Assembly: GCA_963727455.1 (NCBI GenBank)
Contig: CAVSGG010000005.1
Span: forward strand, 224,001-288,000
Origin: Candidatus Krumholzibacteriota bacterium
GTDB taxonomy: Bacteria; Krumholzibacteriota; Krumholzibacteriia; JAJRXK01
Reading direction: 5' to 3'
DNA length: 64,000 bases
Position 1 is the first letter of the stretch. Each line of letters begins with the position of its first letter. Of this stretch, positions 1-64,000 are shown one piece after another. A model generated the notes under the pieces. The model saw only the letters and a program-made list of their open reading frames with translations. It was not told the DNA's origin and did no database searches. Both the position numbers and the translations under genes were made by a program.

Positions 1-911
1 CTGAAGTAGATGTCGCGGCATTCACCAATTTGAGCCGTGAACACCTCGACTACCATCCGGACCTTCAGAGCTATCTGGGCGCAAAACGACGGCTGCTCGA
101 TCGACTCGAGGGTAGCTCGCGCGAGAAGTCCGTCGGCTGTGCCGTGGTCTTCGTCGATGACGAGACTTTCGCCGCCGTTCCCTGGCCCAAGCGAACGCTC
201 AGAGTGGGGCGTCGCGCGGGGAGCGACTTGCGCTTGCTCGATTCCACTCTTGACCGCGATGGGATTTCGTTCCAAGTCGAATTGCAACACGAGCAGGTCG
301 AGTTTCACTCCCGGCTCCTGGGTGGGTTCAACGTGGACAACGCCCTCGTGGCTTTGGGATGTGGATCGGCTCTGGGGCTTTCGAAAGAAGAGTTGCAGGC
401 GGGTCTGGCCGCGGCCCAACCAGTGCGAGGTCGGCTGCAAGCGGTCGAGCTCTCGGGTGGACCTTTGGTAGTGGTCGACTACGCGCACACGCCCGATGGT
501 CTGAAGAAGGCACTCTCCGCCTGCCGCGAATTCAGCCGAGGGCGCATTCATGTCGTGTTCGGTTGTGGGGGTGACCGCGACAGAGGCAAGCGTCCTCTCA
601 TGGCAGCAACCGTGATGGATGGGGCGGACCAAATCTATCTTACGCTCGATAACCCGCGCACCGAAGATCCGCAGAGGATCTTCGCGGATGTCGAGAGTGG
701 AATGCGACGCGCCTATGATGAGGGCAGGGCGCGCACCATCGAGGATCGGGGAGCTGCGATCGCAGCTGCTCTCGAGGCCGCCGACAGCGAAGATCTCATT
801 CTTCTAGCCGGAAAGGGACATGAGAATTACCAGATCGTCGGCACCGAGAAGCAGCCCTGGGATGACGCGAGCGCGGCACGTGCTGCCTGGGACGTGGGGA
901 GGAAGGCATGA
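1..911 (+). CDS. murE: UDP-MurNAc-tripeptide synthetase, 5'-truncated by window edge
   Basis: NLSREHLDYH, VVDYAHTPDG, FGCGGDRD, DNPR and AGKGHE motifs; first gene of the dcw cluster. Confidence 0.95.
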   Translation, partial: EVDVAAFTNLSREHLDYHPDLQSYLGAKRRLLDRLEGSSREKSVGCAVVFVDDETFAAVPWPKRTLRVGRRAGSDLRLLDSTLDRDGISFQVELQHEQVEFHSRLLGGFNVDNALVALGCGSALGLSKEELQAGLAAAQPVRGRLQAVELSGGPLVVVDYAHTPDGLKKALSACREFSRGRIHVVFGCGGDRDRGKRPLMAATVMDGADQIYLTLDNPRTEDPQRIFADVESGMRRAYDEGRARTIEDRGAAIAAALEAADSEDLILLAGKGHENYQIVGTEKQPWDDASAARAAWDVGRKA

Positions 912-2313
912 GCTTCACTGCCTACGACATCCACGAGTGGCTCGACGAAGCGGAAGTAGCCCACCGTCTCCTACGCGCGGATGGAGCGGTGTGGACCTCC
1001 GAGAATAGTCTGGCCTCGCAGATTCTCCACGGCGCCGTCGTCGACAGCCGGCAGAGCCAAGCGGCAACCCTCTTCGTCGCAATGCAGGGGGAACGGCACC
1101 ACGGCGCGGACTTTCTGGTGCAGAGTTTCGAGAGAGGCGCATCCGCGGCGCTGGTAGAAAACAAGATTCCCCACGCCGAAGGCTACGAGCAGCCGGTCTT
1201 TCTGGTGGAGGACATGCGCGCGGCTCTCTTTGCTCTCACTCGAGGCTGGCTTCACAAGCATCCGACCACGGTAGCCGGAATCACGGGATCCAACGGCAAG
1301 ACGACTACCAAGGACATGACGAAAGCGGCGCTGAGCGACCGCGAGGTTGGAGTGAGCCCGGGAAATCTGAACAGCAGCATCGGACTTCCTCTGGCCGTGC
1401 TCTCGCAACCCGATCATCTGGATCTTCTGGTGCTGGAGATGGGTGCTTCGCGCAAGGGAGAGATCGCAGCTTTGAGCGAGTGCGTGAGGCCGCGCATCGG
1501 CTGTGTCACCAATGTGGGAGCGGCCCACCTGGAGAACTTCGGTGACCTGGAAGGCGTCCTGGTCGAGAAGTCAGCTCTCCTGGAGAACCTGCCGCCCCAG
1601 GGCCATGCGGTCTTACCCGGTGACGATGCAAGCTACCAGCGACTGCTTAAAGCTTGCAGAGCAGAAGAGAGAATCACTTTCGGTAAGAACAAGAAGTGCG
1701 ATGTGAGGCTCCAGAGGTGCCAACAGACGGTCGAAGGTCTGCGCGTGAAAGTGCAGGGAGTCGAGACGGTTCTCCCACTCTTCGGCGAGGCCAATGGACT
1801 CAACGCCGCAGCTGCATGCGCGATCGCAAAGGTCGCGGGGGTCGAAATCGACGATGCGCTTCCCCGCATCGCCGAGGCCACCGTCTCTCCGCATCGGAGC
1901 CGTTTCGTGCGGCACGCCGGCTGCGTCATTTTGGACGATTGCTACAATGCAAATCCTTCCAGCATGGAGTCCGCGCTGAGAAGCCTCGCTCAGCTCCCTG
2001 TCCAGGGCCGCAAGATCGCCGTTCTCGGCAGCATGGCAGAGCTCGGGCCCGAGAGCACGAATCTGCATCGGCGCGTGGTAATGCGGGCCCGCGAGTTGGG
2101 GATAGATGAACTGGTGCCAGTGGGACGGCAGATGGTCTTTGCCACCGACGAGCAGGCTGATCCCGACCAAGACCTGAGCGAACTAGGTCACGAGATTGCG
2201 CGAGGACTGCGCGAAGGCGACGCGGTTTTGCTGAAAGCCAGCCGTAGTGTGGGTCTGGAAGTGGTTCTCGAGTCGCTATTGGAGGAATTGAGCGCGCGGG
2301 GGGGGGAGACTGA
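908..2313 (+). CDS. murF: UDP-MurNAc-pentapeptide synthetase; true stop probably TGA 2311-2313, lost through an indel in a G9 run
   Basis: GITGSNGKTTTK, LEMG, DDCYNANP, LGSMAELG and LLKASR motifs; the ORF track reads through to 3028 in a non-homologous frame overlapping mraY. Confidence 0.9.
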
Positions 2314-3401
2314 TGTTCTACGAACTCGTCGAGATTCTCCGCGGCAGCTGGGGCGGATTCAACGTCTTCCGGTACATCACATTTCGTGCTGCCTACGCCA
2401 CCGTTACTGCGCTTCTCATCTGCTTCGTGTTCGGAGGGTGGGCCATTGCGAAACTTCGTTCGCTCCAGATCGGGGAGACCATCAGGGAAGAGGGGCCGGA
2501 GGGACACCGTGTCAAAGCGGGCACGCCCACCATGGGGGGGCTGTTGATCCTGGCCGCCATCATCATTCCCATGTTGCTGTGGGGGAATCTCGGAAACCAA
2601 CTGGTCAAAGTGGCGCTTCTCAGCACGGTCTTCATGGGGCTGCTCGGTTTTATCGACGACTATCTGAAAGTCGTCATGAAGAAGAGGAATGGGCTGTCGG
2701 GTCGCTGGAAAATCTTGGCCCAGGGAATCTTCGGACTGGTTCTGGCGCTTTGGATGGTGCGTACGCCCGAGTACGCCGGAATCGCGACCGAGAGCACTCT
2801 ACCCTTCTTCAAGGGCGTCATGCTCAACTGGGGCTGGCTGTATGTGCCCCTGGTCGTGCTGGTCTTCTCTGGTACCACGAATGCGGTAAACCTGGCCGAC
2901 GGTCTCGACGGCCTGGCCGTGGGCTTGGCGGCCCTGTGTTTCGCGGCTTTCGCAGTCCTGGCTTACGTGACCGGGAACAGTGTCATCAGCGGTTACTTGA
3001 ACATCTTGTTTCTGAGGGATGCCGGTGAGCTCTCGGTCTTCGCGATGGCGGTCCTGGGAGCTTCGCTCGGTTTCCTGTGGTACAACGCGCACCCGGCGGA
3101 AGTCTTCATGGGCGATACCGGGGCCATGGCGCTGGGCGGCGCGCTGGCGAGCGTGGCTCTTTTGATCAAGCAAGAATTGCTACTCGTGGTCATTGGTGGA
3201 GTGTTCGTGGCAGAGGCGCTCTCGGTCGCCCTGCAGGTCTTGAGCTATCGCATGCGAAGCGGCAAGCGCGTCTTTCTCATGGCGCCCATTCACCACCACT
3301 TCGAAAAGCTCGGCTGGAGCGAATCGAAAGTCGTGATCCGTTTCTGGATCGTGGGTGCGCTCTTGGTGTTGCTTTCGGTCTCGACCCTGAAGCTAAGGTG
3401 A
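2313..3401 (+). CDS. mraY: Phospho-MurNAc-pentapeptide transferase
   Basis: KAGTPTMGG, GFIDDY, NAVNLADGLDGL, FMGDTG and MAPIHHHFE motifs; multiple TM segments. Confidence 0.97.
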   Translation: MFYELVEILRGSWGGFNVFRYITFRAAYATVTALLICFVFGGWAIAKLRSLQIGETIREEGPEGHRVKAGTPTMGGLLILAAIIIPMLLWGNLGNQLVKVALLSTVFMGLLGFIDDYLKVVMKKRNGLSGRWKILAQGIFGLVLALWMVRTPEYAGIATESTLPFFKGVMLNWGWLYVPLVVLVFSGTTNAVNLADGLDGLAVGLAALCFAAFAVLAYVTGNSVISGYLNILFLRDAGELSVFAMAVLGASLGFLWYNAHPAEVFMGDTGAMALGGALASVALLIKQELLLVVIGGVFVAEALSVALQVLSYRMRSGKRVFLMAPIHHHFEKLGWSESKVVIRFWIVGALLVLLSVSTLKLR

Positions 3402-4813
3402 TGATGAGAGTGATGTCTCGAGCAATGGAGATCCTGCCGCGCGACGGCTCTTGGCGCGATACCCGCGTCGGAGTCTTCGGTCTGGGCAGAAGCGGGGGTG
3501 CCGCCGCCGAACTCCTCTTGAATGAGGGGTGCCGAGTCACTCTGTTCGACGATCGCCAAGCCGACGAACTCAGCGAGGTGCTCGCGAAGCTGGGCAATCG
3601 CGTCAACGCGTTTCACACGGGGGCAGAAGCTGGTACTGAAGCCGCGGTACGCGAACTCGAGGTGCTGATCGTCAGTCCCGGCATTCCTGACAGCAATCCG
3701 GTGGTGCAGCAGGCGCTCCAGCAAGGCCTGCCCGTCTACAGTGAATTGGAGTTGGCGGCCCGTCGCGTCGAAGGTCCTCTCTTGGTGGTGACGGGAACCA
3801 ACGGGAAGAGCACGACCGTCAGCCTTATCCATCATCTCCTGGGCTGCGCAGGAAAGTCTTCTCTCTTGGCGGGCAACATCGGAACTGCGCTGAGTGCTGT
3901 CGTGAACGATGCCGGGCCCGGGGTGTTCGTCGTAGTGGAGGCTTCTTCCTTCCAGCTCGAACACGTCGAGCAGCTTCACCCGGACGTGGCGGTGCTTTTG
4001 AATATCGCTCCGGATCATCTCAATCGGTATCCGGACATGGAATCCTACGCTGAAGCGAAGCGCCGGATGCTGCAGCGAATGGATGAAAACGACGCATTCG
4101 TATTTCCCCGGGGGGAGGTCTGGGCCGAAGCGTGGAGCGCGGTTTGCTCTTCTCGCAAGCTCCGCTTCCAGCCCGCGCCGATCGCCGCCGGGGAAGACGG
4201 GACCGGTCTCGCTCAGGACTGGCTCGTTCAACGCAGCGGGGGGCGAGAGGAGCGCATCCTCTCCGCCTCCGCGCTGCCTCTCTTGGGCCATCACAACCTA
4301 CTCAACGCCCTCGCCGCGCTCGCCGCGCTCCTTCCCTACCGAATCCCGGTCTCCTCCCTTGCGGAAGGTCTGAGCAGCTTCAAGGGACTTCCCCACCGCG
4401 TCGAACTCGTGGGCGAGATCGCGGGAGTTCGCTACGTGAACGACTCGAAAGCGACCAACGTACACGCGGCCTTGGCGGCACTCAGCGGTCTGACCGGCCC
4501 CTTCGTGATGCTCTTGGGAGGACAGGGTAAAGGCGAAGACTACAGTCCTCTCGCATCTGCGATGGGACAGGTGCGTACGGCGATCTGCTATGGCAAGGAG
4601 TCGGAGGCGATCGCGTCCGCGCTTCACGGTGCAGTCGAGCTCAAGAAGGTAGGGGGAATGCTCGAGGCCCTCCAGTTGGCGAAAGAGATCGCCAGTCGCG
4701 GCGATACCGTTCTGCTCTCCCCTGCCTGCACCAGCTACGACGAATTCTCCTCCTTCGTGGAGCGCGGGGAGGTCTTCACCGAGTGGGTCAAGAAGAAGGG
4801 AGGCCGGACGTGA
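3401..4813 (+). CDS. murD: UDP-MurNAc-L-Ala:D-Glu ligase
   Basis: GLGRSG, VSPGIP, VTGTNGKST, EASSFQL, NDSKATN and LLSPAC motifs; start coupled to the mraY stop (TGATG). Confidence 0.95.
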   Translation: MMRVMSRAMEILPRDGSWRDTRVGVFGLGRSGGAAAELLLNEGCRVTLFDDRQADELSEVLAKLGNRVNAFHTGAEAGTEAAVRELEVLIVSPGIPDSNPVVQQALQQGLPVYSELELAARRVEGPLLVVTGTNGKSTTVSLIHHLLGCAGKSSLLAGNIGTALSAVVNDAGPGVFVVVEASSFQLEHVEQLHPDVAVLLNIAPDHLNRYPDMESYAEAKRRMLQRMDENDAFVFPRGEVWAEAWSAVCSSRKLRFQPAPIAAGEDGTGLAQDWLVQRSGGREERILSASALPLLGHHNLLNALAALAALLPYRIPVSSLAEGLSSFKGLPHRVELVGEIAGVRYVNDSKATNVHAALAALSGLTGPFVMLLGGQGKGEDYSPLASAMGQVRTAICYGKESEAIASALHGAVELKKVGGMLEALQLAKEIASRGDTVLLSPACTSYDEFSSFVERGEVFTEWVKKKGGRT

Positions 4814-5955
4814 AAAATGCCACCACGCTTCCCGATCGCAGGCTCGTCCTTCTGACTCTATTACTCGTCGGACTGGGAATGATCATGGTCTACGCTTCGA
4901 GCAGCTACCGCGCGAGCATGGCAGGAGTGACCGAATTCTCGTTCGCGGCACGTCAAACTTTGCGCGCGCTCATCGGACTCAGCGTGATGTTCCTGTTGGC
5001 GTGGATTCCCTACCGCGTCTCCTGCCGTTTTGCTCTGATCGCTCTGCCGGCAGCCGTGCTCATGCTATTGATCACAGTGGTGGGAACGAGTTTCACGCGG
5101 TCTTCCTACGGCATCACCCGATGGCTCCACATTTTCGGTGTCATCGTTCAGCCTGTCGAACTCGTGAAGTTGGGACTGGCGCTGGGACTTCCTTACTGGA
5201 TCGACCGCCATCCGGAGGTCACGAGAGAGGGCAAGGCATTTCTGCGGATGGCGGCGGTGCCGGGCATCGTGATCCTGCTCTTGGCTCTGCAACCGAATTT
5301 CGGTTCGGCGATGGCTTTGTCCTTCTTGTGCCTATGCCTGTTTTGGTTGGGCGGAGTCAAGGCGCGCTGGATCTTCCTGTTGCTTCTCGCGGGAGCGGTG
5401 CTCTGCTGGCTGGCCTACGCCCATGTGGGAAAAGTGCACGAGCGTGTCGCGGCCTGGATGGACCTGCTGCTCCGCGGTGGTCACGACGGACGCTTCGGCT
5501 ACCAGTCTTACCAGGCGCTGGTGGGCTTGGGAAGTGGCGGCTGGCGCGGGGTTGGACCGGGCATGAGCACCATGAAGTACCTCTTCCTGCCGGCCAGCCA
5601 CACCGATTTCATCTTCGCCATTCTGGGCGAGGAACTGGGCTTCTTGGGCGCCGGGGGTCTCATCATCATTCTCTTTTTCTGGTTCGCGCGTGCCTTGAAG
5701 GTCGCGCGGAACGCCCCGGACGGCTTGGCCTATCTAGTGACTCTGAGCATCGGCGCGATGGTGCTCTGCTACGCCGTACTCAACCTCGCGGTCGTCGTGG
5801 GACTGATGCCGGTGACCGGTCTTCCCTTGCCTTTCCTGAGCTACGGAGGCAGCGCTCTCATCACCAATCTCGCGGGCGTCGGCGTGTTGCTGAGTGTGAC
5901 TCGCCACCTGCGCCGCCGTCGCGCCCCCAACGATCGCTGGAGGAAGAGAGCATGA
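4810..5955 (+). CDS. ftsW: Cell division SEDS peptidoglycan polymerase FtsW
   Basis: QPVELVK, LQPNFG, GYQ, LPASHTDFIFAILGEELG and LPFLSYGGS motifs; GTG overlaps the murD stop. Confidence 0.95.
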   Translation: MKNATTLPDRRLVLLTLLLVGLGMIMVYASSSYRASMAGVTEFSFAARQTLRALIGLSVMFLLAWIPYRVSCRFALIALPAAVLMLLITVVGTSFTRSSYGITRWLHIFGVIVQPVELVKLGLALGLPYWIDRHPEVTREGKAFLRMAAVPGIVILLLALQPNFGSAMALSFLCLCLFWLGGVKARWIFLLLLAGAVLCWLAYAHVGKVHERVAAWMDLLLRGGHDGRFGYQSYQALVGLGSGGWRGVGPGMSTMKYLFLPASHTDFIFAILGEELGFLGAGGLIIILFFWFARALKVARNAPDGLAYLVTLSIGAMVLCYAVLNLAVVVGLMPVTGLPLPFLSYGGSALITNLAGVGVLLSVTRHLRRRRAPNDRWRKRA

Positions 5956-7079
5956 GTGCGCGCTTCCTCATCGCAGCAGGTGGGACCGGAGGGCACGTGC
6001 AGCCCGCTCTGGCCGTGGCCAGGGAACTGGTGAATCAGAGTCCCACTGCGCGCGTACATTTTGTCGGCGGACGCCGCGGAATCGAGAACCAGCTGGTTCC
6101 CGCAGCCGGATTTCCCCTCACACGTCTCCCTGCGGCGGGCTTGCGAGGACTGGGCATTGCCGGCGCCCTGCGCTTTGCCTTCAGTTTCGGGGCGGCCTTC
6201 CTCTCAGCCATACCCTTGATTCTTCGCCTGCGACCCGCTGCCGTGCTCGCGACGGGGGGCTACGCCAGCGCGGCTCCCTCGGTCGCGGCCGCTCTCATGG
6301 GCAGACCCCTCTGGCTGCAGGAGCAGAACTCGGTACCCGGTTCGACGAATCGCTTCCTGTCCCGCTTTGCCGAGCGCGCCTATGTGGCATTCGAGCAGGG
6401 AGCAAAGTACCTCTCGCGCGCGAAGCGCGTCGAGGTGCTCCCCAATCCGGTACGTGCGGAGATTTTGCGGGCACGAGGAGAGCATGCGAGTGCCGAAGAC
6501 TACGAGAGCTTCGGATTGGATTCGACCGACAAACTGACTCTCCTCGTTTTCGGAGGAAGCCGTGGAGCCTCCCGCCTCAACGACGCGGTAGTGGGCGCAT
6601 GGCTCGCGCGAGCGGGTCGAGGGGGCTGGCAAGCGATCGTGCAAACTGGACGAGAGGACTTGGCCCGAGTGCAAAACGAACTCGAAGGTCTGGGGCAGAT
6701 CAGGCCCTTGGCCTACATCGAGGACATGGCCGCGGCATACCGCGTCGCGGATCTCGTGGTTTGCCGGGCTGGAGCGCTCACCCTTGCGGAGCTGGCGGCT
6801 GCCGGCAAGGCCGCGATCCTGGTGCCCTTCCCGTACGCGACCGATGACCACCAAAGCCACAATGCCGCCGCTTTCAGCCGGGTAAACGCGGCAAGAGTCG
6901 TGGCCGACGCGGACTTCGACGCATCGACGCTCAACGAACTACTCGACGAATTTCAAGAGAATCCAGCCGTGCTGGAGACGATGGGGGAGGCGGCGGCGAT
7001 GATCGCCGCTGGCAAGAATGGCGCTGCTGAACTCGCCGCCGCCTTGATCTCTCGTGCACGGGAAGGGGGGGGCGCATGA
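5952..7079 (+). CDS. murG: Lipid II GlcNAc transferase
   Basis: GGTGGHV, TGGY, EQNSVPG, FGGSRGA and CRAGALT motifs. Confidence 0.96.
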   Translation: MSARFLIAAGGTGGHVQPALAVARELVNQSPTARVHFVGGRRGIENQLVPAAGFPLTRLPAAGLRGLGIAGALRFAFSFGAAFLSAIPLILRLRPAAVLATGGYASAAPSVAAALMGRPLWLQEQNSVPGSTNRFLSRFAERAYVAFEQGAKYLSRAKRVEVLPNPVRAEILRARGEHASAEDYESFGLDSTDKLTLLVFGGSRGASRLNDAVVGAWLARAGRGGWQAIVQTGREDLARVQNELEGLGQIRPLAYIEDMAAAYRVADLVVCRAGALTLAELAAAGKAAILVPFPYATDDHQSHNAAAFSRVNAARVVADADFDASTLNELLDEFQENPAVLETMGEAAAMIAAGKNGAAELAAALISRAREGGGA

Positions 7080-8515
7080 GCTGGACGGATCGTGGTCTTT
7101 TCGTGCGTCCCGGTGAGCGATCCGCCGCGTTCCGGCTCACCCGACGGATTCACTTCGTAGCCATCGGCGGAGTTGGCATGAGCGGGATTGCCGAGGTGTT
7201 GCTCCACTTGGGATTCGAGGTTTCCGGTAGCGACGTGCGGGAGGGCCCCCAGACCCAACGCCTGCAGGACATGGGTGCTCGGGTCTGGCTGGGTCACGAT
7301 GCCGCGCACGTAAACGAAGCGGACGTAGTGGTGTTTTCCTCCGCGGTGCCGCAGAGCAATCCCGAACTCGTGGAGGCTCGGCGTACGGGAATCCCCGTCA
7401 TCCGGCGTGCCGAGATGTTGGCGGAGTTGATGCGTTTGAAGCACGGAGTCGCCATTGCCGGCTCGCACGGAAAGACCACGACGAGCAGTCTCATCGCGAC
7501 GGTGCTTACCGAGGGAGGGCTCGATCCCACGGTGATCGTGGGGGGAAAGCTGTTGGCTTTGGGGGGCACGGCGATTCTGGGTGGAGGTGAATACCTGGTG
7601 GCGGAGGCTGACGAAAGCGACGGCACCTTCCTGCGCCTCGATCCCACCATCGCGGTCATCACCAATGTCGATCACGAACACATGGATCATTACGGAGACA
7701 TGGAGGCAGTGCGCAAGGCCTTCGTGGACTTCATGGATCGCGTTCCCTTCTACGGAAAAGTCATCGCCTGCAAAGACGATCCGGAACTTGCGGCTTTGCT
7801 GCCGCGCATCCGCTGGACCCCCTTCACTTACGGAAGTAGTGAGGACTGTGATCTTCGCGTGGTGCGTCAAGAGGGTAACGAGGCCGGCATGCAGTTGAGA
7901 TTCTGGCTGCACCAAAAAGAACTCGGCAGCTGTCAACTCCCGCTCTTCGGCGGGCACAATGCCATGAACGCCGCGGCCGCGGTCGCCACCGGGCTCGAGC
8001 TGGGTCTGGACTTCGAACAGATCTCCCGCGCTCTGGTGTGCTTCGGCGGAGTCGGCCGACGTTTGGAGCAGAAGGGGGAAGTAGGGGGAGTTCTGGTGGT
8101 GGACGACTACGGACACCATCCGACGGAGTTGGGCGTGACCATCCAGGCGCTCCGCGAGAGCTTCGACCGGCGATTGGTGGTCGTGTTCCAACCCCATCGT
8201 TACACCCGCACACGCGACCACCACGAGGCCTTCGCGCAAGTTCTCTCCGCGGCGGACGAGGTCGGCATCCTTCCGATCTACGAGGCGAGCGAGGAACCGA
8301 TCGAGGGCGTCGATAGCGAACTCATCGCTTCCAGGCTGGAGAGGGAGGGTGCGCGTCCGGTGAAGCGTCTGCAGTCCCTAGACGACGCCGTGGAGTGGGC
8401 GAAGCAGACGGCGCGTCCCGGTGACCTCTGGCTCACGCAAGGCGCGGGGGACATTACGCACCTGGCGGACCTTCTCATGCGCGCTCTGGCCGAGAGAAAC
8501 GAGGATGAGTCATGA
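7076..8515 (+). CDS. murC: UDP-MurNAc:L-Ala ligase
   Basis: IGGVGMSG, GSHGKTTT, EADESDG, DDYGHHPTE and FQPHRYTRT motifs. Confidence 0.97.
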   Translation: MSWTDRGLFVRPGERSAAFRLTRRIHFVAIGGVGMSGIAEVLLHLGFEVSGSDVREGPQTQRLQDMGARVWLGHDAAHVNEADVVVFSSAVPQSNPELVEARRTGIPVIRRAEMLAELMRLKHGVAIAGSHGKTTTSSLIATVLTEGGLDPTVIVGGKLLALGGTAILGGGEYLVAEADESDGTFLRLDPTIAVITNVDHEHMDHYGDMEAVRKAFVDFMDRVPFYGKVIACKDDPELAALLPRIRWTPFTYGSSEDCDLRVVRQEGNEAGMQLRFWLHQKELGSCQLPLFGGHNAMNAAAAVATGLELGLDFEQISRALVCFGGVGRRLEQKGEVGGVLVVDDYGHHPTELGVTIQALRESFDRRLVVVFQPHRYTRTRDHHEAFAQVLSAADEVGILPIYEASEEPIEGVDSELIASRLEREGARPVKRLQSLDDAVEWAKQTARPGDLWLTQGAGDITHLADLLMRALAERNEDES

Positions 8516-9324
8516 CGAAGATCCGCTACGTGGGAACTCAGGATCGCGGCCTGCCCGGCGCACCCTCGGCACGGAGCCGGCGTACGTCTCCTAGAGCGCG
8601 CCGACACAAGAAGTCCCATGTGCGGCGCAAGTTGTTCTTGGCCTTCAGCGCGGCCGCGCTCGGGGGGATGCTCACACTCGGCTGCTTCTTGCGGGTGCAG
8701 TCGGTCAAGATTCAAGGTCATCTCGCCGCGGACCGGGAGCATCTCCGGACCGTTCTCTCGCAGTGCTTCGGAGAGCGCATGTATTTGCTGCCGAAGGACG
8801 AACTGCGCAAGCAACTCCTCGAAGATCCTTGGATCCGTGAGGTGAATTTCATTCCGCTTCCCACTGGAACTCTCCGAGTCGCGGTGGAGGAAGCACGCCC
8901 CGTCTTCTCACTGGAGAATGGTGGGGCAATCTGCGCCGACGGTAGGTACTTGCCTCCGCGGCGCGGTATCGATGTGTCCGGTCTACCCCGACTGAGGGCC
9001 CCACGTCGGGAGGGGACGACCGTACTGAGCAAGGCCACGCGTGAGCTTGTGCGGAAGCTCTGCGTGTCCTTGAACCGGACGCCGTGGACCTGGCCTTTGG
9101 GCCTCTCGTCGGTGGAGGTGGGGGAGAACGGAAGCGTTCGACTCCTCACCGGCGATGGAGTCGAGGTTGTGCTGGGGTCTGAAGGCTGGGACCGGCGTTT
9201 GACGGTATTGACCGCTTCGCTGCCCATGCTGCAGCCCGGTCCAGGGGACCGATTGGATCTTCGCTTCGAGAGGCAAGTCGTCGTGACCAATGCGGGAACG
9301 GCGAGGCGCCACATGGGAGGTTGA
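8512..9324 (+). CDS. ftsQ: Cell division protein FtsQ/DivIB
   Basis: Basic N-tail, single TM, POTRA-like region, C-terminal LDLRF; position before ftsA. Confidence 0.8.
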   Translation: MTKIRYVGTQDRGLPGAPSARSRRTSPRARRHKKSHVRRKLFLAFSAAALGGMLTLGCFLRVQSVKIQGHLAADREHLRTVLSQCFGERMYLLPKDELRKQLLEDPWIREVNFIPLPTGTLRVAVEEARPVFSLENGGAICADGRYLPPRRGIDVSGLPRLRAPRREGTTVLSKATRELVRKLCVSLNRTPWTWPLGLSSVEVGENGSVRLLTGDGVEVVLGSEGWDRRLTVLTASLPMLQPGPGDRLDLRFERQVVVTNAGTARRHMGG

Positions 9325-9325
9325 A

Positions 9326-10543
9326 ATGGACCAAGAACCTGTTCTCGCGGGTCTCGATTTGGGATCCACACGATTTCGTGCCGTGGTAGCCGAACCGGAC
9401 GGGAATGGAGGAGTGGCCATCTTGGGCCACGCCTCCGTTCCCAGCCGAGGCTTTACCCGCAGTGAACTCGTGGATCTGCCCGCGGCCGCGCTCGCGCTGC
9501 GCGGACTGTTGGACACCGCCTGCGACATCGCCGGCGTCATTCCGCAGTCCATCGCGGTCGGCGTGGGAGGATCTCACCTGCGCAGTGTCTCCTCCAGCGG
9601 CTCGATTTCGTTGGACGAATCCGGGGGACACGTGCGCGGTGAACATCTCGAACGGGTACGCCGGCGCGTCCAGGCCATGGGAATTCCCTTCGATCGCGTG
9701 ATACTCCACTGCCTCCCGGTGGAGTACACCCTGGACGGTCGGGGAGGGCTCCAGAATCCGGTGGGGATGATGGGCTCTCGTCTGCAGCTGGATGCTCACC
9801 TCATCACGGGGGAGCAGGCGGCAGTGCAGGCCATGGATCGCGTGGTCGAGATGGCGGGATATCGGGCGGATCCGCTGGTGTTCAACCCCTGCGCCACCGC
9901 CACCTATCTCATCTCCCAGGAAGAGCGCGAACAGGGCTGTCTGCTCATCGATATCGGGGGCGAGCTTACCCACTTTGCGCTGTACTGCCGGGGCAGATTG
10001 CGGCAGAGCGGGGTGGTGCCTCTGGGAGGAAATCATGTCACGAGAGACATTGCCTACGTTTTGGGTGTTGATCCCAAGGAGGCAGAGGTACTAAAAAGGA
10101 CAGCGGCCAGCGCCCTGCGCTCGAAGGTCCTACCCCACGGAGGCACCCCCACCGCCTCAACCGTCGATTCGCCGAGTGCTATCCGAAGCAGGGTGGCAGC
10201 GGTTTGTGAGCCCCGCCAGCAGGAGATCTTGGAGCATGTAGCCTCCGGCCTGCAGTGGGGTGTGACGCGGCCGGCCCTGGCAGCGGGGATCGTTCTCACC
10301 GGTGGTGGGAGCAGAATTCCCGGAACAGTGGAGCTCGCCGAGCAAGTTTTCGCGCTGAGAGCGGATCAAAGGCGAGCTCCCGGTGACGATCTCTCCCAGG
10401 AGCCGGACTCCTGGGCGACAGCGCTCGGTCTGAGCCGGAGAGCTCTACAACACGAACACTCCCTTCCTCTAGCCCCCATCTCTAGTCCCGGGGGAGGGAG
10501 ACTCTGGAGCAATTTCAAACGCATTCTCGACCGCATCGTGTGA
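9326..10543 (+). CDS. ftsA: Cell division protein FtsA
   Basis: [29 protein letters not shown] and VLTGGGS motifs; RBS GGAGG before ATG 9326. Confidence 0.93.
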
Positions 10544-10592
10544 GAGGGAACGCGTTTGTCCCCCACGACACGGTTTAAGCTGGAGGAATCCA

Positions 10593-11978
10593 ATGATGAT
10601 GTTCGAGTTCGAAGAGGAATACACGGATCAGGCTCAAATCCGAGTCGTGGGAGTTGGTGGAGCGGGAGGTAATGCCGTCAATGGAATGATGGCATCGGGT
10701 CTGCCTGGAGTGGAATTCGTCGCAATCAATACCGACGCGCAGGCTCTGCAGGAGAGCCAAGCCACGAACAAAGTGCAAATCGGAGCGAAGATCACCCGCG
10801 GTTTGGGATCGGGCGGGGATCCTCGCGTGGGCAGCAAAGCGGTGGAAGAAGACGAGAACACCGTCGCCGAGGTACTCACCGGCGCCGACATGGTGTTCGT
10901 CACCGCGGGGATGGGGGGAGGAACCGGTACCGGCGCGGCGCCGACGGTGGCGCGCATCGCTCGGGAACTGGGCGCGCTGGTGGTGGGCATCGTGACCATG
11001 CCCTTCACTTTCGAAGGGCGCCACCGCGGGCAGCAGGCTCACGAGGGATTCGAGGCGCTGAAGTCGCAGGTGGATACTCTGATTGCCATTCAGAACGACC
11101 GCCTGCTCAAGATCGTGCCCGCGAACACCCCACTCACCGACGCATTTCGGGTGGCGGACATGGTGCTCTACCACGCCACCAAGGGCATCAGTGACCTCAT
11201 CACGGTGCCCGGTCTGGTGAATCTCGACTTTGCCGACGTACGCAGCATCATGACGGGAATGGGCGACGCGATCATGGGCGCCGGGGTGGCCAAGGGTGAC
11301 ACCCGCGCTGCGGACGCGGCGACCGCGGCCATCTCCAGCCCCCTGCTCGACGAGGTGGACATCCGTGGGGCAAAGGGAGTCCTGGTCAACATCACGGGCG
11401 CCAGTGACATGACTCTGCACGAGGTGAGCGAGGCCACCAGCATCATCCAGGACGGTGTGGGCAGCGAGGCGAACCTCATCTTCGGAGCCGTCATCGATCC
11501 CAATGCGGGCGAGGAGATGCGGGTTACGGTCATCGCGACCGGTTTCGGCGACCCGGCCCGTCAGCCTCAGCGCGCCGGCATCGACATGAACATGGTTCGA
11601 CCCCTCACGCAGCCGGTACCTCTGCAGAAGGTGACGAGCCGCCAGAATCCGGCTGCTCCGGAGCCTCAACCCTTCGCACCTCCCCAGATGCCGGCGGCGC
11701 AACTCAATGTGGCGGGAATGCACGCGCAGACCCCTGCCCGGCCGATGGCGGAGAGCAGGCAGAGCAAACAACTCTCTCTGGAAGATGGTGCGAACGACTC
11801 GGTGGCGAACGAATCCACTCCGGCAGCGCGTCGCTCCATGTTCGAAGCCGAGAACACGCCGCCCCGTGCGCCCGCAGAGGAGCGCGAGGACGAGTCTCCG
11901 ATGAAGGGACGTTCAGCCAGGACGAGCCGCGGTGCCGACCTGGATATCCCAACCTTCATACGCAAGACCATGGACTGA
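10593..11978 (+). CDS. ftsZ: Cell division GTPase FtsZ
   Basis: [19 protein letters not shown] and NLDFAD motifs; long linker and C-terminal DIPTFIRK peptide. Confidence 0.98.
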
Positions 11979-11998
11979 TCGCCGCGCGGAGGGTCTCG

Positions 11999-13663
11999 AT
12001 GTTTCGTTGGCTGTTTGGGGATACACCGCAACGTCATTACGAACAAGGAATGCGGCTCTACAACGGAGGCGACTACGAATCGTCCCTCGAGGCCTTCGAT
12101 CTCGCGCTCGATGGGCTGGTAGACGATTCGCATCCCTACTTCGCCCTGGCGCGATTCTATCGGGCGGAGGCGCAGGCCAAGATCGGCGCTCGCTTGCTTC
12201 GCGACGGAAGGGATCTCGATGCCCTGCGCTACCTCGATGCGGCCTTGATCGAGCAACCGGGCTACCCTGATTTGCACTTCCGCAAGGCAGTGGCACACTA
12301 CCGACAGGGAGATCCCAAGCAGGCCGAGGAATCGGCGCAAAGTTCGCTGAAGATCAATAGCGATCTTGCCGAGGCGAGAGTCTTGCTCTCGGTGATTCTG
12401 CGGGAGAGGGGAGAGGACGGGGCGGCGAATGCCGAGCTCGCAAGGGCCAGGGAGGCGGGGAAGCGGCGTCCGACCGCACTGACGCGCTTCCTCGAAGAAG
12501 GGCCGCAAGCCCCGGGTGCCAAGGAACTGTGGCAGCATCTCTTCGACGAAGAGAGCTTGAGGCGAAGAATCGACCGGGCGGAATCCCTCTATTTGGCGGG
12601 AGAGCTAAAGGCAAGCCGCCAAGCGATCGAGGCATTGCTACGGAGCTATCCGGACTATCCCGATCTGCGTTTCAAGCTGGCCTTGATTCTCTTCCGCGAG
12701 GGCGATTTAGCAGGCGCACTGGTTCACCTCGAACACGCGCTCACGGTTCATCCGGGATTCGCGGATGCTCTCGTGCTGTCCGCGGCGGTGCTTCTCCATC
12801 AGGGCGAAGTCGAACGAGCGCGGAAGCGTTACGTGCGAGCGCGCGAGGGCGCGGCTCTGCCTTCTCCTTTTGCCGATTACGGTCTTGCCCTGTGTCTCCA
12901 CCTCGAAGGGGACGAAGAAGCCTGCGACAAACTCCTCCGTCCGCTGCTGAGTCAGGGCGAAGTTCCGGTCGAGGTGCTGAATCTCCTCGCATGTACGCGC
13001 GCTCTGGAGGGTCAGACGGAGCTCGCACGGGCCGCCTACGCGGACCTACTACGCGACCAGCCTGGACCCCAAGCCGTACTCGACGCAGTGGCGTTTCACC
13101 TGCGGTCGAGTTCAATCGATACGGCGGAGAGCTGTCTGAATCAGCTAGGGCAAGACCCCATGGACCCGGCGGTCACTCTGGCTCGAGCCGAAATTCAGGT
13201 GGAGAAGGAACGGTTCGGGGCTGCCGCCGCCCTGCTCGACGACTACGAGAACGAGGCCGGTCTGCAGCCCGCACTGGCCGTGCTTCGCGCGCAGATTCAT
13301 CGCAGTCTGAAAGAGGAGTCCCGTGCGCTGCGCAAGCTGGAGGAAGTGTTGAAGCGGTGGCCTGAGAGCGCCGCGGCCCGAAGGGAGCGCGTGCGCATCT
13401 TGGCCGGGAGCGGACGTGTCGAGGAAGCGCTCGAAGAGCAGGAGCAGCTCAGGAATCTGCGGGCGGGTTCCCTCGCCGACGAGATCTGCCATCTTCAACT
13501 TCTGCGGCGCAAGGGCGAGGTCGCACAATGCGAGACCAGCGCGCGACGTCTCACGCAGCTCTATCCGCTCTCCCTCAGAGTGCGCAGCCAACAGCGCGAA
13601 CGCTGGCTGGGCCCTCTTTCCGCGGTGGATCCGGCTCCTCTCGGCGAATTGGTCCAGGCATAA
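11999..13663 (+). CDS. Cytoplasmic tetratricopeptide-repeat protein
   Basis: Repeated helical TPR units (PGYPDLHF, PDYPDLRF, PGFADA); no signal peptide. Confidence 0.8.
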   Translation: MFRWLFGDTPQRHYEQGMRLYNGGDYESSLEAFDLALDGLVDDSHPYFALARFYRAEAQAKIGARLLRDGRDLDALRYLDAALIEQPGYPDLHFRKAVAHYRQGDPKQAEESAQSSLKINSDLAEARVLLSVILRERGEDGAANAELARAREAGKRRPTALTRFLEEGPQAPGAKELWQHLFDEESLRRRIDRAESLYLAGELKASRQAIEALLRSYPDYPDLRFKLALILFREGDLAGALVHLEHALTVHPGFADALVLSAAVLLHQGEVERARKRYVRAREGAALPSPFADYGLALCLHLEGDEEACDKLLRPLLSQGEVPVEVLNLLACTRALEGQTELARAAYADLLRDQPGPQAVLDAVAFHLRSSSIDTAESCLNQLGQDPMDPAVTLARAEIQVEKERFGAAAALLDDYENEAGLQPALAVLRAQIHRSLKEESRALRKLEEVLKRWPESAAARRERVRILAGSGRVEEALEEQEQLRNLRAGSLADEICHLQLLRRKGEVAQCETSARRLTQLYPLSLRVRSQQRERWLGPLSAVDPAPLGELVQA

Positions 13664-13726
13664 CTAAATTGTAGCGAATCTCGACTCGAATGAGGCTTCC
13701 CCCAGCCTGGACGGAGGAATTTGCGC

Positions 13727-14191
13727 ATGAAGAAGATCTTCATCTGCATGGTCCTAATCGCAGTTCTCATACCCGTATCCTCGGCAGCATCCGAACACCG
13801 ATCGTCATTCGGAGCCGGTATCATCTTGGGGGAACCCACCGGAGTTTCCATGAAGCTCTGGACCGGTGGTTCGACGGCAGTGCAGGGCGCTGTGGCCTGG
13901 TCCTTCACCGAGCACACCAATCTGCATTTGCATGCCGACTACATCTGGCACCGCTGGAACGTCATCAAGGTGGAAAAGGGCTCCCTGCCGCTGTATTTCG
14001 GCGTGGGCGGGCGCCTGCGTCTCCGCGACGAGGTCGACGATACCCTGGGGGTGCGCTTCCCGGTAGGCCTGGCCTATGAGTTTGCCGACGCACCGTTCGA
14101 TCTTTTCTTGGAGCTGGTCCCAGTTCTGGATCTGACCCCCAGCAGCGAATTCGATCTCAACGCCGCCCTCGGCGGACGATACTACTTTTGA
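13727..14191 (+). CDS. Small outer-membrane beta-barrel protein (DUF3996-like)
   Basis: Signal peptide, GAGIILGEPTGVSMK, LHADY, GVRFPVG, terminal aromatic RYYF. Confidence 0.75.
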   Translation: MKKIFICMVLIAVLIPVSSAASEHRSSFGAGIILGEPTGVSMKLWTGGSTAVQGAVAWSFTEHTNLHLHADYIWHRWNVIKVEKGSLPLYFGVGGRLRLRDEVDDTLGVRFPVGLAYEFADAPFDLFLELVPVLDLTPSSEFDLNAALGGRYYF

Positions 14192-14239
14192 ACCCTCAAC
14201 AAAGTCGTCGAAGGACTCTCCCCCTTTGAGCATGAGAGC

Positions 14240-15970
14240 ATGAACCCAATACCGGACTTCGTAGCCGAGAAGCTCGCGCAGGAAACCTGGCTGGTTCCCG
14301 CGCCAAAGCGTCAGCCGAGCACGAAGGCGGCTCTGCTCGTGTGCTTCGCCAACACCTACGAAGTGGGAATGTCCAATCTGGGTTTCCAGTACATCTGGAG
14401 CGCGTGTCTGGACGGGATGGAGCTCGGGGTGGATCGCCTCTTTTTGGAGGTCGAGACCCCCGAGACTCCCCAGTCCTTCGAGACGCGCCGGCCTTTGGCC
14501 GAGCACCGTCTCAGCCTGTGGAGCATCTCCTTCGAGGAAGATTACTTCCATTTCGCGCGCATGCTGCGCGACGCGTCGCTTCCTTTGAGGGCAAGCGAAC
14601 GCGGGGAGGATGACACCTTCGTCCTGGTTGGCGGCCCCGCCGTGACCGCCAACCCCGAGTCCCTGGCTCTTTTGTGCGATGCGATCGTCATAGGGGACGG
14701 AGAGCCTTTCATGGAGGAGGCAACTCCTCTGCTGGAGGAATTCGCGGAGGGGCGCATCTCGCGCCGCGAGTTCGAGGACGCGCTCTCTGAGATCCAGGGA
14801 GTCTACTTGCCCCAGCGAGTGAGCTCGCCGACCCTCCACGAGCGTTCCGTGAAGGATCAGCGCGCACCGGAGCTGATCGTCAAACGCACCGAGACCGCCG
14901 AGGTGGTGGACGACCTGATCAGCTCGCGGGTCATCACCCCCAGCAGTGTCTTTTCCAACGTGATGATGGCGGAGATGACGCGCGGCTGCGGATGGGGCTG
15001 CCGCTTCTGCCTGGCCGGCTATTGGTACCGGCCCGTGCGTTTTTCCAACGCGGACGCGCTACTGAAGCGATTGGAAGAGACGGATCTGAAATCTGGAACG
15101 GTCGGATTGGTGGGGGCCTGTCTCGTCGATCATCCCGAGCTGGATCGAGTCACCCAGAGTCTGGTGGACAGGAACATCAAGTACACCACCAGCAGTCTGC
15201 GCCTCGAACTTCTCGACGAGAAGCGGGTGGACGGCATCGTGCGTGGTGGCATGCGCACCATCACGATCGCGCCCGAGGCCGGCACGGAGCGCCTGCGGCG
15301 CGTCATCCGCAAAACCATGAGCCACGAGGACATTCTGAACAGCGGCCGCACCCTGGCCGCCAAGGGAGTCCAGAAACTCAAACTCTACTTCATGATGGGT
15401 CTGCCCACCGAGAGCGACGAGGATATGGAGGGAATCGTCACTTTGACCCAAGATCTCAAGCGCGTTTTCGCCGAGGTCGGGCACCACCCGCGACTTTCCT
15501 TGAGTGTGAGTCCGCTGGTTCCAAAGCCCTGGACTGCATTCCAGTGGAAGGCGATGATCAGCAAGGAAGTCCACGAGCGACGCGCGAAAATCCTTTTGCG
15601 GGCACTCGATCGGATCTCCGGTGTAAGAGTGACGGTGGGTACACCCAAGGAAACCTACCGGCAGAGCATTCTCTCGCTGGGGGACCGAAGGGTGTCCGAA
15701 GCTCTGATCCGCTGGGCGGAGGGAACTTCACCCACCTGGAAAAGAGCTCTGAAGGACGCGCACGTCGACGTGGAGTGGCTGCTCTACGCCGAGAAGCCCG
15801 ACGAGTATCGTTTTCCCTGGGATTTCGTGAAGACCGCGGTCTCCCGGCGTTACCTGCTGAAGGAGTACCATCGCAGTTTCCGCGACGGGGAAGAACTGGG
15901 GGCGAAGGCCTGGGAGGAGCGGCAAACAGAACTGGCCGAACGCGAAACGGCCACACGTGCCAGCGCTTGA
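14240..15970 (+). CDS. Radical SAM protein (B12-binding-like N-domain, TIGR03960/YgiQ-like)
   Basis: YEVGMSNLG, VGGPAVTANPE, CxxxCxxC (RGCGWGCRFC), TIAPEAGTERLR, KLYFMMGLP. Confidence 0.88.
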   Translation: MNPIPDFVAEKLAQETWLVPAPKRQPSTKAALLVCFANTYEVGMSNLGFQYIWSACLDGMELGVDRLFLEVETPETPQSFETRRPLAEHRLSLWSISFEEDYFHFARMLRDASLPLRASERGEDDTFVLVGGPAVTANPESLALLCDAIVIGDGEPFMEEATPLLEEFAEGRISRREFEDALSEIQGVYLPQRVSSPTLHERSVKDQRAPELIVKRTETAEVVDDLISSRVITPSSVFSNVMMAEMTRGCGWGCRFCLAGYWYRPVRFSNADALLKRLEETDLKSGTVGLVGACLVDHPELDRVTQSLVDRNIKYTTSSLRLELLDEKRVDGIVRGGMRTITIAPEAGTERLRRVIRKTMSHEDILNSGRTLAAKGVQKLKLYFMMGLPTESDEDMEGIVTLTQDLKRVFAEVGHHPRLSLSVSPLVPKPWTAFQWKAMISKEVHERRAKILLRALDRISGVRVTVGTPKETYRQSILSLGDRRVSEALIRWAEGTSPTWKRALKDAHVDVEWLLYAEKPDEYRFPWDFVKTAVSRRYLLKEYHRSFRDGEELGAKAWEERQTELAERETATRASA

Positions 15971-16048
15971 CGCGCGGCGCCCGGTGCGCTCAATTCGAAG
16001 CTCTCGAACTCTCGCCAGCTGTACCTTCATCGAGGTGAAGCGATCACC

Positions 16049-17530
16049 ATGAAGCACCCGAATTCTCCTAGGCTGTGGGCACTGGTCACGGCGTGCCTCA
16101 TGCTTTCGGTTGCCGGCACCTGGGGCTCTTCCCGCGCGCAGGACATCCCGCCCGCGGATCCCAGCCATCCATGGCTCGCCAAGGGTGACAGTCTGGTGGC
16201 GGCCGGCAAGGGCGAGTTGGCGCGCGATTCCTATCGCGAGGTGCTGAAGGCCCACGGAGATGACGTGGAATTGTGGCTGCGTCTGGCGGCGGTGGAGACG
16301 GCTCTGGGGAACGTGACGCAGGGATTGGAAGCGGCCAAGAAGGCACGCAAGCTGGACCCCAAAGGGGCCGATCCCTATCTGATGCTGGCGCAGGCCCAGT
16401 TCACCAGCGGCGATGCCACGACCGCGCTCAAGACTCTGGAGACCGGAGTCAGCGAACACCAGGACGACATTCCACTTCTGGAGGCCTTGGTAACGGTCAA
16501 GATCGCGATGCAGAAGTGGGCCGACGCCGGGGGACTGCTGCGTCAGTTGATTCTTCTCGACGGTTCCAACCCGATGTACTTCATGGATCTCGGCCGCATC
16601 CAGCACCGGGTGGGCGAGATGGATCAAGCATATTCGAATTTGAAAAAGGCCTTGAGCCTGGGCGCCTCGCGTTCGGAGGCACTCGCTCTTTTGGGTCACG
16701 TGTGTCTGGGACTGGGACGTCTCGACGAGGCCAAGAGTGACCTGGAAGAGAGCCTCTCCATCGAACCCAGCGCGGAAGCCTGGTCGGGTCTCGCTGGCCT
16801 GCATTTCCTGCAGGGGGATCCCGCTGCTGCCGAAAAGGCATTCCACGAAGCTCTACGGCTCGATCCCAAGGATCCCGACTCCTGGTTCAATCTCGGCAAT
16901 TCGCTGGTGGTGCAGGAGAAGATGGCGGAAGCCGAGGAGGCCTACCGCAAAGCGATCGAAGTCGATCCAGGGCCCTCGTCCGCATCGGCGCGCCTCAATC
17001 TCGGGGTCCTTCTGCTCACGCGAGGAAAGGTGGACGAGGCCAAGAAGACCTTGAGCGAGGCGGCGCGTCTCAATCCCAAGCTGCCGGGCCCTCATCTGCA
17101 TCTCGCTCGCATCGCCGGAGCACGCTTTCATTACGATGAGGCCAGGAAGCACTATCTCGAATACCGCCAAGTCGTTCCCGACGATAAGGAGAAGAAGCGG
17201 ATCGACGGTGTCCTGGCCGATCTCGATGCGAAGATCAAAGAGCGGAAGGCATCTCTGGCCAAGGGTGAGGTCCATCTGCTTCAGATCATGACGAAGGAGA
17301 AGTCCCAGGCGGAAGACGCTCGCTCGCGGGTTCAGGCGGGCGAGGATTTCTATGCGGTAGGCCAGTCACTGAGCAAGCTCGCCAAGATCACTGGGGTCGA
17401 CATCGGCTATGTCGACCCAACCGCCCTCAACGCCGGTTTCCAGAAGGCCATAAAGACCTTGAAAGTGGGCGAGCTGAGCGCGGTTCTGCAAGGTCCCAAC
17501 GGGTATTATCTGTTTCAACGCGTGGAGTGA
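16049..17530 (+). CDS. Secreted TPR protein with C-terminal parvulin (PpiC)-like domain
   Basis: Signal peptide, many TPRs, C-terminal GEDF...GVDIGYV...LKVGELS...GYYLF. Confidence 0.8.
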   Translation: MKHPNSPRLWALVTACLMLSVAGTWGSSRAQDIPPADPSHPWLAKGDSLVAAGKGELARDSYREVLKAHGDDVELWLRLAAVETALGNVTQGLEAAKKARKLDPKGADPYLMLAQAQFTSGDATTALKTLETGVSEHQDDIPLLEALVTVKIAMQKWADAGGLLRQLILLDGSNPMYFMDLGRIQHRVGEMDQAYSNLKKALSLGASRSEALALLGHVCLGLGRLDEAKSDLEESLSIEPSAEAWSGLAGLHFLQGDPAAAEKAFHEALRLDPKDPDSWFNLGNSLVVQEKMAEAEEAYRKAIEVDPGPSSASARLNLGVLLLTRGKVDEAKKTLSEAARLNPKLPGPHLHLARIAGARFHYDEARKHYLEYRQVVPDDKEKKRIDGVLADLDAKIKERKASLAKGEVHLLQIMTKEKSQAEDARSRVQAGEDFYAVGQSLSKLAKITGVDIGYVDPTALNAGFQKAIKTLKVGELSAVLQGPNGYYLFQRVE

Positions 17531-17546
17531 AGCCCCGGAGCATTCC

Positions 17547-19631
17547 ATGAGCGACAATCCATCGCCGCGCTTCCATCTGGACAGCCCCGTGCAGTACCTG
17601 AAAGGAGTTGGCCCGCGTCGCGCGCAACTGCTTGCGCGCCTGGGAATCGAGCGCGGCGAGGATTTCCTCTACCATCTTCCTCACGACTATCTCGAGCGGT
17701 CCTCTCTTGTCTCCCTGCGCGAGTTACGCGAAGGAGAACGGGCCACGGTGCGCGGCCAGCTCATCGATCTGCAGAGCCGGAGAATTCGCGGCGGCCGGAC
17801 CCTGGTGAGCGCCGTACTCATGGAAAATGGACTTCAGCTACACCTCAGCTGGTTCAACGCCCCCTGGGTGGCCAAGCAGCTCCGGATTGGCGAGGAACTG
17901 GTGGTCTCGGGAAGGGTGGGCTCGTACCGGCGGCGATACCAGATGATCAATCCCTCTTTCGAAGATGCTGGCGAGGAGGGAGAACTTCTGTTGGGAGGAC
18001 TTGTGCCGTGCTATCCCCTTACCGGGGGGATCTCGCAGACCACGATGCGCAAGCTCGTTCGCGGCGCCCTGGACTCCCTGCGCGGTGAAGTCGTCGATCC
18101 TCTACCTCCAGCCTGGCGCGGGGAAGAGTCCCTCCTCGATCTGCAGAGCGCCTTGGAAGCAGTGCATCGACCTTCTGATGCCACGCAGGCAACTGCAGGA
18201 AGAAGAAGGCTGGCCTTCGACGAGGCGCTGGCGCTGCAACTCTCGGTGGGCGTGCGACGGCGGCAATTGCTTCGACGTACCGCCGCGGTGCGCATCCAGG
18301 AACTGGGAGCTTTGTCCGGCGCGTATCTGGACCTTCTCGGCTTCACCCTCACCGGGGCTCAGAGGCGTGTGTTGAAAACCCTGAAGCAAGATTTGGCTCG
18401 CGAAATCGCAATGCACCGTCTTCTGCAGGGGGATGTCGGGAGTGGCAAGACTCTGGTCGCGGTCCTGGCCATGATCTGGATGGCTGAGAACGGAGCTCAG
18501 GCTGCGTTCATGGCACCGACCGAGATCCTGGCTCGGCAGCATGCGACGCGCAACCTGCCTCGCTTGGAGAAAATCGGAATTCATGGCGCGGTCCTGACGG
18601 GTAGCACGCCCACGGCCCGCCGGCGTGAGATCCTGCGCGAGCTGAAGTCTGGGCGGATCCAAGTCATCTTCGGAACCCATGCGCTGATCCAAGACGAGGT
18701 GGAGTTCCGTCGTTTGGGCCTGATCGTAGTGGACGAGCAACACCGCTTCGGGGTTCTGCAGAGGGCGGCGCTCTCCGGGCAAGGAGCGCATCTGCTGGTG
18801 ATGTCGGCCACGCCGATTCCACGCAGTCTAGCCCTGACCGTCTTTGCCGATCTCGACCTTTCGATCCTGGATGAAAAGCCCAAAGGACGCCATCCCGTGG
18901 TCACGCGCGTGCTGAGGGAGGCGGCGTTGCGAAAGGTCTACGAGCATCTGAAGAAACGCGTGGCGAAGGGCGAGCGCGCCTACCTGGTGTTTCCTCTGGT
19001 GGAGGAAACGGAAGGAAACGATTTGGCCAGCGCGAGCGCCGCGTACGAGGAACTCAGCGCGGGACCACTTCGGGGGCTGCGGCTGGGACTCTTGCACGGA
19101 AGGATGGCGGCGCGCGAGAAGGAACGTATCCGCAAGGCCTTTTCCAGCGGCGAGCTGGACGTCCTCGTGGCGACCACTGTCGTGGAGGTAGGAGTCGACG
19201 TTCCCGAAGCAACGCTCATGGTCATTCATCATGCCGAGCGTTTCGGACTCGCCCAACTCCATCAACTTCGTGGGCGCGTGGGGCGAGGGGAGAGAGAATC
19301 CTGGTGCGTGCTGGTGGCCAGCCCGGAGATCGGAGAGGCGGGAAGCCGTCGACTGAAACTCCTGGCAAGCTGCGATGATGGTTTCGAATTAGCGGAAGCC
19401 GATCTGCGCGAGCGTGGCATGGGAGACCTGAGCGGCTTGCGACAACACGGACTGGCGCCGTTCCGTGTGCTGAATCCCCTTCGTGATGGAGCCCTGGTGG
19501 AGTCGGCGCGTGCCCGGGCCGAAGCCGTGCTCTCGACCGACCCTCAACTCACTCTTCCCATCCACCGTTCCCTGAGCCAGTGGCTGGATCACCTGGGCTC
19601 ACGCAATCCCTTCTGGAGCGCCACCGGCTGA
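17547..19631 (+). CDS. recG: ATP-dependent DNA helicase RecG
   Basis: YLKGVGP, LLQGDVGSGKT, DEQHRFG, MSATPIPR and QLHQLRGRVGRG motifs. Confidence 0.97.
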   Translation: MSDNPSPRFHLDSPVQYLKGVGPRRAQLLARLGIERGEDFLYHLPHDYLERSSLVSLRELREGERATVRGQLIDLQSRRIRGGRTLVSAVLMENGLQLHLSWFNAPWVAKQLRIGEELVVSGRVGSYRRRYQMINPSFEDAGEEGELLLGGLVPCYPLTGGISQTTMRKLVRGALDSLRGEVVDPLPPAWRGEESLLDLQSALEAVHRPSDATQATAGRRRLAFDEALALQLSVGVRRRQLLRRTAAVRIQELGALSGAYLDLLGFTLTGAQRRVLKTLKQDLAREIAMHRLLQGDVGSGKTLVAVLAMIWMAENGAQAAFMAPTEILARQHATRNLPRLEKIGIHGAVLTGSTPTARRREILRELKSGRIQVIFGTHALIQDEVEFRRLGLIVVDEQHRFGVLQRAALSGQGAHLLVMSATPIPRSLALTVFADLDLSILDEKPKGRHPVVTRVLREAALRKVYEHLKKRVAKGERAYLVFPLVEETEGNDLASASAAYEELSAGPLRGLRLGLLHGRMAAREKERIRKAFSSGELDVLVATTVVEVGVDVPEATLMVIHHAERFGLAQLHQLRGRVGRGERESWCVLVASPEIGEAGSRRLKLLASCDDGFELAEADLRERGMGDLSGLRQHGLAPFRVLNPLRDGALVESARARAEAVLSTDPQLTLPIHRSLSQWLDHLGSRNPFWSATG

Positions 19632-19643
19632 ATTGACGCCCGA

Positions 19644-19659
19644 TGGTCCGAACCTTGCT
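19644..19659 (+). promoter_or_regulatory. Candidate sigma54 -24/-12 promoter
   Basis: TGGTCCGAACCTTGCT (GG-N10-GC, TTGC) in the short intergenic gap, about 87 nt before ATG 19746. Confidence 0.5.
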
Positions 19660-19745
19660 GTCACAGGCCACCACAAGGAACCACAAGCCCTGCGAGAGGC
19701 CGCGGCGGCCGACGACGGGGCTGTCTTTAGATGCGTGGAGAGGCC

Positions 19746-20609
19746 ATGATCGTCCAGTGTGCAGAATGCAAGACTTCCTACCGGCTCCAGGCCGAACTCG
19801 TTCCCCCGCGACGGATCAAGACGCGATGCAATCGCTGTGGACACGTCTTTGCCATCGTTGGACCAGAAGCAGACAGCCGAGGGTCCTCCTCCGCGGGTCA
19901 GTCCACCAGTGGCGGCACCCGGCAGGCGCCGTACGAACCCAGCCGCTACGGCGAGGTCGATCTGAGTGCGGCATCCTCGCGAGTGTCCACGGGACCGGCT
20001 TCCAAACCCTTCGTGCCACCGATTGCTCCCCCCATCTCCTCGCAGGAGCCCGCGGCGCCGGCACCGGCTAGGGCGGCAGCGCCGTCTCCGAAGCTCCCGA
20101 ACGAGACGGTACCGCCTTCCGGCGGGCCGGATAGCGAGCTCAAGATCGAGCGCTCGGAGGGCTTTCCTGGTTCTGCCCCGATGACTCAGAGCGCGGCGGC
20201 CAGGCATGCTCCGGCCGCGCCGTCCCTGGATCAGGCCAGAGCCTCCAGTGTCGCGCTCGAGACTCCTCCGGCGAGTTCTCCCTCTTCCTTCCGGGAATTG
20301 GATCTGGACGAGAGCGCTCTCGCCAGCCCGCCCGAGCAGGAAGCTGCGACGATAAGTCCCGAGGAGCAGCGCAAGCAGGACAAGTCGCGTCGTCTCGCGC
20401 GGGCGCTCGTCAGTGACATCCTCGTGTACAACCGCGCCAAGCGGGATGCGGCTCTGGCCTCGGGCAAGCTGGTACAGGAGCTCGGACCCGAGATCAAGAA
20501 GTCGTGGGAGGTTTACAAGGAGCGCGTGACGCCCGAGGTCGCGAATTCGACCAATCACTTTCGCGAGGCTCTCAACGATATCCTCGCGGATGGCCAACCG
20601 ATCTTCTAA
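19746..20609 (+). CDS. MJ0042-type zinc-ribbon protein with Pro/Ser linker and RomX-like C-terminal domain
   Basis: N-terminal CAEC...CNRCGHVF; C-terminal RRLARALVSDILVYN...EIKKSWEVYKERV...FREALNDIL; GGAGAGG RBS. Confidence 0.8.
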   Translation: MIVQCAECKTSYRLQAELVPPRRIKTRCNRCGHVFAIVGPEADSRGSSSAGQSTSGGTRQAPYEPSRYGEVDLSAASSRVSTGPASKPFVPPIAPPISSQEPAAPAPARAAAPSPKLPNETVPPSGGPDSELKIERSEGFPGSAPMTQSAAARHAPAAPSLDQARASSVALETPPASSPSSFRELDLDESALASPPEQEAATISPEEQRKQDKSRRLARALVSDILVYNRAKRDAALASGKLVQELGPEIKKSWEVYKERVTPEVANSTNHFREALNDILADGQPIF

Positions 20610-20650
20610 TGGGTTAGAGCATTACAAAGAAAATCTGAAGTGTTTTCTAA

Positions 20651-20682
20651 AGACCCCGGTGCCCCACGCCGGGGTTCTTCTT
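20651..20682. terminator. Hairpin terminator between convergent genes
   Basis: GACCCCGG-loop-CCGGGGTT followed by CTTCTT; A-rich on the other side. Confidence 0.55.
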
Positions 20683-20762
20683 ATCCCCGAACACGGGTCG
20701 GAAGGCCGCGCTCGAGGAAAAGAGAAAGCGTTGCCGGGAAGGGGAGAGGATGGAAGTGGAGC

Positions 20763-21215
20763 TCAGTCGCTCTCGTCCCACTTCTTGTCGCTGATCTCTT
20801 GCAGGATACCGTCGATCTGCCCGCGGATGCGCATGTTCTGGTCGGGTTCGAAGAGGGCCTTCTTCACCCGCCCGTACTTGTCTTTTTTCACGAAGCGCAG
20901 GGACTGGAGCGAACTCATGGGGACCAGGATATCCTTGCAGACCTGGACCTCCACGTCTCGGCCCTCGACCGTCTGCGGAGGATTGTTGTCTGGGTGCATT
21001 CCCAGACCCCAGCCGTGCACCACCATGGAGCAGATCAGAGCGCGGAAGGTATTTTGCCCCTGTGTGGTATCCAGATCGATGCTGCCCTGCACCTTTTGGA
21101 TGACCCCGTCCACCACGTAGCTCAGCTTCCGCGCTACCGCCGGTGAGATCTTCATGTTCAACAGCCGACCGAACATCTCGGCCAGGATCTTGTCCGTACT
21201 GCTTATTTTCTCCAC
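20763..21215 (-). CDS. Hypothetical protein (about 150 aa)
   Basis: GGAGG RBS before GTG 21215; globular composition; no family recognised. Confidence 0.7.
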   Translation of the reverse strand: MEKISSTDKILAEMFGRLLNMKISPAVARKLSYVVDGVIQKVQGSIDLDTTQGQNTFRALICSMVVHGWGLGMHPDNNPPQTVEGRDVEVQVCKDILVPMSSLQSLRFVKKDKYGRVKKALFEPDQNMRIRGQIDGILQEISDKKWDESD

Positions 21216-21303
21216 CGGGAGCCTCCACGGGGCCTCACGAGTCGGAATCTTGGGGTCCTCCCGCCTCGGGGACGGGGCAGACCATGGGAGTCGAAAACCA
21301 CGA

Positions 21304-21319
21304 TGCAAGGGCGGTGCCC
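21304..21319 (-). promoter_or_regulatory. Candidate sigma54 promoter (divergent, leftward)
   Basis: Minus strand GGGCACCGCCCTTGCA, about 89 nt before GTG 21215. Confidence 0.55.
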
Positions 21320-21386
21320 GAAGGCGGAAAGGGCTACAGGCGGCTTTGGCGCGCCGGACCGGGTTGAAATGAGGAATTCGAGAGAG

Positions 21387-21423
21387 GGAGCGTCGGACCC
21401 TTCGGGGGTCCGTCGTTCCTTTT
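21387..21423 (+). terminator. Terminator-like hairpin between the divergent promoters
   Basis: GGAGCGTCGGACCC-TTCG-GGGGTCCGTCGTTCC then TTTT. Confidence 0.5.
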
Positions 21424-21465
21424 GGAGGGGGGCCGAGGATCAGGACGGAGCCTGCCTGCCGAGGA

Positions 21466-21480
21466 TGGCATGGAGATTGC
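21466..21480 (+). promoter_or_regulatory. Candidate sigma54 promoter for the mglA-like gene
   Basis: TGGCATGGAGATTGC, near consensus TGGCAC-N5-TTGC, about 78 nt before ATG 21559. Confidence 0.65.
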
Positions 21481-21558
21481 CCTGATTCTCAGCGCGCGAA
21501 GTCGATCGCTCATCGCCGTGCGTTTGGCGAGAAGCATTCCCGATCCCAGCGAGACACC

Positions 21559-23184
21559 ATGGTCGTCTATAACTACAGCGGCAAGGAAATCAACGCGAAG
21601 ATCGTCTACTACGGCCCTGCACTCAGCGGGAAGACCACCAATCTGGAGTGGATCTATTCGAAAATTCCGCTGGAGTATTCGGGCAAGATGATTTCCCTGA
21701 GGACCCAAACCGACCGCACGATTTTCTTCGATTTTCTTCCTCTGGAACTGGGTCTGATCGACGGTTTCAAGACTCGCTTCATGCTCTACACAGTACCCGG
21801 CCAGGTCTACTACAACGCCACGCGGAAGATGGTGCTCAAAGGAGCCGATGGGGTGGTTTTCGTGGCGGACAGTGAAGAAGGACGGATGCAGGACAACCTG
21901 GAGAGTCTGCAGAACCTCAAGGACAACTTGGCAGAAATCGGTTTGGATCCGGCGACGATCCCGATCGTGCTGCAATGGAACAAGAGGGACCTGCCTTCGA
22001 CGATCGAGACCGAGCAACTCGAACGTCAGCTGAATCCGGAAGGCCATCCGTCGTTCTCCGCTTGCGCACTGACGGGCGAGGGGGTTTACGAATCTCTTCA
22101 CCAGATCAGCCGCATGATCTACCGCAATCTGGCCACCGAGGAAGGCACGGTTCCCCAGGAGAGCCAAAACCTGCAGAGCAGCGCCTCGCTCTTTGGAGAA
22201 GACATCGAGGCTCGACTGCGAGATGTCGATCATCCGGATCCGACCTTGAAGGACTCGGTAAGGCTTCAGGGCCCCTCCACGGTCAAGAACTCCGGTTCGA
22301 AGGGATCGAGTGTGCTGAGTTCGATCCTGGGGAGTCTCCAGCGGCACACTCGAGGCGCCAACGAGCGACCGGAAGAGACTCAAGCTCCCCGGGTAACGCC
22401 CGGCTCATCGGGGGAAGGGGGAGCCCCTAGGGAAACGCAGAACGCGGATGCTCCGTGGCAGGGTACTCCGCGCTCGGAGCAGAGACAGAAGGACGCTGAG
22501 ACGGTGACGGTGGGAACGCGGACGATGGCAGTTGCAGGCGAGGAGGACCCACGGGCCGACTCACACACAGGATTCGAAACGAAAGGTCCACAGACCATGT
22601 CCCAGACGCCCACTCCCTCCGGCGATCCGCTGGGCGAACGGCAAGCCAGTTCCGATTCGATCCAGGACGAACCCACTCGTCCCATCGCGAGTTCGCAGCC
22701 CGAGCAGCCCCCCAAAGCCCCTCTCGTGGACGAAACGGTTGCCGACCTCGTCGACACGCTCTTCTCACCCAAGGAGAGTGCCCCGAGTGGGGATTCCGCC
22801 CAAAACGATGAACTCGCCTACGAATCGGGCTTTGGGCGCATGGTTGATTTGGGGCCGGATTCCCAAGCGGGCAAACGTCCTCCCAAGGACGACGACTTCG
22901 AACTTCCCGAGGATTTGCTGGAATCGGGCGCCTTCACCGCCGTGCCCGCGAAAAAGGAAGAGGAAGAAGAGGAGTCGCTCGAGCTCATCACTGATCCCCG
23001 TAAGAAGCCCATGGATTCCGGTTCGGGACCGGGCATACCGCTGAGTGCGGATTACCAGACAGGGGCCTTCAAGCCGCTTTCGGGGAGCGCCCGTACCATT
23101 GAAGTTCCGATCACTCTCGATGCGGAACTTCTGGACGAGGGCCAGTCGGTTCGGATCGTTCTCAACTTGAAGCTGCAGCGCTGA
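21559..23184 (+). CDS. mglA: MglA-family small Ras-like GTPase with about 350-aa low-complexity C-terminal extension
   Basis: KIVYYGPALSGKTTNL, DRTIFFDF, YTVPGQVYY, GADGVVFVADS and NKRD motifs. Confidence 0.9.
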   Translation: MVVYNYSGKEINAKIVYYGPALSGKTTNLEWIYSKIPLEYSGKMISLRTQTDRTIFFDFLPLELGLIDGFKTRFMLYTVPGQVYYNATRKMVLKGADGVVFVADSEEGRMQDNLESLQNLKDNLAEIGLDPATIPIVLQWNKRDLPSTIETEQLERQLNPEGHPSFSACALTGEGVYESLHQISRMIYRNLATEEGTVPQESQNLQSSASLFGEDIEARLRDVDHPDPTLKDSVRLQGPSTVKNSGSKGSSVLSSILGSLQRHTRGANERPEETQAPRVTPGSSGEGGAPRETQNADAPWQGTPRSEQRQKDAETVTVGTRTMAVAGEEDPRADSHTGFETKGPQTMSQTPTPSGDPLGERQASSDSIQDEPTRPIASSQPEQPPKAPLVDETVADLVDTLFSPKESAPSGDSAQNDELAYESGFGRMVDLGPDSQAGKRPPKDDDFELPEDLLESGAFTAVPAKKEEEEEESLELITDPRKKPMDSGSGPGIPLSADYQTGAFKPLSGSARTIEVPITLDAELLDEGQSVRIVLNLKLQR

Positions 23185-23219
23185 GACGACGCCTATCTCG
23201 CTCACGCCTCGTCTTCGAT

Positions 23220-23252
23220 CGAGCCGGACGCAAGCTGCGCCCGGCTCGTTTT
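23220..23252 (+). terminator. Rho-independent terminator
   Basis: CGAGCCGG...CCGGCTCG followed by TTTT, after the mglA stop. Confidence 0.6.
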
Positions 23253-23274
23253 CCCATTGGATCTCGCGACAGGA

Positions 23275-23303
23275 TTGACAGCGGAGGCGGCCAGCTCTAG
23301 CCT
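23275..23303 (+). promoter_or_regulatory. Candidate sigma70 promoter
   Basis: TTGACA-17 nt-TAGCCT upstream of the TPR-trpA-uppP-moeA run. Confidence 0.5.
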
Positions 23304-23367
23304 GCGCTAGGAGTAACCCAGCTTCCCCTTTTGAGGTCGTGGTCGTTTGTCTGAAGCTCCCCTACGC

Positions 23368-24198
23368 ATGAAGGTCGAGATCCAGGATCCGGTGACACGG
23401 GCCCGTCTGCTCGAGAACGAAGGACGTCTCGAGGAAGCTCTGGAGGTCCTGGCGGCGCTTCCGGAGGGTCCACGCTCCTCGGCAGATGCGTGCTATCGCA
23501 TGGCCCACATATATCTGCAGCAAGGAAAGCTGGAGCAGGCGGAGTCCTGGCTGCGCCAGACTCTCAACTTGCGCTTCGAGGACGCGCGAGCTCATACCAA
23601 TTTGGGCGTGGTTTTGGATCTCCGTGGTCACCATCAGGATGCGATCCGGGCCTTTCGTCGGGCCATCCAGCTCGCACCCGACGAGCCCGCAGCCTATCTC
23701 AACCTGGGTGCGATTTACGGAGAGCTGGGACGCCACGAAGATGCCGTACGCTGCCTGGAACGCTGTCTCGAATTGGCTCCCTCCTACGATGCGATCTTCA
23801 ACCTCGCATTGGTACGTTTGCGACAGGGTGAATTGGCCCCGGCGGAGAGTCTATTGGAGCGTGCACTCCACGAAAGTGGCGATCATCCCCTGGCTCACTA
23901 CTACCTGGGTCTATGCCGTTCACGGCGCGGGCTGCTAAGAGAAGCCGCCGAGGCTTTCGAGGCGGCCCTGGCGTGCAACGAAGATCTCGTGCGCGCACGT
24001 TATCATCTGGGGAAAGTTCATCGTCGCCGGGGCCGCACGCACGATGCAGTGCGGGAACTCAAGAAAGTGGCGCATGCCCTCCCTGACGATGCACAGGTCA
24101 TGCGCGAACTCGGCTTCGCGTACGATGCACTCTCCATGAAGTCGGAGTCGCTGCAGTGTTTTCGTCGCGCACGCATGCTCGACGCGGCGGACAGTTGA
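23368..24198 (+). CDS. TPR protein
   Basis: About 7 canonical TPRs (AHTNLGVVL, AYLNLGAIY, AHYYLG); alternative TTG start at 23347. Confidence 0.85.
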   Translation: MKVEIQDPVTRARLLENEGRLEEALEVLAALPEGPRSSADACYRMAHIYLQQGKLEQAESWLRQTLNLRFEDARAHTNLGVVLDLRGHHQDAIRAFRRAIQLAPDEPAAYLNLGAIYGELGRHEDAVRCLERCLELAPSYDAIFNLALVRLRQGELAPAESLLERALHESGDHPLAHYYLGLCRSRRGLLREAAEAFEAALACNEDLVRARYHLGKVHRRRGRTHDAVRELKKVAHALPDDAQVMRELGFAYDALSMKSESLQCFRRARMLDAADS

Positions 24199-24221
24199 AT
24201 GTCCGCCAGCCAGGACCTTCG

Positions 24222-25037
24222 GTGAACCCACAGAGCAGCAAGTCGCCCCCCTCGGCTCGTGAGGCGCTCCTCGGCGCGCGTGCGCGGGGGCAGTGCGCGC
24301 TCGTTCCCTACTTGACCCTGGGTTACCCTTCGCTCGATGCGAGCCTGGAGCTACTGGAGGGAATCGAGCAGTTGGGGGTGGACGTGGTGGAGTTGGGCGT
24401 TCCCTTCAGCGACCCCGTGGCCGATGGGCCCACCATCCAGCACACCATCGATCGCGCGCTGTCGCAGGGGGTGACCCTGCGGCAGATTTTGGAAACGCTG
24501 AAGTCCTCAACTCATGATACCCCAAGGGTTCTCTTCAGTTACTTCAATCCTCTTCTGAGTTATGGCCTGTCCTCCCTGGCGCCTGCCCTCGTCTCGCGTG
24601 GAGTGGGAGCGACCCTCATCACGGATCTGGTGGTCGAGGAGGCGGACGAGTTCCGCGGTTTGGCCCACGCAGGCGGACTCGAGCTCTGCTTTCTGGTGGC
24701 CTCGACCTCCGACGGTGAGAGGCTGAGGCGGGCCGCCGAGGCCAGTACGGGATTCGTCTATTGCGTGGCGACTATGGGTGTCACGGGGTCGAGGACCAGT
24801 TTGGATGATCGCGCCCGTGAGACGGTGCAGCGTCTGCGAGAGCAGAGTGAAGCACCCGTGGCAGTGGGATTCGGGATCTCCTCGGTGGAGGACGTGCAGC
24901 GAGTGAGAGAATTCGCCGATGGTGCCGTGGTGGGAAGTGCCTTCCTGCGCGCTCTGGGCCAGGAGACTTCGCCGCGGAGCGTTCGTCAGAGAGGGATCGA
25001 ATACTTGGGTCCTTTGCTGGAGGCGGCCCGTGCCTGA
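24222..25037 (+). CDS. trpA: Tryptophan synthase alpha subunit
   Basis: PYLTLGYP, ELGVPFSDPVADGPTIQ, GVTG, VGFGIS and DGAVVGSA motifs. Confidence 0.93.
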   Translation: MNPQSSKSPPSAREALLGARARGQCALVPYLTLGYPSLDASLELLEGIEQLGVDVVELGVPFSDPVADGPTIQHTIDRALSQGVTLRQILETLKSSTHDTPRVLFSYFNPLLSYGLSSLAPALVSRGVGATLITDLVVEEADEFRGLAHAGGLELCFLVASTSDGERLRRAAEASTGFVYCVATMGVTGSRTSLDDRARETVQRLREQSEAPVAVGFGISSVEDVQRVREFADGAVVGSAFLRALGQETSPRSVRQRGIEYLGPLLEAARA

Positions 25038-25821
25038 TCTCGTCAATCTGCCCTTGCTTCTGCTCGCACTGATTCAGGGCGCCACGGAGTTCCTTCCCGT
25101 GAGCAGCAGCGGTCATCTCGCTCTGGTTCAACTCCTCCCCTCGATTCATGCCGGAGGGGTTTTCGAAGACGTGATGTTGCACCTGGGGACTTTGGGCGCG
25201 GTGGTGGTGTTCTATCGCGAGGACCTGAAGGCTCTGCTGCAGGGTCTATTCGTGCGCAGTGCTGCCGGGCGCGAGTCACGGCGTTACCTCGGCCTCATCC
25301 TCTGGGGCAGCGTACCGGCCGGGATCGTGGGCGTGTTGTTCGCGGATCGGGTGGAGAGCGCGTTTGGCCATGTAGGCTTCGTTCTGATTGCGTTAGCGGT
25401 AACGGGTCTTCTCCTGAAACTGAGCGATCGGATTCCGCGGCGGGGATTGCCCCTGAATGCGCGCATCGCCTTCCTGGTGGGATGTGCTCAGGCTTTGGCG
25501 ATTCTCCCCGGTTTCTCGCGCAGCGGGTGGACGATCGTGGCCGGCCTGTACTTGGGATTGGCTCCCAAGGAGAGCGCCCGCTTCAGTTTTTTGCTTTCTG
25601 TCCCCGCCATCCTGGGGGCGACCCTTCTTCAGCTCCTGGCCTACCAGGGCGTCCACAGCCCTTGGGCTTCCCTGGTTCCCGCGATGTTCGTGGCGTTCGT
25701 GGTGGGGTTGCTCTGCCTGAGCTGGCTCGTGCGGCTTGTGCAGTCCATGGCATTGGGGCGTTTCGCTTACTACCTGTGGGCCCTGTGCCTCGGCGTTGCG
25801 CTCGTGCTGATGCTTGCTTAG
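25030..25821 (+). CDS. uppP: Undecaprenyl-diphosphate phosphatase (BacA)
   Basis: QGATEFLPVSSSGHL, PGFSRSG and ARFSFLLSVPAILGA motifs. Confidence 0.95.
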   Translation: MPDLVNLPLLLLALIQGATEFLPVSSSGHLALVQLLPSIHAGGVFEDVMLHLGTLGAVVVFYREDLKALLQGLFVRSAAGRESRRYLGLILWGSVPAGIVGVLFADRVESAFGHVGFVLIALAVTGLLLKLSDRIPRRGLPLNARIAFLVGCAQALAILPGFSRSGWTIVAGLYLGLAPKESARFSFLLSVPAILGATLLQLLAYQGVHSPWASLVPAMFVAFVVGLLCLSWLVRLVQSMALGRFAYYLWALCLGVALVLMLA

Positions 25822-27070
25822 GAATCAACAGATGAGTTCACTGCGTGTGGAAGAAGCCCGTCGCCTTCTCTGGGATACCCTGCAAAAGGGACCCACGCTG
25901 CGCCTTCCTCTCGCCGAGTGCCTGGGGCGCGTGCTTGCGGAGGACCTCACGAGCGATCTGGATTTCCCGCCCTTCGACCGCGTCACCATGGACGGTTATG
26001 CCGTGCGAGCGGAGGATCTGTGCTCCGCCACCCGCGACGAGCCGCTGAGCCTCGAAGTATGCGGCAGCGCCCTCGCGGGTGTGCCTTTTCAAGGAACACT
26101 CGCGGCGGGGCAAGCCGTGAAGGCCATGACCGGGGCAGTTTTGCCCGAGGGCGCCGATGCGGTGGTGCCAGTGGAGGATACCGCCGGCTTTCAGGACACG
26201 CGTGCCATCATCTTCCGAGCACCCTTGCCCGGGGCCAACGTTGCGCGACAGGGCGAGGACTCTCGAAGTGGTGCGGTGATCTTGCGGGCAGGATTGCATC
26301 TCACTAGCCGGCACGTGCAGACCCTGGCTTCGGCAGGACATGCGATGGTGCCCGTAGTGGCGCCGCCGCTGGCAGGGGTTGCTTCGACCGGAGACGAGTT
26401 GGTGGCGATCGAAGAGAAGCCCGGACCGGGACAGATTCGCGAGAGCAACAACGCCTGCGTGCGCGCGTCCTTGGCGGAGTGGGGCATACCCTGCACGGAA
26501 CTGGGTTCTTTCGCCGATGAGAGAGGGAGCCTGAAGAGTGCCCTCCAGGAGGCTTTGAGGCGCTACGAGTTGCTGGTGCTCAGTGGAGGCGTGAGCAAGG
26601 GGGAGAAGGACCTCGTGAAGCCCGTGCTCGAGGAGCTGGGGGTGAGCTTGCGTTTCACCAGTCTGCATCTCAAGCCGGGACACCCCGCGGTCTTCGGCAC
26701 GCACCGCGGCGGAATGGTCTTCGCTCTGCCTGGCAATCCGGTCGCGGTGTTTACGGGACTACGGGCGGTGTTCAGCGCCGGCCTGCGAAAGCGCCTGGGA
26801 TACCGGAGCCCGAAAGCTCCGCGCGCCTGGGGGCGTCTTGGGTTTGATTTCACCCGTAAAGGAAATCGTCCAAATTATTTACCAGTAATACTTGAGGAAA
26901 ATTCTGAAGGAGATCTCCCGCGGGTCCTCTCCACCGCGCACCATGGATCGGGAGATTTTCGCAGCCTGGCCGAGGCGGATGCACTGGCCTGGTTCGACGA
27001 CGAGAAGGTGGCCTTTGCCGAGGGCGAAGTCGTGGAGATCCTGCGTCTGGATCCCCTACACTCGGCCTGA
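25814..27070 (+). CDS. moeA: Molybdopterin molybdotransferase
   Basis: PPFDRVTMDGYAV, MTGAVLPEGADAVV, STGDEL, SGGVSKG and LPGNPV motifs. Confidence 0.95.
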   Translation: MLRNQQMSSLRVEEARRLLWDTLQKGPTLRLPLAECLGRVLAEDLTSDLDFPPFDRVTMDGYAVRAEDLCSATRDEPLSLEVCGSALAGVPFQGTLAAGQAVKAMTGAVLPEGADAVVPVEDTAGFQDTRAIIFRAPLPGANVARQGEDSRSGAVILRAGLHLTSRHVQTLASAGHAMVPVVAPPLAGVASTGDELVAIEEKPGPGQIRESNNACVRASLAEWGIPCTELGSFADERGSLKSALQEALRRYELLVLSGGVSKGEKDLVKPVLEELGVSLRFTSLHLKPGHPAVFGTHRGGMVFALPGNPVAVFTGLRAVFSAGLRKRLGYRSPKAPRAWGRLGFDFTRKGNRPNYLPVILEENSEGDLPRVLSTAHHGSGDFRSLAEADALAWFDDEKVAFAEGEVVEILRLDPLHSA

Positions 27071-27151
27071 GGCTTGACCATCAGGACTTGAAGTTCCGAT
27101 CTTGAGGAGCGCTCTAAGCTCGCTCATTCCTCGATTCTGGAGTAGTCATTC

Positions 27152-28498
27152 ATGCGCCGACCCCTTGCTTCCTTCTTGCCCTCTCGCTCAACGCGTCTCT
27201 CCCTCGTCCTCTTCGTCGTTCTCCTCGCGCAGGGACTGCTCTCCTGTAGTAAGGGCAGCAGCGATGGGGGAACGGATCCGGGAGCCATCTTCAACCGTCC
27301 TCCGCAAGTCTCCGAGGTACAGTGGGACAATCCGTATTCGCTGTATGTCGAGGGAGATCTTCTCAACATGTATGTGGTGGCGAGCGACGCTGATGGAGAC
27401 TCGCTGCGCTATGACTGGGATTGGTTGACGGCTCCAGGAGGCAGCTTTGACAATACCGATAAGGGTAACGTAGCCCTGACTGTAGGGTCGACTCCGGGCA
27501 GTTATCAAGCCAGGGTAACGGTCAGTGATGGAACGACCAGTGTTTCGCGTCTCGTCAGCATGACGGTTGGTACGAAGCTCGATCCCTCGATTGCGGGGAA
27601 CGTTACCTGGGCAGCTGCCGGATCGCCTTATGTTCTCACCCAGGACGTCACGGTTCCGGCGGGGTCCACCCTGACGGTAGAACCCGGCGTTGATCTCCAG
27701 CTCCGCAAACATTTTTCGGGCAACAGTCTCGTAAACTCCGGGATCACGGTCCAGGGGAGCTTGCATGCGGTGGGCACCGAAAGCTCACCCGTAATTTTCG
27801 AGGGCAACGCGAATGGGGATCCCAGCGGCATCACGCAGAGTGGCATCGAGCTCAGGGCACAGGGAGAATTGGAACTGCAGTTCTTCCGGATGGCTCAGGC
27901 ATCGGTGGGAGTGCTGAAGCAGGGCGACAGCAGCTGCCTGATCCAGGATGGTAGATTCAACTCTTGCCAGGAGGCCTACCAGGGGCTCGTCGACGCGAGT
28001 GGAGCACAGACCAGTATCCTCCGCCGGGTGGAGATCCGCGACTGCGGTGGAAACGGGATCTTCCTCAATCAGGGGAAGGTGATTCTGGAGCGGGTTTCGG
28101 TAAGGAATTGCAAGGGAGCTGGCGTCTTTCTCTCGAGCAAACAGGATCTCATCACCACCGACGCCAGTTTGCTGCGCTGTGAGCTGGACAGCAACGAGGG
28201 CGGGAACCTGGTCCTGGACGGGAACGCCACGGTGGATATGGGATGCTCCAACCTCATTCCCGCTAGTGGGGACGGCAAAAACGTATCGTTCCAGGACAAT
28301 AATAAGGCACCGGCTGGCGTGCTCCCCATGACGGATTGCTACTGGGGCCTGCCCTCGCCCCAGAACGAGGAGGCAATCCGAGATGCCACCTTCGAGGGCC
28401 GGCTGAACCAGACCACATGGGCCAGAGAGACCGATTTGAGCGGCTTTCGGGCCGCGGCCATCGATTTCTCCAATCTCTCCGATCCCTGTAACTCCTAG
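27152..28498 (+). CDS. Lipoprotein with Ig-like and right-handed parallel beta-helix domains
   Basis: Lipobox GLLSC; NRPP...DADGDSLRY Ig/PKD-like segment; WAAAGSPYVL...LTVEPGV and G-I-x-L beta-helix repeats. Confidence 0.75.
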   Translation: MRRPLASFLPSRSTRLSLVLFVVLLAQGLLSCSKGSSDGGTDPGAIFNRPPQVSEVQWDNPYSLYVEGDLLNMYVVASDADGDSLRYDWDWLTAPGGSFDNTDKGNVALTVGSTPGSYQARVTVSDGTTSVSRLVSMTVGTKLDPSIAGNVTWAAAGSPYVLTQDVTVPAGSTLTVEPGVDLQLRKHFSGNSLVNSGITVQGSLHAVGTESSPVIFEGNANGDPSGITQSGIELRAQGELELQFFRMAQASVGVLKQGDSSCLIQDGRFNSCQEAYQGLVDASGAQTSILRRVEIRDCGGNGIFLNQGKVILERVSVRNCKGAGVFLSSKQDLITTDASLLRCELDSNEGGNLVLDGNATVDMGCSNLIPASGDGKNVSFQDNNKAPAGVLPMTDCYWGLPSPQNEEAIRDATFEGRLNQTTWARETDLSGFRAAAIDFSNLSDPCNS

Positions 28499-28504
28499 GT
28501 GGAG

Positions 28505-28531
28505 GCGGCGGGACGCGGGTCCCGCCGCTTT
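28505..28531 (+). terminator. Rho-independent terminator
   Basis: Perfect 10-bp stem GCGGCGGGAC-GCGG-GTCCCGCCGC then TTT. Confidence 0.7.
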
Positions 28532-28542
28532 GGCCCCTTCAC

Positions 28543-28558
28543 GGGCATATCCCTTGCA
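28543..28558 (+). promoter_or_regulatory. Candidate sigma54 promoter for the SPFH operon
   Basis: GGGCATATCCCTTGCA just after the terminator, about 87 nt before ATG 28645. Confidence 0.6.
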
Positions 28559-28644
28559 TTCTGGATGAGAGGGGGCCGAGTGGCCCCAGTGCCGCCGTCC
28601 CCGTAGGGAGGGGGCCCTTGGGGGGACCGCCGTTTGGAGACGTC

Positions 28645-29709
28645 ATGGGGATCTTTCTGGAAGTCCTGGAATGGTTCGATGAAACTGGCCAAGAGATGGC
28701 CCACCGCCTTCCGTCCGAAGGCTCAGCGGACATCAAGTTCGGCGCCCAACTCATCGTTCGGGAGAGTCAGCGTGCCGTCTTCTTCAGCGGAGGCAAGGTT
28801 CAAGATGTCTTCGGCCCCGGCCGCCACACTCTGAGCTCCAAGAATCTACCTCTCATCACAAAGGCGCTCAGTCTTCCCTGGGGATTCACGAGTCCCTTCC
28901 GTTGCGAAGTTTACTTTTTGAACGAGAAGACCTTCACCGATTTGAAGTGGGGGACACGCGAGCCGGTCATCTTCCAAGATCGACGCCTGGGCAGTGTGCG
29001 CCTGCGGGCATACGGGCAGACGACCTTTCGCATCGCGGAACCAGAACCCTTCATCCACAAGTTGGTGGGTACTCAAGGCAGCTACACCGCACACGACGCC
29101 ACCGACTATCTGCGTGAAGTGATCGTTGCGCGTCTCAACGACTACCTGGGAGAGAACCTGGGCAGCGTGTTCGACCTACCCGCGCTTTACGACGAGACTG
29201 GTCTCGCGCTCAAAGAGAAGCTCGAGGGCGACTTCTCCAAGTACGGGCTGGAACTGGTGGATTTCTTCGTCACCGCGATCACTCCGCCCGAAGAGGTGGC
29301 GAGCATGGTGGACACGCAGGGGGGGCTCTCCCTCGTGAACGACATGCCACGCTACATGCAATACCAGCTCGCAAGGGCGATCCGAAGAGGTCCTGGCGAC
29401 TCTCAGGGAGCTTCCCCGAGCATGGATGCAAGCATGGGCTTGGGACTTGGGATGTTGGTTCCCGGAATGCTCGCCGGCTCCGGTCTCCCGGCGGCAACTG
29501 CCGTCGCACCCGTGGTCTGTCCCTCCTGCCACGCCGAGGTTGCTCCCTCGCGCTACTGCTCTTCCTGCGGAAAGGCCCTGCAGGCGCAGAGTGCACAGGA
29601 CTCCTTCTGCACCCAATGTGAGCAGAAGCTGCCGCGGGGAGCGAGTTTCTGTCCCGCATGCGGCACGGCAGTCGAGCCCGAAGGATCGGGCCCTTCGAAA
29701 GAGGAATAG
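28645..29709 (+). CDS. SPFH-domain protein with C-terminal double zinc ribbons (YdjI-like)
   Basis: GAQLIVRESQRAVFF, FGPGRHTL, SPFRCEVYF, KWGT, LRAYG; four CxxC motifs at the C-terminus. Confidence 0.88.
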   Translation: MGIFLEVLEWFDETGQEMAHRLPSEGSADIKFGAQLIVRESQRAVFFSGGKVQDVFGPGRHTLSSKNLPLITKALSLPWGFTSPFRCEVYFLNEKTFTDLKWGTREPVIFQDRRLGSVRLRAYGQTTFRIAEPEPFIHKLVGTQGSYTAHDATDYLREVIVARLNDYLGENLGSVFDLPALYDETGLALKEKLEGDFSKYGLELVDFFVTAITPPEEVASMVDTQGGLSLVNDMPRYMQYQLARAIRRGPGDSQGASPSMDASMGLGLGMLVPGMLAGSGLPAATAVAPVVCPSCHAEVAPSRYCSSCGKALQAQSAQDSFCTQCEQKLPRGASFCPACGTAVEPEGSGPSKEE

Positions 29710-29713
29710 CATC

Positions 29714-30487
29714 ATGGCGGTTCTGGTCCGCTGCAACCACTGCGGGGCTCCCCATCGTGTGGTTGCGGCCGGTGAGCGTTTCCGCTGCGACTACTGTCGG
29801 GGCTGGAACTACCTTCAGGGATCCACCGGTTCAGAGGAGCTTGTCTGCCCCACCAGAACCAGCAGCTCGCGCATCAGAGAATCCGTGCTGCGAGATCTGC
29901 GGGAACGCGGTCTCTCTTGCCGAACACTGCGATTGGAAGACAGGATTTCCCTGCCCCTCTGGCAATTGGTTTCCCAGCAGGGGGAGGAGCTGCTCCTGCC
30001 CGGGGCACTACTCGAGGAAGCAGCGATCAGCGGAATGCAGGCGCCTGCATTGGAGCTTGTACCCCGCGATGATCCCCGGGCCGCAGCGATCACAATCGCT
30101 GCTACCGAGCCGGAAATCTCGCGCGAGCAGGCGGAGGCGACCGCCCTGGCGAGTTTTCAGGAACCAGACTCCACTCTGCAAACAGTGCGGCTAATCTGGC
30201 TCTCGCTCGTGCCGGTGCGCATTTCGTTCTCGAGTGGGACGGTGCATCAGGGATTCTATCTCGATGGCGCCGACCGGGTTCTGCTCGGATCACTGCCGGA
30301 TTCAGCCGGTGACGAGTCGCTGCGCATGGAGTTGGCACTCGGACTCGCCGGGTTCTTCCTCGCCTGTCTGGCCGTGGGTGCGCTGTGCCGTGAATGGGGC
30401 ACGCGAATCGTACTCCTTCTCGCCTGCTCCGCGTGTAGTTGGCTGCTCTTTCGATCACTCCTTCCCGCTTGGGGGAGAGAGAAATGA
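29714..30487 (+). CDS. Zn-ribbon protein with two C-terminal TM helices
   Basis: CNHCGAP...CDYC; hydrophobic C-terminal hairpin; starts 4 nt after the SPFH gene stop. Confidence 0.75.
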   Translation: MAVLVRCNHCGAPHRVVAAGERFRCDYCRGWNYLQGSTGSEELVCPTRTSSSRIRESVLRDLRERGLSCRTLRLEDRISLPLWQLVSQQGEELLLPGALLEEAAISGMQAPALELVPRDDPRAAAITIAATEPEISREQAEATALASFQEPDSTLQTVRLIWLSLVPVRISFSSGTVHQGFYLDGADRVLLGSLPDSAGDESLRMELALGLAGFFLACLAVGALCREWGTRIVLLLACSACSWLLFRSLLPAWGREK

Positions 30488-31470
30488 TCGTGAGACGAGA
30501 GCCGCCGTTGCTCCGGATTCGTGGTCTGTCGTGTCCACGCTGCGCCGGCATGCTGGAAATGAGCGATGGTGATCCGGAGGCCATGCGCTGCGCCTACTGC
30601 GGTCACAATTTCCTGGACTGGGACGATGAGGGCATCGCCTCCTTCGCACCCACCGGAAGGTTGGGGCGACGACGCGCGTTGCGAGCCCTGCGGGATGCCT
30701 TGTCCGAGGTGGGAGTACGCGGACACGTCGTGGAGGAAGCGCGTCGCTTCCACCTACCATTCTGGTATCTGGAAGCAAAACTCGTGGGTTGGCAGCGGTA
30801 TCGAAAGAAGCGTGCAGCAAATCGCGAGCAGATCCATCCCTTGCCCGAGTCCCTGGGCGCGGGCGAGGAGATCGAAGAGGAGAGCTTCGGCCACAACATC
30901 ATCTACTCCACACCCGCTTGTGACCTCCGGGACTTCGGTCTCTTGGGAGTGGCTGGACGAACACAGCGCCTGAGCTTGCGGCCCTTCGAGCTCGAAGCGG
31001 TGGCTTCGGACGAGACGGTATGCGCGGTGCTGCGCTCGCGCTCGGTAATTCTCCGACGGGCTCGGCTGTACCACGCGGCTCGGGTGACCCCCAAACGCGC
31101 ACGCCATTGTGTACAGAGAATTCTACTGGTACGTCCGCGGATGCGTCTCATCTACTACCCCGTCTGGCGTTTGCGCTATCGCGCGCGCGGCCTGGCCATG
31201 GAAGCGGCGGTAGATGGACTTCGTCCCCAACTTCTGCGCGGCAGCTACCCGCAAAGAGAAGGCGATCGTCTGTCGCTCTGGATCGGTAGCGGCGGGCTTT
31301 CGGGCCTGGCGGCTGGAGTGAGCCCCACTCTGGCTGTGGCGGGTACCGTGGGTTGGGTCCTCTGGCGCCTCACTCAGGACAGCGTGTCGGGAAGGCGTGG
31401 CGAGTTGGGAGCATGGCTGCGCCGACAAGTGGGCGGCAAGAGAATCACGATCAAGAGCTTTGCCGACTGA
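30484..31470 (+). CDS. Zn-ribbon membrane protein (YdjG-like)
   Basis: CPRCAG...CAYCG, HLPFW and YYPVW motifs, VDG, C-terminal TM; ATGA overlap. Confidence 0.78.
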   Translation: MIVRREPPLLRIRGLSCPRCAGMLEMSDGDPEAMRCAYCGHNFLDWDDEGIASFAPTGRLGRRRALRALRDALSEVGVRGHVVEEARRFHLPFWYLEAKLVGWQRYRKKRAANREQIHPLPESLGAGEEIEEESFGHNIIYSTPACDLRDFGLLGVAGRTQRLSLRPFELEAVASDETVCAVLRSRSVILRRARLYHAARVTPKRARHCVQRILLVRPRMRLIYYPVWRLRYRARGLAMEAAVDGLRPQLLRGSYPQREGDRLSLWIGSGGLSGLAAGVSPTLAVAGTVGWVLWRLTQDSVSGRRGELGAWLRRQVGGKRITIKSFAD

Positions 31471-31484
31471 GAGGGGAGAACGCC

Positions 31485-32153
31485 ATGCCGTTCATCGATC
31501 TGACGTGTCCCGCCTGTGGATCTCCGCTTTCCGCTTCCGCCTCGATCCGGATCTACGTGTGCGACGCGTGCGCCACCACCTGCACTCCCCTCGCGCCGAA
31601 CGCGAACCCCCGGAGTTCGTCGCCGCTGTGGATTCCGCCGCGCCGGCTGCTCCGGCCCCGCCTGGATCTTCCCGCGCGCGGCCGCATTCTGCTGCTTCCC
31701 CTGTGGGTGATTCCACTCCAGGAGGGCGAGAGCGGTCCGAAGCTTCCGCCCGAGTTGCGGATTCCTGCGGTGGGCCGTGCCGCCTTTGGACGCCTGGTGG
31801 AGTCGGCGCGGCGGCTGAGCAAGAGCGAGCTGGCACTCGAGGAGGTCCCGGCCCCGGAGGGACGGCCCATTCCTCGACCGCCCCAGGGGGAACTGGAGGT
31901 GGAGGAAGCATTCGCCATCGCGGAGATCGTGACTCTGGGTCAGGTCAAAGGCTGGCCCGCGGACGATCAACTGCCGGCCTGGGAGCCCAGCTTCGGGGCG
32001 ATTCGCCTGGTGGATCTCCCCCTGGGAGAAGTGAGAGGGGGGCTCATGGATCTCGTCTTCGGACTGACGGTCGATGCCGCCCTGCAGCGTGGCCTCGAAT
32101 CGATCGATGCGAGGGCTCGATTCAGCCCCGAGCTGGTGCATTCTCCGGCCTGA
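31485..32153 (+). CDS. Zn-ribbon protein
   Basis: LTCPACGSPL...CDAC, LLPLW; GAGGGGAG RBS. Confidence 0.72.
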   Translation: MPFIDLTCPACGSPLSASASIRIYVCDACATTCTPLAPNANPRSSSPLWIPPRRLLRPRLDLPARGRILLLPLWVIPLQEGESGPKLPPELRIPAVGRAAFGRLVESARRLSKSELALEEVPAPEGRPIPRPPQGELEVEEAFAIAEIVTLGQVKGWPADDQLPAWEPSFGAIRLVDLPLGEVRGGLMDLVFGLTVDAALQRGLESIDARARFSPELVHSPA

Positions 32154-32233
32154 AAACTTGGTGGGAACTCGCGAGGGACCCCGGCGTAGAAGAATTACTG
32201 CACTGGCGCGAGAGTCAGGTTCTTCATGCACTA

Positions 32234-32274
32234 GAAGCGGCCCCCGCTCACCTCCCGGGGGCCGTTTCGTTTCT
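32234..32274 (+). terminator. Rho-independent terminator of the SPFH operon
   Basis: GAAGCGGCCCCCG...CGGGGGCCGTTTC then GTTTCT. Confidence 0.6.
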
Positions 32275-32365
32275 CGCGAAGAACCTGTCCCGCCTGTATC
32301 CTTCACATGCCCCGGGAAGCCCAGCTCGTCGATCTTCGGGCTCCTTTGGACTGGAAAGGATCTCG

Positions 32366-33310
32366 ATGGACATGCGACGCGTTTTCCCCGTCCTCCTGAT
32401 ACTCCTCGGCCTCGTTTCTCCTGTGCAAAAGGCCCGCGCGGACACCGTGGCGGCCCAGGACGACAGTGCCACCACTCGCTTCGTTTTTGCCCCCAAGGAC
32501 GGAGAGAGCTGGATCGAGGAGCTCGTGGATATCCGAACCACCGACCCCGGAGGCGATGCTCCGGTGCAAACCGAACAGACCACGGAATCGGATACTTTGC
32601 TGTTTGAGAAGCAAGGGGATGGGTGGCGGATCACTCGGGTCATGGGTGCGGCCAGCTCCACGATCAACGACCATCCCTTCGACAACCCCATCCTGAAATT
32701 GTCGCGTGGAACACGGATCGAACTGGATTGCAACGCCGAAGGCGTGGCGCAAACGGTCAAGGGCTACCGCCGTCTCATGCGGAAGCTCGAGCGAGCTCTG
32801 AGTCCCGAGGTTTGGGGGAAGTACCAGAATGCCTTCTCGCTAGAAGGGGCGAGTAGAAACGAGATGCGCCGCTGGAACCTGCGACGCGGAGGACTGATCG
32901 GGAGCGAAGTGAAGGATGGTGAAGTCTGGAATATCCAGAGCCTCTTTCCCACGTCCATGGGGTTCTTGGAAGTACGGGGAACCTTGCGCTTCGGCGGAAG
33001 CATCGACTACGAAGGTCACAGCGGCTACAAGATCTTCTTGGACTACGCGACCGGCTCCGAGGTACCTACCAGCAAAGACGCGACACGCGAGCTCGACCTG
33101 AGACCGGACGAGTACACTGCGACCAACTCCGATAAATCAGGACTGAGCGGATCGACGATACGCGTCCTCGAACCCCTCACGGGACACTTGCTCTACGAGA
33201 CCACGAAGGTGAGTTGGAAGGAGCCTGAAATGCGGGGTTCGGGGAAGATGGTAGACAAACAGCTGCAGATGACCTATCGCCTCCATCCCATCTCTGGGAG
33301 TGAGCAGTGA
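32366..33310 (+). CDS. Secreted hypothetical protein (beta-rich)
   Basis: Signal peptide MRRVFPVLLILLGLVSPVQKARA; AAGGA RBS; stop overlaps the next start (GTGA). Confidence 0.72.
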   Translation: MDMRRVFPVLLILLGLVSPVQKARADTVAAQDDSATTRFVFAPKDGESWIEELVDIRTTDPGGDAPVQTEQTTESDTLLFEKQGDGWRITRVMGAASSTINDHPFDNPILKLSRGTRIELDCNAEGVAQTVKGYRRLMRKLERALSPEVWGKYQNAFSLEGASRNEMRRWNLRRGGLIGSEVKDGEVWNIQSLFPTSMGFLEVRGTLRFGGSIDYEGHSGYKIFLDYATGSEVPTSKDATRELDLRPDEYTATNSDKSGLSGSTIRVLEPLTGHLLYETTKVSWKEPEMRGSGKMVDKQLQMTYRLHPISGSEQ

Positions 33311-34725
33311 GGAATCGCGGGTCCGGTTCGAGCTCGGAGGGAACCCCGCGCGATCCGTCCGCACCGCGCCCAGGTGACGAGTCTCTTTCTCTCTGCATGG
33401 CCCAACGCGACAACATGCGCGCGATCTTCGACAGCGTTGCCGATGGCATCTTCACCATCGACACCGAGCTGCAAGTCACGAACGCCAATGAGTCCTTCAA
33501 AGAGATGGTGCGCTGCCCGGCGGAGCTACGACCCTCCTGCGCCATCGCCGAGCTCTTTCGGGCCAAAGGCGGTGCGATCGAGCAACTCCTCGGACGGACC
33601 CTCAAGGGCGAGAGAGCGCGCCAGGAAGACGTGGAGATTCATCCCGTCACCGGGGGCACGCTCGTGGCGACGATGCAGGCGGCACCTCTTCTCGATGCCG
33701 AGGGGCAGGTAGGTGGCGCCGTGGTGGTCCTGCACGACGTGACGCGGATGCGTTCGTTGGAAGACGAGCTACGACTGGCTTCAGGGCCAGAGGGTCTCGT
33801 GGGCCGCAATGTACGTATGCTGGAGATCTACCGGCTGATCGATCAACTCGCCGACAACGATGTGAGCGTCCTCATCACCGGTGAGAGCGGGACGGGAAAG
33901 GAGGTCGTCGCCTCGGCCATTCACGCCCGCAGCCATCGCAGAGAACGCCCCTTCGTAAGGGTGAATTGCGCGGCGCTCAGCGAAACATTGCTCGAGAGCG
34001 AACTCTTCGGTCATGTGCGTGGGGCCTTCACTGGCGCGATCCGAGATCGTAAGGGACGCTTCGAGGCCGCCCATCGGGGCACCATCTTTCTGGATGAAGT
34101 GGGGGCGGTGAGTCACGAAGTTCAGAAGCGGCTCCTCCGCGTGCTCCAAGAGCGCCAATTCGAACGTGTTGGAGAGGAGCGCACGCAGGAAGTAGACGTT
34201 CGCGTGATCGCGGCCACCAACGCCGATCTCAAGCAGATGGTAAACGAGGGCAGCTTCCGCGAGGATCTCTACTACCGACTGAACGTGGTCCACCTCCACG
34301 TCCCCGCCTTACGGGAGCGGCGCGAGGACATCCCAGCCCTGACGGAACATCTTTTGCGGCGGCACGCGAAGGCCATGGGCCGGGGCCGCATGAGTTTCGA
34401 TTCCGAGGCGCTCTCGCTCCTCATGGCCTATCCGTGGGAGGGGAACGTGCGGCAGCTGGAAAACGCCGTGCAGAGAGCTCTGGTCGTGTCCAAGGGGCGC
34501 GTCATTCGTCCCCAGCATCTTCCCCCCGAGATTCTCCGGCAAACCGGCGGAACCCACCCCGGCGGGAGCACACCCGATCCCAATACGCTCTCGGCCAGCC
34601 AGGCCGAACTTCTGCGCGTTCTGGAAGAGGCTGACGGCAAGTTGGGGCGAGCGGCAGAGAGGCTGGGGATCCACCGCACCACTCTCTGGCGCCGCCTCAA
34701 GCGCCACGGCCTTCACCTGCGCTGA
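33307..34725 (+). CDS. PAS-domain sigma54 enhancer-binding activator (Fis-type HTH)
   Basis: PAS (IFDSVADGIFTID), GESGTGKE, ESELFGH, GAFTGA, FLDEV, WEGNVRQL, LGIHRTTLWRRL. Confidence 0.95.
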   Translation: MRNRGSGSSSEGTPRDPSAPRPGDESLSLCMAQRDNMRAIFDSVADGIFTIDTELQVTNANESFKEMVRCPAELRPSCAIAELFRAKGGAIEQLLGRTLKGERARQEDVEIHPVTGGTLVATMQAAPLLDAEGQVGGAVVVLHDVTRMRSLEDELRLASGPEGLVGRNVRMLEIYRLIDQLADNDVSVLITGESGTGKEVVASAIHARSHRRERPFVRVNCAALSETLLESELFGHVRGAFTGAIRDRKGRFEAAHRGTIFLDEVGAVSHEVQKRLLRVLQERQFERVGEERTQEVDVRVIAATNADLKQMVNEGSFREDLYYRLNVVHLHVPALRERREDIPALTEHLLRRHAKAMGRGRMSFDSEALSLLMAYPWEGNVRQLENAVQRALVVSKGRVIRPQHLPPEILRQTGGTHPGGSTPDPNTLSASQAELLRVLEEADGKLGRAAERLGIHRTTLWRRLKRHGLHLR

Positions 34726-34734
34726 ATTCCAGGC

Positions 34735-34787
34735 GTTGCACGAGTGCAACAATGTTGCATATATGTTGCGCAACATAGCGCAACATT
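34735..34787. promoter_or_regulatory. Nested inverted repeats, probable upstream activator sites
   Basis: GTTGCAC-GA-GTGCAAC (34735-34750); perfect TATGTTGCGCAACATA (34762-34777) inside AATGTTGC...GCAACATT. Confidence 0.7.
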
Positions 34788-34889
34788 CTGACTCCGACAA
34801 ACCCCTGCCTCCTTCGGAGCTTACGCTCTAAGTGTATTGTCCTCAGTTGATTAAACGGTGATTGATTTTTTGTGGCGCAAGGACCATGT

Positions 34890-34906
34890 TCGGTACGCAC
34901 ATTGCG
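34890..34906 (+). promoter_or_regulatory. Candidate sigma54 promoter
   Basis: TCGGTACGCACATTGCG (GG-N10-GC), downstream of the UAS-like repeats and an AT-rich, IHF-like spacer. Confidence 0.7.
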
Positions 34907-34938
34907 CTAGGCAAGCGAACTCTCAGAAAGGACCGGAA

Positions 34939-37900
34939 GTGAAAAATCCTCTGACTGAATTCGCGATCGCTCATCCCAAGTGGGTGGTGACGCTCAGCAT
35001 CCTGATCACTCTGGGTTTCCTGGTGCAGTTCCCGCGCATCAAGATCGACACCGACCCGGAGAACATGCTGCCTGCGAACGAGCCGACGCGCGTGTTCCAT
35101 CACGAGCTCAAGGACACTTTCAATCTGAACGATTTCCTGGTCTTGGGTATCGTGCGCGATGCGGGGATGTTTCATCCTGAGCCTCTGGCCCGTGTCGCCG
35201 CTATCACATCGGAGATCCTGGACCTGGACGGGGTGGTGGCCGATGACGTGATGGCTCCCACCGAGGTTGACGACATCACGATCGAGGAGGGGGGAATCCT
35301 ACGGGTGGCCCCCTTGATGGAAGAACCCCCGCGGGACGAGGCGGGCGCGCAACGCATCCTCTCGCGCATCAAGGCCAGTGCGATTCTGCGCGGCAAGCTT
35401 GCGAGTGATGACGGCACCACTATTGCGCTCTTCATCCCCATCGAGGACAAGAACCAGTCCTACGAAATCGGTCGTGAGATAAGCGAGATCGTGAAGCGTC
35501 ATCAGGGCGATGAGAAGTACTACCTGGCGGGTTTGCCCATGGCAGAAGACACCTTCGGCTCCGCCATGTTCAAGCAGATGGCCGTCTCCGCTCCGCTCGC
35601 CATGGTGATCCTCTTCCTTCTCATGCTCTATTTCTTCCGCAACGTGCGGATGGTGCTCACTGCGATGGCACTCGCCATGATGTCGGTGATCTGGGGGATG
35701 GGGGCTCTGATTGGTAGCGGGAATCCTGTGCATATCATGAGTTCGATGATCCCGATCTTTCTCATTCCCATCGCAATTCTGCCCTCGATACACATTCTCA
35801 CCGAGATGATCGACCACCGGGCGCGAGCTGAAACGGTGGGCGATGCGGTACGCTCGGCCATGGGGCATCTCTTCAAGCCGGTCCTCTTCACGACGATCAC
35901 CACAGTGGTGGGTTTCGCGAGCCTCATCATGACGCCGATTCCCCCGGTTCAGGTTTTCGGGGCCTTCGTCGCCTTCGGAATCGCGGGCGCCTGGCTCCTC
36001 TCCATGACCTTCTTGCCCGCGATGGTGATGCTGGAGACCCACCGGGGAACCGAAGCGGTGCCTGAACACGACGCGGAATACGGGGCTCTGGCGCATTCCC
36101 TGCAGAAGGTGCGCGCGTTGGCGATCCGGGGCCGCTGGGCCATCACCATCACCTCGGTGCTCATCTTCGCACTTTCCATCTACGGCCTGACCAAGGTTCA
36201 GGTGAACGACAATCCAGTGCGCTGGTTTAAGGCGGGACATCCGCTGCGGGTGGCCGACCAGGTCATGAACAAACACCTGGCGGGCACCTATCTGGGGTAC
36301 GTGGAATTGAAGTCGGACGAGGATGACCGGATGAAGGATCCGGCGGTCATGAATTGGATCGAGGGCTTTCAGCACCATCTCGATCAGCACGAGAACGTGG
36401 GAGCGACCACCTCGGTTGCCGACGTGGTGAAGAAGGTGAACTTCGAGTTGGCCTTTGAGGACTCTTCCAAGCTGGTCATTCCCGACGATCAGAACGCCAT
36501 TGCGCAGTCGCTCTTTCTCTACGAAATGAGCGGCGGAAGTCCGGACGACCTCTACCACTTCATCACCCCCACCGCCAACGCGGCCAACATCTGGGTTCAG
36601 ATGCGAGCGGGTGAGAATTCGGAAGTCTCCTCCGTGGTGGACTATGCGGATGAGTACGTCGCGAGTCATCCGATCCCCGAAGGAATCAAGATGGGCTGGG
36701 GAGGACTTGCCTACGTGAACATCGTCTGGCAGGAGAAGATGGTCGCCGGCATGGCCAAGGCACTGTTTGGCTCCTTCGTGGTCGTGTTCTTCATGATGAC
36801 TTTCCTCTTCCGCTCATTTGTCTGGGGAGTCGTTTCCATGCTTCCCCTCACCGGCACCATCGCGCTGATCTACGGAATGCTGGGTTTCACCGGCAAGTAC
36901 TACGACATGCCGGTTGCCGTGCTTTCTTCGCTCACTCTCGGGCTCTCGATCGACTTCGCGATTCACTTCATCCAGCGAAGCCGGGAGATCCACAAGACCA
37001 CCCAAGACTACCAGGAGACGATGAGAATGACTTTCGATTCGACCGGACGGGCCATTTTCAGGAACGTCATGGTGCTTGCCATCGGGTTCGTTCCCATGTT
37101 CTTTGCCTCTCTCACACCGTACTTCACCGTCGGGCTGTTCTTCTTTCTCATCATGACGATCAGCGGCGCGGTCACGATGTTGCTGCTGCCGGCTATCACG
37201 GCGCTGCGTCCCCAGACCTTCTATCCCATCAAGGCGACCGAGGGCACCCGCGGGTTGGCAATGCTCGCAGTGGGTTTGACCACGCTGGTCACCGCGGCGG
37301 TGGTGGGTGTCCCGAGCGCGCGCGCGCAAGAGACCGGCGCGAGCAAAATCATGGAGAAGAGTCACCTCGCCTACTACTACGCAGGCGATGACGGTAGGAG
37401 CCAGGTCAAGATGACGCTGGTCGACCGGAAGGGGAAGGAGCGTCTCCGCGAGTTCACAATGTTGCGGCTCGACGTGAAGGAGGGCGGCGAGCAGCGCTAC
37501 TACACCTACTTCACGAAGCCGGCCGATGTGCGCCGCACGACTTTCATGGTGATCAAGCACGTACCGGGTGACGATGACCGCTGGATCTACATTCCTGCGC
37601 TAGACCTGGTGCGCCGTCTTTCTGCAAACGACAAGAACTCCTCTTTCGTGGGAAGTGATTTTACCTACGAGGACGTCTCCGGCCGGCACTGGACGGACGA
37701 CAACCACACCCTCGTGCGTGAGGACGAGCTCGATGGGCACAAGGTGTGGGTGATCGACAGCACTCCCAAAGACGACTCCAATTGGGCCAAGAAGACTTCC
37801 TACATCGATCAGGCCACTTACCTTCCCCTCAAGGAAGAGTATTACGATGACAAAGGTGTTGCGATCCGCGAGTTCACGGCAGACAAAATCGAGGAGATTC

Positions 37901-38058
37901 AGGGAATTCCAACCATCACGGTGAGGACTATGAAGAACCTGGAGAAGAACCAGCACACCACGGTGGAGTTCATGAAGATCGAGTACAACATCGGCATCCC
38001 GGAAGACATTTTCCAGGAACGCTATTTGAAGAACCCTCCGCGCGAGTACCTCGACTGA
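34939..38058 (+). CDS. MMPL/RND transporter fused to a LolA-like outer-membrane lipoprotein-sorting domain
   Basis: IDTDPENML, two TM repeats, GLSIDFAIHF; C-terminal about 250 aa with DDDRWIYIPALDLVRR and SFVGSDFTYED. Confidence 0.9.
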   Translation: MKNPLTEFAIAHPKWVVTLSILITLGFLVQFPRIKIDTDPENMLPANEPTRVFHHELKDTFNLNDFLVLGIVRDAGMFHPEPLARVAAITSEILDLDGVVADDVMAPTEVDDITIEEGGILRVAPLMEEPPRDEAGAQRILSRIKASAILRGKLASDDGTTIALFIPIEDKNQSYEIGREISEIVKRHQGDEKYYLAGLPMAEDTFGSAMFKQMAVSAPLAMVILFLLMLYFFRNVRMVLTAMALAMMSVIWGMGALIGSGNPVHIMSSMIPIFLIPIAILPSIHILTEMIDHRARAETVGDAVRSAMGHLFKPVLFTTITTVVGFASLIMTPIPPVQVFGAFVAFGIAGAWLLSMTFLPAMVMLETHRGTEAVPEHDAEYGALAHSLQKVRALAIRGRWAITITSVLIFALSIYGLTKVQVNDNPVRWFKAGHPLRVADQVMNKHLAGTYLGYVELKSDEDDRMKDPAVMNWIEGFQHHLDQHENVGATTSVADVVKKVNFELAFEDSSKLVIPDDQNAIAQSLFLYEMSGGSPDDLYHFITPTANAANIWVQMRAGENSEVSSVVDYADEYVASHPIPEGIKMGWGGLAYVNIVWQEKMVAGMAKALFGSFVVVFFMMTFLFRSFVWGVVSMLPLTGTIALIYGMLGFTGKYYDMPVAVLSSLTLGLSIDFAIHFIQRSREIHKTTQDYQETMRMTFDSTGRAIFRNVMVLAIGFVPMFFASLTPYFTVGLFFFLIMTISGAVTMLLLPAITALRPQTFYPIKATEGTRGLAMLAVGLTTLVTAAVVGVPSARAQETGASKIMEKSHLAYYYAGDDGRSQVKMTLVDRKGKERLREFTMLRLDVKEGGEQRYYTYFTKPADVRRTTFMVIKHVPGDDDRWIYIPALDLVRRLSANDKNSSFVGSDFTYEDVSGRHWTDDNHTLVREDELDGHKVWVIDSTPKDDSNWAKKTSYIDQATYLPLKEEYYDDKGVAIREFTADKIEEIQGIPTITVRTMKNLEKNQHTTVEFMKIEYNIGIPEDIFQERYLKNPPREYLD

Positions 38059-38092
38059 GGTCGAATAGAAATTTCAACGAGGAAGAAGAGCC

Positions 38093-39343
38093 ATGTTCCC
38101 CAAGATGAAGTTGTTTTTGAGTGTGATCGTGATTGGGGCTCTGTCCGTCTCAGCCGGGCAGGCACGGGCGCAGGAGCTCCACGGTTTCGTGGAGGGCCTG
38201 GCCGGCGCTCGCAGCGCGGATGGCCCCGGCGTGGAGGCGGGTGATTACACGGCCGAGGAAACTCGAGTACAGCTGCGCGTCAGCGACTACGGTGATGACG
38301 CCGAGTACTTCGCTCGATTGGATTACCGCTTCGATCAACTCACCGAGAGGAACTCCGATCTCGAGCTCCGTGAGGCCTACATGGTCTACACGGGATGGGG
38401 GAAGCTCGATTTCAAGATCGGACGGCAAATCCTGACCTGGGGCACTGGAGATCTTCTCTTCATCAACGACGTCTTCGCGAAAGACTGGGAGAGCTTCTTC
38501 ATTGGACGCGAGGACCAATACCTCAAGGCCCCGCACGACGCGCTCCGGATGGGATTCTACCCTTCGGTGGCGAATCTGAATCTCGTGCTCATCCCCAAGT
38601 TCGAAGCGGATCGTTTGCCCATGCCCCCGCGGCTTTCGGTGTACGATCCCTTCGGAGGCCTGAAGCAGAGGATCGAAATGCCCGCTGACGAGATCGGCAA
38701 CGGGGAGATCGCACTCCGTGCCTCGCGAACCGTTTCGGGCTGGGATTTTGCCCTCTACGGCCACTGGGGACGCTTCCGGCAGCCCGTGGGCATAGCAAGT
38801 ATGGATAGCGCGAGCGTGACCCTCTTCTATCCGCGGTTCAACACCTACGGGGCCAGCGCGCGCAGCAACCTGCTGGGCGGAGTCGTGAACGTAGAAGGCG
38901 GATATCTCGACAGCGTCGACGACTCCGATGGTTCGAATCCACTGGTGGAGAACTCGTCGATTCGCTGGATGGCCGGTTACGATCGTCAGCTTGCCAGTGA
39001 CATGCAGCTAGGCCTGCAAGCCTACTACGAGTTTATGCTGGATCATGGACGCTATGTGGAAGGGCTTGCGCCGGGTCAACCGGTGAGGGACGAGTTGCGC
39101 CAGCTCTACACCCTGCGTCTGACCAAGATGTACCAATATCAAACTCTCATCTTCTCCTTCTTTGGCTACTGGTCACCCACCGACGAGGACTATTATCTTC
39201 GTGCCAGTGGTACCAAGAAACTCACCGACGCGTTGGCGCTTTCTCTGGGAGCCAACGTATTCGGTGGAAAGAACGATTGGACTCTGTTCGGATCGCAGGA
39301 GTACAACGACAATGTATACCTGCGGGCTCGCTATTCGTTCTGA
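38093..39343 (+). CDS. Outer-membrane beta-barrel protein (DUF1302-like)
   Basis: Signal peptide, LREAY, IGRQILTWGTGD, terminal ARYSF. Confidence 0.8.
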   Translation: MFPKMKLFLSVIVIGALSVSAGQARAQELHGFVEGLAGARSADGPGVEAGDYTAEETRVQLRVSDYGDDAEYFARLDYRFDQLTERNSDLELREAYMVYTGWGKLDFKIGRQILTWGTGDLLFINDVFAKDWESFFIGREDQYLKAPHDALRMGFYPSVANLNLVLIPKFEADRLPMPPRLSVYDPFGGLKQRIEMPADEIGNGEIALRASRTVSGWDFALYGHWGRFRQPVGIASMDSASVTLFYPRFNTYGASARSNLLGGVVNVEGGYLDSVDDSDGSNPLVENSSIRWMAGYDRQLASDMQLGLQAYYEFMLDHGRYVEGLAPGQPVRDELRQLYTLRLTKMYQYQTLIFSFFGYWSPTDEDYYLRASGTKKLTDALALSLGANVFGGKNDWTLFGSQEYNDNVYLRARYSF

Positions 39344-39361
39344 TCCCCGGGAGTAAAAGCA

Positions 39362-39580
39362 ATGAATGATCACGACATGAGAATCCAGAATCTTATCCGT
39401 CGCTTTGCCGGCAGTTTCGTGCTCGTGAGCCTGGCGCTGGGGTATTGGGTTCATCCTGCCTGGTTTCTCTTCACCGCGTTCGTGGGTGTCAATCTGATTC
39501 AGAGCAGCTTCACCAAGTGGTGCCTGCTGGAGAAAATTCTCTACCGCGTGCTCCCGCCGAGCAGGGCCAACGCCAGCTAG
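39362..39580 (+). CDS. DUF2892 (YgaP-like) small membrane protein
   Basis: RRFAGSFVLVSLALG...FTAFVGVNLIQSSFTKWC. Confidence 0.85.
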   Translation: MNDHDMRIQNLIRRFAGSFVLVSLALGYWVHPAWFLFTAFVGVNLIQSSFTKWCLLEKILYRVLPPSRANAS

Positions 39581-39602
39581 AGAGGCGTGCCCGATGGATG
39601 AA

Positions 39603-39660
39603 ACCCTGCGCGTCCGACGCGCAGGGTATGCTTGCCACCGGCGGAGGGGGCCGCTAGGCT
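39603..39660 (+). promoter_or_regulatory. Hairpin followed by candidate sigma70 promoter
   Basis: ACCCTGCGCG-TCCGA-CGCGCAGGGT, then TTGCCA-17 nt-TAGGCT. Confidence 0.4.
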
Positions 39661-39692
39661 GAGGTCTCAAGACTTCAACCCAGAGGTGACTC

Positions 39693-41825
39693 GTGCGCGC
39701 TTCACTTTGGCTTGTGACATGCTGCTGCTGTTTGCTCGCGTTCTCCTCCCGTTCACTGGCGCGGGCCGGGGATTTTCGAATCCACCATCACGATCTGGAT
39801 GCAAAACTTACGATCGAGACTCACGGGCTCGATGTCTCCGACCGCGTGACGGTAGAGCGAAGTGGGGAGACCTCGGCTCCCTTGCACTTTCTGCTCAATC
39901 GCGGTCTGAGCCTGAGCCGCGTCCGGCTCGACGGCCACGATCTGCAGTGGTCGGTGACGGACGGCTTCCAGCCACGCGACTTCTGGAACCGGCCGCCCTA
40001 TGATCGCCTGGAAGATTACGAGATCGCGCGGGAATGGACCGTGTCAGCGCCGGCGGGGGGGTGGCCCTCGCAATTCTCCTTGGAGCTCGCATACTCGGGG
40101 GCCGTGTTCGACAGCCTGCACGCTCCCAAGGTGGCCTACCAACGCTCCTTCGATACCACCACAGGGCTCATTGCCCAGAAGGGAGCTTTCCTCTCCGGTG
40201 CCACGCAATGGCTGCCCTGGTGCGGCGAGGGCACTTTCAGCTACGACTTGCTTACGAACACGCCCGACGGCTGGGAGAGCGTCAGCCAGGGCCGGCGAGT
40301 GGAACGGCGGGTCGATGCGGAGGGCAGAGTGAGCACCAAGTGGGTCGAAGAGCATCCCATGACGGAAGCCTATCTCGTGGCGGGTCCCTATCGAGTGCGG
40401 CAGGCCAAACATGGCGAGGTGAATCTCTTTACCTTCACCTACGAGAACACTCCCGAGTCATTGTGTCAGACCTATCTCGATGCGGCGGGCAAGTATCTCG
40501 ACCTCTACGATCAGATGCTGGGAGCTTATCCCTTCGCCAAGTTTGCTCTGGTAGAAAACTGGTGGCAGACCGGATTCGGCATGCCCTCATTCACGCTTCT
40601 GGGAGATCGGGTAATCCGCCTCCCGTTCATCGTGCACACCTCCTACGGCCACGAGATCCTGCACAACTGGTGGGGCAATGGGGTCTTCGTGGATTACGAG
40701 GAGGGAAATTGGTGCGAGGGACTCACCACCTACCTCGCGGACCATCTCTACAAGTCGCAGGAGAGCCCGCAGGCGGCCATCGACTACCGGCGCGCACAAC
40801 TCCAGGCATACCTCGACTACGCGGTTTCGGGAGCCAGAGATTTTGCTCTGCGCGAATTCACCGAGCGTGAGAGCGCCAGCACGCAGGCGGTGGGCTACGG
40901 CAAGACCATGATGGTCTTTCACATGGCACAACTCCGGGCCGGTGACGACGCCTTCTTCGGGGCGCTGCGACGGTTTTATCAGAAGTTTCTGTTCCGGGAG
41001 GCGAGCTGGGACGACCTGGTCGCCTGTTTTGCCCAGGGAAGCCAGTTGGAGTGGCGGAATTGGTTCGAGCAATGGATCGGTCGTCCCGGCGCGCTTCAAC
41101 TCTCCGCGGCGCTGAAGGACAATCCAGGTGCGTCTCCGCAGCTCGTCTTGCGTCAGGAAGAACCGTACTTCGATGTGGAAGTGCCGGTACGCGTGGAGAA
41201 CGCGGAGGGCAGCAGGATGCACTCGGTCCAGTTGAGCGGCGCATCGGCGACGCTGTCCTTGGATCCCACGGCCCGGGTCATCGAGGTCGATCCAGACTGC
41301 GATCTCTTCCGACGCCTGAAGCGCGCGGAAATCCCTCCAGCCCTGAGTCAGACTCTCGGAGCGGAGCAAAGCGTGGTCGTGATCGGAAGCGATACGGACC
41401 CCCGGATGGCACAGGCACTGCGCAGTTTGGCGGAGGATTGGGCCAAGAACCAGGACATGACGGTGGTGAACGAGGACCAGTTCGAGGACGATGCGCAGCG
41501 TAGTGTTTGGCTCCTGGGCAGGGGAGCCCTGGCACGCAAGATCCTCGCAGAGTGGCGCGCCTACGGGGATCAGCCACAAGAGCTCTGGCAAGAGGCGAAG
41601 GGCTCGGGCAAGAGCTTGGTTCTGACTCTGCGCGACCCGCAGGACGAGTCGCGGTCCTGGTCGCTCCTGCTGGCAGCCGATCCCGAACTGGTGGCGGCAG
41701 TTGGGGCGAAGCTGACGCACTACGGACGCTACAGCTATTTGGAGTTCGAAGGGGAGAAGAACGTCAAGAAGGGCAGCTTCACGGTCGAGACCTCGCCGCT
41801 GCGTCTGGTCAGGGAGGCAAGATGA
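39693..41825 (+). CDS. Secreted M1-family aminopeptidase
   Basis: Signal peptide; GFGMPS, HEILHNWWGN...NWCEG zinc motif, VGYGK. Confidence 0.9.
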   Translation: MRASLWLVTCCCCLLAFSSRSLARAGDFRIHHHDLDAKLTIETHGLDVSDRVTVERSGETSAPLHFLLNRGLSLSRVRLDGHDLQWSVTDGFQPRDFWNRPPYDRLEDYEIAREWTVSAPAGGWPSQFSLELAYSGAVFDSLHAPKVAYQRSFDTTTGLIAQKGAFLSGATQWLPWCGEGTFSYDLLTNTPDGWESVSQGRRVERRVDAEGRVSTKWVEEHPMTEAYLVAGPYRVRQAKHGEVNLFTFTYENTPESLCQTYLDAAGKYLDLYDQMLGAYPFAKFALVENWWQTGFGMPSFTLLGDRVIRLPFIVHTSYGHEILHNWWGNGVFVDYEEGNWCEGLTTYLADHLYKSQESPQAAIDYRRAQLQAYLDYAVSGARDFALREFTERESASTQAVGYGKTMMVFHMAQLRAGDDAFFGALRRFYQKFLFREASWDDLVACFAQGSQLEWRNWFEQWIGRPGALQLSAALKDNPGASPQLVLRQEEPYFDVEVPVRVENAEGSRMHSVQLSGASATLSLDPTARVIEVDPDCDLFRRLKRAEIPPALSQTLGAEQSVVVIGSDTDPRMAQALRSLAEDWAKNQDMTVVNEDQFEDDAQRSVWLLGRGALARKILAEWRAYGDQPQELWQEAKGSGKSLVLTLRDPQDESRSWSLLLAADPELVAAVGAKLTHYGRYSYLEFEGEKNVKKGSFTVETSPLRLVREAR

Positions 41826-43083
41826 TGCACACTCGCTCGCAAGCGGAACTCGGGTTCCGAAGCCCTCACGCAGGACCTTTGCTCTCGATGCTCAGCTTCG
41901 TTCTGCTGGCTCTCTGTTTCACGCCTCGGTCCGGGCGCTGCCAGGATACAGGGAAGCCCGAGCAGGGTAGCATTGGCAAAGACCTCAGCACGCTGTGTTC
42001 GGATCGCTTCGCAGGCCGGAACTTGGGTAGCCAGGGACTGATCATGGCCGCGGAATATCTCGAGGGTCGCATGAAAGAGCTGGGAATCGAGCCCGCTCTG
42101 GACTCGGGTTACCGGCAGCAATTCGCGGCTTCGGACTCCACGATAGGCGTCAATCTGGTGGGTCGAATCGGATCCCGAGGAAGTGCCCATCACGTCATCC
42201 TCGGGGCCCACTATGATCATCTCGGAGTCGATGACGAGGGGGAGATCTATCACGGGGCGGACGACAATGCCTCGGGAGTATGCGCCGTCCTGGAAGCGGC
42301 CCGTCGCCTGAGGGCCGATCCCCCCGCGGAGAGATCCTGGTGATTTTGTTTTCGGGCGAGGAGGAGGGACTCCTCGGGAGTCGCTACTACGCTGCCCATC
42401 CAGCGCTCCCCTTGGGGGAATGCACCGCGATGGTGAATCTGGACACGGTGGGAAGGTTGAGTAGCGGAGGACTCACCATCTTCGGCGCGAACACGGCGAG
42501 GGAGTGGAGCTCGATCCTGCGCGGCGTGGACTATGGATTTCACCTGAATCCAAAGATGCCGGAAGATGATCCCGGAGGAAGCGACCAGGTTTCGTTCGTG
42601 AACAAGGGCGTTCCCGCGATTCAGATCTTCACCGGAGCAAATGCCGACTATCACCGCACCAGCGACACCGTGGACAAAATCGACCGCGAGGGTATCTCCA
42701 CCCTCGGGGCATTCTGTAGCGAACTCGTACTTTTCCTCGCCGACGAATCGAAGGGTCTCAGCTTTCTTCCTCCTGGCAGCGAGCACGCGCCGGCGCCACC
42801 GGCAAGCGGCCAACGGCGGCGCGTCAGCGTGGGTACCATCCCCGATTTCAATCACAGCGGCGGCGGAGTTCTCATTGCCGGAGTCATTCCCGGATCACCG
42901 GCGGAGCAGGCGGGAATGAAGAAGGGCGATCTTCTCGTTGAGGTCGCGGGAACCCCGGTAGACGATCTTGCACAGTATGCCGCCGTTCTGAAGGAGCACG
43001 CGCCGGGAGACGAGATTCCTCTCATCTTCATGCGTGATTCAAGGCGCATGACGGTACATGTCACTCTCGCGGAGCGACACTAG
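41822..43083 (+). CDS. M28 peptidase with C-terminal PDZ domain; one frameshift near the C-run at 42320-42325
   Basis: GAHYDH and GADDNASG in one frame; FSGEEEGLLGS, NLDTVG, SDQ, YH and PDZ (GSPAEQAG) in another. Confidence 0.85.
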
Positions 43084-43097
43084 GCCGCAGTGGGCCA

Positions 43098-45767
43098 CTA
43101 CTTAGCGATGACAGTGACCAATGGACCCTCTTTGAGGTAGTCCCTTGCCGCGGCCCGTACCTCCGTTGGAGTCACTGCACGCAGTCCCTGCGCTTCCCGG
43201 GCTGAGTAGTCGATGGAGCCCTGCAGGTAATCGTCTCTGCAGAGGGCGAAGGCCTGGCCCATGCTCGTCATGCTGCGCATGCGCAGTCGGCCCAGGCGCG
43301 AGTTCACCGCGGTCTCGATCTCCTCTTCGCTCACCTCCAACGACTTCACGAAGATGTAGTCCTTCATGGCGCCCTCGGCCTCTTCCAGGTTCTTCGCTTG
43401 GGTCCCCATCGAGGCGGTGATGGCCGCGCCAGCTCCCAAGAATTGGATCCCCATCCCCAAGCTATACGCGAGGCCTCGTGTTTCTCTGAGATCCTGTTGC
43501 ATGCGGCCGCTAAGCACCATCACCGCGACCTCCAGAGCCCAGCGGTCCGCGGGATCGACCTTCACCACTCTACCCATGCGAATCGTGGATTGTGCGCCTC
43601 CCACATCGAGGACTTCTCGGCTCGACTCTTTGGTGTAGGGCGGCTGCACGAAGCCACTCGCACCCGGTTTTTCCTTCGTCGGCTTGGTATGAAATGCGGT
43701 GCAAATTCTCTCCAGTGCAGTCTGGTAGGGGACGTCCCCCACGATGGCGAGCACGAGGTGCTCGGGAGCCAGATATTTCGGGGCGAAAGCGTTGATCTCC
43801 TTCAAGGTGATGGACTGCAGGGTCGCAATGGAGGGCAGAACCGGATCCGCCAGTGGGTGATCCGGGAAGAGGAGTTGATTCAGCCGAACCGCAGACAGTG
43901 AGCGGGAGGAGTTTGCCTGCCGTCCGATCACGCCGCTGAGCTGCGTCTTCACATCTGCGAGCTCCGATTCGTCATCGAACGAACGGGTACACATGGTGGC
44001 CATGAGATCTATCGCGTTACGGTAGAATTCGTCAGTCACGGAGAGACGCACGAAGGAATAGAGCGGGGTCGTGTAGTAGTCGTCGAAGGGAATCCACGGA
44101 TTGTCGGCGACTTTCAATTCCGCTCCGATGCGGTCCTGAATGGGGGAGTCTCCACCTGGAGGAAGTAGACGATGCAGCACGTCCGCAATGCCGTGCCTGT
44201 CAGCGGGCTCGCGTGCGCTTCGGTTCTTGACCAGAAGATGAAGCGCAACCATGCGGGTGCTCGTCGAAGCGGAGTGGATGAGGGTCATGCCATTGGCCAG
44301 CAGAGTGACCCTGGCAGCCTCGTCGTCCTCTAGAGCTGGGGGTAGCTGACGCGGCGGAGGACCCTTCAGCTTCTCGCTCATGGCGAGCAACGGGACTGTG
44401 TATTCCTCATTCGCAGCCAGAGCCGAGGCGTCCTTCAAGTGCGGGACCGCGGGTCCGGCAGCACAATATGCCAGTCCGATCCGCGGAAGGAGTTGCTTCG
44501 TGTAGGCGACCAGATCCTCCAGCGTCACATTCTCGAGCGCTTCGAGATATGAGTTCAAAAAGTTCTCGTCCATGGACCAGAGCCGGTCCCCGTGAAAGAG
44601 AGCGTAGTAGTGGAGTTGTTCGAGCTGGGAGATCTCGGTGGACAGGAGGCGGGTTCGCGCTGCTTCCAACTCCGTCGTTTCCTGGCGGTCGAGAGTGGAC
44701 CATGCGCTCGTCATGCGTTGAAAAACCCGGGCGAGAGCCGAGGCATCGGCGAAGCGCGTTTCCAGTTGCAGCATCATCTTTCCGCCGATCCATTGAAGAC
44801 TGGCGTTGCTGCTCTCCACTTCGAGCGTGGGTGCCAACGCGAGCACCCGGCTGAGCCGGTTTTGCTCCCCCCCACCGAGTACTTCCACCAGAAGCGCCAG
44901 CATCGCGTGTTCTTTTGCGCTCTTGGCGTCTACCACCGCGGTCGCGCGGGCGGTGACCGATGGCGCTTCGACCTTCGCCGTAGCCACGGTCGCGGGACCG
45001 TCGCTCGTCAACTCGATCCCTGGAGCCGGAATGCAGGACTTTTCCTCGCCAGCCGAGGTCGCAAAGTACTTGCCGATGAGCGAAAGAGCTTCCTCGGGAT
45101 CGAAATCTCCCATGAGAATCAGGCGCATGTTTGAAGGAACATACTGACGGTGGTAGTACTCGAGCACCGCATCGCGGGGAAGGGCCGCGATCGTGGCCGG
45201 CGTACCCAATACGGGACGCTGAAAGGGCGGGTCACCATGATGCAGCAGGGAATCGAGCGTGGTGGAAATTCGGTCATCCGGATTGTCCTGATCCTTGGCG
45301 ATTTCTTCGATGACGATTCCACGCTCCTTCTCGAATTTATCGGGCGGCAGCGTGGAGTGCAGCAGCATGTCCGATTGCAAATCGAGCGCCTGGGAGAGTT
45401 TCTCCTTGGGGGCTACCATCATGAAGTGGGTGTACTCGCGGCGTGTCGTCGCATTGTTGTAGGCACCGATGCGATCCCCGAAGGCGTAAATCTCTTCCTG
45501 AGTGCGCTTGGTCGTTCCGTTGAACAGCAGATGCTCGAGAAAGTGGGAAGAACCCGCGTAGCGATCCTCTTCGCGACTGGCACCCGCTCCCACGAAGACG
45601 TTCGAGGCGATGAGACCGCTGCCCGGTCTGGGTATGAGAATGATCCGCAGCCCGTCAGGTAGGGTGGCTGCTTTCAACGGGATCGCCTGCGCGACCGGAA
45701 TTTGCCAGAGAAGAGAGAGAAAGAGGATGAGAATCGGGATTCGAGCGAGGGAAGGCCGCCGCCGCAT
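43098..45767 (-). CDS. Secreted M16 (insulinase/pitrilysin) zinc protease
   Basis: Signal peptide; inverted zinc motif HFLEH, NATT, ERGIVIEE, LRETRGLAY. Confidence 0.92.
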   Translation of the reverse strand: MRRRPSLARIPILILFLSLLWQIPVAQAIPLKAATLPDGLRIILIPRPGSGLIASNVFVGAGASREEDRYAGSSHFLEHLLFNGTTKRTQEEIYAFGDRIGAYNNATTRREYTHFMMVAPKEKLSQALDLQSDMLLHSTLPPDKFEKERGIVIEEIAKDQDNPDDRISTTLDSLLHHGDPPFQRPVLGTPATIAALPRDAVLEYYHRQYVPSNMRLILMGDFDPEEALSLIGKYFATSAGEEKSCIPAPGIELTSDGPATVATAKVEAPSVTARATAVVDAKSAKEHAMLALLVEVLGGGEQNRLSRVLALAPTLEVESSNASLQWIGGKMMLQLETRFADASALARVFQRMTSAWSTLDRQETTELEAARTRLLSTEISQLEQLHYYALFHGDRLWSMDENFLNSYLEALENVTLEDLVAYTKQLLPRIGLAYCAAGPAVPHLKDASALAANEEYTVPLLAMSEKLKGPPPRQLPPALEDDEAARVTLLANGMTLIHSASTSTRMVALHLLVKNRSAREPADRHGIADVLHRLLPPGGDSPIQDRIGAELKVADNPWIPFDDYYTTPLYSFVRLSVTDEFYRNAIDLMATMCTRSFDDESELADVKTQLSGVIGRQANSSRSLSAVRLNQLLFPDHPLADPVLPSIATLQSITLKEINAFAPKYLAPEHLVLAIVGDVPYQTALERICTAFHTKPTKEKPGASGFVQPPYTKESSREVLDVGGAQSTIRMGRVVKVDPADRWALEVAVMVLSGRMQQDLRETRGLAYSLGMGIQFLGAGAAITASMGTQAKNLEEAEGAMKDYIFVKSLEVSEEEIETAVNSRLGRLRMRSMTSMGQAFALCRDDYLQGSIDYSAREAQGLRAVTPTEVRAAARDYLKEGPLVTVIAK

Positions 45768-45884
45768 GCTGTTCTCCGTGGAAGAGGGAAAAACGGACGA
45801 ATTCAGCACATTATCGAGCAGCCCGGGATCGCTTCCAAGGGATTTGTTGGCGGCGGTTCTTGGGAGCCGCGCGAAGGACGCCGC

Positions 45885-48611
45885 TCAAGGAGTGGGCTTT
45901 CCCACTGGCGCTGCGGCCTCGGGTTCGAGCTCGATCCGCAGTTCGACGGCTTCGCCGCCGGCCTGAATCCTCAGTTCACGAGGAGCGCCCTGCGCGAACT
46001 CCAGTCCACGCGCCTTCAACCACTTTTGCGGGACGAGCACTCGGTAATTTCCGGGGGCGACTCCCATGAGATAAAATTCGCCATCGTGAAAGCTGCGCGT
46101 CTCATAACTCCTGTGCCCATCGATCTGTTCCAGTCGCACGGGAACGGAGCCTGCGGGATGGAGAGCTTCGCCGTCACGGGTGAGAGTGGTGCCATTCAAC
46201 TCCACCCCGAGTACCAGAGGAAGGTCTACCGTCCGGTAGCCATTGGGTGAAATCGTGGCGGCTGCCTGTTCGAAGACGGGAATCCACAGTGGATTCTTCA
46301 GTGAAGATTTCTGCACCTCGATCTTCGTTGCTTCGAAGGGCAATAGATTCCACACGGAGTAGCGTCCGTAGTCGTCGGTCGTCACCGTCTCGTTTCCCAC
46401 TAACAGCTTAACCTCGGGCAGACCCGATTCCCCTTGGTCCAATATCCCGTCTCCGTTGCGATCGAGGAACACCGTTCCGCTGATGCCACCCTGACCGATG
46501 GTCTTGAAGGGGAAGCCCTGAATGCGATTGCTGCTCGGATTGTAGATCATCGATCCTTCGGCGTGCGTTGCTGCATTGGTGCTGCCATCGGGGTCACGCC
46601 TGAATTGTGTGCTGGTGTAGGCTTGTCCGCCGGTGGCGGTAACACCGATGGTCAAGAAGGGTTGGTTCTGCGAGCGAAGCCAGGTCCCACCCAGCTCCAC
46701 TCTGGCAGATCGCCCGATGCGGCGCGCCACGAGCGCCTGGAACCAATCCGAGTTCGTCACGTCGGTGTCCAGTTCACCCTGAAAACGCAGTTGGAGCCCG
46801 TGCAAGAGGGCGATACGACGCGTGTTGAGGATCTTCGAGGCCTGAAAACTGAGGCTGTTACCACGACGGGTCGTGAGAGGATCACTGTCCCATTCCTCGT
46901 TCCATTGCAGGCCGGCCCGAATGCCCGAGAGTAGAACGGTCGCACCCCAGCTCGCGCGCCAATTCAAGAGCTCATCGTAACGGTGGCGTTGTCCGTCGAA
47001 GGTCAAAAAGAAGCTGCGTTGCCGGTGGAAGGGACGATAGAAAATCGAAGCTACGCTTCGCTCTCGCTCCGAAGGAGAAGAGAGAAGGGGAGAGGGGAAC
47101 TCGCGATCTTGGAGACCCCCTTCGCTCGAGAGGAGATCGAAGCGAGTGTGCTCGGCAGACAGGTGCAGATCTCCGTTCGGTTCGACGCTGGCCACTCCTC
47201 GCCACCAAGCGTGGGCGACTCTTTCGCTGAAGAGGTGGAGCGAATTGAGCGGAGATGCGCTCAGGGAGAGATAGGGATGGTGTTCTTGCCGCGAGTTAGC
47301 CAGACGATAGCCTTCATAGCCGCCGCGAACCGTGTAGCGGTCGTCGATTCCGTAGCGCAGGTCGAGGGTGAGCATGTCTCCATGACTCTCGTCCTCCAAG
47401 TGTCCGGCGCTGAGGCCGTACTCGAAGTGATGAGCGGGCAAACGATCGAAATCGACTCGCACCGCCCGCCGTGTGATTTGGAGCTCCCCGTGCGGTCCGT
47501 AGGCTCTGATCTCCACTGGATTTTGCCCGTAATCCAGGGGGACCACGAACTCCCAACGGCCGCGCTCGTCGACCCGGTCCCAGGCCAAGAGACGGCCATC
47601 TCGATAGACCTCTACCTCCCAACCGGGGTCGAGTTTGCCCCTCAGGACCACGCGGCCAAAATCACTGCTGCGCAGGAACGGCGAGTTTCCCAGGCTGAGT
47701 CCGGTGATGGCTCGCGGTCGTGGGCCGCCGCTCAGGGTGCGCCCCACGGAGAGTTGTCGCAGCCAATTCTGCCGCGGCCAGACTCCCTGCCAGCGGGCGT
47801 CGAGCCTGTCCGGTCCGTTTCCGTCGAAGCGTCCCCGGTAGCGAAAGTCCAGTCCACCGCCCAGGGCGCTTCCGCCAAAGCTCGTGCTGTAACTAGTCAG
47901 TTCGGGACGATCGAGACTGGGCGCGCTAAGGTCCCAATCCAGGGTGGCTCCCGACCAGGCCTCGAGTTTGGGTCCGAGCACGAAGTCGGGTTGGACCGCT
48001 TTTGCGGCTTCCAGACGGCGCAGGCGCTGTCGACGCAGACGCCGCCCCAGAGGGAGCTCGTCGATGGGATCGAAGGTGACCGTCATCTCTCCCAGATCCT
48101 CGTAGACCTGAGTATCCAGCAGCCAGGCCAGGACCGCGGTGGAGGCGTAGAGCTCTCCCTCGTGCACGAAAAGTTCGTGCGGGCGGAGCTGGCGCCAAGC
48201 GGTATCGCGCTGTGCTCGCCCCTGTAGTGGATCGAGACTCAATCTCCGGTGTCCCGGTTCCAGGTGGGCCACCAGCTGGAAGCTGCTGTCGACCACAGCG
48301 TCGAATTCCACCAGCCGGCACAGGGCGAGCGCCGGAACCCAGACGCGCCCCTTCTTCAGATACGCGGGCTGCGTATCGCGCATTTCCTGTCCAGCGCGCA
48401 GCTCGACGATGATCTCCTGGAAGTCGAGCGAATCCGGGTGGGCAAGCACGATGCTCTGAGGCGCCTTCCCGCCGTCCGGGGAGGGATTTCCTGACTCCGC
48501 CGCCGCGGGATGCGTCGGTACGAGTGCGCGGACCACCAGCAGAAGCACGAAGACGAGAAGCCTCGCTTCTCGCTCCCGAACCTCCCTCATGCACTCCGTG
48601 CTTCGCTTCAT
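45885..48611 (-). CDS. Fimbrial usher-like outer-membrane protein
   Basis: Signal region; beta-barrel strands; plug-like WEVEVYRDGRL...YGQNPVEIRAYGPHGE; C-terminal GTVFLDRNGDG Ig/Cna-B-like domains. Confidence 0.78.
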   Translation of the reverse strand: MKRSTECMREVREREARLLVFVLLLVVRALVPTHPAAAESGNPSPDGGKAPQSIVLAHPDSLDFQEIIVELRAGQEMRDTQPAYLKKGRVWVPALALCRLVEFDAVVDSSFQLVAHLEPGHRRLSLDPLQGRAQRDTAWRQLRPHELFVHEGELYASTAVLAWLLDTQVYEDLGEMTVTFDPIDELPLGRRLRRQRLRRLEAAKAVQPDFVLGPKLEAWSGATLDWDLSAPSLDRPELTSYSTSFGGSALGGGLDFRYRGRFDGNGPDRLDARWQGVWPRQNWLRQLSVGRTLSGGPRPRAITGLSLGNSPFLRSSDFGRVVLRGKLDPGWEVEVYRDGRLLAWDRVDERGRWEFVVPLDYGQNPVEIRAYGPHGELQITRRAVRVDFDRLPAHHFEYGLSAGHLEDESHGDMLTLDLRYGIDDRYTVRGGYEGYRLANSRQEHHPYLSLSASPLNSLHLFSERVAHAWWRGVASVEPNGDLHLSAEHTRFDLLSSEGGLQDREFPSPLLSSPSERERSVASIFYRPFHRQRSFFLTFDGQRHRYDELLNWRASWGATVLLSGIRAGLQWNEEWDSDPLTTRRGNSLSFQASKILNTRRIALLHGLQLRFQGELDTDVTNSDWFQALVARRIGRSARVELGGTWLRSQNQPFLTIGVTATGGQAYTSTQFRRDPDGSTNAATHAEGSMIYNPSSNRIQGFPFKTIGQGGISGTVFLDRNGDGILDQGESGLPEVKLLVGNETVTTDDYGRYSVWNLLPFEATKIEVQKSSLKNPLWIPVFEQAAATISPNGYRTVDLPLVLGVELNGTTLTRDGEALHPAGSVPVRLEQIDGHRSYETRSFHDGEFYLMGVAPGNYRVLVPQKWLKARGLEFAQGAPRELRIQAGGEAVELRIELEPEAAAPVGKPTP

Positions 48612-48646
48612 GACGCTGGCTTCGCCTCGCTCATTCCTTCGCTACC

Positions 48647-49571
48647 TCATCCGCCGGACTCGAGCGGAGCATTTCTCTCGTAGACGAGGGCCATGCTCCG
48701 TACCACTGCGGGACAGGGGAGAATTCCCTCGGGCGGTAGGTCGGCGCGTTCGGTATCCAGTTGGAGCGAGATGGTGTAGCGACCGGGGAGGGGAGCTTTG
48801 TCTAGAGGAAGTTCCAGGCTTCCGCTGAAGATCCTCGTACACCGCCAGGGCGCGGTTCCAGCGCTGGACTTCTCGGCCACTTGCGTCGCTCAGGACCGCA
48901 TCGACTTGGCCCAGCCATGCGGCATTTCCAGTGCGATGCAGATCCAAGTCCAGATGAACCGCGGCGCTGTCCACTTGCGCGCGCATGTGCCTGAGGTCGA
49001 CGCCAGTATTCACTTTTCCCTTGCGGTAGTTCAGCGAGATGATAGTTCGGGTGGCCAGCGCCAGTCCCACCTGTACTCCCTCGCTGTGATCCAGTTTGCG
49101 TGGCTCGGCCGCCTTCTCAGAACTCACGATGACGCGGCTCCAGTACTCTCCGTCGGGGAGCCCTGCCGGGGGACGTGCCAGCAGACGGATCGCTTGTCTC
49201 TGCCGCGGCTGCAGAACCATTCGTCTCGGTAGGGCCTTCACCCAGGTGGCACAGGAAGGTTCTCCGAGCTTCGGGTTGGTCTTCCAGAAACACCTTGATT
49301 CCTCCTTTGCCATCGCCGCGCGGATAGCCGTAACTGAGCTTTATCTCGACTTCCACTGGGTGGTCGTCGGGGTTGTGCACGTAGAGCACGGTGGAACGTT
49401 CTCGGTGATCGATGAAGAGGGCATGAGGCGCCACGAGTACCGCGAGGGATCGACGGGAAGGAGCGAGCAGAGGAGGACATGGCGAAGAGCGTAAGCGTGG
49501 AGCAAATGGCGGAAGTTACTGCGGCTGCGATTCACGATGATCCTGCTGAGGAATGTTCGGATTGCTTGCAT
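48647..49571 (-). CDS. PapD-like periplasmic pilus chaperone, at least 3 frameshifts
   Basis: Pieces in successive frames: VAPHALFID...VHNP; W...PRRMVLQPRQRQAIRL...LPDGEYWSR; RTGNAAW; PGRYTISL. Confidence 0.75.
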
Positions 49572-49591
49572 GGCGTCCCCCCAGGGATGCG

Positions 49592-50113
49592 TCAATTTCC
49601 GGTGTAGATCACGTCGAGAACGATATTCGCGATGTAATCGCCGGGTTGCTGATTTGGTGGTGGATCGACCGTCCCACCAATCCATACGTTCAAGATGCCC
49701 GCTGTTGGGATCGAGGCGCGTCGTGATCCCCGCGATGGGATCGAAATTGGTGGCCCCGGCTGGTCTCGGTTCTTGGTGTTGTAAGCCGCGTCACTTCCCG
49801 AAAAAGAAATCGGCATCGAGTTGCCGCCATTCTGTAGAGAACCGGGAAGATTGGTGAAATCGAGATAGACCTCTGCTCCTGGCTCGCCCTGGATGAACCA
49901 TCGCCCCGCCGTATTGGAGGACCACATCACTGTGCTGGGAATTCCGGCGATGACGGTTCCAAAACGCAGATCGCCCCGATCACGGACCCGGATCGGGCCG
50001 TTCCCTCGGTTTCCCCCCGGAGCGAGTTGGGGGAGGTCGGCATGCGCGACCTCCCCATGAAGCGAGAGGACGCCGAGGAACAGGATGAAACCCACCACGG
50101 CGCGTCGATGCAT
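49592..50113 (-). CDS. DUF4402-family pilin (minor)
   Basis: Signal peptide; DLRFGTVIAG, GEPGAEV, VWIGGTV, QQPGDY, terminal VIYTGN. Confidence 0.78.
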   Translation of the reverse strand: MHRRAVVGFILFLGVLSLHGEVAHADLPQLAPGGNRGNGPIRVRDRGDLRFGTVIAGIPSTVMWSSNTAGRWFIQGEPGAEVYLDFTNLPGSLQNGGNSMPISFSGSDAAYNTKNRDQPGPPISIPSRGSRRASIPTAGILNVWIGGTVDPPPNQQPGDYIANIVLDVIYTGN

Positions 50114-50117
50114 GGAA

Positions 50118-50618
50118 TTAGTTTCCCGTGTACACCACATCGAGACTGACGGTGGCGGTGTAGACTCCGGCCGCCTGGTTGGCCGCCGGGGCTACGGTTC
50201 CACCCAGCCACACGAATCCTTCGCCGGTCCCACTGAGGAACTCGGTGTCTCCGGCTGGAGGGATCGAAGGGCACGGCACTGCCGACGACGTCCGATCGAA
50301 CCAACCCGCGTCAGTGGCGGAGAAACTGATGGGCATGTTGTTGCCGCCGAAGCTCAAGTTTGCGGGCAGGGAGAAGGACATCTGCACTTCCTTCCCCGCC
50401 TCTCCGTCGATGCGCCATTTGCCGGAAGTCGCGTCCGTCAGGGCAACGGACTTGTTCAAGCCCGGGAATACGTCTCCGAAGTCGAGATCGCGCAGGCCGT
50501 TCGTGACACTCAGCGGAGTGAGCACGTTGGCCGTGGCGTTGATGGTTCCCGAGACGGCGAAAGCCGAGACGGGCAGGATCAGGGCCACTACGATGGCCGC
50601 GGCAAGAATCCTCTTCAT
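50118..50618 (-). CDS. DUF4402-family pilin (probable major subunit)
   Basis: Signal peptide, GTINATANVLTPLSV, DLDFGDV, VWLGGTV, QAAGVY, terminal VVYTGN; strong AAGGAG RBS. Confidence 0.82.
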   Translation of the reverse strand: MKRILAAAIVVALILPVSAFAVSGTINATANVLTPLSVTNGLRDLDFGDVFPGLNKSVALTDATSGKWRIDGEAGKEVQMSFSLPANLSFGGNNMPISFSATDAGWFDRTSSAVPCPSIPPAGDTEFLSGTGEGFVWLGGTVAPAANQAAGVYTATVSLDVVYTGN

Positions 50619-50822
50619 CTTTCAGGTCTCCTTACAACAAAGCGAAGAGTGCCCACTGCGCGGGTACTCTCGCCTCGGATCTTTTGGATTGTGTGGTCTC
50701 CTGGTTTCCGGCGCTGACCGGTGTTTTCCAGGAAGACCCGCGATGTGGTACCCTTGATGGGTCCGCCGTGAAACCGCGCCGGGCGCTAGGCCAACAACGC
50801 ATTCCATTGCGAGACAATCCTT

Positions 50823-50838
50823 TGCAGTCCCCGTGCCG
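50823..50838 (-). promoter_or_regulatory. Candidate sigma54 promoter of the pilus operon
   Basis: Minus strand CGGCACGGGGACTGCA, with an AT-rich IHF-like tract at 50857-50870 upstream. Confidence 0.55.
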
Positions 50839-50952
50839 GGATTCGATTATTCCGCGTAAGTATTTTGAAAGAAAGAAGTTATGGTGGAATTGCGGGCCAA
50901 ACAGATGGCTGCGGGAGGAGTCGGGAGAAATCATGGCAAGGCTGGATCCACC

Positions 50953-51358
50953 GTGTCCAATCCCTCCCCAAATGCCAGTCACGTGGCCCGCCGGGCGCGG
51001 CAAAGGGGACACATTTCGCTCGCGCCGCAGCCCGGGCTTCGCGGTATCGCCATCATTCTGGCCCTGTGGCTTCTATCTCCCTGGCCGCGGCGGGCTCTGC
51101 GGAGCCGCTCTCTCGCGGGACGAATTTCCGTGCGCGCGAGGGTGCTGCAAGCCGGTGGGGCAGAAGGAAATCCCGGACATGCTGGGCCAATTGCGGAAGG
51201 AGGTGCGCTTGCGTCCTTCCGCGTCCTGGTGGTCCAGCGCGAAACAGGGTGAATTCGCGAAGCTCAGCGAACGCCTCATCGATCACGATCTCCTGCGTGT
51301 GGGTCTGCTGAGAGGTCCCGAAGGGTATACGCTGCAGATCGAGTCTCTTGCCAATTGA
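50953..51358 (+). CDS. Probable small secreted protein, frameshifted
   Basis: Hydrophobic GIAIILALWLL, GRISVRARVL and C-terminal YTLQIESLAN spread over different frames; start uncertain. Confidence 0.35.
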
Positions 51359-51365
51359 GATGGTC

Positions 51366-52013
51366 TCAAGACTCTTCCCAGCTGAGTCGAGCACGTGCCC
51401 CGGTGGACTCGCGGATCTCCTCCGCGACCCGCAATGCCTGGGAGCGGCGGATCCGCAGATGGAGTCTGGGTGTGCCCGAGAAGTCTCGCTCGATCGATTT
51501 CACGGCGGCCGCGGAGCGGGCGAGATTGGGCTTCGACGGTTCCCAGATCTTCAAAGGAGCACTCCACGTGAGAGAGGCGTCGTGCCAGATGCGCTTCCGG
51601 GGAGCGATTTCCAGCGCACTGCGGGCCGCATCCGCGTAGGCTCGGACGAGCCCTCCGCGTCCGAGTTTGGTCCCCCCGAAGTAACGAGTGACCACGACGA
51701 AAGCGTCGTATAGCTTAGCGCGTTGGAGGGCGCCCAGAATGGGCACTCCGGCAGTTCCGGAAGGTTCGCCATCGTCATCGCTGCGTTCGACAAGAGAACC
51801 GGAGGACTTCAGGCGCGCCGCCCAACAATGGTGGCTCGCGTCGTGATAACGCCGTCGAAGGTGCGTGAGCTTCTCGTTCACGAGCTCCACATCCTCGACG
51901 TGAAAAGCCTGGGCGAGGAAACGCGAGCCCTTGATGCGCAGTTCGATCTCTTCTCCATCCTCGATGGAGGGAGTTGATTCGGGCTCGTCGGGGGAGGGCG
52001 CGTGGCTCGTCAT
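51366..52013 (-). CDS. yigZ: YigZ/IMPACT family protein
   Basis: IKGSRFLA, ASHHCWA, DDDGEPSGTAG and VVTRYFGGTKLGRGGLVRAY motifs; C-terminal part possibly affected by indels. Confidence 0.9.
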   Translation of the reverse strand: MTSHAPSPDEPESTPSIEDGEEIELRIKGSRFLAQAFHVEDVELVNEKLTHLRRRYHDASHHCWAARLKSSGSLVERSDDDGEPSGTAGVPILGALQRAKLYDAFVVVTRYFGGTKLGRGGLVRAYADAARSALEIAPRKRIWHDASLTWSAPLKIWEPSKPNLARSAAAVKSIERDFSGTPRLHLRIRRSQALRVAEEIRESTGARARLSWEES

Positions 52014-52034
52014 ATTGGCAGAGGCCTGTAGGGA

Positions 52035-53267
52035 ATGAAGATCCTGATCGTGAACAAATTCTACGACCTTCGTGGAGGCACTGAAAGGGTGATGTTCGAT
52101 CTCCGCGACGGGTTAGCGGCGCGCGGGCACGAACTCATTCCCTTTTCCATGCAGGATGCTCGCAACGAAGCCAGCGAATGGTCACGGTTTTTCGTTCCCT
52201 CGAGGGACTACGATGCGCCGGGTTTCGGCACCAAACTTCGTCAAGCGCGGCTGACCATTCACGATCCACAGGCACGCCGTTGCATGGAGGATTTGCTCGA
52301 CACGCTTCGTCCCGACCTCGCGCATCTCCATAACATTTACCATCAACTGAGCCCATCGATTCTTCAGCCGCTGACCCGGCGCAAGATTCCCGTGGTGATG
52401 ACATTCACGACTTCAAGCTAGCTTGCCCATCCTATACACTATTCCGCGACGGAGAAGCCCTGCCAAAAGTGCGTGGAAGTTGAAGTTGCCCTTCTGGTGC
52501 GCGGTTCACTGCTTGCTCGAGGGGAAGCCGGGCGGAGAGCATCGTTCTGAGTGTCGAGTCGAGCGTGCACCGAATTCAGCGCGTCTATGAACAGGGGGTG
52601 GATCGTTTCGTTTGTCCCTCTCATACCATGGCCGAGGTGATGCAAAGGCGCGGCATTCCGGAAGCGAAACTCGTCGTCATTCCCAATGCTCCGCGGAGGA
52701 TGGGGGAGGCGGCCGAACTGGAGCGAGAGAAGCGAGTTGCCGAGCGTACTTTTCGCGGGACGTCTGTCGCGCGAAAAGGGAGTCGATGACCTGGTGGAAG
52801 CGGCTCGGAAGACTCCGGGGATCAGGAGTCAGAATCGCGGGAGACGGGCCCTCGGCGGAGAGCTTGCGGGAGCGCGCGCGTGGGTTGCCCTGGGTGCAGT
52901 TCCTGGGACGCTTGAGTCCAGAAGAGCTGCGGAGCGAGCGAGCAAGAGCATGGTTGTGCGCGGTGCCGTCCATTTGCACCGAAAACGCGCCCCTCACGGT
53001 CCTGGAGAGTTACGGGAGCGGCCGTGGAGCGCTCGTCTCCGACCGCGGGGGGTTGAAGGAGCTCGTGGACGAGACTACGGGAAGCCGGGTCGAGGCCGGA
53101 AACCCGGAGGCTTGGCATGCGGCACTCGCGGCCATGGTGCAGCAAGAGGAAGTTTGGAAGGCGCGTGGCAAAGCGGCCCGGCGCAGGCTGGAGCAGGACT
53201 ACTCCTTCGAGCAGGTGCTAACGCCCACGAGAGCCTCTTCGAGGAGCTTAGTGGCGGATCAGCTTAG
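52035..53267 (+). CDS. GT4 glycosyltransferase, multiple frameshifts
   Basis: MKILIVNKFY..RGGTE, HLHNIYHQLSPS, FAGRLSREKGV, VPSICTENAPLTVLE in successive frames. Confidence 0.82.
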
Positions 53268-53343
53268 AATTCGCGGCCGCGCCACGGCTTGCTTTTCTTG
53301 GGTCGAAGAACTCGGGGTCAGCTTTCTCCCTAAAGGGTGGACC

Positions 53344-54399
53344 ATGTATCGATTCGGCATACTCGGCTGTGGACTTCACGGGGAACGTTACCTGCGCCAC
53401 ATGCTCAGGGACACGCCCGAGATTGACGCAGCCGCTGTGCGTCTGGCGGCGGAACGAAGCCGAACGCCAGCGCCTGGAAACGATCTACGGCGTGCGCGCA
53501 GTGGACACTCTCGAGGAACTCCTGAGCGTCGAGGAAATCGATGCCTATCTCGTGGCGACCCCGCCGGGACTTCATGCCCGCGAAATCCGGAAATTGCTCT
53601 CTCTCGGCGAAACCGATCCTGCTGGAGAAAGCCCCTGACCGCAAGTCTTGAAGAAGCGGACGATCTCTGGCGGGAGTATCCGCGAGCTTCCCCAGCAAGC
53701 ACTGATGGTGGCGCAGACTCTTCGCTTCAACGCGACCCTGCTTCGCGCGCGGGAACTGGTGGATGGACTGGGCGATTTGCATCGGATACGCCTTCAGCAA
53801 CGACTGCAGCCCACTCGCATCGAATGGCAACGCGATCCGCGGCTCTCCGGAGGAGGTTCCTTGACCCTCACCGGAGTTCATCTCTTCGACAATTTACGCT
53901 GGTTCGTCGGGAGGAGTCCCGACGCGGTGAGCGCGAGGGTGCTTGCCGTGGATGGCTTTCCCACCTCGAATCTGTTCGACGCCTGCTTCGAGTACGAACT
54001 GGAGCCCATCCTGTGCGCGACCGAGGTGAGCAAGTTCTCCGACACTAGGTCGTGCGTGATGGAGCTGGTGGGCACCAAGGGGCAGTTGATCGTGGACTAT
54101 CAACACGGGTGGATCGATCGTCTCGTGGGTTCTCGTCTGGAGAGGGTCGAGAGTCCGGGGAATCCTCCGACTCTGCCGGAGACACTGCGTCATTCTGTCG
54201 AGCGGTTCAGAAGGGCGGCGCAATGCCCATCACTTTTTACGATGGCAGGGAGACCCTGCGAATGGCGGAAGCGGCGCGCGTTTCGCATCGCGAGGGCCGT
54301 CGTGTTCGGCTGGAAGACATCGCCCCGGAAGACGGGCCGACCAATCCAACTCAAGGAGGAGTTTCACTATGCAAGCTAGCCGTACTGGGATCGTCTTAA
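53344..54399 (+). CDS. Gfo/Idh/MocA oxidoreductase, multiple frameshifts
   Basis: FGILGCGLHG, VATPPGLH, (L)EKPL, AQTLRF, GGGSLTLTGVH; end approximate. Confidence 0.8.
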
Positions 54400-55157
54400 C
54401 GGCATTTCTGCTTCTCGCCGCATGGGCGCCGTCTTCGGCGAAGCCCAGGGCGAGCTGGACTACTGGCAGGTCCTGGCCATGGACCGCGTGGCGTTCAGGA
54501 TCAAGACCGTGGCATCTGATGCCCGCAACCGACGAACCGGGCCAAATCATGGTATACGGAGATCGCTACGGCTACTTGCGTGCCAATCAGGTAAGCGGGG
54601 ACGGCACTACGGAAATTTGGCGCAGCCGTACCTCTGGACGGCGAGGTTTGGCAGGTAATGGTCGAGGACCTCGATGGGGATGGACGGGTCGAGATTCTCT
54701 GCCGCACGAAGGGCGGCCGCATTTACGTTTACGACGATACCTTCAATCCCCGATGGGAAAATTTGCGCGAGGATTACCAGGAAATCTCGGCCATGGCCAT
54801 CGCCAACATGGACGATGACCCGCCTACGAGATTGGTCATTCTCGGCGACGGACATATCGATTATATCGACGGCAAGGATTTCACTCGTCAGTACCGTTCG
54901 ACACAGACTTATCAAGCTACCGAGCTGGCGGTGGGCAACGTGGACAGCGATGCGAATCTGGAGATCGTGCTCAACACGGGGCTGGTGCTTGGATGGAGTG
55001 AGACTGGAACCCAAGTGGAGTACTGACGAGTTCGGTTCGATGATCGAATTACTGGACATCGACGGGGACGGGATCGAGGAGATTCTGGGTTACGAAAACA
55101 ATGGCGAGAATGATGATTTACGAGGCGGATCAGCAGCAGGAAAAACCGGTACGTTGA
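54369..55157 (+). CDS. Secreted FG-GAP/VCBS-repeat protein, frameshifted
   Basis: Signal peptide; repeats DLDGDGRVEI, NMDDDP, NVDSDANLEI, DIDGDGIEEI. Confidence 0.7.
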
Positions 55158-55175
55158 AAAGGGTCGCGTCAAAGA

Positions 55176-55210
55176 AAAACCCCGTCGAGTATCGTGCTCG
55201 ACGGGGTTTT
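55176..55210. terminator. Bidirectional Rho-independent terminator
   Basis: AAAACCCCGTCGAG-TATCGTG-CTCGACGGGGTTTT. Confidence 0.85.
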
Positions 55211-55240
55211 AAACACTCAGGTCTTCGTCACGTTCCCAAG

Positions 55241-55309
55241 TCATTTGCGTAACCACCAAAAGATGTCGATTCCCAAGATGAAGAGGCTTGCGATCGTTGC
55301 GAGATGCAT
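55241..55309 (-). CDS. 22-aa hydrophobic small peptide MHLATIASLFILGIDIFWWLRK
   Basis: AGGGAG RBS 5 nt before ATG, TGA stop, sigma54-like motif upstream, terminator 30 nt downstream; below the ORF-track size cutoff. Confidence 0.55.
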   Translation of the reverse strand: MHLATIASLFILGIDIFWWLRK

Positions 55310-55382
55310 GATTGCTCCCTCGTGTAGGGCCCCGTGCGGAGTGTGACGAGACGCACCCCGCAAATGGGCCACTGACGGATTG

Positions 55383-57901
55383 TCAAGACACTCGTGGCTG
55401 CAGAAAGCGTGCCAGATGATCCATCCTGGCGGAACTTGAGAACCAACAAGGTCTTGTCGTCCGTCGCCTCACCCGTCGAGAACTGCGAAACGGCTTGAAA
55501 GACGGCGTCCCGAATGGATTTTGCCTCCTGATCCAGCTTCGCTGTCAGTTCCTGGACGAAGCGGGGCAGTCCGAAGGAGTCCTGGTTCTCATCCTCTTCG
55601 TCGACGATGCCGTCGCTATAGGCCGCCACGACATCGCCCACGTGAAGGCGGATCCACCCATCGAAGTAATGGCTGTTGGGCAGCACTCCGAGTACCGGGC
55701 CGCCGCGGGTCAGGCTCTCCACCCGTCCTTCAGCGTGACGGCACCACAGGGGAGGATCGATTCCCGCGGTGCAGTAGTTGAGTACGCCATTGTGAGGGTC
55801 GAAGATGGCGAGGAAGCAGGCGATGAAGTGATGCTCGGCCGTCATGCCGTGGACCTGTTGATTGAAATGGTCCGCTACTTCGGCACAGCTCATGAATGGT
55901 CGCGCAGTCTCGCGCAGCGCAGCGCGGACGCTGCTCATGAGCAAGCTCGCGGGAACGCCCTTCCCCGAGGCATCGGCCACCGCGAGCAAAATGCGTTGGT
56001 CGGGTAATTCGAAGTAATCGAAGACATCACCGCCAATTTGGCGGCAGGGGATCATGCGACCGCTAAGGGAAAAATTGCTGCTCTCCAAATCCCGCGGCGG
56101 AAGCAATTGGGCCTGGATCTCCCGTGCCAGATCCATCTCTGCCGCGATTCGTTCGCGCACCAGATCCTCGCGAATGCATCATCGCGTTTTCCAGGCTCAT
56201 GCCGGCCTGGTTGAGTAGCTGCCGGAAATGGTAGAGCGCGACTTCGCCGTAGATCTCTCCGGCTATGGCGGGTCCCACCACCAACAACGCAAGTGGCCGG
56301 TCACGACCCCACAGCGGGGCGAGGATCGTTGCGTCGGTCGTGCTGAGAAACTGCTGGCTCGCAGGATCCAGTCGGAAGGGACGGGGTCCGGTCAGCTCGG
56401 GTTCGACCAGGAGGGGTTCCCGGCGGGAGAGCGCTGCCGTGAGCATGGAGGAATCGGGCTCGAGGGTCGGGGGTAGGTTGGAGTACTGCGGGATCCGCCT
56501 TCTGCTGAATGAGGCGCAGGGTGTCATTCCTCGACGCGGTAGAAGCAAAGGTAGCGCGCGGGCAGGAGCTCTCCGCCGTGAGAACAGAGGAACTCGGCGA
56601 GCTCCTCGGGGGAGCGGGTTCCCGTGAGTTCGGCCGTGAGCTCGCCCGCGCGCTCACGGAGTTCGAGCTGACCGGGATAGAAGATCCGGTCGATGATCCG
56701 CGCCACCGGGCGGCGTGCCGGCATGGCCGCGAAGCTCAGAGCCGAAGATGGCCACGACGGCGACGAGGTAGATCATCCCCCGGCTGATTCCCGCCAGCTG
56801 CGGTCCGAGTCCCAAGAAGAGAAGCGCGCCCAGAGCGGCCAGGGGCAGAGCCAAAGTGAGTGCGATCATCGACTGCCGCGCCAGATAGGCGATGTCGATC
56901 GTGCCGGTGCGGAGCAGGGCGACGCTGAAGGAGAGAGGAACGAAAGGCAGCAGGAGCAGGCTGGCCTCTTCCAAGGGGAGCGGGATTGGCGGGCCAGAGC
57001 TGTCTCGCCACCGTCGCAAGGGTGATGGGAAGAATTCCGAGAATCATTCCCACCAGGGCGAGGCGGAGCTTACTCCACAGCACCCAGTGGTTCTCACGGC
57101 GAATTTTGCGATCGAAGACGACGATCGCTGCCACGATGTAGACTGCGAAGAGAATCGCGGTCGCGATGCTTACCTGCTTGACCAAAGCGCTGTCGGGCGG
57201 GACGGAGACGAGATAGATGTAGAGATGAAAGAGAGCGAGTACCTAGCGGTGGGGCCAGCAGCCAACGGTGCTCGGGCCGCCCGAAACTCCGGCACCTTCG
57301 GGAAAGATCAAAAAGAAGCGCAAGAAGGCGGCGGGCAAAAGAGCCCTGATGCGTTTCGTAGCAATTCCTCCAAGCCCATGACCAAGACCCACGGAAAGGT
57401 CGGCAAATCCAAGAGGAGAATCGCGAAGAGGATGCAGATCGCGTAGAAGAGTCTGCCCAGGGCATCGTCACGGCGCAAGAAGGTGATGAAGCCGAGAAAG
57501 ACGAAGAGCAGACCCATCGAAGTGGCGAGATAATCTCGAAACCTGCGACTGGGGCTGCGTGTTCCAATCGTCATCTGCAACTTCACTGACTCGGATTGAC
57601 GGCGTAGCTGGAGTTCGACCTTGTCGCCGGCACGTAGCCCGAAGGATGCGGCCTGATAGGAGGGGTAATCGGGCGTATTCTGTCCATTCAGTGCGAGGAG
57701 AACGTCCTCGGGGAGAACCCCAGCGCGATCCGCCGGCCCGTCTCTCGCGAACCGAGACGATTTCCGTTTCCCTCCAATGACATTCCGGGGTCGGGCCGGT
57801 GCCACAGCTCTACCGCCCCGGGAATCTCGAGCGCGATGAGAAGGGGGGCGATCGCCAGCAAGATGCGTCGACTGATTCGCGTGGCGCTGGAGCCGGTGCA
57901 T
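55383..57901 (-). CDS. PDZ / multi-TM / GAF-like / SpoIIE (PP2C) phosphatase, multiple frameshifts; ends approximate
   Basis: DGPADRAGVLPEDVLLALNG (PDZ), TM segments, LAREIQ, IGGDVFD, VADASGKGVPA, YSDGIVD, DDKTL. Confidence 0.8.
55399..55415 (-). promoter_or_regulatory. Candidate sigma54 promoter
   Basis: Minus strand CTGGCACGCTTTCTGCA (perfect TGGCACG -24 box), 90 nt before ATG 55309. Confidence 0.6.
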
Positions 57902-57976
57902 CTCGATGGGATCCTTCGCTGAGGTTCAGAGTCGGGAGAGAGCTGAAGAGTTCACGTGGTCCAAGCTCGCGCTGAT

Positions 57977-60900
57977 CTACTTCAAGAGTACCATGGCTTT
58001 GCTGAGTTGGCGGGAACCGCTTCGCAACACATAGAAGTAGGTCCCGGCTGAGACCTGACGGCCGCTGGCATCCATTACCATCCCAGATCACACTGTGTTC
58101 GCCGGAGGGCATCAGCTCGTCGCGCAAACTGGTGACGAAGACGCCCCGAGGAATCATAGATCTTCAAGCTCGTTCTCTCCTCGCGAGGACAGGGAGAAGC
58201 TGATCGTGGTACGCGGATTGAAGGGATTGGGATAGTTCTGAGCCAGCAGCAAGCGTGCGGCGGGGTCGGCGCGAGAGTCAGAGACAGCTCGGCCACTCCC
58301 GATTCCAGTCGGCCGGATTTCGTCGATCCAGTCGATGCGATAGCGCAGTGTGTTGCCGCTCTGAAGTCCGTTCGTGTCGTCAAGGAAAGACACTTTCCCC
58401 CCTGCGGGTACCAGCGGCTCTCCACTTCGAACTTGATAGGCGCCGGAGTTCACCGACCGCGCAAGCTGAAAGCTGCCCTGGATGCCGACCGGCACCTGCC
58501 AGCTCAGCAAAACTCCCCGAACCCTCCTGGTTGGCGCTCAGCTGCGAAACGAGAACGGGTACGTCGGTTCTCGCTGCGGTCGTCAGTTCCAGACACCAGT
58601 CCACGAGTTGTCCCTGATCGCCGGCCGCGAGGTCTCTCACCTCGAGGGACCAGTCGCCCGTCGCAAGCTCCTGGAGAGAAATCGTCGAGGGATCCGGGTC
58701 CATCGACTCGGGTGGAATCGGGATAGAGGGCATGAATGTCGTCGAGGTCGCTCCCCGTCCTGTTTTGCAAGACGACCTCGGTACCCGCCGGCGATCGTAG
58801 AACGACCTGCAAGTCTCCGCGCCATGGATGATCGATGTCCACCCACACGCGCAGAGATTTGATCTCCCCGGATTGCGTGCTCGTGAGGACCGAGGTCACT
58901 CCGGCGGGGTCCCCGTCGGGAATCACGTGCATGGTGTCATTACAGCTCTTGATGATCGTGATCGGACGAAGTTGGAAGTCGAAGTTCTTCCGTGACTCGC
59001 CATCGCGAGCTGCAAGCGCGCGCGGAGTGGTTTCGAAGCCCTCGGGTCCTTCGACCCAGATCTCGTGCTCCCCGGAGTAGAAGGGACCCAAGCTATAGGC
59101 GCCACTGGCGTCGGTCGTCGTGCTGATTCCCGAGGGTTCCTCCCAAACTCGCAAACCTTCGACCGAGGAATTCTCGGTCAGGCTAACCTTGCCCGAGACG
59201 GTACAATTGGGCGCGGGTTGGTCCGTCGTCAGAAAATGGGCCGTGTTCTCCGCCAGATGAGCGGCAGCGCTCGCGATCACTCAGCTGCGAATAGGCAAAC
59301 GCCCAGTAGACGAGTTGTGCGCTCACGGGGCTGGTATCGTTGTCGTAGACCAAAACTCCGGCGTTTTGCGTTTCCTCGGATTGCCGTACAGAAGGAACGC
59401 GTCTGATGCGGGAACCATGGAGTCCTGATCGCCATACCCGCCGCTGGTGTCGATCGCCAGGGCTCGGGGAAGGAGATTGGGACTTTCGCGCAAGCGGCGT
59501 ATCGATTCCGGACGAGGTCAGCGCCCCGCTGGCGTCTCCCTCCCAGCGAAGGACGTGCAGAACTTGGCTGGCGAATTCCGGATAGCCCGGGCTCGAGGCC
59601 GCGTCGAAACCAATTTCGCCGCCTTCGATCAAGAGCTTGCCGCCATTTGCATCCAAGCCGACGAGATTCGCCCGTAGATTGCCGTCGGCAGCAGGATCCG
59701 TGGATTGACCGAAGGAAACCACCAGAAGATCGTAGTTCTGCCAGCTCTGGGGATCACTGCTCTGCGCGCTTTCCTCGGTGACGAGGAATCCAGCGGCCTC
59801 GCAGATCCGTGGCGAGTTTGGCGCGCTCAGCCCCTTGACCTGGGTCGGAGAGATCAGGCTCTTCGCGCTCGGATCGAATTTTTGCGAGGCCGTCGTGGTG
59901 GTGTCCTCTCCATTCAAAACGAGCACTTTGCGCGGCGCGGCCGTGACGAAGAACGAATGGGGACCGGACTGTGCGAGGTTACCATCGACCGAGGAATCGC
60001 TGAGCGCTAATGAGGTAAGCGATCGAATCTCCTACGGACATCGCGAAATCGGGATAGGGAAAGGGAGCCGCGTACTGGTTGTTGCCCTGGTCCACGAGAG
60101 GAAAATCCTGCATGAAGGTGCCGTTTCGGTACCAACTCGCGCGTGACCGAGGAAATACCCGAGGCGTCGAGGACGGTTGCGCTGATCGTGGGGGGCCATA
60201 GCTCGATCGGGGTATCACTCAGAGGATCGTGCTGGATCGTGGGCGGAATCGAGTCCGATGCAAGGTCGAAAGAGTAGTACTCCGCCGGCCCGCCCGCGGG
60301 TGCATAGATCTCGACTCCCACCGAGTCCGTTGCCGCGATCAGGTAGTCGATCCTGGCGTTGTGACCTGGTCCGGGGATTTCTCCCTGCCACAGGTCCGAG
60401 CCTTGGTTTGTCATTGCGACGATAGTCCAGGGATCGCTTGCGTTCGCTCGCCAGTAGAGGCGAACCGGATCGATGGACGCCAAAGGCTTCACGTGCCCCA
60501 CTTGCGCGTCTACGAGGTAAGGGCCCTGCATGTCATCGGTGTCGCTCAGGGGTGTGTGCACGATGTTGAGCTCGTAGCTGGGTTGGATGCCTCGCTCCTG
60601 ATAGGCGGCGTGGATCTGCGCGAGGTGCTGGCCTCCATAGAGGCTCTCGTCGACCAGCAGCGTGCCGTTGGCGAAGTCTTTGAATGTCGCGGTAGGTCCG
60701 ATGTGGAAGAACGACTCCACGACGAGTTTGTCGGTGACTTGCTTTCCTAGCTGATTCCATAGCTTCCACCAGACCGAGGAGATGATCTCGCCATCTGTGT
60801 GGATTTCCCCCACCATGTCGTCTGGATAGATCTTCGTGGAGTCCGTTCGCCGTAGATAGGGAGGTGGGCCTGGATTGTACGAGGTGGCGTCCCATTCTCC

Positions 60901-62262
60901 CACCAGTGCATTGGCCCCAAAGGTCGCTGCGACGTAGTCGCCAAAGGCCTCTGAGATCGCTCCCGTCTCGCCGGAATTGGTGAAATCGGGCACGATGTTC
61001 TCATGGATCGCGTGTCCGTATTCGTGAAGGACGATCTCGCCGTCCTCTGCGTCGTCGACCCCACCGTCACCGAAGCGGATATCGTCGGTCACCGGGCTAT
61101 ACATGCTGTTGTCCGCCTCGAGTGCGTGCGCGAAAATCCTGGTTGAGCGGTTGTTCGCATCGAAGATCCCCAGAGTGTTCTGCAGGTAGTTTTGGAAGGT
61201 GTCGATGTGCCAATAGGCATTTACCGCGTGAAAGGGCGACTTCGCGAGGTCCGCGCTGTAGTCGAAGACGAGTGACGGATCGGAAGGCTGGGTGGTGTAG
61301 TCCAGCCAAGCGTCCACGTACTCCCCGCGCAGGAGCCCCGTCCCGTCCAGACGTTCCAGGACTTCATCTTGGCGAAAACCATCCATCGGATCCCCGTCCC
61401 GCAAATCGTAGCGTTCTGGATGGCCGTTGAGAGGATTGTCCACCAAGACCAGTCCGCTACCCTGGCTCGAACTGGCCTCGTGCCAGTGCTGAGGTAGGGG
61501 GCGGGCAATGTGGGGGGATTGAGGATGCGTGGCGCGGAACCCAGCTGCTTGCCATCGGACATGGCATTGACCGTACTCAGGACCTGGCCGCTCTGTGCGT
61601 CGACTTCGCTGATCCAATCGCCGAGCGGCGCCCAGAGCGCCTGCGTGACCTTCCAGACGAGGGCACGACGCGCAGTGTCCAATGTGAGTTCGGTCGTTTC
61701 GGGGACGCGAGCTTCGCCTTCAGCGTTCACCGCGGCTCGCGAAGCTCTGAGCGCCGCCTCCCCGGAGACAGCGGGAGTCGTCGGGAATCTCCCATTACTA
61801 CGCGGAAGTGGTCGTCCACTGCGAGGATCCGGCCGCGGTCGATTCAGGTGGACACACACCCAACCGTCCTTCACCGCAACGCCCTTGAAGTACTGCCTTC
61901 GCCAGAGGTGAAGTCCGCTCGGGCTACTGCGCTCTCGATCGCGACGCAGCTCGTAGGAACCTGCCTCGTCGATGCCTACCGCTCGTCCAAAAAGCGCCAG
62001 AGAATGTTGCCGCAAGAAACTCGCGGCAAGCTCGCGGGGATCTCCCGTCGAACCGGACGATTGCGTGCGAGTCGAGGCGTAGAGTTGCGGTGGGAGCGAC
62101 TCGGAGGCGCTCTGCACCAGACGGTAACCCGCCCGCCAGAGCGATTGTTCATCCTCGACGCGAGCCGCCGCTCCCCGCCGGCCCAAACGAAGCGAGCCTG
62201 GCAGAGGAGGATGAGGAGAAGGGATGCAAGCCAGCTGGCCCGCGGAATCGGTGAGCTCACAA
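57977..62262 (-). CDS. Large secreted M36/M4-type metalloprotease with propeptide, Ig-like, P-proprotein and FlgD-Ig domains; many frameshifts
   Basis: FTP/PepSY-like propeptide, VNAYWH, DDAEDGEIVLHEYGHAIH...GAISEAFGD, IDHPWRGDL, LAQNYPNPFNPRTTISF. Confidence 0.8.
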
Positions 62263-62379
62263 TGGCACCATCGAAGGAGGAGTACGCAACCAGCCCGCGA
62301 AATTGACGGATAGCGCTTGAATTATAAGGCCTTCTGGCAGACCTTGAAAGAGCCCCACTCACGCCGGGAGCCGGAAGAA

Positions 62380-63069
62380 ATGTCGCGGACGTTCATCTAC
62401 GCTTTATATACGCAATTTCTTCTCTTTTTGCTTGGGTGCGGAGGGGGATCCCCTCCGAAGCTCGAGATCACCCATGTCGATCCCGAGTACGAGGAAGCCC
62501 TTCGGGTCGGCTTTTCGATCGCGCCGGTGGATCGCAGCGAGCCGATCTATGGTGGGGCGGAGGCGCTCGCCGAGTTCAACAACGAACTCTACTCCTCGCT
62601 CCTGACCTTCACCGAGGGAGTGGAGATCACCGAGCCCGGCGTGGTGCTCAAGCGCGTCAAGCACGGGGGAGACGAGGCCATGGGGCTCTTCCGCCAGTTC
62701 CAGCGCGATCGGATCAACGATGTTCCACTATCGACCGGGGACTGCGCGCGCATCTTCCCCATCGTGCTCCAACGCTTTCTATTTTTGCCCTGGGTCGAGG
62801 AGCACGAGGATACGGGGGTGGAGGATACGGTTTCGGGAGAGTACACGACCAAAATCGATTTTGCCGCCGATCTCAACAACGTCAGTTTCAAGCAGTATGA
62901 AGGACAACTCATCGGAGAGATGGTCGATCTCGTCAAAGGGAAGATCGTGTGGAAGGGAGTGGCTCGCTACAAGACGGGCAAGATCTTCATCGGGAACCGC
63001 CCGGAGGATCTCTGGAACCGTCGGACCCAGGCGGCGACCGATCTCGCGCGCCTACTCAGCCTCGATTGA
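62380..63069 (+). CDS. Hypothetical lipoprotein
   Basis: Lipobox LLGC; C-terminal MVDLVKGKIVWKG resembles CsgG/LpoB/DUF4136-like folds. Confidence 0.72.
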   Translation: MSRTFIYALYTQFLLFLLGCGGGSPPKLEITHVDPEYEEALRVGFSIAPVDRSEPIYGGAEALAEFNNELYSSLLTFTEGVEITEPGVVLKRVKHGGDEAMGLFRQFQRDRINDVPLSTGDCARIFPIVLQRFLFLPWVEEHEDTGVEDTVSGEYTTKIDFAADLNNVSFKQYEGQLIGEMVDLVKGKIVWKGVARYKTGKIFIGNRPEDLWNRRTQAATDLARLLSLD

Positions 63070-63184
63070 CCCCCTTTCGCAGCCTGTGCTAGTTTCTCCG
63101 TTTCCGATCCCAAACGACATCTGGAGGGGCTGTTTTCGCCCCGAATTTTCTTCAGCGCCGCTCCCGCGGCCTGGACGGTGAGCG

Positions 63185-64000
63185 ATGGACAAGCATTTCG
63201 ACCCACGGGGCCTCGAGCAGAAGTGGTATGAGCGCTGGGAAGGGGCGGGGCTCTTCAAGCCGGAGAACCACGGTAGCGGCGCGCCGTATGTCATCACTCT
63301 GCCGCCTCCCAACGTCACTGGCGTGCTGCACATCGGGCACTGTCTGGGCAATTCGGTGCAGGATTGTCTCGTTCGCTACTACCGGATGAAAGGCCGTCCG
63401 TCCTTGTGGATCCCCGGGGCGGATCACGCGTCCATCGCGACCGAAAACAAGGTCGCCGAGGAACTTGCGAAGGAGGGACTCTCGAGAGAGAACTTGGGCC
63501 GACAGAAGTTTCTCGAACGCGCCTGGGACTGGTCGCAACGTCACCACGATCACATCGTGCTGCAGCTCAAACGCTTCGGAGGCAGTCTGGATTGGGACCG
63601 CGAAGCCTTTACCTTGGACGAGCCACGCAGCCGCGCGGTGACGGAGGCCTTCGTTCGACTCTACGAGAAGGGTCTCATCTATCGCGGTGATTACATGGTC
63701 AACTGGTCGGTGGCCCAGCAGAGCGCGGTGAGCGACGAGGAGGTGGAATACCGCGAAGTCGAAGGGAAGCTGTGGCACTTTCGCTATCCCCTTCAAGGCG
63801 GCGGGTTCCTCACCATTGCAACGACCCGTCCGGAGACCATGTTGGGCGATACCGCGGTAGCGATTCATCCCGACAATCCCAAGACGGCCCACCTGAAGGG
63901 AAAGACGGTCCTTTTGCCGCTGGTGAATCGGGAGATTCCCGTCATCGAAGACGACTACGTCGACCCGGAGTTCGGTTCAGGTTGCGTGAAGATCACGCCC
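63185..64000 (+). CDS. valS: Valine--tRNA ligase, 3'-truncated by window edge
   Basis: Translated by hand: MDKHFDP...PPPNVTGVLHIGH, PGADHASIATE, IATTRPETMLGDTAV, DPEFGSGCVKITP. Confidence 0.95.
   Translation, partial: MDKHFDPRGLEQKWYERWEGAGLFKPENHGSGAPYVITLPPPNVTGVLHIGHCLGNSVQDCLVRYYRMKGRPSLWIPGADHASIATENKVAEELAKEGLSRENLGRQKFLERAWDWSQRHHDHIVLQLKRFGGSLDWDREAFTLDEPRSRAVTEAFVRLYEKGLIYRGDYMVNWSVAQQSAVSDEEVEYREVEGKLWHFRYPLQGGGFLTIATTRPETMLGDTAVAIHPDNPKTAHLKGKTVLLPLVNREIPVIEDDYVDPEFGSGCVKITP

Follow-up and report, generated by a model that had tools for sequence, protein, structure and literature searches.

A RomX-like domain fused to a zinc ribbon and linked to an MglA paralogue in a conserved gene cluster of Candidatus Krumholzibacteriota

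Here we describe a gene cluster in a 64-kb stretch of genomic DNA (the window) from Candidatus Krumholzibacteriota, an uncultured lineage of FCB-group bacteria, in which a protein joining a Zn ribbon, a long linker and a domain homologous to RomX is encoded close to a long-tailed paralogue of the GTPase MglA. The order of genes is recG, the Zn-ribbon/RomX-like gene, a gene on the opposite strand that we call mid, the MglA paralogue gene mglA2, and a gene for a TPR protein; the cluster is best explained as a regulatory one, vertically inherited within Candidatus Krumholzibacteriota. Taken as a whole, the explanation that accounts best for the data, and to which we give slightly better than even credence, is that this inherited cluster supplies a RomR-independent adaptor that binds a GTPase of the MglA family in its GTP-bound state.

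Results

A Zn ribbon and a RomX homologue in one polypeptide

The Zn-ribbon/RomX-like gene (19746-20609 of the window, forward strand) encodes 287 residues, the N-termini of homologues placing its start at the ATG at 19746 and not at 19731. The original prediction had described the product as an MJ0042-type Zn ribbon, a long linker and a compact C-terminal domain, an architecture that Pfam and TIGR02098 scores and an AF2 model bear out. Residues 1-40 (19746-19865, forward strand) contain two CxxC pairs and match Pfam Zn_ribbon_4 (PF13717; E 1.3e-12, 47.9 bits against a cut-off of 30.3) and TIGR02098 MJ0042_CXXC (E 1.1e-9, 37.7 bits against a cut-off of 20.9). This segment is modelled with pLDDT 92-96, and its second-best Foldseek match is the Zn finger of ZitP (2NB9; E 0.043, TM 0.64 on target); similarity to the Zn ribbon of GltJ (7ZOK) is weak (Foldseek E 2.3, phmmer E 1e-3). 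The linker that follows (19866-20357, forward strand), about 160 residues rich in Pro, Ser and Ala, is predicted to be disordered (AF2 pLDDT about 45-63 over residues 41-200), and is unalignable and variable in length among 44 homologues.

The C-terminal helical domain (residues about 205-287 with the stop codon, 20358-20609, forward strand) had been likened to RomX in the original prediction, and the likeness reflects true homology. With phmmer the domain aligns to RomX of PDB entry 8ZNA over 71 residues without a gap (E 4e-9), and 8ZNA is both the top Foldseek match of the AF2 model (pLDDT 87-98, residues 205-287; E 3e-4, TM 0.76 on target) and its sole match at E 0.001 or below, superposing with an rmsd of 1.3 Å over 75 columns at 36% identity. 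RomX residues R11, R14 and D19 align to Arg, Arg and Asp of the domain, and this helix-1 Arg/Arg/Asp set is reported to contact MglA-GTP (bioRxiv 10.1101/2024.02.20.581209). Across 44 sequences D224 is invariant and R219 is at least 90% conserved, the reported MglA-contact positions being the best-conserved ones in the domain family. Alignment and structural model together establish the domain as a RomX homologue, with a predicted RomX fold in which the helix-1 Arg/Arg/Asp is kept.

The same preprint assigns contact with RomR to helix 3 and Trp-87 of RomX; the protein described here stops six residues past the RomX-aligned block and has no Trp corresponding to Trp-87. A genome search for romR found no RomR-like protein: none of 26 receiver-domain matches in this 88.9%-complete genome has the RomR-like architecture of a receiver followed by a long low-complexity tail. 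Homologues of the RomX-like protein number 1,705 representatives at 50% identity, and Zn-ribbon Pfam domains occur in 115 of the best 120 homologues listed; the family is very large, with the RomX-type domain as its conserved end and a Zn ribbon nearly always attached.

MglA2 and the canonical mglB-mglA pair

The gene mglA2 (21559-23184, forward strand) encodes 541 residues. Its MglA-type G domain (residues 1-192; 21559-22134, forward strand; PDB MglA, E 7e-70) matches the MglA structures 5YMX, 6HJH and 3T12 over residues 3-192 at E about 1e-69, and the P-loop, D52-R53-T54, T78-V-P-G-Q82 and N-K-R-D are invariant in 20 sequences. The remaining C-terminal tail of about 350 residues (22135-23184, forward strand) matches no Pfam model and no known domain; the tail alignment of 21 loci displays short motifs conserved across families and a conserved hydrophobic C-terminal segment. 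Linked MglA2 copies in relatives range from 341 to 619 residues and form a single clade with 100/100 support.

The original prediction called this GTPase an orphan, a description that holds locally and fails for the genome. No Roadblock/MglB gene occurs in the neighbourhood of mglA2, and none lies within the four genes by which PMC4316618 defines coupling to mglB. However, the genome search for mglB located a canonical mglB-mglA pair (G000:C5:160042-161088) 85 kb from the cluster, in which the genome's only Robl_LC7 match (C5:160042-160305) adjoins canonical MglA. MglA2 is 57% identical to canonical MglA, and the two score 240 and 280 bits, respectively, against MglA of Myxococcus xanthus. These sequence comparisons identify MglA2 as a faster-evolving paralogue of canonical MglA that retains the catalytic MglA motifs.

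Conservation and variation of the cluster

The gene of some 150 residues and no known family that had been noted between the RomX-like gene and MglA is confirmed as mid (20763-21215, reverse strand), read from a GTG start that agrees with homologue N-termini and transcribed divergently from mglA2. Searches of Pfam, NCBIfam and PDB gave no match to its product; of 652 homologues, the 120 listed include none that is named and none with a Pfam domain. In all 20 relatives' loci mid is 49-98% identical and lies on the opposite strand, and its alignment has 36 invariant columns. Beyond mglA2, the TPR gene (23347-24198, forward strand) encodes 283 residues (Pfam TPR_1, E 4.9e-39) and is found downstream in 19 of the 20 relatives' loci.

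Linkage of the Zn-ribbon/RomX-like gene, mid and the long-tailed MglA, as originally proposed, is conserved across the class. The order recG, Zn-ribbon/RomX-like gene, mid, GTPase and TPR gene is kept in every one of 20 fetched class loci, drawn from eight families, and in 28 of 41 class genomes a long MglA copy shares a contig with the RomX-like gene, at a distance of 0.9-6 kb. This distribution bears on the proposal, which we regard as improbable, that the Zn-ribbon/RomX-like protein serves mainly the canonical MglA-MglB system, for instance to polarise type IV pili, and that MglA2, though encoded nearby and regulated together with it, does something else. Such a role would suit the closer resemblance of canonical MglA to M. 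xanthus MglA; the six genomes of family f2, which keep the RomX-like gene with a short, unlinked MglA as their only copy; and the reported action of the GltJ Zn ribbon through MglB, encoded here at the canonical locus only. It would also suit the presence of PilT-family ATPases in the genome, with no flagellin found in its 89%-complete assembly. Yet the adjacency conserved in those 28 genomes is with MglA2 and not with mglBA, and in two genomes (G029 and G034) no copy other than the linked one is matched at E 1e-20 or below.

A second sample of 80 loci, seeded on mid, documents how the cluster varies. The RomX-like gene is present in 69 and the TPR gene in 64; at 58 the place of mglA2 is taken by a GTPase-derived gene, and seven more are truncated by contig ends. 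At 14 loci the TPR gene directly follows mid with no GTPase between them, and at 16 the GTPase is degenerate, lacking switch I/II and the G4 lysine; in these sister lineages the other cluster genes are retained. Since the cluster survives with a degenerate GTPase or none, the RomX-like protein is not just a factor devoted to the adjacent GTPase. An additional gene encoding a HATPase_c_2 protein, resembling anti-sigma-factor kinases, lies between the RomX-like gene and mid in 43 of the 80 loci and in 15 of the 20 relatives' loci; it is absent from the present genome, where the rest of the cluster is retained. In four genomes the RomX-like domain is divergent, and MglA yields no match at E 1e-20 or below.

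These departures could indicate that the cluster is built around a signalling unit that works without a GTPase (RomX-like adaptor, HATPase_c_2 protein, mid and TPR protein) in which the GTPase is dispensable and the RomX-like bundle binds something other than a GTPase. The 14 loci devoid of a GTPase, the 16 with a degenerate one, the frequent HATPase_c_2 gene and the four genomes without an MglA match all favour that interpretation, to which we nonetheless assign a small probability: conservation across the domain family is highest at the very residues through which RomX reportedly contacts MglA, a GTPase-derived gene fills the slot at most mid-seeded loci, and it is the HATPase gene that is missing here while its neighbours persist.

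Putative sigma54-type promoters

A scan with the consensus TGGCAC-N5-TTGCW located a -24/-12 motif upstream of the Zn-ribbon/RomX-like gene (19644-19659, forward strand, two mismatches), of mid (21304-21319, reverse strand, one mismatch) and of mglA2 (21466-21481, forward strand, two mismatches), beginning 102, 104 and 93 nt, respectively, before the gene start. In the whole window such motifs number 22 against 22.9 expected from shuffling, which is chance level; the motif sequence by itself therefore proves nothing, and support comes from conservation in relatives. Upstream of the RomX-like gene a motif with at most two mismatches recurs at 97-138 nt in 12 of 14 loci scanned, the other two having three mismatches. 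At the same stringency the mid motif occurs at 12 of 21 loci, including 9/9 of family f1, and the mglA2 motif at 20 of 21, with varying spacer sequence. When the intergenic region between mid and mglA2 is aligned within family f1, both -24/-12 motifs stand out as the sole invariant blocks. Footprinting in relatives thus upholds all three motifs of the original prediction, with the GG-N10-GC core, the TGGCAC/TTGC flanks and the constant distance typical of sigma54-dependent promoters, and rpoN is present in the genome.

On this evidence of conserved sequence, the best explanation is that at least three cluster genes each have their own putative sigma54-dependent promoter. Co-regulation is suggested by the conservation of these motifs amid unconserved DNA, by rpoN and by NtrC-type activator tails in nine of the 26 receiver-domain matches. 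That chance alone assembled these neighbours and their sigma54-like motifs, as the window-wide motif count taken in isolation would permit, is contradicted already by the gene order kept in 20 loci of eight families and by the motifs being the sole invariant intergenic blocks, and we consider it highly implausible. Downstream of the RomX-like gene, a hairpin with a T-rich tail (20652-20676, forward strand) resembles a terminator, a suggestion based on its position only, and hairpin-type sites in the region show no excess (3 against 3.2 expected from shuffles).

Discussion

We lean toward an adaptor function because of the RomX homology, the conserved contact residues, the class-wide linkage and the identity of MglA2, and further because of the apparent co-regulation, the failure to find a RomR-like architecture, and the precedent, in GltJ, of a Zn ribbon operating in the MglA circuit. 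According to this proposal the RomX-like domain would bind a GTP-loaded GTPase of the MglA family, MglA2 in the first place and probably canonical MglA too, and the protein would keep this GTPase at whichever location or partner the Zn ribbon selects. The Zn ribbon would thereby assume the targeting role of Myxococcus RomR; going by GltJ and ZitP, it may associate with MglB or with a hub at the pole. The MglA2 tail, presumed disordered and bearing short motifs, the TPR protein and mid could act as outputs or further regulators, and an enhancer-binding protein might turn the whole set on together. Weighing against the proposal are the loci with a degenerate GTPase or none, the f2 genomes and the four genomes without an MglA match, as well as the dispute over RomX, the reported independence of Zn-ribbon-GYF proteins from MglA-MglB outside Myxococcales, and the chance-level motif count.

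An alternative formulation, for which we hold out a limited prospect, pictures a small-GTPase module that is complete in itself and has no RomR. A RomX-type MglA-GTP binder and a Zn ribbon of GltJ/ZitP type, united in a single chain, would act as an intramolecular switch that connects a specialised MglA paralogue lacking an MglB of its own with MglB or with a hub at the pole; the strongly conserved mid would be a new regulator of the paralogue, a GAP, co-GAP or effector whose fold matches none known, a sigma54 activator would fire the set, and in some lineages the GTPase would persist as a pseudo-GTPase scaffold.

Throughout a class of uncultured FCB-group bacteria, a RomX-type domain is locked beside an MglA paralogue. 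The cluster offers a natural RomR-free RomX-type system for the question, disputed in print, of whether RomX is a GEF or an effector, and a second case, after GltJ, of a design linking a Zn ribbon through a linker to an MglA binder, MglA binding here being predicted. It adds mid as an unannotated, highly conserved partner gene, and its lineages form a series, some with an intact GTPase, some with a degenerate one and some with none.

The original prediction held that no such system had been described in this lineage, and the literature searched indeed contained no mention of Candidatus Krumholzibacteriota together with MglA. The association of a Zn ribbon with a RomX fold, in contrast, had been noted in passing: from Foldseek searches, bioRxiv 10.1101/2024.02.20.581209 mentions RomX-like folds with receiver or "Zinc finger/thioredoxin putative" domains in uncharacterised bacterial proteins. 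Its wording places the Zn finger together with receiver-domain matches, and the portion of that preprint available to us does not describe the gene context, the lineage, the linkage to an MglA paralogue or the promoters.

Among known GTPases, MglA2 shares with MglA group 1 a G domain with an intrinsic Arg53, the G3 Thr78 and Gln82, but has 541 residues where group 1 members are single domains of about 195. Like SofG of M. xanthus and MglA of Bdellovibrio, it is encoded away from mglB, as are the orphans that make up 59 of 449 MglA-family GTPases in PMC4316618; MglA2 itself keeps all group-1 catalytic motifs and adds a tail of 350 residues.

Caulobacter ZitP, whose Zn ribbon binds the polar organiser PopZ (as stated in PMC11135422), is matched in Zn-ribbon structure but is without a RomX-like domain. 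GltJ of M. xanthus is arranged similarly, with an N-terminal Zn ribbon of the same type and a flexible linker preceding an MglA-GTP-binding element, predicted as such here, and its Zn ribbon is reported to recruit and bind MglB, increasing GAP efficiency (PMC11135422). GltJ differs in being a gliding-machine membrane protein of 671 positions with a linear motif as MglA binder, whereas the present protein has no GYF domain and its binder would be the folded RomX-like domain; with the NCBIfam GltJ model, whose cut-off is 450 bits, it reaches 17.1 bits, the Zn ribbon alone matching. For Zn-ribbon-GYF proteins outside Myxococcales, PMC11135422 reports no correlation with MglA-MglB operons.

RomX itself came to light because it co-occurs with RomR, and it is regarded as a component of the myxobacterial polarity module (PMC9481161), its GEF role being disputed in print (bioRxiv 10.1101/2024.10.31.621274). 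The three-helix domain described here is homologous to it, and the genome likewise encodes MglA and MglB. RomX of M. xanthus, however, is a stand-alone protein of about 90 residues (95 in the PDB chain) that partners RomR, whereas its counterpart, which has no equivalent of the C-terminal segment carrying Trp-87 and beside which no RomR-like protein was found, forms the C-terminus of a Zn-ribbon-linker protein, linked to an MglA paralogue in a non-myxobacterial lineage.

Gene layout and architecture of the Zn-ribbon/RomX-like protein

The cluster comprises four genes: the Zn-ribbon/RomX-like gene (19746-20609, plus strand; 287 aa, ATG start), which has recG (17547-19631, plus strand) directly 5' of it; a minus-strand gene of 150 aa (20763-21215; GTG start); mglA2, encoding a long-tailed MglA paralogue (21559-23184, plus strand; 541 aa); and, last, a TPR gene (23347-24198, plus strand). 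A start at 19731 for the first gene was dropped in favor of the ATG at 19746, the start common to homologues, and two plus-strand ORFs over the 150-aa gene (20590-21120 and 20640-21146) were set aside: conservation lies in the minus-strand frame and not in theirs, and a family search with the second gave no match. Downstream, two ORFs named by reading their translations, trpA-like (24156-25037) and undecaprenyl-diphosphatase-like (24919-25821), share about 120 nt when each is taken from its first start codon; their true starts probably lie further downstream.

The 287-aa protein begins with an MJ0042-type Zn ribbon (residues 1-40; Pfam Zn_ribbon_4, E 1.3e-12; TIGR02098, E 1.1e-9), continues through a Pro/Ser/Ala-rich stretch (residues ~41-200; AF2 pLDDT ~45-63) that is unalignable among homologues, and ends in a helical domain (residues ~205-287; pLDDT 87-98). 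The original prediction that this C-terminal domain resembles RomX, a polarity protein of Myxococcus xanthus, is borne out by two kinds of comparison: a sequence search matched it to RomX (PDB 8ZNA) in an ungapped alignment of 71 residues (E 4e-9), and a Foldseek search with its AF2 model placed 8ZNA first (TM 0.76 for the target, with 36% identity and an rmsd of 1.3 A across 75 columns), with no other match at E <=0.001. In the alignment to 8ZNA, three RomX helix-1 residues that the RomX preprint reports as MglA contacts (R11, R14 and D19) pair with Arg, Arg and Asp. The Asp (D224) is the same in all 44 sequences of an alignment of homologues, and the second Arg (R219) in at least 90% of them. 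The C-terminus extends six residues past the RomX-aligned block, with a conserved G-x-K-I/V-F, and this end of the protein contains no Trp; RomX has Trp-87, which, in the available text of the RomX preprint, stacks into the RomR receiver domain (bioRxiv 10.1101/2024.02.20.581209). Among the best structural matches of the Zn ribbon were the ZitP Zn finger (2NB9, Foldseek E 0.043) and, weakly, the Zn ribbon of GltJ (7ZOK, Foldseek E 2.3), which phmmer matched at E 1e-3. Prediction of a complex of the RomX-like domain (residues 198-287, 44 alignment rows) with the MglA2 G domain (residues 1-194, 20 rows), GTP and Mg scored 0.02 and 0.05, where the mark is 0.32; no controls were run, and these scores are counted neither for nor against binding of the two.

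Conservation of the cluster among relatives

The linkage of these genes recurs in related genomes: recG, the Zn-ribbon/RomX-like gene, the 150-aa gene on the other strand and mglA2 occur in this order in 20/20 fetched loci, followed in 19 by the TPR gene. Within the cluster the 150-aa gene is the best conserved: over 17 sequences, 36 columns are invariant and column identity averages 73%, and each of the 20 relatives' loci keeps its minus-strand frame at 49-98% identity. Its homologues number 652 (82-263 aa), and the 120 of these listed bear neither a name other than "hypothetical protein" nor a Pfam domain. Sequence and profile searches of Pfam, NCBIfam and PDB gave no match, the ESM Atlas gave no lead (its top score, 0.81, lies under the useful range), AF2 modelled the protein poorly from 17 alignment rows (mean pLDDT 57.8), and hhalign found no relation of this family to the RomX-like family (probability 0.1). 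The 150-aa protein may possibly resemble RomY, a protein of 188 aa without a domain model (PMC9481161).

By submitter labels, 80 related loci divide into Candidatus Krumholzibacteriota or -iia (25 loci), "uncultured Fibrobacteraceae" or Fibrobacter (16), Latescibacter* (9), Chitinivibrionia (1), Gemmatimonas (1), and "bacterium" without lineage (28). Of 80 loci seeded on the 150-aa gene, 69 include the RomX-like gene, 64 the TPR gene and 63 recG. A GTPase occupies the mglA2 slot in 58, with 42 of those at least 59% identical to MglA2. Fourteen loci have the TPR gene directly after the 150-aa gene with no GTPase between; one locus is unclear for this slot and 7 are cut by contig ends. An additional gene with a C-terminal HATPase_c_2 domain lies between the RomX-like and 150-aa genes in 43/80 loci and in 15/20 relatives' loci, across most families; one example (4855-5748 of relative locus L028) encodes ~297 aa with a C-terminal HATPase_c_2 (E 7e-25) and 190 N-terminal residues having no Pfam match. 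This gene is missing from the window locus and from the genus, and no close homologue was found in the genome's assembly.

In 16 of the 80 loci, the remainder of the 58 with a GTPase (L083, L084, L090-L092, L097, L103, L104, L106-L110, L112-L114), the gene that fills the mglA2 slot beside the 150-aa gene is GTPase-like and degenerate, 29-35% identical to MglA2, often with Arg for the P-loop Thr and lacking the switch I/II motifs and the G4 lysine; by its sequence it looks like a pseudo-GTPase. In a sample of 41 genomes, whose members were treated as one class, the RomX-like domain was found in 38, with one match each, and was missing in three, one of them 64% complete; an MglA match at E <=1e-20 was present in 37. 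In 28, a long MglA copy lies on the contig of the RomX-like gene, 0.9-6 kb from it. In family f2, six genomes retain the RomX-like gene and have only a short, unlinked MglA, and four genomes combine a divergent RomX-like domain with no MglA match at E <=1e-20. Because the GTPase is degenerate or missing in some lineages, we argue that the RomX-like, 150-aa and TPR genes also act in some way independently of the GTPase, or else work with the canonical MglA.

MglA2 and the canonical mglB-mglA pair

Residues 3-192 of MglA2 match MglA structures at E ~1e-69, and its P-loop, D52-R53-T54, T78-V-P-G-Q82 and N-K-R-D are invariant across 20 sequences. The linked copies of family f1 have the P-loop G-P-A-L-S-G-K-T-T, in which Ala replaces the Gly, present in most other families, that is equivalent to Gly21 of MglA; we take this to be the position of Ras Gly12, and the Ala may change the sensitivity of MglA2 to a GAP. 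Beyond this region, the 350-residue tail has no match in Pfam. When tails from 21 loci were aligned, short motifs were shared between families, and the C-terminal segment was conserved and hydrophobic. In this tail (22135-23181), otherwise unalignable between families, three elements are kept, G-R/H-x-V/I-D/E-L, F-I/V-x-D-P-x-R and, at the end, a segment that closes with an alternating hydrophobic stretch; all three resemble docking motifs.

MglA2 had been described as an orphan, which holds for its locus, where no mglB adjoins it, and fails for the genome, in which a second MglA is paired with mglB on the same contig, 85 kb upstream of mglA2 and outside the window. This canonical pair (contig C5 of the source genome, 160042-161088; 7989-9092 of L006) directly follows dnaX-ybaB-recR. 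Its Roadblock/MglB gene (160042-160305) encodes 167 aa, with Robl_LC7 at residues 19-106 and then a 60-residue C-terminal extension, and its MglA (160519-161088; 192 aa) is 57% identical to MglA2 and the closer of the two to M. xanthus MglA (280 bits vs 240 bits). In a midpoint-rooted tree of 21 linked, 21 canonical and 4 degenerate copies, all linked copies group in a single clade with 100/100 support and a long stem, within which branching tracks the genome families. From this tree we claim that the linked and canonical copies stem from one old duplication; its direction is not claimed, because the root is a midpoint root and the degenerate rows form long branches.

Sigma54-type promoters

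In the window, and likewise in each of the 20 fetched loci, we scanned 250 nt upstream of the genes for TGGCAC-N5-TTGCW with at most two mismatches. The window contains 22 such motifs against 22.9 expected, a chance rate of ~0.04 matches per 250-nt upstream region, and -24/-12 motifs alone are therefore no evidence. The sigma54-like promoters originally read before the three genes gain their support from conservation. Motifs with at most two mismatches precede mglA2 in 20/21 loci, with differing spacer sequences (three mismatches in the other), the Zn-ribbon gene in 12 of the 14 scanned (three mismatches in the other two), and the 150-aa gene in 12/21, including 9/9 of f1 (seven others have three mismatches and two have no motif). 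When the intergenic region between the 150-aa gene and mglA2 was aligned for the nine f1 loci, the two -24/-12 elements were the only invariant blocks; these loci are kin and not independent, and we place weight on the footprint pattern. The genome contains rpoN, and nine of its receiver proteins carry NtrC-type AAA+ tails; a search of 19500-23500 gave no sigma70-like site. A hairpin or inverted repeat with a perfect 8-bp stem (21394-21412) separates the two divergent promoters; we rejected it as a conserved element, since the f1 alignment does not preserve it.

Occurrence beyond the class and genomic setting

From a library clustered at 50% identity, 1,705 representatives with the RomX-like domain were retrieved at E <=0.001, and in nearly all the domain is C-terminal. 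Two to five copies per protein were present in nine of the 150 representatives listed (P0123, P0133, P0134, P0161, P0171, P0175, P0181, P0187 and P0215; 365-987 aa). Matching proteins of 160-511 aa number 1,425, and 115 of the 120 listed contain Zn-ribbon Pfam domains; the spread of Zn-ribbon/RomX-like proteins outside the class is known from a few submitter labels. MglA-like proteins of 297-947 aa are abundant: among 8,000 candidates scored, at least 7,998 reach E <=1e-20.

The source genome, 88.9% complete, has a single RomX-like domain; searches of it revealed no RomR-like architecture among 26 receiver matches and no flagellin. Three PilT-family genes score above the family cut-off and a fourth match falls below it. 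On contig C5 a PilB-like gene, with an open frame of 564 aa, adjoins a PilT gene, and 3 kb past them is an NtrC-type receiver/AAA+ activator that could be a PilR-like regulator; this group is at 397686-399859 and 402998-403327.

Proposed role and comparison with known systems

All of the evidence is comparative. Our literature search found no paper naming both Krumholzibacteri* and MglA, and found RomX and "zinc ribbon" together only in the GltJ paper, which does not describe a fusion in its available text (PMC11135422). An association of the RomX fold with Zn fingers is not unseen before, since the RomX preprint records a "Zinc finger/thioredoxin putative" domain among Foldseek matches with RomX-like folds; the conserved cluster, the MglA paralogue, the 150-aa gene and the promoters are not described in the portion of that preprint available, its supplements apart (bioRxiv 10.1101/2024.02.20.581209).

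According to PMC9481161, RomX of M. xanthus makes contact with MglA, and this contact is enhanced and localised by RomR; a later preprint, in the part available, presents RomRX as an effector binding only MglA-GTP, and not as a GEF (bioRxiv 10.1101/2024.10.31.621274). By homology, the RomX-like C-terminal domain would hold an MglA-family GTPase in its GTP form, and the Zn ribbon would give a second contact, with MglB or with a polar or scaffold protein; we infer these steps from homology to binding. GltJ, as described in the available text, comprises an N-terminal Zn ribbon, an MglA-GTP-binding linker and a GYF domain, and its Zn ribbon, once freed, binds the C-terminal helix of MglB and raises GAP efficiency about fourfold (PMC11135422). 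We read the 287-aa protein as a RomR-independent adaptor because it has the same order of parts as GltJ, from Zn ribbon through linker to a likely MglA-GTP binder, with the difference that the likely binder here is a folded RomX-type domain, whereas in GltJ the linker is the binder.
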